A DNA stretch of 30,003 nucleotides from positions 1 through 30,003 of the IMG/VR virus record IMGVR_UViG_3300001866_000030; one strand, written 5' to 3'. The translations under genes and the position numbers were made by a program. How positions within the stretch are numbered: the first letter of the stretch is position 1; each line of letters begins with the position of its first letter. This DNA comes from a virus. Taxonomy: Duplodnaviria; Caudoviricetes. Positions 1 through 30,003 of the stretch are shown here, in pieces. The notes beneath the pieces are model-generated. The model searched no databases and had not been told where the DNA came from. It saw nothing but the letters and a program-made list of their open reading frames with translations.

Positions 1-93
1 GTGAGCGCTTTGAATGAACCGAGCCATATTGGAGAGGATGAAAACAGCCGTCATTTATTCACTTGCAGTTTTATTTTTCAATTAAGGAGCTAA
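1..93 (+). CDS. 3' end of tail terminator / minor capsid-3-like protein (partial)
   Basis: Frame 1 reads VSALNEPSHIGEDENSRHLFTCSFIFQLRS*. The P-x-x-IG-x-DE-x-x-R-x-x-F C-terminus is typical of siphophage tail terminators, and it lies before the tail tube gene. Not in the ORF track. Confidence 0.65.
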   Translation: MSALNEPSHIGEDENSRHLFTCSFIFQLRS

Positions 94-97
94 AACG

Positions 98-310
98 ATG
101 ATAAAATCACAAAATAAATTTTGGAAAGAGGTGAGATGCGCCAAGTGCCGATCATTGCTTTGTTTCGAGTATATCTTTGCGGGGCGAATTATGATAAAAT
201 GCAGGAAGTGCGGGGAAATGAATGAGATCAACTATAAAAGCACCAAAAAGGTTTTCGAGCAATCAAACAACGAGGATGAGATGATCATTGATAAGGACGC
301 AACAAAATAG
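98..310 (+). CDS. Mu Com-like C4 zinc-finger protein
   Basis: EVRCAKCRSLL...IMIKCRKCGEMNEI matches the Com-family pattern RCxxCxxLL...IKCxxCxxxN; AAGGAG upstream. Confidence 0.7.
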   Translation: MIKSQNKFWKEVRCAKCRSLLCFEYIFAGRIMIKCRKCGEMNEINYKSTKKVFEQSNNEDEMIIDKDATK

Positions 311-366
311 AGATTTTGGCAAGAGAAATATAATAATTTAAAAACTAGAAAGGTGGTGAAAAACAA

Positions 367-882
367 ATGGCAGATGTAACAAATGTAAAAATTGGCGCTT
401 GTAGCGTTAAATTTAACAGCATTGACCTTGGACACACCAAAGGAGGCGTAACCGTCAACTATTCCCCAGAATATGCGGAAATTACGGTTGATCAACACGG
501 TAACACCCCAGTTGATAAGTCTTTGGTTGGTGAAGTGGTAACAATCACAGTGCCTTTGGCAGAAAGTCAAGTTGCTAACCTTGCGAAAGCAATGCCGTTG
601 GGAACTTTGGCAGGATCAGGCGATGGACGCGTAACCCTTGGAAAGAATGCAGGGGCGAGATTGGGCGCACAAGCGCATCAATTGGTATTGCATCCGTTGG
701 CGAATGCTTCCGACAATCTTGCGGAGGATGTGGTTATCCATAAAGCGGTTGTCCATGGCGAGGTTGAGATCGGATTTAACAACGAGGATGAGAGAATTCT
801 TGAAGTTGAATTTATTGCTTTGGTAGATACTACAAAAGCAGACGGAAACTGGCTTGGATTTATCGGAGACAGCACGGACTAA
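367..882 (+). CDS. Major tail (tube) protein
   Basis: 171 aa with NVKIGA..V, DLGHTKGGV, I.VDQ and a C-terminal V.F.A signature; position before the chaperones and tape measure; AAGGTGGTG upstream. Confidence 0.85.
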   Translation: MADVTNVKIGACSVKFNSIDLGHTKGGVTVNYSPEYAEITVDQHGNTPVDKSLVGEVVTITVPLAESQVANLAKAMPLGTLAGSGDGRVTLGKNAGARLGAQAHQLVLHPLANASDNLAEDVVIHKAVVHGEVEIGFNNEDERILEVEFIALVDTTKADGNWLGFIGDSTD

Positions 883-918
883 TAATTTTTAAAGAGGCAC
901 GCAATTTTTATTGCAAAG

Positions 919-1314
919 ATGCCCAAAATTACTAAAATGAAAATAATCGGACAAACAAAAAAGATCGAGATTAACGGCAAAAAAATCACGATCAAAAAGC
1001 TTTCTTTGAGAAAGATTGCACAACTATTTGAACAAATAAAAAGCTTGCCAAAGGAAATTACCAGCTTGGACACCATGACAAACGACCAAATAATGGAACG
1101 CTTGCCGATGATCCTTGCGGGACTTATGCCAGCGATTGCGGGCATAATCGTGAATGCGGTTGACGACAAAGAAGTTACCGAGGATTTCTTGCTGGATGAG
1201 TGCGGATTGGATGACAATTTGGAACTGATCAAAGGACTTTTTGAAGTCAATAATATTGACAAAATTTTTTTATACCTAAAGTCAATAAAGGGGCTGGCAC
1301 ACAAAGGAAAATAA
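919..1314 (+). CDS. Tail assembly chaperone (gpG-like); true start may be ATG 937
   Basis: Between tail tube and tape measure genes; helical 131-aa protein ending in slippery sequences. Confidence 0.75.
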   Translation: MPKITKMKIIGQTKKIEINGKKITIKKLSLRKIAQLFEQIKSLPKEITSLDTMTNDQIMERLPMILAGLMPAIAGIIVNAVDDKEVTEDFLLDECGLDDNLELIKGLFEVNNIDKIFLYLKSIKGLAHKGK

Positions 1315-1640
1315 GCAAGCCTTTTTTGGAGGAAATGGATGACTTGTTTTTCTTCTTTATTGACACCTTGGCGAGCAATTACCATTGGAGCAAGGACAAA
1401 ATATTGGATGAAGTATGCCTTGATGAGGCAATGGAATATTCTAAACTGATAAAAAAACGACAAATCAATGACTATATAACACAGCTGGCGATTGTTGCGA
1501 ACCCGCACACCAAAAACCCCAAAGCGCTTTTAAAGAGTTTCCAAGAGGAATTGAAAAAAGTTGACAATCGGGGTATAATGGAAACGGAAAGAGATGTTGA
1601 TGCCACGGCAAAACTAAAACAAATCTTTAATCGTAAATAA
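1260..1640 (+). CDS. Tail assembly chaperone extension (gpT-like), probably made by a -1 frameshift
   Basis: The -1 frame is open from 1260 (after TGA 1257-1259) to TAA 1640. It contains the LASNYHWSKDKIL motif typical of gpT-like segments. Confidence 0.7.
   Translation, partial: QNFFIPKVNKGAGTQRKISKPFLEEMDDLFFFFIDTLASNYHWSKDKILDEVCLDEAMEYSKLIKKRQINDYITQLAIVANPHTKNPKALLKSFQEELKKVDNRGIMETERDVDATAKLKQIFNRK
1266..1311 (+). other. Candidate programmed -1 ribosomal frameshift sites
   Basis: In-phase X XXY YYZ heptamers T TTT TTA (1266-1272) and A AAG GGG (1287-1293), plus near-canonical A GGA AAA (1305-1311), all inside the overlap of the two frames. Confidence 0.65.
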
Positions 1641-1650
1641 TCAAAATAAA

Positions 1651-3447
1651 ATGAGTTTAGTTGCTGGCGCAGTAGTCGCAAAATTTAAGTCCGATATAAC
1701 CGAGATGCAAGCAGGCATTTCGGCAGTTAAGCGCGATGTTTCAAACTTAAAATCGGGATTTGCAACGGCGGGCAAGGAAATGGCAAACGCAGGGCAAACC
1801 ATTGCGACAGGGCTTGCAGTGGTTGGCACGGCGATCGGAGCTTTGGCATACCAAGGCGTTAAGCTGGCAGGAAATTTGGAGAGCCAGCGACAAGGATTTA
1901 TTGCCCTTTTGGGAAGTGCGGAAAAAGCCGATGAGGCTTTGGCTATGATCAAAAACGACGCTAAAACAACCCCTTTTGAATTATCGGGGTTGATTGAGGC
2001 TAATAAACTTTTAACGACAGTAACCGAAGATGCCCAAAAATCGGAGCGTTTCTTGTTAAATATCGGTAAGGCTTTGGCGACGGCAGGAAAAGGACAAGCT
2101 GAACTTGACCGCATCATCGTCAACTTGCAACAAATTGGAGCGGTTGGAAAGGCAAGCATGATTGACATTAAGCAGTTTGCTTTTGCTGGAATTCCAATTT
2201 TTAAAATGTTGAAAGAGGAATTGAATGTTACGGGTGAGGAATTGGACGATATGATCGGAAGCGGGGAAATTACTTTTGATTTGCTTGAAAAAATGTTTAA
2301 TAGTGCGGGAGAGGCTGGCGGTAAATTTGCCAACGGCTTTACTTCACAGGCGGGAACTTTTAACCAGTTGATGAGCAACTTGAAAGATAACTTTTCGATC
2401 GCGATGATCGACATTGTAACCAAGACGGGGCTTTTTGATAAAGTCAAGCAGGTGGTTGGCAATCTTGTAAATTGGATCGACGCGCACAAGGACGATATTG
2501 TTATTTGGATACAAAACAGCATTAAAGCCATACAAGATTTTTATAATAAAGCGGTGGAATTTTTTGCCCCGCTGATCAAGGTGATTAAAGATTTCTTTTC
2601 GGAAGTGGAAAACCGCAAGGCGGTATTTATCGGCGTGTTGGTAGCCATGGGATTGATGCTTGTGGCTTTCGTGGTGGGCTTTGTGGTGGCGCATGCGACC
2701 ATCCTTGCCATCTTTGCGGGCATTACGGCGGTTGTGGCGATATTCAAGCGAATGTGGGACAGCAATTGGGGCGGAATTCAAGAAAAAACCCGCGTCGTGG
2801 TGGATGCCATCAAAGCAATTTTCCAAGCCCTAAAGGATTGGTGGAGCAGATACGGCGAGGATATAACCAAAATTACCAAGGGAGCTTTTACGGCTATTTG
2901 GAACATCATCAAAATGGTGGTGGACAATATCTTTTCCACAATCAAGTTTATGTGGCAGATCGTAACGGGAGACTGGAAAGGAGCTTGGGAGACCATGAAA
3001 GGCTTGAGCGAGCGAGGCAAGGGCTATATTGGCAATATCTTCAAAGGCTTGAAAGATGTCGTTACGGGGGCAATTGGCGCGATTGTAACCCATTTTACAA
3101 GCAAGTTTACGGAAATGTGGAATAAAGCCAAAGAGATTGCCGAGAAAATCCGTCATGCCATTGCCAGCGCGTTTGACAAAGATGAAAGAAACAGCCCGTC
3201 GATTGCCGACAGATTGCGGGAGGTGGTTGATTTTTCCAGCAAAACCCTTAAGGGTGTGCAAATACCGCAGTTTTCGGCGAGCATAGCGGGAAACATTGCC
3301 GATGTGGCGGGATCTTTCCAAATGGGAAGTTTCGAGCCATCCAGCGCGCGAGTTATTAACCAATACATTAACGCGGAAGTTAAGGACGGTTTGGATGTGG
3401 ACACCTTGGCGGAGCGTTTGGCTTTTAAATTTAGAAACGAAAAATAA
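1651..3447 (+). CDS. Tail tape measure protein
   Basis: 598 aa, Ala/Gly-rich helical. LLGSAEKA..L..I...AKTTPF tape-measure domain, central hydrophobic segments, Trp-spaced repeats (GDWKGAWE). Confidence 0.93.
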   Translation: MSLVAGAVVAKFKSDITEMQAGISAVKRDVSNLKSGFATAGKEMANAGQTIATGLAVVGTAIGALAYQGVKLAGNLESQRQGFIALLGSAEKADEALAMIKNDAKTTPFELSGLIEANKLLTTVTEDAQKSERFLLNIGKALATAGKGQAELDRIIVNLQQIGAVGKASMIDIKQFAFAGIPIFKMLKEELNVTGEELDDMIGSGEITFDLLEKMFNSAGEAGGKFANGFTSQAGTFNQLMSNLKDNFSIAMIDIVTKTGLFDKVKQVVGNLVNWIDAHKDDIVIWIQNSIKAIQDFYNKAVEFFAPLIKVIKDFFSEVENRKAVFIGVLVAMGLMLVAFVVGFVVAHATILAIFAGITAVVAIFKRMWDSNWGGIQEKTRVVVDAIKAIFQALKDWWSRYGEDITKITKGAFTAIWNIIKMVVDNIFSTIKFMWQIVTGDWKGAWETMKGLSERGKGYIGNIFKGLKDVVTGAIGAIVTHFTSKFTEMWNKAKEIAEKIRHAIASAFDKDERNSPSIADRLREVVDFSSKTLKGVQIPQFSASIAGNIADVAGSFQMGSFEPSSARVINQYINAEVKDGLDVDTLAERLAFKFRNEK

Positions 3448-3448
3448 A

Positions 3449-4309
3449 ATGATTACGCAAATAAAATTAAAATACGATCAACCCAAAGACGGAAGTTATT
3501 ATTTGATCATCGGGACTTATGCCAGCGGTTATTTATTCAGTTTGCTTGAGGGCTTTGATTTCCCGCAGGCGAGGATTGACATTAAAGACAAGGGAAACAG
3601 CCACGGCGCGGTTTTGGGGTCAAAGCACTATGGCAGGCGCATAATGAGGGTTGAGGGCGAAATTATCGCGTCCAGCGAGGCGGAATTTGAGACCAAGCGC
3701 AAGAATTTGGTTGAGGCGTGCGCTTTGCACAATGGATTGAAAGACATCATCATTACCACGCGGGAGGGATTGGAGTTGACCGTGGATGCGATCGTGAATG
3801 TGAAGCCCGAATTGCCCTATAAAAAAGGCGGGATGATCCGCGGTGAATTTAGGCTTGAATTTGTTGCCCCTTTCCCCTTTTTCCAGTCAACGACCGAACA
3901 AAGCGAAACGGTGGAGGTTTACACGGGAGGCGGTGGCGAAGTGCCAAGCGCAATCCCTTTTGCCATGACAGCGGGAGGCGGGACAGCCCAAACGGTAGAA
4001 AACGGCGGGAATGTCTTTGCTTATCCAGTCATTAAGATTTACGGGGAAATTGAAAACCCGAGCCTTTTGAATGAAACGACGGGCGAAAGTTTCAGTTTGA
4101 CCTATGCTTTGGGGGCGGGCAGATACATTGAAATTGATGTTTTAAATAGGACGGTGAAACTGGACGACGACACCAACTTGTTGCAATATTTTTCGGGCGA
4201 CTGGATCACAATTGCCACGGGTGAAAATATCTTGAAATTGACAGGGACAAACCCGAGCGCCAGCGCCGAGGCGATCATTGATTTTGCCGATAATTATTTG
4301 GGAATATAA
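3449..4309 (+). CDS. Distal tail protein (Dit)
   Basis: ATG 3449 directly follows the tape measure stop. YGRR.M.V.G.I, F.APFPFF, N.G.V.AYPVI.I.G, I.TGEN.L motifs of siphophage Dit proteins. Confidence 0.85.
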   Translation: MITQIKLKYDQPKDGSYYLIIGTYASGYLFSLLEGFDFPQARIDIKDKGNSHGAVLGSKHYGRRIMRVEGEIIASSEAEFETKRKNLVEACALHNGLKDIIITTREGLELTVDAIVNVKPELPYKKGGMIRGEFRLEFVAPFPFFQSTTEQSETVEVYTGGGGEVPSAIPFAMTAGGGTAQTVENGGNVFAYPVIKIYGEIENPSLLNETTGESFSLTYALGAGRYIEIDVLNRTVKLDDDTNLLQYFSGDWITIATGENILKLTGTNPSASAEAIIDFADNYLGI

Positions 4310-4312
4310 AAA

Positions 4313-5350
4313 ATGCAATTCAGAGCGGTTATACAAAATGGAGACGCAAGCGAGAAATGGGAGATCCCCTTTTCGTCTTTTTCTTTTTCCGAGGAATTGA
4401 ACAATGACCGAAGCGCGACCGTTTCGTTTGACCGCCAAACATTGCGGGAGATAAGCGAAAAATACGGCAAAAGCCCGATCTATGTCTTGAGCAACACTTA
4501 TCGGGAAATTTACATTTATGACGAGAATGACAATTTGATTTATGGCGGTTACATTGCCGATTTGCAATTTTCAAGGGGAAACAGCGAGGAGGGAAACATG
4601 ACCGTTGCATCAAAAGGCTTTTTTTCACTGCTAAACAAGCGCTTTACCAATAATTTAAGGGAGTATTCCAGCCAAGATTTGAGCGATATTGCTTGGGATT
4701 TGATCAATTACACGCAGGGCTTGACTTATGGCAATTTTGGTATAACGAGGGGCGCAGATCCGACCACAAGAAGCGCCGACCGAACTTTTCAATACAAAAA
4801 TATTGCCGAGGCGATCGAGGGAATGAGCAACAAAGAAACCAAGGACGGCTTTGATTTTGAGATTACCAACGCCAAAGTTTTCAATGTCTATTATCCGAAC
4901 AAAGACAGCGTGAAAAGAAACATCGTTTTGGAAAACGGGCATAACATTATAAATTACAACATCCGCAAGCCTTTCATTGACGCAATGGCAAACCAAGTGA
5001 TCGTTTATGGGGACGGAATGGGAGAGGATGCTTTGATTGAAACGAGAGACGCGGAGAATGCCTTTAAAAACGCTTTCTTTTTGCTTCAAGATACTTTGAG
5101 CGAGAAAGATGTGCGGTTGGTGGCTACTTTGCAGGCGAAAGGCGACAGATATTTGGACAAAAACAAATACCCGCAAATGCAAGTCAATGTTACTTGCGAT
5201 TATGATGTGGTGGATTATAACAGTTTTTCACTTGGCGATTGGGTGAAATTGAAGATTGCCGATTGGAGCATTGATGCGCTTTATCGGGTAGTGAAAAGGA
5301 CAGTCAACGAAAAAGGAGATATTTTTTTAACCCTTGATCCAACAATATAA
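4313..5350 (+). CDS. Baseplate hub / Tal-like minor tail protein (ReqiPepy6 Gp37-like)
   Basis: Follows Dit; ANQVIVYGDG.G and FSLGDWV motifs of hub proteins. Confidence 0.75.
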   Translation: MQFRAVIQNGDASEKWEIPFSSFSFSEELNNDRSATVSFDRQTLREISEKYGKSPIYVLSNTYREIYIYDENDNLIYGGYIADLQFSRGNSEEGNMTVASKGFFSLLNKRFTNNLREYSSQDLSDIAWDLINYTQGLTYGNFGITRGADPTTRSADRTFQYKNIAEAIEGMSNKETKDGFDFEITNAKVFNVYYPNKDSVKRNIVLENGHNIINYNIRKPFIDAMANQVIVYGDGMGEDALIETRDAENAFKNAFFLLQDTLSEKDVRLVATLQAKGDRYLDKNKYPQMQVNVTCDYDVVDYNSFSLGDWVKLKIADWSIDALYRVVKRTVNEKGDIFLTLDPTI

Positions 5351-5351
5351 A

Positions 5352-5561
5352 ATGAACGAAAATGACATCATCCAAATTTTAAGAAATTTGAAAAGGCGCG
5401 TCGATATTTTGGAGGCACGCCAATTTGAAGTTGTCAATGGGGTGGTTTATGTGGGAGACAAAGACGGAAATGTGATAATTGACGGCGACAACAAGCGCAT
5501 TTTAATCAATGACGGGACAAATAACAGGGTATTGATCGGCTATGGGGCAGGTTTATTTTAA
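5352..5561 (+). CDS. Small tail-tip protein (coiled coil plus beta strands)
   Basis: ATG 5352 right after the hub stop; LKRRVDILEAR coiled coil, then a NNRVLIG beta motif. Confidence 0.55.
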   Translation: MNENDIIQILRNLKRRVDILEARQFEVVNGVVYVGDKDGNVIIDGDNKRILINDGTNNRVLIGYGAGLF

Positions 5562-5572
5562 GCAAAATTTTT

Positions 5573-6409
5573 ATGGCGGACTTTGGGGCTTTAGTAACAT
5601 TGAAAGGTTATGATGCCGAAAATTGCCCAGATCGATTTTTGGCTTTTTCATCGTCCTTTCAAAATTTAAAAACCTTTTCCCGTTATAGCGTTTCGGTTAC
5701 AATCCCGACGGCTGGCAACATCAACACAATCACAATTAACCATAATTTGGGAGATTTTGCCCCTTTCTTTGTGGTTTACAACGACACCAGCAACGACAAG
5801 GCTTATTTTATGAGCGGGAAAAACGGCTATACTTTGCACAATTTTATCCGCCAATATGCCAATAAGCTTGAGATTGATGTTGACGGCGATTATGCGAGTT
5901 GGTTTGGAAGCGCAGGGCAAACGGCATATTTTACGGTTTACTTGTTTTTGGATGATTTTGCCACGGTAAGCGAGGAAATATTGAGCGAGGCGGGAAGCGC
6001 GGGAGCAAGCGGGAATGATTACGGCATCCGAGTTTCAAAGGACGGGTTTGATGTGGATAATTGCACCGACGATCAATTGGCGTTTTCATCTTCCTTTTTT
6101 ACGGCGCTTGTCAATCAAAAAGGGATTGACGACGCGGGCGGAGCTTCAACAATTTTGCACGGTTTGGGCTATATCCCCAGCGCGCTTGCTTATGGGCAAA
6201 GGGACGGCGATGATTTCATTAAAATGGCAGAGGGTATGCCCTATTATTTGAACCCTATTTTTGGCGGACGCACTGGCTTATTTTACAGCGTGAGCGATGA
6301 AAGCTTGTTTATGGGGTATAATGACCTTGACATGGTGGAATTTTCGGCATACTGGCGCACGGATTACACATTTTATTATTTAATTTTTAAGCAACGAGCA
6401 GATGGGTGA
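5573..6409 (+). CDS. Tail-associated protein with two copies of a beta-rich domain
   Basis: DFGALVTLKGYDA..C.D..LAFSSSF...HNLGDFAP and DYGIRVSKDGFDV..C.D..LAFSSSF...HGLGYIP repeats. Confidence 0.6.
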   Translation: MADFGALVTLKGYDAENCPDRFLAFSSSFQNLKTFSRYSVSVTIPTAGNINTITINHNLGDFAPFFVVYNDTSNDKAYFMSGKNGYTLHNFIRQYANKLEIDVDGDYASWFGSAGQTAYFTVYLFLDDFATVSEEILSEAGSAGASGNDYGIRVSKDGFDVDNCTDDQLAFSSSFFTALVNQKGIDDAGGASTILHGLGYIPSALAYGQRDGDDFIKMAEGMPYYLNPIFGGRTGLFYSVSDESLFMGYNDLDMVEFSAYWRTDYTFYYLIFKQRADG

Positions 6410-6797
6410 TTGGGGATTTAGAATTTCAGAGAAAGGCGCGGAAGTGCTAACAGGCGACGACAAAGAAATGGCGTTTACTTCAAAATATGCGCTTTTTAAG
6501 GGTAGCACCAGCGGAACGGGACAAACAACCGTCTCGAGCGGAAACACCAACACCGTAACGATTGCGCACGGGCTTGATTACATCCCGAAAGTGCGGGCTT
6601 ATGCCGATGTTGCGTATAGCGGGTTTGCAGAATTACCCGTTTATGGTAGAATTACAGTGTTGGAAGATTATCAATGTTGGTGTTATGCGGACGCAACGAA
6701 TATTTACTTGAAATTTTACTATTTGGACGGCGAGGGAGGCGGAAACCACACATTTAATTACAAATATTTTTTATATAAAGACAAAGGAAAACTATGA
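6402..6797 (+). CDS. Tail-associated protein, third copy of the same domain
   Basis: DWGFRISEKGAEV...D..MAFTSKY...IAHGLDYIP; overlaps the previous stop. Confidence 0.6.
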   Translation: MGDWGFRISEKGAEVLTGDDKEMAFTSKYALFKGSTSGTGQTTVSSGNTNTVTIAHGLDYIPKVRAYADVAYSGFAELPVYGRITVLEDYQCWCYADATNIYLKFYYLDGEGGGNHTFNYKYFLYKDKGKL

Positions 6798-7087
6798 TTT
6801 TATTCTACAATAAAATTGACGGGCGAATTTTTGGGACAATTGATGGGCGCGTGCATAACCGCGAGCAATTGAAAATGTATGTTTCCCAAGATCCGAAAAT
6901 GGAAATTGGCAAATATGTCATCGGTTTTTTGGAGGGAGAAAAGGGAGAAAGAATGGGGCAAAATCTTGATAAAATGAGCCTTTTGGAAAAATTTGAGGAT
7001 ATAACCCCCGAAAGTCCCCTTGATTACAAGGTGGATGTTGAAACGGGCGAACTTATAAAAATACAAAACGAAAAATTAAATAGTTAA
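6794..7087 (+). CDS. Hypothetical protein, possible tail fibre assembly factor
   Basis: ATGA overlap with the previous gene; MILFYNKIDGRI...YKVDVETGEL pattern; tail cluster position. Confidence 0.5.
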   Translation: MILFYNKIDGRIFGTIDGRVHNREQLKMYVSQDPKMEIGKYVIGFLEGEKGERMGQNLDKMSLLEKFEDITPESPLDYKVDVETGELIKIQNEKLNS

Positions 7088-7101
7088 ATTCTTTCAAAAA
7101 A

Positions 7102-8535
7102 ATGAGTGCTACATTACAAACAATGCGATCGGGCGGATCGCAACACCCCGAGGAAATAATGAATTTCCACACCAGCCGAATTGTCAAAGGCGTGGGAGGG
7201 ATTTTTGACAGTGTTGCAGGTAGTTTTTTGGTGAGTGAGGAAGCCGTGCCAGCCATGAGCGTGTTGGTGGCGGAGGGTTATGCTTTTATCAGAAAAGCCA
7301 GCGACGACATGGTTTATCCCGTGAGACTTTATGATGGAGACAAAAGTGTGGCGATTTCTTCAAATTCCAGCGGTAACACCCGAATTGATGCAATCGTGCT
7401 TTATGTTGATTTGGGAGCGAGCGCCAATGCGGATATTACCAATGTTGCGAAAATTGTTGTGGTTGAGGGAACACCAAGCGCCACACCGAGCGCACCAAGC
7501 AATGGAGATATTGAGACAGCAATTGGAGCAAGCAACCCATATTTGAGGATTGCGGATGTTTCAGTTGCCAATGGGGAAACGGCGATTTTGGATGCCGACA
7601 TTACCGATCAAAGAAGTGAAGTTTTGTTTGTTTCTAATGGGACACCGACGGCGGACGGGGATGTGGCAAATAAAAAGTATGTTGATGATGAGATAACGAG
7701 CGCGGTTGATGTGGACGGGCTAATAGAAAAAACAACCCCAGTTGACGCAGATTTATTCAAGCTATGGGATAGTGTTGCGGGCGCTTTTAAAAAATTGACT
7801 TGGGCTAATGTAAAGGCAACATTAAAAACATATTTTGATGCTATTTATCCACAAGTTGATGGGTGGGTTGCATCAAGTGGGACTTGGTCGGCTTCCGATG
7901 CCAATACAATTTCCATCGCATCCTTAGACTTGACGGGCGTATTAAAAAAAGGCGACAAGATAAAAGTTACAAACAATAGCGCGGTAAAATATTTTTATAT
8001 TTCAACTACACCAGCGTTTTCAACGAATACAACTTTTGATGTTGCTGGCGAAGTTGATTTGGTGGCAGGGGCAATCACACTTCCAAATTATTCAAAAATG
8101 GCAAACCCACAAGGATTTCCAGAACTTCCTTTTGGTAAAATAGTGAGATCTTCAGCGCAATCCATAAATAACGCGTCTTTTACCATAGTAGCTTGCAATT
8201 CTTCGGAAATAGCATCGGGGGGGATAACAGTTGATACCACCAACAACCGCATAACGATAAAAACAGCGGGAATATATTTGTTAACAGCACGATTGCAATT
8301 TACAGATAATGCAGGAGGAACAACAAGATATATTGCTATTGCAAAAAATGGAACAGGGGAATATATTGCGCCAATACATGTCCCGCAAGATGGTGGAGGT
8401 AGGGGTTATGTGCATACAGCTTCTTTAAAAAACTTAGCAAAAGGAGATTATCTCCAAGTTAGATGTTATCAAGACGCAGGTGGAGCAATAAATTTGTTAA
8501 ACGCAGAAGTGAGCGCCGTATTTGTAAGCCCTTAA
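7102..8535 (+). CDS. Tail fibre / receptor-binding protein with C1q-like C-terminal head
   Basis: N-terminal baseplate-anchoring region (MSVLVAEGYA, NTRIDAIV..VD, ITDQR), ANKKYVD and KKLTWANVKATLK shaft motifs, and C-terminal ITIKTAGIY.L / L.KGDYLQV jelly-roll signature. Confidence 0.75.
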   Translation: MSATLQTMRSGGSQHPEEIMNFHTSRIVKGVGGIFDSVAGSFLVSEEAVPAMSVLVAEGYAFIRKASDDMVYPVRLYDGDKSVAISSNSSGNTRIDAIVLYVDLGASANADITNVAKIVVVEGTPSATPSAPSNGDIETAIGASNPYLRIADVSVANGETAILDADITDQRSEVLFVSNGTPTADGDVANKKYVDDEITSAVDVDGLIEKTTPVDADLFKLWDSVAGAFKKLTWANVKATLKTYFDAIYPQVDGWVASSGTWSASDANTISIASLDLTGVLKKGDKIKVTNNSAVKYFYISTTPAFSTNTTFDVAGEVDLVAGAITLPNYSKMANPQGFPELPFGKIVRSSAQSINNASFTIVACNSSEIASGGITVDTTNNRITIKTAGIYLLTARLQFTDNAGGTTRYIAIAKNGTGEYIAPIHVPQDGGGRGYVHTASLKNLAKGDYLQVRCYQDAGGAINLLNAEVSAVFVSP

Positions 8536-8545
8536 AAACAAAAAT

Positions 8546-9208
8546 ATGAAAATCCAACTACCAGTCATACAATCGCAAAAAGACAGCCGATGGGGATCAA
8601 AACTTATCAAGGCGGGCGTTTCTATTGGCGATTATGGTTGCTTGGCAACTTGCCAATCAATGGTTGTTAATTATTACGGAATGAATGAGACCCCCGAGGA
8701 ATTGGTGGGAAAAATCAACGCCAAAAATGGCTACACTAGCGCGGGAGAGTATTATTGGGGCAAGATAGTGGATATTTACAAGGATATTGACTTAAAAGAG
8801 CGCTACAAGCGGACAAATTATGTTTTGACCGACACCGACATCAATACCATCAAAAGGGCAATTGACGCAGGATTTCCCGTGATGGTTTGGCTTGATTACA
8901 ACCCAAAAACTACCAAATCAGACATGCATTGGGTTTTAATTATTGGTTATGATCCGAATGACGAAAACAATTTTACGATTGCCGACCCGATTGACGGAAC
9001 GGAAAAGAGCCTTAAAAAATATTTAGGATGGTTTAAGCCGAGCGCAAGACGCACGCTTGAGGCTTATGTGATTTATGAGGGCAAGCACAAAGGCGCGGGT
9101 GAGTGCCTAAATTGTGATAAATACAAAGCGGAAAATGAAGCACTAACCAAACGAGTAAAAAGCTTGGAAAATAAAATTAACGAAGCCATAAAATTATTAA
9201 AATCTTAA
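8546..9208 (+). CDS. Endolysin candidate, peptidase C39-like cysteine peptidase
   Basis: SQKDSRW, YGCLAT (catalytic Cys), MHWVLIIG (His), IADP (Asp); C-terminal coiled coil; position after the tail genes and before membrane proteins. Confidence 0.8.
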   Translation: MKIQLPVIQSQKDSRWGSKLIKAGVSIGDYGCLATCQSMVVNYYGMNETPEELVGKINAKNGYTSAGEYYWGKIVDIYKDIDLKERYKRTNYVLTDTDINTIKRAIDAGFPVMVWLDYNPKTTKSDMHWVLIIGYDPNDENNFTIADPIDGTEKSLKKYLGWFKPSARRTLEAYVIYEGKHKGAGECLNCDKYKAENEALTKRVKSLENKINEAIKLLKS

Positions 9209-9233
9209 TCAGCTTTTTAGCCCTAAAAACAAA

Positions 9234-9536
9234 ATGGAATATGTAAGCTTGCAGTTGTTTTTTTGGGTGATAGGGGCGATGGTTGCAGTTTCTTCCGCGT
9301 TGATCGGTTATTGGATTAAAGAGATCCGAGGCATAGGCAACAGCCTTGATGCGCACAAAACCGATGATGAAAAAGAGTTTTACAAAGGACAACGGGAAAA
9401 TGACGGGGAACATGCGCGACTTGAGCAACTTATACACCTAAAAACCAGCGTCATTGAACAATCTTTTGCAAAAATGGAAACAAAATTGGACTTCATCGTT
9501 GACAGCATCCGCAAAATCAGCGAAAAAGACCGCTAA
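9234..9536 (+). CDS. Holin-like protein (N-terminal TM helix plus coiled coil)
   Basis: Hydrophobic residues ~5-29, charged helical tail, lysis cassette position. Confidence 0.55.
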   Translation: MEYVSLQLFFWVIGAMVAVSSALIGYWIKEIRGIGNSLDAHKTDDEKEFYKGQRENDGEHARLEQLIHLKTSVIEQSFAKMETKLDFIVDSIRKISEKDR

Positions 9537-9558
9537 TAATTAAACAAAAAATAATCAA

Positions 9559-9738
9559 ATGCAAATCTTCAAATCAGCGTCAAAAATCGTGTTTATCGTG
9601 CTGGCAATCACTGCTTGCGGAGCTTTCTTTTTTGGAAAGCTGGATCAAGACCAATTTATGATCTTGGCGGTAAGCGCATTTTCATTTTACTTTTCCAATA
9701 AAGGGGAAGTGGCAGGCGGAAATTACGCAGGAAAATAA
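9559..9738 (+). CDS. Small two-TM holin-like protein (59 aa, not in ORF track)
   Basis: MQIFKSASKIVFIVLAITACGAFFFGKLDQDQFMILAVSAFSFYFSNKGEVAGGNYAGK*; A-rich leader; last gene before the terminator. Confidence 0.65.
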   Translation: MQIFKSASKIVFIVLAITACGAFFFGKLDQDQFMILAVSAFSFYFSNKGEVAGGNYAGK

Positions 9739-9763
9739 GGGCGATAAAGCCCATTTTATAGAC

Positions 9764-9794
9764 AAAAAAAGCGGTATTTTGATACTGCTTTTTT
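9764..9794. terminator. Intrinsic, probably bidirectional, terminator ending the late operon
   Basis: AAAAAAA-GCGGTAT-TTTG-ATACTGC-TTTTTT hairpin flanked by A and T tracts. Confidence 0.8.
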
Positions 9795-9812
9795 ATATAT
9801 GTATATATAGGC

Positions 9813-9849
9813 TTGACAATAATTTTTGGATATGCTAAACTATAATAAA
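9813..9849 (+). promoter_or_regulatory. Strong sigma70-type early promoter
   Basis: TTGACA (9813-9818), 17 nt, TAAACT (9836-9841) with extended TG at 9833; overlapping TATAAT 9841-9846. Confidence 0.8.
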
Positions 9850-9874
9850 GGTTAATAAATAATAAACAACCAAA

Positions 9875-10201
9875 ATGAGAAAAACAATGCTTTCCAGTTT
9901 GGCGGTTATAGTGCTTGGGGCTTCCCTTTTCACTTATAACATTGCCGAACAAAGTGCCGAGGCGAAAAGCCAAAGCAAGGACTATTACCAGCTTTATAAA
10001 AAATATAAAGCGAAATACGAGGATAAAAAAAGCGACTATAAAAAACTTAATAAGAAATACAAGAAATTGCAAAAGAGTTACAATGACAGAGGGGTGGAAA
10101 TGGAAAGCATTTATATGGATCTTGTGCAATGCCAGCGGACACTTGGAGGGGTAAACCCTTGGCTGGAAGCGGATGAGGAAAAAAGACTTAGCGGGAAATA
10201 A
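9875..10201 (+). CDS. Exported or membrane-anchored coiled-coil protein
   Basis: Signal peptide-like N-terminus (MRKTMLSSLAVIVLGASLF...AEA), then a Lys/Tyr-rich heptad helix. Confidence 0.6.
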   Translation: MRKTMLSSLAVIVLGASLFTYNIAEQSAEAKSQSKDYYQLYKKYKAKYEDKKSDYKKLNKKYKKLQKSYNDRGVEMESIYMDLVQCQRTLGGVNPWLEADEEKRLSGK

Positions 10202-10225
10202 TAAATTTTAAAACACAACAAAACC

Positions 10226-10471
10226 ATGGAAAAAGAAAAATGCGATTTATGCGGAGGGGACGGGATTATTGAGGAATACGGGGACGGGGAAAATTTCGAG
10301 TATGATGTGATTGCCGAGCATCCTTGCCCAAATGGATGCAAAAGGGTAGATCAAAAATATTCAAAAGACACGACAACGGCAAAAGTTTTCTTTGATGGGG
10401 TTAAAAATGAAGCACAAAATTTATTTGCCACTGAAAAAGCAATCTTAAATAAAATAAAAAAACAAAAATGA
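10226..10471 (+). CDS. Hypothetical zinc-ribbon protein
   Basis: CDLCGGDG...HPCPNGC motifs. Confidence 0.6.
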   Translation: MEKEKCDLCGGDGIIEEYGDGENFEYDVIAEHPCPNGCKRVDQKYSKDTTTAKVFFDGVKNEAQNLFATEKAILNKIKKQK

Positions 10472-11031
10472 AAAAACTAATTTTAACAATCTTGACAATA
10501 GCACTGATTTATTACGGAATAAAGCTTTTAAGCCAAACGGCTACAATTACAATCCAAAACCAAGACGCAATGCTATGCCACAGCGCACAGGATAGCGGAA
10601 ACGAGGAGTATTTGGCAAAATGTGAGTGCTACTACCAAAGCGGGGACATCGAGTGCTTAGAACGCAATTTTGAGCGTCAAACGGAAGCCAAACATGACCC
10701 CCTTTGCGAGCTGGATGATGTGGTTTGCGAGTATGAAGCCGAAAAGTTTGACAAGGAGGGAGAATTTACGGCTTATAATCCAGTTGAAAGCCAGTGCGAC
10801 GATGATCCGCGGACAATGGCAAGCAACAAGGAGGTTTATGAGGGAGCGATTGCATGCCCAGCAAAATATGAATTTGGGACAAAAATTGAGATTGAGGGAT
10901 TAGGGACTTTCACTTGCGAGGATCGGATGGCTTTGAGATACCGCCACAGTGAGAATTTTGACATTGTTTTGGCGGATTACGACGAGGCGGTGAATTTCGG
11001 ACGACAGCAATTAAAATATAGAGTTTTGTAA
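10468..11031 (+). CDS. Signal-anchored 3D-domain (MltA-like double-psi barrel) protein
   Basis: N-terminal TM helix; FTAYN..QCDDDP..MAS, IACP..YEFGTKIEIEGLG, CEDR, FDI motifs match the 3D (Asp-Asp-Asp) domain. Confidence 0.75.
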   Translation: MKKLILTILTIALIYYGIKLLSQTATITIQNQDAMLCHSAQDSGNEEYLAKCECYYQSGDIECLERNFERQTEAKHDPLCELDDVVCEYEAEKFDKEGEFTAYNPVESQCDDDPRTMASNKEVYEGAIACPAKYEFGTKIEIEGLGTFTCEDRMALRYRHSENFDIVLADYDEAVNFGRQQLKYRVL

Positions 11032-11067
11032 AATAAATTTTTAATTGCCCATAATGGGCTAAAAAAC

Positions 11068-11511
11068 ATGAAAAATAAAACATTGATTGCCATTTCAAAA
11101 GAAATGCAAACACAAGACAACCGAGCAACGGCATACCCGCTTTTTGTGGTTATGGTGGACAAAAAGGTTTATGGTTGTGAAAGTTGGTGTAATGAAGTTG
11201 AAAGAAAAGAGGACTTTGACAGTGATTATTTATGTGAAAAATGTGCTGAAAAATACGAGAACAATGAGGATTTGGACGATTATTGCGAGGACTGCGATCA
11301 AGACTGCTTTGTTTGGTTTAGTTGGGAAAAGGATTTTGATTTAAAAGCGGGTGTGTTTTTTACCGCAAAGGCTTGCGATGAGCATATAAGATTAAACGAT
11401 TATCATTATTCAAATCCAAGGAGTTACGCGATAAGTGCGTGGCGAAATTACGAAATGCAAGAGGTTATCAATTTTTTAATTAAATATCATAAAAACACAA
11501 ATGAAAATTAA
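11068..11511 (+). CDS. Hypothetical phage protein with Cys-rich insert
   Basis: TQDNRATAYP.F.V...FFT.KAC..HI..N.YHY..P.SY..S.WRN.EM pattern with CEKC/CEDC pairs. Confidence 0.6.
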   Translation: MKNKTLIAISKEMQTQDNRATAYPLFVVMVDKKVYGCESWCNEVERKEDFDSDYLCEKCAEKYENNEDLDDYCEDCDQDCFVWFSWEKDFDLKAGVFFTAKACDEHIRLNDYHYSNPRSYAISAWRNYEMQEVINFLIKYHKNTNEN

Positions 11512-12016
11512 ATGCGGGGACGCGAACCCCAAAGGAAATGTCGCGATGTTATTCAAAGGCGGATGCGGAAAGGATTTGAAAATTGAGGATGCCTACCGAT
11601 GCACGGGTTGCGGTGGATATTTCCATCTTGATTGCATATTTGAGCATTTCAAGTTGGAAGAAAAACATGACTATGCACACAATGCCTTGTTAAAAATTCA
11701 CAACTATGCAATGAAATTTCCAGCAAGCGAAAGAATGAAGCATATTATTGGGATTGCCAAAAGGGGATTATCGAAAAAACTGAAAAAAAGAAGATTGGAC
11801 ATAAAAGAAAAGGAAATTGAAAAATTCCGTTTTTTGGGAGACGAAAAAGATCCTTGGACTAAAAAACAAGGAATAAAGCACGGGGAAGTTTACAAAATAG
11901 AGATTTGCAATAGACAGCGTGGATTTGATGCTTTTATCCACACGGAAAAATCAATCATTGTTTGCCCGTATGCTTCACAAAATGCGTTTTATAATAATTG
12001 GCTAAAAATTAAGTAA
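11501..12016 (+). CDS. Hypothetical protein with N-terminal Cys/His zinc-binding motif
   Basis: C..GC...YRCTGCGGYFHLDCI.EH; overlaps the previous stop. Confidence 0.55.
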   Translation: MKIKCGDANPKGNVAMLFKGGCGKDLKIEDAYRCTGCGGYFHLDCIFEHFKLEEKHDYAHNALLKIHNYAMKFPASERMKHIIGIAKRGLSKKLKKRRLDIKEKEIEKFRFLGDEKDPWTKKQGIKHGEVYKIEICNRQRGFDAFIHTEKSIIVCPYASQNAFYNNWLKIK

Positions 12017-12023
12017 AAACACA

Positions 12024-12323
12024 ATGAAAACATTTATAAAAAAAGCCCAAATCGGGCAGATCGTGGAAAGTGAAAAATTGGGAATTAAGGGCAAAGTTTC
12101 GGAGGTTTTGGGATATGCCGACACCCTTGAGAATATGCACCCCGACGAATTGAAAGCCGAAGTCATCCTTTTGGAAAAAGCCCTTGGCGAAAATTACAGG
12201 GATTTATATTTTGAGTGCGTGGTGGAGATCAAAGAGGCTACCCCCGAGAGTGAATTTGCAGGCGATAAAATAGCGGTTTTGGGCTGGCAGGAATTTCAGA
12301 CTTGCGCTATTTTAGAGGTATGA
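12024..12323 (+). CDS. Hypothetical protein
   Basis: 99-aa ORF with A-rich leader, in operon context. Confidence 0.55.
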   Translation: MKTFIKKAQIGQIVESEKLGIKGKVSEVLGYADTLENMHPDELKAEVILLEKALGENYRDLYFECVVEIKEATPESEFAGDKIAVLGWQEFQTCAILEV

Positions 12324-12337
12324 TATACTATAATAAA
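12302..12337 (+). promoter_or_regulatory. Sigma70-type promoter for recT
   Basis: TTGCGC (12302-12307), 16 nt, TATACT (12324-12329) with extended TG, followed by ATAATAAA as at 9833. Confidence 0.55.
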
Positions 12338-12359
12338 CTTTAATAAATAAAACAAAGCC

Positions 12360-13199
12360 ATGACACAACAAAACGGCAATGCGCCAGCCACACAGGCGCA
12401 ACAATTGGCAAGCTTGAAAACAACGCTTGCGAGCCAATACAAAAAGCAGATCGAAAACTATTTTGGAGACGAAAAAAAGGCGCTAAAATTCCTTTCTTCC
12501 GTTGTTTCCAGCGTGCAGAGAAACCCCGCACTTTTGGAGTGCGAACCGACCAGCGTGATCAATTCTTTCATCACAATGGCGGAGTTAAATTTGATGCCGA
12601 GCGATGTGAGCGGTGAGGCGTATGTTATCCCATACAAAGGCGTTGCGCAATTTCAATTGGGCTACCAAGGATTGGTAACGCTTTTTTACCGAGCAGGGGC
12701 AAAATCAATCGTTTCCGAGATTGTTTATAAAAAGGACAAATTCAATTATACCAACGGAACAATTGAACACACGCCCGATGTTTTTGCGGAAGATCGAGGC
12801 GAGGCAATCGGCGCTTATGTGATTGTCGAATTGCAAGCGGGTGGCAAGATTTCCAAGGTGATGAAAAAAAGCGACATTGTGGGAATTGGCAAAAAGTTTT
12901 CCAAGTCTTTCAATTCAAGTTTCACGCCATGGAAAGAGGCAAATGACCCCGAGCTTTGGATGTGGAAAAAGACGGTATTGAAACAGGTTGCCAAACTTGT
13001 GCCGAAAAATGAAACAATATTTAAAGCCGTGGCGGAGGATAACAAGGACAGCAACATTGACGACCGAATGGCGAAAGCCAAAGAAGAAAGCGAGAGTTTA
13101 AAACTTGGTAACTTAATTAAACACAACACAAATGAAAACAATGAAAATCAAACCCAAATTGAGGCTTCCGAAAGTGATCAAGAGCCTAGCGGAGAATAA
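12360..13199 (+). CDS. recT: RecT-family single-strand annealing recombinase
   Basis: NPALLECEPTSV, GEAYVIPY, QFQLGYQGL, IGAY and MWKKTVLK motifs; acidic C-terminal tail. Confidence 0.92.
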   Translation: MTQQNGNAPATQAQQLASLKTTLASQYKKQIENYFGDEKKALKFLSSVVSSVQRNPALLECEPTSVINSFITMAELNLMPSDVSGEAYVIPYKGVAQFQLGYQGLVTLFYRAGAKSIVSEIVYKKDKFNYTNGTIEHTPDVFAEDRGEAIGAYVIVELQAGGKISKVMKKSDIVGIGKKFSKSFNSSFTPWKEANDPELWMWKKTVLKQVAKLVPKNETIFKAVAEDNKDSNIDDRMAKAKEESESLKLGNLIKHNTNENNENQTQIEASESDQEPSGE

Positions 13200-15153
13200 A
13201 AAGATTGAGAATTTCCCTTTAAAACATTATTCTTATTCAACTTTTGTCAAATTTTCGACCAACCCGATAATGTTTAAAATCAATTACATTAACGGGGACA
13301 GGATCGAGACGACGCGCAACATTTCGGGCATTGTGGGGCAGGCGTTTCACACCGCGATGGATGTGTATTATACCAACTTTCAGATTGACGAGACCGACGC
13401 AATTAAAGACGGCTTGGAGGCTGGCATGCAGTTTCTTGATTGTTATGAGGATGGATTTATTGAATTTTCAACGACCGTCCCAAATAAGCAAAAAGCGCAG
13501 GAAATATTTGCCTTTGCTTATAATTCATACATCACAGAAAAAAGGAAAGAAAACGAGGAATTGGTAGCGTGCGAAGCAATGATTGAGACCGATGTTGATG
13601 TGGAGTGGAAAGGGCAGAAATTGCGCTTGCCAGTGCCATTGAAAGGTTATGTGGATAAGATTGTGCGACAGGATGGAAAGTTGAAGATAATCGACTACAA
13701 GACCACACGGGCGTTTTCAGATCCCGACAAAATCGACGGGGCGAAAATCTTGCAAGCCGTGCAATATTATTTGATGGTTTTTGCCGAATACGGTGAAGAA
13801 CCCGCATCAATGATTTTCGAGGAAGTCAAGACCACAAAAAACAGAAACGGGGACGCACAAGTGAAAAAATACGAAATAGTTTTTGCCGACAATGATCAAT
13901 TCTTTGATTTCTATTTTCGGCTTTATGAGGATATGACCCGCGCCATTAACGGCGAGATGGTTTTTGTCCCGAACATCCAAACCATCTTTGACAATGAGGT
14001 GGCTATTGTTGCATATATCCACAAGCTGGATGTGAGCGAGGAAGCCAGCCGACTGATGAAAGAGTTGCGGGTGGACAATATAACAGACCTTTTGAAAAAG
14101 AAAATCACAACCGCCAGCAACATGCGAAAGTTGATGAACAATGCCGAGAAAAAATTTGTAAGCGCTAAAAATTTAAATTATAACAAAATGACAACACAAG
14201 AAAAAATCCAAACAAAATTGATGGAGCATGGCATGCTTATTCAGTTTGAGGATATGATTGAGGGCTTTGCCGTTGATTTATACCGTTTCAATCCGTCAAT
14301 CGGGCTTAAAATGAGCAAATTATTAAGCTATGTTGCGGATGTGGAGCAGGTGGTGGGAGTGAGTGGCGTGCGCGTCCTTGCCCCTATTCCGAACACTTCC
14401 TTGGTGGGTTTTGAAGTGCCGAGACAAGACCGCAAATTTCCCGAGAAAGCACCAGCGCCCAAAGGTTTTGAGTTGGCAATCGGAGTGGATATTTACGGCA
14501 AGGATTTGCTTTTTGACATAAGAAAAGCCCCGCATTTATTGGTAGCGGGAGCGACTGGATCGGGCAAATCGGTTTTCTTAAATTCTATCATTTCCCAGCT
14601 TGCCACGCTTTCCAATGTTGATCTTCATTTATTCGATCCAAAAATGGTTGAGCTTTCACAGTTTCGAGCCAACGCGGTGGAATATTACAGCGACATTGAA
14701 AGCATTTATTTAGCGCTTGACCAACTTGTGGCGGAGATGAATGTGCGCTATGGCAGATTGAGTGAGGCAGGCGTGCGAAATATCGACGAATACGAGGGGC
14801 AGATGAATTATAAATTTGTGGTGATTGATGAGTTTGGAGACTTGACCGTGGGAAATAAAAGCGAGGGAAAATTGAATTTTTCCAAAGAGATTTTGAAAAG
14901 CCTTTTGATCTTGGCACAGAAAGCGAGAGCGTGCGGAATTCACTTGATCATTGCGACCCAAAGACCGTCAATCAACATCATTACTGGCGACATTAAAGCA
15001 AATTTCCCGACCAAAGTTGCTTTCCGTTGCGCAAAGTCAATCGACAGTCAAGTTGTTTTGGGAGAGGCGGGAGCGGAAAAATTACTTGGCAAAGGAGATA
15101 TGATTTTTAGTAGCGACAACGGCGACGAAAGATTGCAAGGCTTCAATGTTTAA
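13132..15153 (+). CDS. Fusion of a PD-(D/E)XK (RecB/AddB-like) nuclease and an FtsK/SpoIIIE ATPase
   Basis: N-half: HYSYS, GQAFH, LKGYVDKI, IIDYKT, LQAVQY. C-half: FtsK alpha domain (APIPNTSLVGFEVP), Walker A PHLLVAGATGSGKS, FDPKMVE, Walker B VVIDEFGDL, KARACGIHLIIATQRPS, LLGKGDM. One uninterrupted frame. Confidence 0.9.
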   Translation: MKTMKIKPKLRLPKVIKSLAENKKIENFPLKHYSYSTFVKFSTNPIMFKINYINGDRIETTRNISGIVGQAFHTAMDVYYTNFQIDETDAIKDGLEAGMQFLDCYEDGFIEFSTTVPNKQKAQEIFAFAYNSYITEKRKENEELVACEAMIETDVDVEWKGQKLRLPVPLKGYVDKIVRQDGKLKIIDYKTTRAFSDPDKIDGAKILQAVQYYLMVFAEYGEEPASMIFEEVKTTKNRNGDAQVKKYEIVFADNDQFFDFYFRLYEDMTRAINGEMVFVPNIQTIFDNEVAIVAYIHKLDVSEEASRLMKELRVDNITDLLKKKITTASNMRKLMNNAEKKFVSAKNLNYNKMTTQEKIQTKLMEHGMLIQFEDMIEGFAVDLYRFNPSIGLKMSKLLSYVADVEQVVGVSGVRVLAPIPNTSLVGFEVPRQDRKFPEKAPAPKGFELAIGVDIYGKDLLFDIRKAPHLLVAGATGSGKSVFLNSIISQLATLSNVDLHLFDPKMVELSQFRANAVEYYSDIESIYLALDQLVAEMNVRYGRLSEAGVRNIDEYEGQMNYKFVVIDEFGDLTVGNKSEGKLNFSKEILKSLLILAQKARACGIHLIIATQRPSINIITGDIKANFPTKVAFRCAKSIDSQVVLGEAGAEKLLGKGDMIFSSDNGDERLQGFNV

Positions 15154-15154
15154 C

Positions 15155-15195
15155 TTATGCACCTTTTGCACAGTTTATACACATACTTATAAACA
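15155..15195 (+). promoter_or_regulatory. Cluster of four tandem DnaA-box-like 9-mers
   Basis: TTATGCACC 15155, TTTTGCACA 15164, TTATACACA 15175 (consensus match), TTATAAACA 15187. Confidence 0.55.
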
Positions 15196-15204
15196 AGTGG
15201 GCTA

Positions 15205-15233
15205 TTGTGAAGTTGAATAAACATTGATAAAAT
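15205..15233 (+). promoter_or_regulatory. Promoter for the replication initiator
   Basis: TTGTGA (15205-15210), 17 nt, TAAAAT (15228-15233) with extended TG. Confidence 0.55.
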
Positions 15234-15299
15234 AAAAAAGTATTAAAAATAAAACATAACGATTATGCAAAACACAAAAAAGAAAGGAGGGGTGTTGAT

Positions 15300-16100
15300 A
15301 TGATAAAAGGCGGATATTATATCAAAGCGCGTTGCATCCAAGAAAGTGGCATTGCTTTAGCGCCCCCGCATGTAAGGGAAATTTGGGACTGGATTTTGAA
15401 AGAATGCAATCACACGGAAAAAAGAATTGGCGGGACAGTGATCAAACGCGGGGAGTGTATGCGATCTTATAACGATATAATTGATGGCTTAAAATGGCGG
15501 ATTGGCTACCGTGAGGAACGCTACACAAAGAGCCAATGCGAGATTGCAATGAAAGTGCTGAAGAAAGCCACAATGATAACCACAACGAAAACCACACGCG
15601 GAATGATAATAAAGGTGCTTAATTACGACAAATTTCAAGACCCTAGAAACTACGAGAGCCACAATGAAACCGAGACGATAACCACAAGAAAGCCACAACA
15701 ACGCCACACTATAAACAAGAATGATAAGAATGTAAAGAATGATAAGAATGAAATTCTTGCAATTTCCCCTAATGGGGAAAATGCGGAAACGGGAAAAGAG
15801 ATTGAAAAAAAACTTGATCCAGTGGGACAGATATTTGATATTTTTTACAAGACGGTAAACCCAGCGCTTAATTGGGGAAACAAAACCAGCCGATCGAGTG
15901 CGGAGTGGTTGATTGCCAAGTTTGGGCTGGCTAACACCAAGCGGATGGTTGAAATGGCGTGCGCCGTCCAAGGTAAGCCGTATGCGCCAGTAGTAACAAC
16001 CCCCTACCAAATGAAGCTTAAATTGGCGGAATTAAAACTTTATTTTGAGAGGGAAAAGCAAAACAATAATTCATCATTTACAGGAAAAAGCTATGAATAA
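15300..16100 (+). CDS. Phage replication initiator / replisome organiser
   Basis: GGYYIKAR...IKRGE..RS...L.W...IIKVLNYDKFQ N-domain and NKNDKNVKNDKN linker of phage initiators; internal iterons; AAAGGAGG RBS. Confidence 0.8.
   Translation: MIKGGYYIKARCIQESGIALAPPHVREIWDWILKECNHTEKRIGGTVIKRGECMRSYNDIIDGLKWRIGYREERYTKSQCEIAMKVLKKATMITTTKTTRGMIIKVLNYDKFQDPRNYESHNETETITTRKPQQRHTINKNDKNVKNDKNEILAISPNGENAETGKEIEKKLDPVGQIFDIFYKTVNPALNWGNKTSRSSAEWLIAKFGLANTKRMVEMACAVQGKPYAPVVTTPYQMKLKLAELKLYFEREKQNNNSSFTGKSYE
15566..15752. repeat. Iteron-like repeats (putative phage origin)
   Basis: About seven (A/G)CCACA units at 15566-15598 and 15657-15709, followed by four AAGAATG units in 15717-15750. Confidence 0.65.
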
Positions 16101-16524
16101 TCAAATCACAACACAACAAAAATGCGTCGTTATGAGAAACGGGATTGAAGTTTGGCTTAGCAAGGAGGGAGCGGAAGAATTTGAGCAACAGTTGCATGCG
16201 GGAGCGAAAGGATTTGTCCCGCTAAAGGGGCGCACAGTCAACACGGTGGACATCTTGGGGGTTTTCTTTCCCAACGACATGGAGGATCTAACCCGTCGAA
16301 AAAATCGCGAATGGAAATGCAAACATGGGACTTGGCACAATACGGGAGAAAAATGCGTTTGCATCCCAGCGGAAGAAAAGGAATATAGCGAGAAAAGGCA
16401 GGCGCTAATCGAGAAATGCGGGAAGTGCAAGAATGGATGGATTTTGGGAGATAACGGCATGAAAGCGTGCGATTGCGTCAAGGATTTTAATATTTACAAC
16501 TTCCGAGACAAAAAATTTGCATAG
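16093..16524 (+). CDS. Hypothetical zinc-binding replication-associated protein
   Basis: ATG 16093 overlaps the initiator stop; WKCKHGTWH...CVC and CGKC.NGW...CDC motifs; no Walker A. Confidence 0.55.
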   Translation: MNNQITTQQKCVVMRNGIEVWLSKEGAEEFEQQLHAGAKGFVPLKGRTVNTVDILGVFFPNDMEDLTRRKNREWKCKHGTWHNTGEKCVCIPAEEKEYSEKRQALIEKCGKCKNGWILGDNGMKACDCVKDFNIYNFRDKKFA

Positions 16525-16553
16525 TATTTTAAATAATGTTAAACTATAATAAA
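16517..16553 (+). promoter_or_regulatory. Sigma70-type promoter, near copy of the 9813 promoter
   Basis: TTGCAT (16517-16522), 17 nt, TAAACT (16540-16545) with extended TG; TAAACTATAATAAA is identical to 9836-9849. Confidence 0.65.
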
Positions 16554-16555
16554 CT

Positions 16556-16780
16556 ATGAAAGAGATTAAAAAACAAGAAAAGGCAAATTTGATTTCCCAT
16601 GCGCTATACGGAAAAGTAAGGCTTGAGCATTACAAAGAGCGCGGGTTTGTCGTTTCGTTTAAGGGAAACAAAGAGGTGTTTTGGCTGGATTGGGACAGAC
16701 TGAAAAAAATCATTGAGAAATTCGATGAACTTGTAAAAATTAAGCAAAATTTGATTAAAAAAAATGGAAAACAAGATTAA
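16556..16780 (+). CDS. Hypothetical protein
   Basis: 74-aa ORF starting just after the promoter, so possibly near-leaderless. Confidence 0.5.
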   Translation: MKEIKKQEKANLISHALYGKVRLEHYKERGFVVSFKGNKEVFWLDWDRLKKIIEKFDELVKIKQNLIKKNGKQD

Positions 16781-16949
16781 AAAAATAATGAATATCGCAC
16801 AGTTTGCCAAGGAGGCGGGAGTGCATCCGCTAACGGTGAGAAATTACCAAAAGCGCGGACTATTACCCGACAAACGCAATCCTTTCAATCGTTATCGGAT
16901 CTTTACTTGGGACGATTTGAAAAAGTTTAAAAAGTTAATCCAAGCGTAA
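16764..16949 (+). CDS. MerR-type winged HTH DNA-binding protein
   Basis: MNIAQFAKEAGVHPLTVRNYQKRGLL...R...RYRIFT..DL is a classic MerR N-terminal domain. Confidence 0.85.
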   Translation: MENKIKKIMNIAQFAKEAGVHPLTVRNYQKRGLLPDKRNPFNRYRIFTWDDLKKFKKLIQA

Positions 16950-16973
16950 TAAAAATTTAAAATAAATAAAAAC

Positions 16974-17420
16974 ATGGAAACACAACACAACAAATGTCCA
17001 CATTGCGGGGCGAACATGAAGATTTGGAAGCACAATTTAAGCGCGGGACTGGTTATGACTTTGCGCAAGACAGGGCTTGCAATAAAAACAAAAGGCAAAA
17101 ATGATATTGATTTGCAAAAGGAAATGGACTTGACAAAAAATCAATATAACAACTTTCAAAAATTGAGGTATTTTGGGCTAGTCCATCATGTCAAGGATCA
17201 AGACGGCAATCGAAAGGCGGGGCGCTGGCTGATCACGAGGAACGGGTGGGCTTTTTTGCGCGGAGAATTGCCAGCTTGCGAATATGTGCGGACTTTCAGA
17301 AACAATATTTATGACAAGGCGGAAAACAACAAATTTGTTTTTGAATTCGACCCGAGTTATTCCCGCAACTATTTTCAAAGCGAATTTGATTTTGATGTTT
17401 TTCAAGAGCGTTTAATTTAA
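16974..17420 (+). CDS. Hypothetical protein, Zn knuckle plus probable winged helix
   Basis: CPHCGA; NNFQKLRYFGLV...GRWLITRNGWAFLRGE. Confidence 0.6.
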   Translation: METQHNKCPHCGANMKIWKHNLSAGLVMTLRKTGLAIKTKGKNDIDLQKEMDLTKNQYNNFQKLRYFGLVHHVKDQDGNRKAGRWLITRNGWAFLRGELPACEYVRTFRNNIYDKAENNKFVFEFDPSYSRNYFQSEFDFDVFQERLI

Positions 17421-17441
17421 GCAAAACAAAAATGCAAAACA

Positions 17442-17732
17442 ATGAAATGGAAAAATTTGATTTATAACAAATGCCCAAAATGTGAAAAAGGAAACCTTGA
17501 CTTTGACGGCAAAACAATCAAGTGCGAGAGTTGCGACTTTCGGATAAGCGAGGCGAAAATGGCGGAGATTGTGGCGAAAGAGCAAGAGGCTAAATTTGAT
17601 TACAATGACGAAAAGACGATGATTTTGTGTGATGTTTGCGGGGTGGAGTTTCAAGGCGAGGCGTGGATGATGAATAGCACGCGAAAAATCACTTGCCCCG
17701 AATGTTACCGAGATACAAGGGCTTATTTATAA
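17442..17732 (+). CDS. Double zinc-ribbon protein
   Basis: CPKC/CESC and CDVC/CPEC pairs. Confidence 0.6.
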   Translation: MKWKNLIYNKCPKCEKGNLDFDGKTIKCESCDFRISEAKMAEIVAKEQEAKFDYNDEKTMILCDVCGVEFQGEAWMMNSTRKITCPECYRDTRAYL

Positions 17733-17751
17733 AAATTAAGAAAAATAAAAC

Positions 17752-18158
17752 ATGAAAAATAATAAAGTGCATTTCCTATCATTGAGGCTTGATTGGAAAA
17801 CGCCAAAAGCGGTATATCAAATATTGAACGCAGAATTTAATTTTGATCATGATCCTTGCCCCCCAAAATATGAAGTTGATGGATTAAAGAGCGAGTGGGG
17901 GGGGTTAATTATGTGAACCCGCCTTATGGAAAAGAATTGCCGAAATGGATTGAGAAAGGCTTTGAGGAGTGGCAGAAAGGAAAAACGGTTGTGTTTTTAA
18001 TACCAAGTAGGACAGATACGCGATGGTGGCACGATTATTGCATGAAAGCCACAGAGATAAGATTTATTAAAGGGAGATTAAAATTTGATGATCAACCAAA
18101 TCCAGCACCATTTCCAAGCGCACTAATAATTTTTAAAAACAAAAATGCAAACGATTAA
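17752..18158 (+). CDS. Phage Dam-family DNA N6-adenine methyltransferase, out of frame at a G8 tract
   Basis: From ATG 17752: ...DWKTPK.VY..LNAEFNFDHDPCP...DGLKSEWGG, stop at 17914-17916. The -1 frame continues VNYVNPPYG...WIEK...VFLIPSRTDTRWWH...RFIKGRLKF...APFPS. One extra G gives an intact 135-aa enzyme. Confidence 0.85.
17897..17904 (+). repeat. G8 homopolymer at the frame break of the methyltransferase
   Basis: GAGT-GGGGGGGG-TTAATTATGTGAACCCGCCTTAT. Confidence 0.85.
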
Positions 18159-18264
18159 AAACATTTTCCAGTTTATAGGCACGGTATTATTCCTTGGTTT
18201 TTTGCTGATGATTATGCCGTTTGTGGTTATTATTTTGCTAATCCATAACAAATTTAACAAATAA
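18145..18264 (+). CDS. Small single-TM membrane protein (39 aa, not in ORF track)
   Basis: MQTIKNIFQFIGTVLFLGFLLMIMPFVVIILLIHNKFNK*; fills the gap between neighbouring genes. Confidence 0.55.
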   Translation: MQTIKNIFQFIGTVLFLGFLLMIMPFVVIILLIHNKFNK

Positions 18265-18268
18265 ACAA

Positions 18269-18871
18269 ATGCAAGAAAAAAGAAACGACACATTTAGACG
18301 CTTAAAAGTCAAAGAGGAAAGCGAGACAATTGACCAAAAATCCGAGGAAGTCAAGGAGATCGACAAAAGGATCTTAATGCACATCGTGGAAATGACCTAT
18401 ATGTTGAGCCAAAACAAATTTGCCAACGGGCGGATCGGATATGCGATTGCGCATTGCCAAGTTGTCGAGCATACCCCGTTAAAGTTTTTTGTGATGCAAA
18501 GGAACATCGCGGAGCAATATGAGTTGCCAGCAGTCATTTACAATGCCAAAATTACCGACCAAAATGAGCCGTATGAGGTTTTAGAGCTATGTTTGAGCTT
18601 CCCATACCACAACAGGGCAAAAATTACACGCTACCGCAAAATAGAGGTTGAATATCAGATTGAGGAAAAGGGAAAATTGAGCGCCCCGATCAAAAAATGG
18701 TTTGGAGATTTCATTGCCCAGCTTTTCCAACATGAGATCCAACATTTCGAGGGAGACAATATTTATAATCAATTTTTAAGAGAAAAAGATGATAATAATA
18801 AAACTGCAAAACCAAAGACCGCCAAAAAAACAAAACTTATTGCGAAAAAGGGAGATGCAAAAAATGATTGA
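18269..18871 (+). CDS. def: Peptide deformylase, divergent
   Basis: Motif I GYAIAHCQV (GxGxAAxQ), motif II ELCLSFP (EGCLS), I.RY..IEVEY, motif III AQLFQHEIQHFEG (QHExDHLxG). Confidence 0.8.
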   Translation: MQEKRNDTFRRLKVKEESETIDQKSEEVKEIDKRILMHIVEMTYMLSQNKFANGRIGYAIAHCQVVEHTPLKFFVMQRNIAEQYELPAVIYNAKITDQNEPYEVLELCLSFPYHNRAKITRYRKIEVEYQIEEKGKLSAPIKKWFGDFIAQLFQHEIQHFEGDNIYNQFLREKDDNNKTAKPKTAKKTKLIAKKGDAKND

Positions 18872-18974
18872 GACCTTAGTTGCCAAATATCACAGAGAAT
18901 TTGACGACTTGTTGCCATGGGAGCGTAAATTGTTTTTCAAGGGTTATCAGAAAGCGCAAGATGAACTTGTTTAA
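18864..18974 (+). CDS. Small hypothetical protein (36 aa)
   Basis: ATG 18864 overlaps the def stop; MIETLVAKYHREFDDLLPWERKLFFKGYQKAQDELV. Confidence 0.4.
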   Translation: MIETLVAKYHREFDDLLPWERKLFFKGYQKAQDELV

Positions 18975-18995
18975 ACTTTGAAAAAGTGTTATAGT
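18967..18995 (+). promoter_or_regulatory. Promoter directly upstream of the structured RNA
   Basis: TTGTTT (18967-18972), 17 nt, TATAGT (18990-18995) with extended TG; predicted start near 19002. Confidence 0.55.
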
Positions 18996-18999
18996 GAAA

Positions 19000-19160
19000 T
19001 TGGATTTTGGCAAGTTGAAGTCAAGGCAAGAGAGGAAAGGCGCTTGCGCTGATTACTGATAGCGACAACCTTGAGCCTATTGCACGCGTTGGGTAGCCCC
19101 AGCGTATAGCATGCCCGACGGGAATGTGAGTGATGTGATGGAGACTTGCCAGTTTCCAAA
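19000..19160 (+). ncRNA. Putative structured non-coding RNA or 5' leader (unassigned family)
   Basis: Closing stem 19000-19016/19143-19159 encloses two junction domains: 19021-26/19069-74 with two hairpins, and 19077-84/19134-41 with two hairpins. GC-rich against AT-rich flanks. Confidence 0.6.
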
Positions 19161-19193
19161 TCTTTTAAAAACATAAATAATAATAAAAATTTC

Positions 19194-19433
19194 ATGGAGC
19201 AAGACAAATACACCACAAAAGATTTATATTTGACGACTTTCCTTGTTGCCTTGGGCAGGGAGGTTGAATTGAGACGGGACGGAAACGACAACCGTTTTTC
19301 TTTTGTGTTTGGAAAAGACGAGGAAATTGAGGGCTTAACAGACCAATTTTATCAAAGAAAAGCAACTATTGACCCAATGGGCTTTTGCATTTCAATGAAA
19401 CAGCTTAAAGCAAGAATGTATAATTTTAGATAA
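19194..19433 (+). CDS. DUF5659-like protein
   Basis: YTTKDLYLTTFLVALG...FSFVF...L...FY.....IDP..F....KQLK..MY pattern recognised by eye; ATG 19194 after an A-rich leader. Confidence 0.65.
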   Translation: MEQDKYTTKDLYLTTFLVALGREVELRRDGNDNRFSFVFGKDEEIEGLTDQFYQRKATIDPMGFCISMKQLKARMYNFR

Positions 19434-19434
19434 A

Positions 19435-20223
19435 ATGTATAAATACACTGAAAAAGATATTTTACAATGTGAACTTTGCAAAAAAACGGTTTTAAGAAAA
19501 TCACCCGTGCAGAAATATTGTGAAAAATGCTCTCAAATCAAAGATATTGAAAGAAAAACAAATTGGGCAAAGAAACATGCAAAAAGTGTCGCAAAGACGC
19601 AAAAAAAGCATAGTGGTGAGTTAAGACCCTATTTATTAAAAGCACGCAAAGAAAGATCGGTTAAGGAGACCGCATTGACTTGGACAACGGATGAAAAATT
19701 TAAAAACAATTTTGATCTTCATTTTTCCTTTAAAATTCCTTTTGATCAAAATTTATCAAAAAACGCACTTTGGCGGACTGGAAAATTTGGGCATACTTAT
19801 TTGAGAAAAGAGGCACGAGAGTTAAAAGAGACAATAGGTGAGATCATTAAAAATTCAAAGGTAAAATGGCGAACAAATAAGGTTTATATAAAGATTTTAG
19901 TGCAAAAGCCAGATATGAGAGGCGACGCGATAAATTTTATTGACACAATTTGTGATGGAATAAAGCTTGGATTGCATCTTGACGACAATTGGTTTTCCTT
20001 GGCTGGCGTAGATTGGGAAATTTGCAAGGATAGTCCGCATGTTGCTATTGGGTTATATCAAGAAAATAAAGATGTCATGTATTGCTCAAATTGCGGGTTG
20101 CCACAAGATTTTTCAAATTTTAATAAAAGCAAGCATAACAAATACGGAGTTTATCAACCTTGCAAAAATTGCACAAAATTAGCAAGGGAAATAAGAAACA
20201 AAGAGAAAATTTTATCAATATAG
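19435..20223 (+). CDS. RusA-like Holliday junction resolvase/endonuclease flanked by zinc fingers
   Basis: N-terminal CELC/YCEKC; core IPF...SKN...KPDMRGDAINFIDTICDG....L..DDNWF resembling RusA D-x-x-N / D / DD residues; C-terminal CSNC...CKNC. Confidence 0.6.
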   Translation: MYKYTEKDILQCELCKKTVLRKSPVQKYCEKCSQIKDIERKTNWAKKHAKSVAKTQKKHSGELRPYLLKARKERSVKETALTWTTDEKFKNNFDLHFSFKIPFDQNLSKNALWRTGKFGHTYLRKEARELKETIGEIIKNSKVKWRTNKVYIKILVQKPDMRGDAINFIDTICDGIKLGLHLDDNWFSLAGVDWEICKDSPHVAIGLYQENKDVMYCSNCGLPQDFSNFNKSKHNKYGVYQPCKNCTKLAREIRNKEKILSI

Positions 20224-20306
20224 TTTTAACGGGTAGGCGGGGAAACAAAAGTTTGCGTGGAGATCCCACAAAAACCGCCCCGTCCTATCCGACCAGTTAA
20301 AGAATT
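20224..20306 (+). promoter_or_regulatory. Long stem-loop leader upstream of the small terminase gene
   Basis: TTTTAAC/GTTAAAG, CGGGTAGG/CCTATCCG, CGGGG/CCCCG, GTTT/AAAC and GTGG/CCAC nested pairings fill the whole intergenic gap. Confidence 0.6.
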
Positions 20307-20951
20307 ATGAGACGAGTAAATAACAACCAGCCAAAGATTGATTGGAACAAGGCTTTTATATTTTATTGCACCGCGGACGAGCGAACGGGGAGAATGCCGA
20401 CTTATAAGGATATAAGCGAGAAATTCGGCGTTTCGGAGACAAGGGTTGAGATTATTGGATCAAAATATGATTGGGTTGATAAAAGGGAGAGGTTGGGGAA
20501 AAAGAGCCTTGAGAGGTGGAAAGAAGAAAGGGGCAAGCTGATTGAGAAACTTGAGCAGGCGCAATTTGAGACTTGGAATGGGGCGGTTGAGATTATGCAA
20601 AGACAGCTTAACCAAGTGAAAAGAAAACAATCAGATGCCGAGATGGTGGAGGAACTTTTGGAGGATCTTTTTGATGAGTTGTCAATGGCTAAAAACAAAA
20701 CCGAGCGCAAAGAGATCAAACGCAAGATTTCCAATGTCATGGGGCGCAAGGTTTATGGCAAGGAATTAAGGGAAACCATGGAAGCGCTTAAAACTTCAAT
20801 CAACGGCTTGAGGATCACGCTTGGAATGCCAACCGAGATAACCAAGGGAGAGATGACCAATTTTAACAAGGATGTGTCTATTTCCGAGGAAGATTTGGAA
20901 AAAATGGACAGTGATTTTGAAAAAGCGCATGAAAATAAAACAACTAATTGA
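20307..20951 (+). CDS. terS: Terminase small subunit
   Basis: IDW...Y, TYKDISEKFGVS HTH and W..KR, then helical region; directly upstream of the large terminase. Confidence 0.7.
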   Translation: MRRVNNNQPKIDWNKAFIFYCTADERTGRMPTYKDISEKFGVSETRVEIIGSKYDWVDKRERLGKKSLERWKEERGKLIEKLEQAQFETWNGAVEIMQRQLNQVKRKQSDAEMVEELLEDLFDELSMAKNKTERKEIKRKISNVMGRKVYGKELRETMEALKTSINGLRITLGMPTEITKGEMTNFNKDVSISEEDLEKMDSDFEKAHENKTTN

Positions 20952-22461
20952 AAAATACGGTGAAGAAAAAACCCGACAATATTTGCAACACAGATTTTCG
21001 AGGATAGAGCCAAGCGCTTTTTGGGAATTTGCCCGCACTATTTACGGGGAGAAAATGGAAGATGAAACACCAGATTTCCACAAAGAAATTATACGGATCA
21101 TCATTGAGGATTTCAAAAAAAACGGATATTTTTACATAGGAAGAAATGCTTTTGGAGCGCCACGAGGTGGGGCAAAATCAACGCTTTTGGGAACATTATT
21201 TTTGAGTTGGGTTGCCTTAAACGGATTTTTGCGACATGTTATTTATTGCAGTGATACCTACAAAAAAGCCATTGCGCTTTCCAGTCCTTTGAGAAAACAG
21301 GTTGAAACAAACAAGCGCTTGCAGTTTATTTATCCCGAGGCAAAGAATAGCCAAACTTGGGGTAAAGAGGGATTTGTGATAAATGGACTTAAAGGCGAAT
21401 GTTTAATTGTCCCGATCGGGGCGGGCATGAATGTCCGAGGAGCAAGTGAAGATAACATCCGTCCGCAGTTGGCAATTTTGGACGATATGGAAAACCTTGA
21501 GCTTGTATATTCCAAGGAAAGACGGCAGAAATTGCAGGATTGGCTTGATTTCGACCTTGAGCCAGCCATGGACAGACGGCACAAAAACATTATTTATGTG
21601 GGAACAATCTTGCATTATCACAGCCTTTTGAAGCAAGTTTTGAACCAAGAGGGAAAATATAAGTCATGGAAAACAAGGGTATTTAAGGCTTTGGAGAATG
21701 GAAAGAGTTTTTGGGAAAGCAGATTTAGCGCCGAATATTTAACCGCAATTAAGGATGATCCGACGCATCCCGATTATGTGGGATCAATTGTTTTTGCGCA
21801 GGAATACCAAAATGAACCGCAAGACGACAAAGACCGCATCATCAAGATGGATTGGATAAAAGAATATAATTATAACGAGGCTTGGCGAAAAGTTGAGGGC
21901 ATAAGCGACGACGAAAGGAAAAAGAAATTTAGGGCATCGCTTGAGATTACAGGCGGAGTGGACACGGCGATCAGTGAAAAAGAGGGAGCGGACAATTTCA
22001 GTTTTTACACATACGGATTTGACAAGGTGAGCGCCAAAGAATACATGCTTGATGTTATTCATGGAAAATTTCCCGATATTAACGAGCAAGTCAAGGTGAT
22101 TTGCGACGGCATCCAAAATTGGGGGCATGACACCGTGGGGATCGAAAGCGTGGCATACCAGCAGGGGCTTTATAAGCTTGTTAGGCAGGAATTACAGAGG
22201 CGCAGGATATACAAAACACAAGTCAAACCGATCAAGACCGACAAGGACAAAATACGGCGGGCAAAAATTCATAGTAGTGCGTTTGAGGGTGGATTTATCT
22301 TGTTGCGTGCAGATCATCCAAAATGTGGTATAATCAGATCAGAGATCGAAGAATTCCCGCTTGGAAAACATGACGATGCGTTTGACAGTTTGATGTTGGC
22401 GCGCGAAGCTAGACAAAAACCGAGAGCGAGAGCGTTTGCCGAAAAACCCGAGGGCTTTTAA
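20929..22461 (+). CDS. terL: Terminase large subunit
   Basis: TPDFH, Walker A APRGGAKST, Walker B AILDDME, YVGT, FAQEYQNEP, nuclease GVDTA, IESVAYQ, HDDAFDS. ATG 20929 preferred over GTG 20872. Confidence 0.95.
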   Translation: MKIKQLIEKYGEEKTRQYLQHRFSRIEPSAFWEFARTIYGEKMEDETPDFHKEIIRIIIEDFKKNGYFYIGRNAFGAPRGGAKSTLLGTLFLSWVALNGFLRHVIYCSDTYKKAIALSSPLRKQVETNKRLQFIYPEAKNSQTWGKEGFVINGLKGECLIVPIGAGMNVRGASEDNIRPQLAILDDMENLELVYSKERRQKLQDWLDFDLEPAMDRRHKNIIYVGTILHYHSLLKQVLNQEGKYKSWKTRVFKALENGKSFWESRFSAEYLTAIKDDPTHPDYVGSIVFAQEYQNEPQDDKDRIIKMDWIKEYNYNEAWRKVEGISDDERKKKFRASLEITGGVDTAISEKEGADNFSFYTYGFDKVSAKEYMLDVIHGKFPDINEQVKVICDGIQNWGHDTVGIESVAYQQGLYKLVRQELQRRRIYKTQVKPIKTDKDKIRRAKIHSSAFEGGFILLRADHPKCGIIRSEIEEFPLGKHDDAFDSLMLAREARQKPRARAFAEKPEGF

Positions 22462-22497
22462 ACAAAACTTTTTAAAATAAAATAATTTATTAAAACC

Positions 22498-23913
22498 ATG
22501 ATAAAATATCCACCCGACAAAGAGAAAGCAAGGGTAAACGGTTATGAGCTTTACGAAAAAGTTTTTTTGGGAGACCATGCCGAAGCTTTCAACATCAAAA
22601 CACAAGGACAATTCAAAAAAGAACTTGAGCAATTGCGTTATGTTGCCGTGAACTTTGGCGGGATGATTTCAAAATTAAGCGCCGACATGCTTTTTGAGGA
22701 ATTCCCCCGTATTTCGGCGGGAGAGAATGACGAATTTGTGCATGCCATGATTGATAAAAACCAATTGGCAACGCAGTTTTATGAGAGTGCGCTTGAAAAT
22801 AGCTTTAGGGGTGATGCTTTCTTTAAGATCCGCGCCAAAGACGGGCAGGTGATTATTGAGGATATAAACCCATCAATTTGTTTTCCCGAATATGACGAGT
22901 GGAATGTGCGCAAAGAGCCGACCGCCCATGTTTTGGCTTGGAAAGTGAGCCTTGGGCAAACCGATAAAGGAAAAAACAAATACGGGGTTTTTAAAGAGAG
23001 GCACTTGAAAGGCACGATCGAACACAAGCTTTATGAGCTTGAGGATGACGGCAGTTTGGGCGCTGAACTTAGGCTTTCAGAATATGCAGGCATGGAAAAC
23101 ATGAAGCCCGAGGAAAAGACCCTTATTGACGATTTCTTGATTATCCATATTCCGAATTATCGCATAAATTCAATGTATTTCGGCATTTCCGATTACAAGG
23201 ATTTGATGCAATTGATGTATGCGATCAACAACCGTATTACCAAAGTTGATAATATTTTGGATAAGCACGGCGACCCTATTTTGGCAGTCCCCGAGGGAGT
23301 TTTGGACGAGGAGGGAAAAGTGAGCCGAAAGAGCTTTGGAATTATCGAAGTGCCGACCAGCGAGAGCGCGGGAGCAAAACCCGAGTATATCGTTTGGGAT
23401 GCCAAACTGGAAAGCGCCTTTGGAGAGATTGACAAATTGATTGAATTTTTATTGATTACTTCCGAGACTTCCCCCGCATCTTTGGGATTGGACAAAGAGG
23501 GACAAGCCGAGAGCGGACGGGCGTTGAAATATAAGCTTTTGCGAACCATTGCGAAGAAACACCGCAAAGAGTTGTATTTTGATTGGGGCATTAAAAAGCT
23601 TTTGATGGTTGCGCAGGAATTTGCTTTTAAAAATAAATTAAAGGCTGGCGATGTTGCGTCAAAGAAACCCGAAAAGGTTGAAATTGAATGGAAAGACGGC
23701 ATCATCAACGACACCAAAGAAATGCTTGAAAACGAGCAAATGAAACTTGATAATGGATTGACCACAACCAAGGAGGCGATCCAGCGCATCGAAGATATTG
23801 ACGAGAAAACAGCCGACGAAAAGGTGAAGCTTATCAAGGCGGAACAAAAAGAAAACGAGCCTAAATTTAACGCCGATCCCTTTGGGGGTAAAGCAAACCA
23901 AGATCAAGAATAG
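22498..23913 (+). CDS. Portal protein (SPP1 gp6/A118-like)
   Basis: 471 aa after terL; VNF...IS...ADMLF, HIPN...FGISDY, ESGRALK, VEIEW.DG motifs. Confidence 0.9.
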   Translation: MIKYPPDKEKARVNGYELYEKVFLGDHAEAFNIKTQGQFKKELEQLRYVAVNFGGMISKLSADMLFEEFPRISAGENDEFVHAMIDKNQLATQFYESALENSFRGDAFFKIRAKDGQVIIEDINPSICFPEYDEWNVRKEPTAHVLAWKVSLGQTDKGKNKYGVFKERHLKGTIEHKLYELEDDGSLGAELRLSEYAGMENMKPEEKTLIDDFLIIHIPNYRINSMYFGISDYKDLMQLMYAINNRITKVDNILDKHGDPILAVPEGVLDEEGKVSRKSFGIIEVPTSESAGAKPEYIVWDAKLESAFGEIDKLIEFLLITSETSPASLGLDKEGQAESGRALKYKLLRTIAKKHRKELYFDWGIKKLLMVAQEFAFKNKLKAGDVASKKPEKVEIEWKDGIINDTKEMLENEQMKLDNGLTTTKEAIQRIEDIDEKTADEKVKLIKAEQKENEPKFNADPFGGKANQDQE

Positions 23914-23955
23914 TTGATTTTGGTTTTTTAATGGCAACTAACTTTCAAAAACACC

Positions 23956-25227
23956 ATGGCAAATACACCGAAAGGAGTTGTGCCGTCCGATGATAGCGTA
24001 ATGCTTTTTTACAAGATTATTACCAACGCTTATAACGAGATTTTCGACACGATTACAAGCGAAGATCTAACCAAAAATTGGAGGCGCAAAAAAACATTAA
24101 AACAGATCGAGCAAATCGTTGAAGAAGCCAACGAGGATGTCAAGGCTTGGATTAAGGTTGAAATTCCCGCTTTTTACGAGCGAGGAATGTTTGAGACAGT
24201 CAAGGAGATCTATGCGGACGCGGGCGATGTCAACATCGACCTTGATTTTGCGCATTTTCATAAGGAAGCCGTGGAAGCTTTAAGCCGTGAAACATACCAA
24301 GAAATTGCCAGTGGAATGACTGGATTGACCCGCACAGGGGAAAGGATGATTGCCATTGCTACCCGAGACAGCATTTTGAAAGAGGTGATCACGGGGCAAA
24401 TTACAGGCGACAGCGCCCGAGCAATCCGCAATCAGATCCGAGACACCTTGCAACGGGAGGGAATAACGGCTTTGACCGATAGGGCAGGGCGGAAATGGGA
24501 TTTGAAGCGTTACGGGGAAATGCTGGCGCGCACCAAATTGACGCAGGCGCATAATACGGGGGTTATCAACCGAATGGCTGGCGGAGGTTATGATTTAGTG
24601 CAGATCACGGCACACGGCGGATCTTGCCCATTGTGCGCACCGTGGCAAGGCAATATTTTGAGCGTTAGCGGAATAAGCAACAAATATCGCAGTGTTGAGG
24701 AAGCACGAATGAGCGGGCTTTTTCATCCTAATTGCCGACATGCCATGACCCCATACCATAGCGAATTTTTAGATGATATGCAGGCTTGGGATGCTAAAAA
24801 TCAAGAATATGTGCGCTTTGGAGATTTACCGAAAAATCAGAAAGTGGAAGCCATGGGGACAATGGATTTCAAAGTTTATCGTGGCGAGGGATCGAGCATG
24901 CAAGCCAAGGCGAGAGAGCAAGGATTGCAAAGCATGTTTGGCAATGGGCTTTATGTTTCCAAGGATGAGAAAGTGGCGAAGCTTTACGGGAATGTCGAGC
25001 AAATGAGCATCCGCGTCAAAAAGAGCGAAATTTTATCAATCAATGACCGCGGGCAGTATGAGGAACTTGTGCAAAACGCCATCCGCAAATATCCCAAAGA
25101 GGATATAAGCACATCATTGCCGAAATATGTCAAAGGCTTGGGTTATAAGGCAGTGCAGGGAGCGCCGAGCTTTGATGAATTGGCGGGGATCAATATTTTG
25201 GATAAAAGCATTTTAAGAAAAAAATAA
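23956..25227 (+). CDS. MuF-type minor head protein with C-terminal ADP-ribosyltransferase-like extension
   Basis: DRAGRKW...Y..M..RT, H...CPLCAPWQG, GLFHPNCRH (minor capsid 2/MuF); extension KVYRG...FGNGLYVS.D..VA..YG...GYKAV. Confidence 0.8.
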   Translation: MANTPKGVVPSDDSVMLFYKIITNAYNEIFDTITSEDLTKNWRRKKTLKQIEQIVEEANEDVKAWIKVEIPAFYERGMFETVKEIYADAGDVNIDLDFAHFHKEAVEALSRETYQEIASGMTGLTRTGERMIAIATRDSILKEVITGQITGDSARAIRNQIRDTLQREGITALTDRAGRKWDLKRYGEMLARTKLTQAHNTGVINRMAGGGYDLVQITAHGGSCPLCAPWQGNILSVSGISNKYRSVEEARMSGLFHPNCRHAMTPYHSEFLDDMQAWDAKNQEYVRFGDLPKNQKVEAMGTMDFKVYRGEGSSMQAKAREQGLQSMFGNGLYVSKDEKVAKLYGNVEQMSIRVKKSEILSINDRGQYEELVQNAIRKYPKEDISTSLPKYVKGLGYKAVQGAPSFDELAGINILDKSILRKK

Positions 25228-25418
25228 TGAGCGAAAAACCTTTTAAAACAATTTTGGACAAATACAACCGCTTGAAAGCAAGTGCAGGTTTGGAAGATAT
25301 TGCGGAAATTCACAATTTAATCGAACAAGGAAAAAAAGAAAAGTTATTGGAATACGCAAAAAGCTTGAAAGATAAAACACTTCAAAACGCGGTTATCCGC
25401 TTAGCTAAATATCTTTAA
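25227..25418 (+). CDS. Small helical protein, candidate immunity protein
   Basis: TAATG overlap with the MuF stop; 63 aa. Confidence 0.5.
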   Translation: MSEKPFKTILDKYNRLKASAGLEDIAEIHNLIEQGKKEKLLEYAKSLKDKTLQNAVIRLAKYL

Positions 25419-25433
25419 CAAAGGAGGCGAAAA

Positions 25434-25667
25434 ATGGCAAAGTGCGGAGTTTGTCCGAAGTGCGAAGAATTCAAGACCCTAACAAGGCATCATATTTTTC
25501 CGAGACGATGGTTTGGCAGGGGACGGCGCAATGGGCATTATTTGTATATTTGCCGAGAGTGCCATGATGAACTTGAGGGATTGATACCCTACCATAAAAA
25601 GAAACGCGGTTTTTATGTGGAGGTTGTCGAATGTTTCTTGAACCTTAACCAACCCTTGGAGGTGTAA
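25434..25667 (+). CDS. Small HNH-like endonuclease
   Basis: CPKC....LTRHHIFP...N...ICRECH; AAAGGAGG RBS. Confidence 0.7.
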   Translation: MAKCGVCPKCEEFKTLTRHHIFPRRWFGRGRRNGHYLYICRECHDELEGLIPYHKKKRGFYVEVVECFLNLNQPLEV

Positions 25668-25668
25668 G

Positions 25669-25899
25669 ATGGCAAAGCAAATCATACCAAGATTTTGCAT
25701 CGATTGCCGTGAAATTTTCGGTTGCATCGTGGGAGAGGAAAAACGCGATTGCATGACTTGCGTTGAAGTCAACCGTTGCGGATTGAGGTTTGCACAGCCC
25801 GATCCGCGGACAGTTACGGGGGGAATTTGCGCAACTTGTTTCTTCCTTATCAAAGCCAACAAAGCACAAAAAATCACTTCACAACAACCGACAGCCTAA
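25669..25899 (+). CDS. Cys-rich hypothetical protein
   Basis: Eight Cys (CIDC, GC, CMTC, C, CATC); GGAGGTG RBS. Confidence 0.55.
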   Translation: MAKQIIPRFCIDCREIFGCIVGEEKRDCMTCVEVNRCGLRFAQPDPRTVTGGICATCFFLIKANKAQKITSQQPTA

Positions 25900-25915
25900 A
25901 AATAGGCAAAAACAT

Positions 25916-26007
25916 CGGGGGAGTGGTTTTGTGGCTTAACCAAGCCTTTCAACCCTACTCCCCTACTTTCTTTTTGTGTCGCAATTTTCGGCGGGGGAGT
26001 GGTTTTG
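25916..26007. repeat. 16-bp direct repeat pair around a complementary segment; first copy forms a terminator-like stem
   Basis: CGGGGGAGTGGTTTTG at 25916-25931 and 25992-26007; CTACTCCCC at 25955-25963 followed by TACTTTCTTTTTG. Confidence 0.7.
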
Positions 26008-26070
26008 GACATCCATGCGAGAGGGGAGGGGAGGGAATAGCACCACACAATAAACTTTCAAAAAAGCAAG

Positions 26071-26128
26071 TTGACAGAATTGAAAAGTTGGTTGCTATTT
26101 GCATTATTTTATTTTGTGCTATAATAAA
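26071..26128 (+). promoter_or_regulatory. Promoter region for scaffold/capsid genes
   Basis: Extended -10 TGCTATAAT at 26117-26125; a separate TTGACA at 26071 lacks a well-spaced -10. Confidence 0.55.
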
Positions 26129-26197
26129 AATAACAAATTCGTTTTCACGCTTTTCGACATAAAGCGAAAGCATATAAAAATTAAAATCATCAAAACA

Positions 26198-26941
26198 ATG
26201 GCTGATCAAAATCAAGGTGGTGGTGAAAACCAAAACCAAAACGGGGCTAACCAAAATCAAAACCAAGGCGGAGCGGGCAATGGCGCAGGTGAAAACCAAA
26301 ACCAAGGCGCAGGAAACCAAGGCGGAGATGGAGGCGGGCAACAAGGTGGTGAAAAACTTGAAGCGGTTAAAAACGCGGACGGGACAATTACCATCGGCGG
26401 GAAAAAGTATGTTGACGGTGATAGTTATGAAGTGCTTGCAAGCAAACAGCGTCAAGTTACTAAAGAGAAAGAAGAACGCGAGAGGAAAGAAAAAGAAGCC
26501 GAAGATGCGCGTTTGGCTGAACAAGGTAAATTCAAGGAACTTGCCGAAAGCAAAGACAAGGAAATTGAAAACTTGAAAGGCAACTATACCCGCGAGAAAA
26601 AAGTTAATGCTTTACAGGCGGAAGCAATGAAGCTTGGAGCAGTTGATTTGGATGCCGTTGTGAAACTTGCCAATATGGATGAAGTCAAGCTTGCAGAGGA
26701 TGGAAGCATTGACCAAGCCACAGTTACCAAGGTTGTTGAAGATTTGAAAGCAGGAAAGAGTTATTTGTTTTCAGAGGGTGGACAGCGAAACATCGGAAGC
26801 GATGGAGGCGCACCGAATGGAGGCAGTGGCACACCGACTTTCAAACGATCGCAATTGAGGGATCATGAGTTTTACAAGACCCATGAAAAAGAAATTGAGC
26901 AAGCCTACCGAGAGGGAAAGATCGTTGATGATTTAAGTTAA
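26198..26941 (+). CDS. Capsid scaffolding protein
   Basis: ATG 26198; G/N/Q-rich N-terminus, charged coiled coil (EQGKFKELAE), GAVDLDAV, KSYLF, EIEQAYREGKI C-terminal capsid-binding motif; directly before the capsid gene. Confidence 0.85.
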   Translation: MADQNQGGGENQNQNGANQNQNQGGAGNGAGENQNQGAGNQGGDGGGQQGGEKLEAVKNADGTITIGGKKYVDGDSYEVLASKQRQVTKEKEERERKEKEAEDARLAEQGKFKELAESKDKEIENLKGNYTREKKVNALQAEAMKLGAVDLDAVVKLANMDEVKLAEDGSIDQATVTKVVEDLKAGKSYLFSEGGQRNIGSDGGAPNGGSGTPTFKRSQLRDHEFYKTHEKEIEQAYREGKIVDDLS

Positions 26942-26984
26942 TTTTGAAAACACAACCTTTTAATTTATTTTAATTTTAAAAAAG

Positions 26985-27887
26985 ATGGCTAATACAATGG
27001 GCATGACCCAAGGCGCAACTTTCGTCCCCGAAATTGTTGCAAATAAAGCGTTGGGATTGTTGGAGGCAGAACTGCATCTTGCAAAGAATGTTGCAAGGCA
27101 CTATGAATATACCCCAGCAAAAGAGGGCGACAAAGTGATCGTCCCAAAGAGGGGAACTTTGACAGCTAATCAGAAAACCAGCGGTAACGCAGTTACTTTG
27201 CAGAACCCGACTGCTGATAGCGTGGAAGTTGAGCTTAACCAGCATTGGGAAGTTACCTTTGCGGTTGAGGACATTTTGCGAACAAACGCGCAAGGTGGAA
27301 TGGAAATTGATGAGGGTTACATCGCTGATGCAATCCAAGTGCTTGCTGAAAAGATTGAAACCAGTTTGTCAAACCTTGTTACTTCCCTAACAGGAACGAG
27401 AGGAACAGCTGGCGTGGACATAACTGATACCGTGTTGAGACTTTGCCGAGGTGATCTTTCTACACAGAGAGCGCCACAAAGCAACCGTTTCCTTTATCTT
27501 GAACCCGATCAAATCAATGTGATCCTTGGGCTTGATAAATTCGTAAACGCTGAAAAATACGGATCATCTATGCCAGTTATGGAGGGTGAATTTGGAAAGG
27601 TTTATGGCTTCCGTGTGTTTGAAAGTTTGTTTACCAAAGCCGTTGCGGGATCTCCAACCGCTAAATATAACATGGCTATTCATCGCGACGCTTTAGTGCT
27701 TGCTTCAAGACCTTTGAAACAACCTAAAGGCGCAGGTGTTACGGTTGGTTATGTTGAAAAGAATGGAATTGTGATGCGTGTGCTTTACAGCTACAACGCC
27801 GACCAGCTTGCTGATCAAATCACAATCGACACCCTTTTCGGTGTTGCAGTATTGCGACCAGAGTTGGGAGTGAAAGTGCTTTCTTAA
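26985..27887 (+). CDS. Major capsid protein (HK97 fold, P22-coat-like family)
   Basis: FVPEIVANKAL..L, GDKVIVP, GEFGKVYGF.VFES, HRDAL.LA.RPL, DTLFGV..LRPE motifs. Confidence 0.92.
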   Translation: MANTMGMTQGATFVPEIVANKALGLLEAELHLAKNVARHYEYTPAKEGDKVIVPKRGTLTANQKTSGNAVTLQNPTADSVEVELNQHWEVTFAVEDILRTNAQGGMEIDEGYIADAIQVLAEKIETSLSNLVTSLTGTRGTAGVDITDTVLRLCRGDLSTQRAPQSNRFLYLEPDQINVILGLDKFVNAEKYGSSMPVMEGEFGKVYGFRVFESLFTKAVAGSPTAKYNMAIHRDALVLASRPLKQPKGAGVTVGYVEKNGIVMRVLYSYNADQLADQITIDTLFGVAVLRPELGVKVLS

Positions 27888-27902
27888 TCGAAAGTTGGGC
27901 AA

Positions 27903-27936
27903 AAGTCTTGGCGGGGGTTATTCCCCGCCTTGGCTT
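27903..27936 (+). terminator. GC-rich hairpin after the capsid gene (weak terminator or mRNA stabiliser)
   Basis: AAGTC-TT-GGCGGGGG-TTAT-TCCCCGCC-TT-GGCTT; no long U tract. Confidence 0.5.
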
Positions 27937-27968
27937 AGCCGTATAAACAAATAAAACACAAAAATGCT

Positions 27969-30003
27969 ATGAATATTTATTTAGTAGATCCAAGCGGTAA
28001 GATTGAAAAAATAGAAATAAACAGCCAAAAAGAAGTCCGAGAATGGTTAAAAAAGGGCTACCGAAAGGCTACCCCGAACGAGAGAATTGCGTTTTTAAAA
28101 GAAGAAAAAGAAAAGGTTTTGCAACACATTGCAGATGCGAATTTGCTGGATGTGTTTTTTTTATGTCCGAAAAGCGGGAAAAATGACGGTTACAGCACAT
28201 CAAGCAATTTGCTGGCGCGCGAGTGCGAAAGGCACGGCGTTTTTTTAAATAGAATTTACACGGGGCAAAAGGTGGGGCTTGTTTATAATTACCCGTATGC
28301 TTTGGAGGCTATGCAGTGCGATCACAAAGTGCTTTTCACTATGTTTGAAAGCACCAAGATGCCGAGTGATTGGGACAAATACTTGAAAATGGCGGATGAG
28401 GTGATTGTGCCGAGCAAGTTTTGTCAAAGAGTGATGAAAAGCCAGTTTGGCATTGACGCAAAGATTATCAATTTGGGCTATGACGAGCGAAATTATAAAT
28501 ACATCGAGAGAGTGCGCAATGATAAATTCACCTTTTTGCATTATGATGCCTTTAAATGGCGCAAGGGTTGGGATATTGTTTTGACCGCTTTTGACCAAGA
28601 ATTTGATGAAAAGGACGAGGTGAGGCTTATTTTAAAGAGCGTCAAAAGTGATATTACCCCGCCAGTGAGCGCTTATAATAATGTCGAAAAGATAACCGAG
28701 GCTTTAAGCGGTGAGGATATGATGCGCTTGATGGCACGATCGGATTGCTTTGTTTTTCCGTCCCGCGGTGAGGGCTTTGGATTGACCCCGCTTGAGGCTA
28801 TGGCGACAGGAATGCCAGCGATTGCCCCGAATGCCCACGGAATTGCCGAGTATTGGGATTGGGAGATTATGCCTAACCTTGAAATTATGCCGATTAAGGC
28901 GAGATATGACAGCGAGAGATTTTATGGGATGGATCTTGGGGCAATGTTTCAACCGACAGTCCGAAGCGTGAGAGACGCAATGCGCAAGGAATATTTGCTT
29001 TGGCGCACCAATAAGGATCTTTGGTGGGAAAGGACACAAAGAGCCAGTGAGCATGCCAAGGGTTGGACAGTGCAGAAAACAGGGGAGAAATTGGCACACT
29101 TGCTTTTGAATTCATACAAGCGAGCAAGCGAGGATCGAAGTAAAAAGATTGTGTATTTTTCCGAGGATATAAGACACATTACAGGCGGGCGTTATTATTC
29201 TTGGTGGTTGGCGACGGCTTTGAAAGCCAACGGGTTTGATGTGGAAATTTACACCAACAAAATGCCCGTATTTTTAAACGAATTCAAAAGTTATCCACAG
29301 CCGACGGTTTACCTTGTGGATAACCTTGCCGAGGTGGATGTTAAAGCCATGGCGTATTTTGGCAGTCCCGTAACTGGAAACATGAGAGCTTGCCAGCTTG
29401 CCGAGAAATACGGAAAACAGGCTTATTGTGAGATATTTGACCCGTTTCCGATGATGGCGAAATATCGAGGCAAACACAGTTATCCCGAATGGGAGCGACT
29501 GATCCCCGAACTGAAAAAAGATCATGTCAAAATCTTGGCGCTTTGCAATGAGACGAAAAAATGGGTTTATCCTTGGCTTAATAAGAAAAAAAGCGAAGTT
29601 TTCACGGTTTATCCTTGCATAAATTCCCACGAAAGGGACAACAGCCCCGCAGTTATGGAAAAAAAGAATTGGGCGGTTTTCGTTTCCCGCTTGGATAATC
29701 ACAAGCGCTTGCCCCATGTTTTGGAGGCAGTCAAAGCGACCGATCTTGAGTTGCACATCATTACCAGCGTTGACGGCATTGATTTCCCGTCGCTTTTGAA
29801 AGAGTATGACATGGAGGATCGGGTGAAAATTCATTGGTTTGCCAGCGACAAGGAAAAATTTGAGATTATCAAGCAAAGCAAGGTTATGATCAATGGGGCT
29901 ATTTTTGAGGGATTTGGTATGTGGTTGGCGGAAAGTTTGGCTTGCGGAGTGCCTTGCGTTTGCTACAACTACCCTACTTTTCACGAAATTGCGGGAGAGG
30001 ATA
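27969..30003 (+). CDS. Tandem GT4-GT4 (GT-B fold) glycosyltransferase, truncated by the window end (not in ORF track)
   Basis: Open from ATG 27969 to the end. Module 1: FTMFES, DEVIVPSKF, RKGWD, DCFVFPSRGEGFGLTPLEAMATG (EX7E at 28770-28796). Module 2: TGGRYY, VSRL..HK, FEGFGMWLAESLACGVP (EX7E at 29907-29933). Confidence 0.9.
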   Translation, partial: MNIYLVDPSGKIEKIEINSQKEVREWLKKGYRKATPNERIAFLKEEKEKVLQHIADANLLDVFFLCPKSGKNDGYSTSSNLLARECERHGVFLNRIYTGQKVGLVYNYPYALEAMQCDHKVLFTMFESTKMPSDWDKYLKMADEVIVPSKFCQRVMKSQFGIDAKIINLGYDERNYKYIERVRNDKFTFLHYDAFKWRKGWDIVLTAFDQEFDEKDEVRLILKSVKSDITPPVSAYNNVEKITEALSGEDMMRLMARSDCFVFPSRGEGFGLTPLEAMATGMPAIAPNAHGIAEYWDWEIMPNLEIMPIKARYDSERFYGMDLGAMFQPTVRSVRDAMRKEYLLWRTNKDLWWERTQRASEHAKGWTVQKTGEKLAHLLLNSYKRASEDRSKKIVYFSEDIRHITGGRYYSWWLATALKANGFDVEIYTNKMPVFLNEFKSYPQPTVYLVDNLAEVDVKAMAYFGSPVTGNMRACQLAEKYGKQAYCEIFDPFPMMAKYRGKHSYPEWERLIPELKKDHVKILALCNETKKWVYPWLNKKKSEVFTVYPCINSHERDNSPAVMEKKNWAVFVSRLDNHKRLPHVLEAVKATDLELHIITSVDGIDFPSLLKEYDMEDRVKIHWFASDKEKFEIIKQSKVMINGAIFEGFGMWLAESLACGVPCVCYNYPTFHEIAGED

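Follow-up and report, generated by a model that had tools for sequence, protein, structure and literature searches.

The DNA analysed here (the window) comprises 30,003 nucleotides of a virus of the Caudoviricetes, positions 1 to 30,003 of IMG/VR record IMGVR_UViG_3300001866_000030. A gene for a RecT-family single-strand annealing protein of 279 aa (recT, 12360..13199, + strand) was identified within it by matches to PF03837 (E 1.4e-35) and phrog_148 (E 9.5e-63), with TIGR00616 scoring 140 bits against a cut-off of 52.65. This gene is overlapped for 68 nt by a frame of 673 aa without stops (13132..15153, +), which the frame itself, domain matches and an AlphaFold2 model define as a nuclease-FtsK fusion. 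The database copy of this protein (P0003) starts at Met4 (ATG 13141), giving 670 aa and an overlap with recT of 59 nt. The downstream neighbour, a DnaD-like replication protein (15300..16100, +; phrog_2514, E 1.3e-17), puts the recT-fusion module in a replication block and is context, lying outside the machine. A large terminase and a portal protein are encoded in the window itself, and scans for promoters and terminators gave results no better than chance.

Pfam matches on the fusion were PDDEXK_1 at residues 33-277 (E 3.5e-15), FtsK_alpha at 346-430 (E 1.4e-10) and FtsK_SpoIIIE from residue 445 (E 5e-32), confirming an architecture of PD-(D/E)XK nuclease, helical linker and FtsK alpha-beta ATPase. 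The N-terminus is occupied by the nuclease and not by the membrane domain of cellular FtsK, and with a top 19-residue hydropathy of 1.4 the protein has no membrane helix. The chain stops with the final strand of the motor and hence lacks a gamma domain; PF09397 (gamma, KOPS-reading) was not matched in the window. The AlphaFold2 model (mean pLDDT 83.9, pTM 0.51) does not fix the placement of the nuclease relative to the motor. The linker (about residues 286-345; 13987..14166, +) was modelled with a low pLDDT of 51-62; its sequence is kept within clade A of the fusions and differs in clade B, and it may serve as the binding site for the annealase tail described below. Misassembly or a chance fusion was ruled out, as one 34.6-kb contig, possibly the source of this DNA, covers the stretch with 0 differences, a contig from another study runs across the junction of linker and alpha with 10 differences (14072-14255) and relatives share the architecture. 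These results bear out the sequence-only reading, which had described a RecT overlapped by a single 673-aa ORF without membrane anchor or gamma domain and had named a stop or misassembly between the domains as what would overturn it.

The nuclease domain (about residues 26-285; 13207..13986, +) was assigned to the RecB/AddB/AdnA/RecE group by PF12705, fold and conservation. Its motifs are D175, D188-Y-K190 (13693-13701) and Q208-x3-Y212, with H73, E148, D175, D188 and K190 unchanged in all 120 aligned proteins (query included). Structural comparison by VIA-align gave Z scores of 15.8 for the AdnA nuclease, 15.0 for RecE, 12.6 for AddB and 8.8 for lambda Exo, AdnA and RecE tying as the closest folds. 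The domain is not of the YqaJ/lambda Exo kind, given this last score and the lack of a match of the fusion to PF09588. No conserved cysteine was seen in the nuclease alignments for a four-cysteine iron-sulphur cluster of the Cas4/AddB type, no solved structure was found by searching with the sequence of the nuclease half, and none of the 44 window proteins matched NurA.

The FtsK alpha domain (residues 346-430; 14167..14421, +; PF17854) carries basic pore-exit residues K393 and K396, equivalent to K377/R380 of Pseudomonas aeruginosa FtsK. The beta ATPase (residues 445-673; 14464..15150, +) was recognised from its motifs, fold and conservation. In its Walker A (residues 473-480; 14548-14571), K479 is the same in all 120 proteins of the alignment (the query among them), while Walker B D566/E567 and the arginine finger R599 are kept in 118, the other two rows being gaps; loop II is also kept (R611, S613, G619 and K622). 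The motor aligned to E. coli FtsK (2ius) over 312 residues with a Z score of 37.0 and rmsd of 2.0, closer than to HerA (Z 20.9), and its kept interface and pore residues suggest a hexameric ring that would translocate double-stranded DNA. The loop-I basic pair of P. aeruginosa FtsK (K657, R661) is S636 and Q640 in this protein. An arginine equivalent to R661 is present in 47 of 48 cellular FtsKs, 5 of 25 clade-A fusions and 3 of 19 other fusions, and with this residue mostly lost the grip on duplex DNA may differ. The K657 position is variable even among cellular FtsKs. Clade A has gained R/K632 (25/25) and K635 (20/25), which are mostly not found in other fusions; the protein of the window has R632 and K635. 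An intact nuclease with a complete FtsK alpha-beta, as originally described, holds for the catalytic residues but not for the loop-I DNA-grip arginine, here Gln640.

DNA leaves FtsK at the alpha ring, and speeds of up to 17.5 kb per second are given for FtsK (accessible part of PMC7321959). The putative exit of HerA is its N-terminal barrel, and 5' digestion by NurA is powered by translocation (accessible part of PMC9960219). As in HerA-NurA, the nuclease of the fusion appears to lie on the DNA-exit face of its motor.

The same domain architecture was found in 119 of the 120 best matches to the N-terminal half, one of these being the window's own protein. Of the 150 top-ranking representatives (50% identity), 77 were fused and 53 passed the stand-alone filter, some of the latter probably being cut fusions; short matches among close relatives numbered only six, mostly on short contigs. 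Unfused nuclease relatives do exist, indicating that a fused motor is not a requirement of the nuclease family; their gene context covers two loci (L402 and L285), and the one at L402 sits behind an ERF annealase. In a quick, unrooted tree, in which the long branches L348, L079 and L274 were kept, all 44 sampled fused motors fell on one side of a branch with 99% SH-aLRT support, forming their own branch outside the cellular FtsK sample. The tree does not place them within a set of 31 Patescibacteria FtsKs, and a recent capture of a host FtsK was rejected on this basis. The fused proteins have five or fewer residues after the motor in 72 of 77 representatives, as against 108-220 in 30 Patescibacteria FtsKs. 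Two relatives have an insertion inside Walker A, one of which Pfam calls an intein, and this fits with the ATPase site being needed.

Several relatives were located in Patescibacteria and one in Rhodopseudomonas, with none among 50,697 GenBank phage records. The Rhodopseudomonas palustris copy (WP_107357228.1) is assigned to a prophage and, if real, would give access to a host in culture. A profile of the N-terminal half matched one of 401 genomes in a phylum sample around a Saccharibacteria genome, the match being a stand-alone nuclease of 299 aa. A pattern scan of genome contigs returned ordinary cellular FtsKs only; its patterns came from the motor and it is therefore uninformative on fusions in genomes.

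An annealase was found upstream of the fusion in all 94 scoreable locus clusters, spanning three annealase groups, and since these loci were collected by fusion queries the linkage is not circular. YqaJ was detected in none of 47 fusion-bearing phage genomes as opposed to 2/2 controls. The fusion likely stands in for lambda Exo, RecE or YqaJ beside RecT; both the link to recT and the occupation of the usual exonuclease slot had been anticipated from the window alone. A tyrosine integrase scored above cut-off in only 3 of 47 genomes and a serine recombinase was found in 0 of 48, and so some of these phages may persist unintegrated. Supply of gamma by a separate gene was rejected, this being seen in one prophage (G402) with no gamma domain in the other 47 of 48 genomes.

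The RecT tail has a motif at residues 235-252 (13062..13115, +), ending LKLGNL, which from its co-variation with the partner is predicted to be a docking site for the fusion. The family consensus is DRxxxAxxESxxLKMGNL, and the motif lies clear of the overlap between the two genes, stopping 16 nt short of the fusion's first ATG. An LxMGxL tail was present in 86 of 90 clade-A partner clusters, across three annealase groups, and in 0 of 11 YqaJ partner clusters, by motif patterns that were written after inspecting these same sequences; the tail pattern also occurs in 7.3% of shuffled tails. Among the RecT proteins paired with the other fusions (second clade), 17 of 18 had a different motif. The RecT at L295 is 75% identical to the core of this RecT, yet is paired with YqaJ and lacks the motif. 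The annealase tails appear to track the partner and not the annealase core, and it is predicted from these sequence patterns that the fusion docks its annealase via a short matching tail. A ribosome-binding or overlap artefact is disfavoured, as the tail codons vary synonymously and the distance from tail to nuclease domain ranges from 91 to 593 nt. Tail and partner adjoin, and may be swapped as one DNA block. The partner-specific tail, the unfused nuclease relatives and the loop-I residue loss had all escaped the sequence-only reading.

Taken as a whole, the fusion is probably an ATP-driven end-resection partner that loads the neighbouring RecT. The alpha-beta domains would assemble as a ring which, being without gamma, would have no sequence guide and would load at DNA ends or non-specifically. 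DNA would then move from beta to alpha and emerge on the side of the ring that carries the nuclease domains, where the 5' strand would be digested. Tethered by its LxMGxL tail, RecT would be put on the 3' strand and anneal it in genome circularisation, repair or recombination-dependent replication. The original proposal of a single-chain, ATP-powered resection machine feeding RecT gains from the annealase linkage, the absence of YqaJ and the exit-face nuclease, and is weakened by the unfused nucleases and the lost grip residue. RecE is a tetramer; six nuclease domains on a ring would match neither this nor the lambda Exo trimer. A broader and more tentative proposal, given somewhat less than even chances, is that a widespread phage lineage has domesticated FtsK as a single-chain ring that pushes duplex ends into the nuclease crown it carries and that recruits any annealase with a short, portable C-terminal docking tag, the tag having been carried onto three annealase groups. 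This would be an ATP-powered phage counterpart of HerA-NurA and RecBCD.

It could also be suspected that the module is the same but that the nuclease resects alone, like RecE, the motor being an accessory for delivery to ends, clearing of proteins or movement of branches or forks after annealing. FtsK displaces proteins from DNA, and no DnaB-type helicase was found in the 48 genomes. The unfused relatives (one of them with ERF), a nuclease fold as near RecE as AdnA, the altered loop I and the flexible-looking linker are in its favour. This is nevertheless thought unlikely, as almost every close relative retains the fusion, with a linker conserved per clade, and as the polarity sets the nuclease where pumped DNA emerges.

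Still less probable is that the chief task of the fusion is to destroy the DNA of the host or of competitors, thereby providing nucleotides or keeping rivals out, with recT adjacent only through a shared early replication block. Patescibacteria, where several relatives occur, are largely without nucleotide synthesis, and the scarcity of tyrosine integrases fits this view. A nuclease with a captured FtsK is a known theme of conflict systems, as in DndH and related proteins (accessible part of PMC10853773), and the motor part matches the PADLOC models for SspH and mad8. These matches are confined to the ATPase, covering only residues 384-665 of the fusion with models 1561-1766 positions long, and the fusion itself lies in a phage replication block. 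The view accounts neither for the annealase kept in 94 of 94 clusters across annealase replacements nor for the missing YqaJ or the partner-specific tails, and, as judged by eye, the fixed neighbours included no methylase-coupled or self-protection partner. A role of the motor in phage genome segregation, export or packaging, in the style of cellular FtsK, TraB/TcpA or a packaging ATPase, with the nuclease as resolvase, is very improbable: the true FtsK alpha-beta, the 44 of 47 genomes without a tyrosine integrase above cut-off, the lack of serine recombinases and the gamma gene of G402 would suit it, but the missing membrane helix, gamma and ParA-type ATPase (0 of 48 genomes) disfavour segregation, which had been offered as an alternative, the window's own terminase and portal rule out a packaging motor, and the annealase linkage is left unexplained.

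As a probable ATP-driven resection partner of RecT, the fusion resembles several known systems. Like Red and RecET, it pairs an annealase with a conserved adjacent PD-(D/E)XK nuclease with an intact active site; unlike lambda Exo with Red-beta, Rac RecE with RecT, or YqaJ with RecT, the nuclease is no stand-alone subunit but is fused to an intact 330-aa FtsK ATPase. The annealase tail is a short motif with an acidic stretch after it, in place of the three-helix bundle of two-component recombinases. HerA-NurA likewise has an FtsK/HerA-family motor with a nuclease at its N-terminal DNA-exit face (accessible parts of PMC9960219 and PMC7321959), but consists of two chains with a HAS barrel and NurA instead of one chain with FtsK alpha and PD-(D/E)XK, and in archaea and Deinococcus is paired with RecA/RadA, whereas the fusion is phage-encoded and goes with an annealase. 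Cellular FtsK/SpoIIIE shares alpha and beta, Walker A and B, the arginine finger, loop II and the pore-exit residues, while the fusion lacks membrane anchor and gamma and has mostly lost the loop-I arginine. AdnAB, AddAB and RecBCD also carry this nuclease fold and an ATP motor on a single chain, but that motor is an SF1 helicase, as opposed to a ring-type FtsK with an N-terminal nuclease, no iron-sulphur cysteines and phage origin. DndH, other HerA/FtsK capture proteins, SspH and HerA-DUF4297 also combine nuclease and captured ATPase, some with FtsK alpha (accessible part of PMC10853773), yet those of the DndH/SspH type are large proteins of host defence, encoded in operons for modification or defence, and the fusion has 673 aa, belongs to a phage and is linked to an annealase.

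Exonuclease-annealase pairs for recombineering use passive, ATP-independent exonucleases. Literature searches returned no description of this fusion, although subscription papers and supplements might mention one. FtsK is unmentioned in the accessible parts of the Cas4/pfam12705 survey (PMC5704561) and, by term search, of the annealase library paper (PMC12054835); as far as their accessible parts go, PMC8190038 concerns a gamma-terminase fusion and not nuclease-FtsK, and PMC7824862 holds nothing relevant. Were the nuclease fed by the motor, the system would offer a new way of making long single-stranded tails and would test whether an FtsK ring can become a resection engine. A tool for long-fragment recombineering is also possible in that case, this use of the pair being speculative. 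The tail motif would provide a rule for pairing annealases with partners, and the fusion a molecular marker for Patescibacteria phages, of which few have been characterised.

The window carries most of a tailed phage genome, with genes for tape measure, distal tail, large terminase, portal, scaffold and capsid proteins, and is contained in a 34.7-kb contig (L206). RecT, assigned by profile matches, is encoded at 12360–13199 and is overlapped by 68 nt by a stop-free frame at 13132–15153 (59 nt from the second ATG, which is the start of the database copy). As the sequence-only reading had described, this single ORF encodes a PD-(D/E)XK nuclease domain (residues 33–277), a helical linker, FtsK alpha (residues 346–430) and, in its C-terminal part, the FtsK ATPase. 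Its claim that membrane anchor and gamma domain are missing was also borne out, with no membrane helix found in the protein and the chain stopping where the motor stops. A stop or misassembly between the domains, the doubt raised at that time, was checked as well: the frame is open, one contig (possibly the source DNA) covers the whole region with no difference, a contig of another study bridges the linker–alpha junction and no joints or indels were listed for the region in four runs. Downstream lies a DnaD-like replication gene, followed by a gene for a 159-aa protein (16045–16524) with no match in family searches; several relatives likewise have a comparable small gene after the replication gene (by eye). 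A short Dam-type methyltransferase match at 17895–18158 covers only part of the family model, the gene being possibly broken or frameshifted, and a peptide deformylase-like gene at 18269–18871 (PF01327, E 2e-17) is phage-encoded.

When the N-terminal half was used as query, 354 proteins of similar length were returned, with both domains present in 119 of the 120 listed, the window's own protein included. A search for shorter forms gave six matches, every one on a contig of less than 3.7 kb. A profile search of 50%-identity representatives yielded 152 matches at E values up to 1e-30; the motor was present in 77 of the best 150, and in 72 of these 77 it is followed by five residues or fewer. No relatives were found among 50,697 GenBank phage records. 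The frame is broken in five loci, by an in-frame TGA (L037, L198, L218), a frameshift (L239) or a stop close to where the contig terminates (L249). The nuclease-FtsK fusion is real and conserved, a family and not an accident. A quick tree of 102 motors included 44 fused ones (25 of the 67 clade-A proteins, drawn at random, and all 19 others), all of which fell on one side of a branch with 99% SH-aLRT support; clade A, which contains the window's protein, had 95%. The fused motors did not nest among the 31 FtsKs of Patescibacteria.

The linkage of homologues to recT, on which the sequence-only reading leaned, was found throughout. The 178 loci fetched with fusion queries formed 99 clusters at 90% identity, including the window's own contig; five had too little upstream DNA, and in 94 of the 94 scoreable clusters an annealase is encoded upstream, mostly abutting or overlapping and at most ~1.2 kb away. 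By BLAST, 92 complete annealases form groups of 70 (RecT-like), 19 (Bet-like, with Pfam RecT over cut-off in all 19) and three (two with PHROG RecT-like matches, one by BLAST, E 1e-27). Searching in reverse from RecT, the family nuclease was located downstream in 59 of 79 loci, with the motor in frame in 56. YqaJ, one of the usual nuclease partners of RecT, was detected in none of 47 fusion-bearing genomes and in both controls; searches of 48 genomes found no ParA-type ATPase, no serine recombinase and no DnaB helicase, and a tyrosine integrase exceeded the cut-off in three of 47. A separate FtsK gamma gene occurred in one of 48, a prophage with a 90-aa frame bearing this domain (G402:C1:29015–29179) ~4 kb downstream of the fusion, which could guide the motor by sequence in trans or have no connection with it. 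In another locus, an HNH-like gene (by eye; L230:940–1476) stands between recT and the fusion, with the RecT tail motif retained.

The nuclease residues H73, E148, D175, D188 and K190 are invariant in all 120 aligned rows, the query among them. The predicted N-terminal half (pLDDT 90.3) matched the AdnA nuclease (Z 15.8, rmsd 3.6, 225 aligned), the putative exonuclease 3l0a (Z 15.3) and RecE (Z 15.0, rmsd 3.4, 197 aligned), which tie, with lambda Exo weaker (Z 8.8). The motor matched E. coli FtsK with Z 37.0. In a motor alignment with the numbering of PMC7321959, the fusion retains the arginine finger, loop II and the two pore-exit residues. The loop I arginine, however, is present in 47 of 48 cellular FtsKs but only in five of 25 clade-A and three of 19 other fusions, a loss that weighs against an unchanged FtsK grip on DNA; clade A has acquired basic residues at positions 632 and 635. 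In two distant relatives (P0195 and P0302) Walker A is interrupted by a large insertion, which in P0302 is an intein with an HNH domain by Pfam.

The annealase tails of clade-A partners carry DRxxxAxxESxxL(K/T)MG(N)L and then a variable acidic stretch. In a set of 172 annealases grouped into 128 clusters, with patterns composed post hoc on the same sequences and relatives that are not independent, LxMGxL was present in 86 of 90 clade-A partner clusters (RecT-like 69/72, Bet-like 16/17, third group 1/1) and in none of 11 YqaJ partner clusters (six Pfam-confirmed, five assigned by eye); the pattern also matched five of the 38 non-A clusters, in each case within the annealase core and before the tail begins. 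LDAxGPAxGxxxH is the tail motif in 17 of 18 RecT partners of other fusions and was found in no clade-A or YqaJ partner of the 128 clusters, and four non-RecT partners of other fusions have neither motif. Partner labels are interleaved on a tree of RecT cores. Two RecTs with a YqaJ partner, L295 (core 75% identical to that of the window) and L300, lack the motif, and in L060 and L333 an A-like core is combined with the other kind of fusion and the other tail. The fusion linker also changes between clades in step with the tail. Tail and partner could have been exchanged as one block of DNA; the synonymous codon variation in the motif and the varying distance from it to the nuclease (91–593 nt) argue for selection acting on the tail peptide.

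A clade-A prophage (L235) adjoins gyrB and nusG, whose 90% clusters are named Nealsonbacteria, Minisyncoccales and Paceibacterota; another prophage (L260) lies beside rpsD and rpoA, the latter at most 63% identical to genes of the phylum sample within which it was compared. Both prophages start directly after these host genes, with recT within ~1.5 kb and a tyrosine integrase at the opposite end of the record. Other homologues are named Patescibacteria and Collierbacteria. One clade-A fusion (L036:4001–6163) is identical to WP_107357228.1, filed under Rhodopseudomonas palustris, which reflects either a host range that is truly wider or a problem of assembly; this species is a possible cultured host outside Patescibacteria. 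A clade-A phage of 29% G+C (L198:3172–5923) reads through TGA, and its RecT has TGA at conserved positions where relatives carry Trp, pointing to a putative TGA = Trp code. Close RecT relatives with YqaJ as the next gene (L313, L316 and L326) have TGA where Gly is conserved, and a third tail motif, with VADLL at its end, is common to them. TGA encodes Gly in Gracilibacteria and Absconditabacteria. A stand-alone 299-aa nuclease relative lies on the minus strand of a 0.6-Mb genome (L285:1462–2361; G144), next to a DsbA-like gene (by eye).

Even when gamma is missing, FtsK alpha-beta assembles into hexamers, through which DNA travels from the beta side and leaves at alpha (PMC7321959). Because the nuclease of the fusion precedes alpha in the chain, it would be placed where the DNA emerges. 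For HerA-NurA, DNA putatively leaves through the N-terminal HerA barrel, and translocation powers the digestion of the 5′ strand (PMC9960219). It is considered reasonably probable, by this analogy, that the fusion is a one-chain counterpart of HerA-NurA: DNA would pass from beta to alpha to a nuclease positioned at the exit face, DNA ends would be resected and the 3′ strand would be handed to the tethered annealase. The main rival, in which the recombination module is the same and the motor only accessory, is judged rather unlikely; in its favour, 53 of the best 150 of 152 representatives pass a filter for stand-alone nucleases (some probably being cut fusions), one unfused relative follows an ERF annealase (L402) and that of the 0.6-Mb genome has neither partner seen within 3.8 kb. 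Destruction of host DNA, with a precedent in the FtsK-capture defence proteins (PMC10853773), would leave the annealase linkage unexplained and is held to be improbable. A role in segregation or packaging is very improbable for a protein with neither anchor nor gamma, in genomes where no ParA was found.

On the features tested, the fusion fell outside cellular FtsK, Cas4/AddB and HerA-NurA, with the last of which its geometry is probably alike. No description of a nuclease-FtsK fusion was found among the openly accessible papers searched. The system resembles Red and RecET in its partner and place but differs in its fused motor. Fusion and annealase together represent a new variant form of the exonuclease-annealase system, with an inferred mechanism.

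Follow-up and report, generated by a model that had tools for sequence, protein, structure and literature searches.

An uncatalogued structured RNA ahead of the DUF5659 gene at the early-to-late boundary of a phage genome

The window, which is the whole stretch of DNA analysed here, is a virus record of 30,003 bases and about 88% completeness. Its gene order starts with tail genes, followed by RecT, a nuclease-FtsK fusion, MerR, Dam and peptide deformylase genes. A structured RNA element lies between the last of these early-type genes and a DUF5659 gene, after which the order continues with RusA-like, terminase, portal, minor capsid, scaffold and coat protein genes. The boundary comprises the following features:

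18967..18995, + strand: predicted sigma70-type promoter TTGTTT-17-TATAGT with a TG-extended -10, recognized from its sequence and its conservation in the homologous locus L126
19000..19159, + strand: structured non-coding RNA of about 160 nt (predicted transcript), with a folding z of -3.24, covariation with L126 and no Rfam family
19194..19433, + strand: DUF5659 gene, 79 aa (PF18903, E 8.5e-7)
19435..20223, + strand: RusA-like resolvase gene (phrog_34, E 1.4e-10)
20307..22461, + strand: probable small terminase gene, so named from its position, and large terminase gene (Terminase_6C, E 3.4e-6 for the large subunit)

Several other parts of the record deserve mention. Straight after RecT, a PD-(D/E)XK nuclease is fused to an FtsK ATPase (13132-15153), and a Dam-family methyltransferase is spread across two overlapping frames of 54 and 87 aa (17752-18158), possibly frameshifted. 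The phage also encodes a peptide deformylase homolog (18269-18871), as does the related locus L131. At 9739-9874, terminator-like hairpins 3' of the lysis genes are followed by TTGACA-17-TAAACT (z -4.9), which is likely an early promoter. Another non-coding gap, 5' of the scaffold gene (25900-26197), holds a G-rich word twice, strong hairpins and a promoter-like TGnTATAAT; its own z is only -1.9, while the equivalent gap of the related record G407 reaches -4.8. Past the coat gene, a long + strand frame (27965-30003) is open at the record end and glycosyltransferase-like by eye; glycosyltransferase- and methyltransferase-like genes also occur in related phages.

A Patescibacteria host is inferred for this phage, since Shine-Dalgarno-like words precede just 4 of the 35 gene starts examined and DUF5659 occurs in 69 of the 401 genomes of a sample of that phylum. 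The window terminase was found in 0 of these 401 genomes at E 1e-30 and, hence, the host assignment stays an inference.

Folding of the predicted RNA was compared with that of shuffled sequences. With a folding energy of -57.2 kcal/mol (z -3.24), the segment 19000-19160 beats all 200 of its shuffles, whereas its minus strand folds less strongly (z -2.31, equalled by 7 of 200 shuffles). A second shuffle comparison of the window RNA gave z -3.51 for the + strand and -3.13 for the minus strand, and the full stretch 18967-19190 gave z -2.76 (2 of 200 shuffles equal). That the structure belongs to a + strand RNA, as initially proposed, is favoured by the CUUG and GCAA tetraloops and by wobble changes.

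No match to a catalogued family was found for the element. At the gathering threshold, Rfam 15 reports 0 families in the window, and at E up to 10 the region 18800-19400 yields two sub-threshold chance matches without any ribozyme, intron or riboswitch among them. Likewise, 0 Rfam matches were obtained in five related loci, including L126, L168 and L170, at E up to 1, and across six larger loci. ARAGORN found 0 tRNA or tmRNA genes in the window and seven related loci. A reverse transcriptase, the gene adjacent to retron msr-msd RNAs, was not seen among the 23 window proteins scanned of this approximately 88% complete record, and the neighbours of the element are DUF5659 and RusA genes.

The initial annotation let the RNA start at its own promoter. 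The corresponding letters are present in the sequence, and 27 of 33 positions of the promoter region (18964-18996) are identical in L126, compared with 10 of 24 just upstream; the -10 of L126 reads TATAAT. A consensus promoter scan of the window omits this promoter, because its -35 matches at 3 of 6 positions only. The transcription start site is a predicted one, and it coincides with the first nucleotide of the closing stem P1.

The secondary structure was examined by comparison with L126, the one clear close homolog behind all covariation counts given here. It was found in a scan with DUF5659 relatives, shows 81% protein identity and is represented by one sequence in three loci (L126, L130 and L131); a further locus, L129, has the very sequence of the window and thus adds no independent comparison. 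The stretches quoted in the initial annotation are all present in the window sequence. Comparison with L126 led to a revised fold, the parts of which are given below together with the flanking leader:

19000..19016, + strand: 5' strand of P1, pairing with 19143-19159 (minimum free energy fold; 8 of 17 letters common to L126)
19024..19035, + strand: 5' strand of P2, made up of outer helix P2a, a 2-nt bulge (19031-32) and an inner AGG (19033-35), based on covariation
19036..19050, + strand: AAA linker and hairpin GGCG-CUUG-CGCU (19039-50), 2 of its 4 hairpin pairs showing two-sided changes in L126
19052..19068, + strand: conserved junction with AUUAC, a 2-bp hairpin (19057-64) and CGACAA, based on identity to L126 and the other lineages
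19069..19078, + strand: 3' strand of P2, which pairs in L126
19079..19134, + strand: domain B, a three-way junction that shares 51 of 56 letters with L126
19079-83 with 19130-34, + strand: P3 of the revised fold, AUUGC/GUGAU
19084-19107, + strand: P4 hairpin with UAGC loop, site of an optional insertion of about 60 nt
19109-19127, + strand: P5 hairpin of domain B with CGACG loop, followed by GAG
19139..19158, + strand: alternative terminator-like hairpin over the 3' strand of P1, listed by a scan and unconserved
19160..19193, + strand: A-rich unstructured leader without Shine-Dalgarno word, judged from its sequence

In this fold, 77 of 80 pair cells of the window and L126 hold and 7 of 40 pairs are changed on both sides, a count biased towards the revised fold as it was drawn from the same two sequences; slid controls reach 28-51% paired. 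The closing stem P1 of the initial annotation is upheld. Its letters drift freely, with 8 of 25 letters of the 3' strand plus 3' linker common to L126, where a closing helix of 9 bp is formed despite the low identity of the 5' strand. P2, in which 19025-30 and 19033-35 pair with 19069-77, shows four two-sided changes, and its pairing is retained although 19072-78 has 1 of 7 letters in common. The junction core, in contrast, is kept in sequence, 32 of 39 letters of 19033-19071 being identical.

The two twin-hairpin domains initially proposed survive in part. Both hairpins of domain B, with loops UAGC and GAC, stand, while domain A and the closing helix of domain B fail on pairing in L126. Overall, 85.5% of cells pair in the earlier fold. 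For its four disputed helices the figure drops to 75-83%, namely 10 of 12 cells in TCAAGG/CCTTGA, 6 of 8 in CAAG/CTTG, 6 of 8 in CGCT/AGCG and 12 of 16 in the domain B closing helix CTATTGCA/TGTGATGG, with all failures located in L126. Nearest-neighbour energies of the window sequence point the other way (-38.9 kcal/mol for the earlier versus -32.1 kcal/mol for the revised fold); both folds were coded by hand, and in both the register of the outer P1 stem was off by one base. By itself, L126 does not fold better than its shuffles (z -0.28 and -1.09).

Close variants were obtained as contigs from public runs at 80% likeness to the window. Three of the runs, taken for RNA data, gave contigs that span the promoter as well and hence do not bear on transcription. 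Among the matches listed, at least eight distinct substitutions fall inside 19000-19159. Judged by hand, those at 19057, 19084, 19085 and 19131 preserve base pairs of the revised fold or add new ones. The substitutions at 19135 and 19136 lie in an unpaired linker; of the long helix drawn there initially, one breaks and the other improves the pairing. In contrast, substitutions at 19151 and 19152 break outer pairs of P1b as well as of the alternative terminator. One run (X3) contains the beginning of an L126-type insertion after 19083, which indicates that the approximately 60-nt P4 insertion seen in L126 is optional.

More distant relatives were sought among nine viral loci from a wider DUF5659 alignment. 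Four of these records carry the terminase family of the window (59-61% identity): G405 and G406 share one sequence (L168 and L169), G407 corresponds to L170 and G408 to L167 and L213. Directly 5' of DUF5659, closed-stem RNAs are found in L168 (321 nt, z -6.6) and L170 (210 nt, z -7.3), so that in these distant phages, too, an RNA precedes the DUF5659, RusA and terminase genes at the same site. Altogether, four of five lineages are carriers, with one copy per record at a constant site and sizes of 161-321 nt reached via peripheral insertions. In all four, P1 joins the predicted first nucleotides to the 3' end; the stem has 21 bp in L168 and 12 in L170. Common to all four are further the outer helix, the 2-nt 5' bulge, the AGG/CYU pairing (its register and the bulge being identical in L168 and L170), AA(A), a tetraloop hairpin and CGnCAA; AUUAC is present in three of the four. 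The CUUG tetraloop of the window is replaced by a GCAA-loop hairpin in L168 and L170. As a second shared feature, each of the four sequences has a UAGC word and then an AGC..GURAG closing helix around GACG, an arrangement that occurs in 1.4-3.6% of shuffles per sequence.

Based on synteny and the post hoc core descriptor, the RNAs of L168 and L170 are very probably homologous to the window RNA. They might instead be unrelated folded elements at the same site, in which case the family would be confined to the clade of the window, and this we regard as unlikely. Such a reading is helped by the two-sequence covariance models R1 and R2, which detect neither L168 nor L170, and by plain alignment scores, which are non-significant (equalled by 52 and by 267 of the 664 background windows). 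It is opposed by the first core descriptor, which, in 1.15 Mb of redundant DNA read on both strands, matches the four syntenic sites only, at an expectation of 4e-5 to 9e-4 per 400-nt gap of simulated DNA, both descriptors being written post hoc after viewing the four sequences. Moreover, 0 of 40 sequence matches in 30 chromosomal loci pass the structure descriptor, and the second feature recurs in all four sequences despite its low shuffle frequency.

Wider scans added no further members. A loose P1 pattern scan gave 121 loci with no homolog by nhmmer, and scans with the core pattern returned the L126 record as the sole true match (1 of 1, 1 of 10 and 1 of 20 stretches), the rest being chance. 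Among INPHARED phages, the three RNAs were unmatched save for two short chance pieces, and DUF5659 was unmatched as well. On the Patescibacteria sample, R1 hit 2 of 150 genomes, both low-complexity false matches, and R2 hit 0 of 150. The core pattern occurred in 95 of 301 Patescibacteria genomes and was discarded, a backward control being about as frequent by eye. A search for junction pseudoknots, made with four sequences only, gave no helix common to all; the candidates CYGA/UUGG, UUAC/GURA and GCUA/UAGC were each dropped as absent from at least one lineage, and kissing of the GACG loop is only a lead.

The fifth lineage offers an empty site. In G408, the upstream gene of G405 and its promoter-like site are followed by the DUF5659 start about 45 nt behind, and the RNA is absent; the core pattern is missing across the whole 19.9-kb record (59% complete). 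Hence, the operon evidently works without the RNA. In the same record (L213), three tail-like genes on the reverse strand (12597-16911) lie between the DUF5659 pair and the RusA/terminase genes.

The initial proposal of a new structured phage RNA behind its own promoter at the early-to-late boundary is supported by covariation, synteny and the Rfam blanks. The element stands for a family of phage RNAs that is uncatalogued, though of a broadly familiar kind, and is present in at least two lineages and probably in four.

The protein encoded next to it gives few hints. Its structure model is confident (pLDDT 93), with no clear match to the fold (Foldseek best E 0.1; best Z 4.6); an Atlas search with DUF5659 returned DUF5659 clusters only, and a literature search on the domain found nothing. 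The family is wide, with 427 clusters at E 0.001. Chromosomal DUF5659 genes (L179-L208) often stand behind short promoter-like gaps in apparently integrated elements and without the RNA. The core descriptor is absent from the 30 chromosomal DUF5659 loci fetched and, among the matches listed, from large-phage DUF5659 loci, which ties the RNA to the promoter site of this phage family and not to DUF5659 generally.

Regarding function, the reading favoured, at somewhat less than an even chance, is a stable stand-alone RNA that would be freed from the late transcript and bind a protein. Transcription would start at the predicted promoter that precedes the DUF5659, RusA and terminase genes, and cutting or trimming at the closure of P1 would then separate the RNA from the rest of the transcript. 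The freed RNA might then act in trans, its conserved A-rich junction binding a protein partner, either a host factor or DUF5659 itself. What is observed is a multi-branch fold that covaries, with junction letters that are unpaired yet conserved and with insertions that may be present or not, and a relative in which the site is empty. A stand-alone RNA is favoured by the pairing of its ends through P1 in four lineages while the P1 letters are free, by size variation through peripheral insertions, as in the raiA subtypes (PMC12968392), by the RNA-less operon of G408 and by the lack of either a conserved terminator or a conserved start-codon pairing. The kept junction letters fit a tertiary fold or a binding surface. 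The main weakness is the release from the mRNA, which needs processing, since no terminator follows P1 in any lineage (+ strands of L126, L168 and L170 scanned). Further points against it are the shuffle-like folding of L126 and the energy preference of the window for the earlier fold, the cost of 8.8 kcal/mol for forcing the core helix in L168 together with the R1/R2 misses and non-significant alignment scores, and the broken outer P1b pairs at 19151 and 19152.

The fixed site directly before DUF5659 in all four carriers fits a role in cis equally well. As a 5' leader of the late operon, the element could modify polymerase, bind DUF5659 or a host protein for read-through, or stabilize the late mRNA; we consider this possible, but less probable than a stand-alone RNA. 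The element always lies between promoter and DUF5659, with the start codon 25-58 nt past P1, it heads the long packaging and head operon, and no Q-like antiterminator is named among the window proteins scanned (23 by Pfam, 11 by PHROGs). G408, which has the same gene without RNA, speaks against a leader, as does a second promoter-like stretch that, in L168, separates the RNA from the gene (seen by eye and absent from the scan list). Moreover, the core descriptor is absent from the 30 chromosomal DUF5659 loci, so that the protein does not depend on the presence of the RNA. Phage lambda has a short RNA at a comparable position, its late region pR'-6S RNA-tR' lying at the early-to-late boundary beside a rusA-type gene; here, in contrast, there is neither a conserved terminator nor a named Q homolog, and the fold is multi-branched and covarying. 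The put RNAs of phage HK022, which bind the zinc-binding domain of the polymerase beta' subunit and suppress termination, are likewise promoter-proximal structured RNAs heading a long phage operon, putL lying just behind its promoter, but they consist of two stem-loops within about 70 nt and lack a closing stem (PMC9378689). The RNAs described here, in contrast, span 160-320 nt with a closing stem and are missing in one relative.

A riboswitch, which had been among the initial options, or an attenuator appears improbable; in such a system, P1 and a terminator hairpin would exclude each other. The window sequence does allow an 8-bp hairpin at 19139-19158, followed by a weak U run and incompatible with P1, and the conserved junction letters could make a ligand pocket. 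This hairpin is not conserved, with 4 of 8 pairs kept in L126 and two pairs broken in close variants, and the + strands of L126, L168 and L170 have no terminator hairpin. In addition, the 21-bp P1 of L168 is too stable for switching, Rfam gives no riboswitch match, and with the start codon well past P1 neither a terminator nor a start-codon switch is conserved.

About as improbable is a ribozyme, or the remnant of a mobile RNA element, inserted behind the promoter. Presence or absence at a single site would suit such an origin, as would the AGG-AAA / CAA-CCU junction, which is reminiscent of group I P4 with J4/5. In contrast to a group I intron, the element sits between genes without interrupting one, occurs in a single copy per record and matches none of the ribozymes or introns of Rfam, even when E values up to 10 are allowed; an R-like word near 19141 is lost in L126. 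Least probable of all is a coding role of the core, for a short peptide or for a tag like that of tmRNA. One frame does read ITDSDNL in both the window and L126, and it gives ITGDNL in L168 and FDANL in L170, but it lacks a start codon in the window and L126, its lengths and ends vary, no conserved tag end exists and ARAGORN finds no tmRNA. Conservation of the junction accounts for the letters in common, and pairing accounts for the changes.

Among catalogued RNAs, raiA provides a parallel to the favoured stand-alone RNA. According to PMC12968392, raiA is a single-copy RNA of about 160-250 nt with a P1 formed from its 5' and 3' ends, as also found in the window RNA, with multi-way junctions and optional peripheral stems, and this closed-stem RNA of similar size acts in trans. 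The two differ in that the UUAGACGUAA linker of raiA is absent from all four phage sequences, that P1 is highly conserved in raiA but free in its letters here (8 of 17 between close homologs) and that raiA is chromosomal, while the window RNA is phage-borne and without Rfam match. For the raiA pseudoknots PK1 and PK2, no counterpart emerged as a junction helix common to the phage sequences, which are few. GOLLD and ROOL (PMC12286853) are likewise structured RNAs without an assigned role; they occur in phages and prophages, and their junctions, too, are A-rich. In contrast to the window RNA, many GOLLD RNAs exceed 800 nt, and both classes occur near tRNA islands, whereas no tRNA genes were found in the window or seven related loci; an Rfam match is again lacking. 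A survey of structured RNAs in IMG/VR phages (PMC10690425) lists candidates upstream of terminase and RusA genes; in the four supplementary files searched, neither DUF5659 nor the record numbers of the homologs are matched. A literature search combining Patescibacteria, phage and structured RNA gave nothing on the element among the matches listed.

More speculatively, and in our view with a low probability, the element may be the founder of a new class of phage RNAs, small but ornate, and the first of them to come from phages of Patescibacteria; its AGG-AAA/CGnCAA centre would then capture polymerase or ribosome or pair with DUF5659 as a late-gene switch.

With its uncatalogued fold, the element joins the short list of orphan phage RNAs. 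The 160-nt copy of the window is the smallest of the four and thus lends itself to easy probing or imaging, and the naturally empty site in a related phage offers a comparison. Should the RNA control late genes or bind a host machine, it would illustrate how gene expression is directed in phages whose hosts have tiny genomes and few Shine-Dalgarno words, and DUF5659 could gain its first function.
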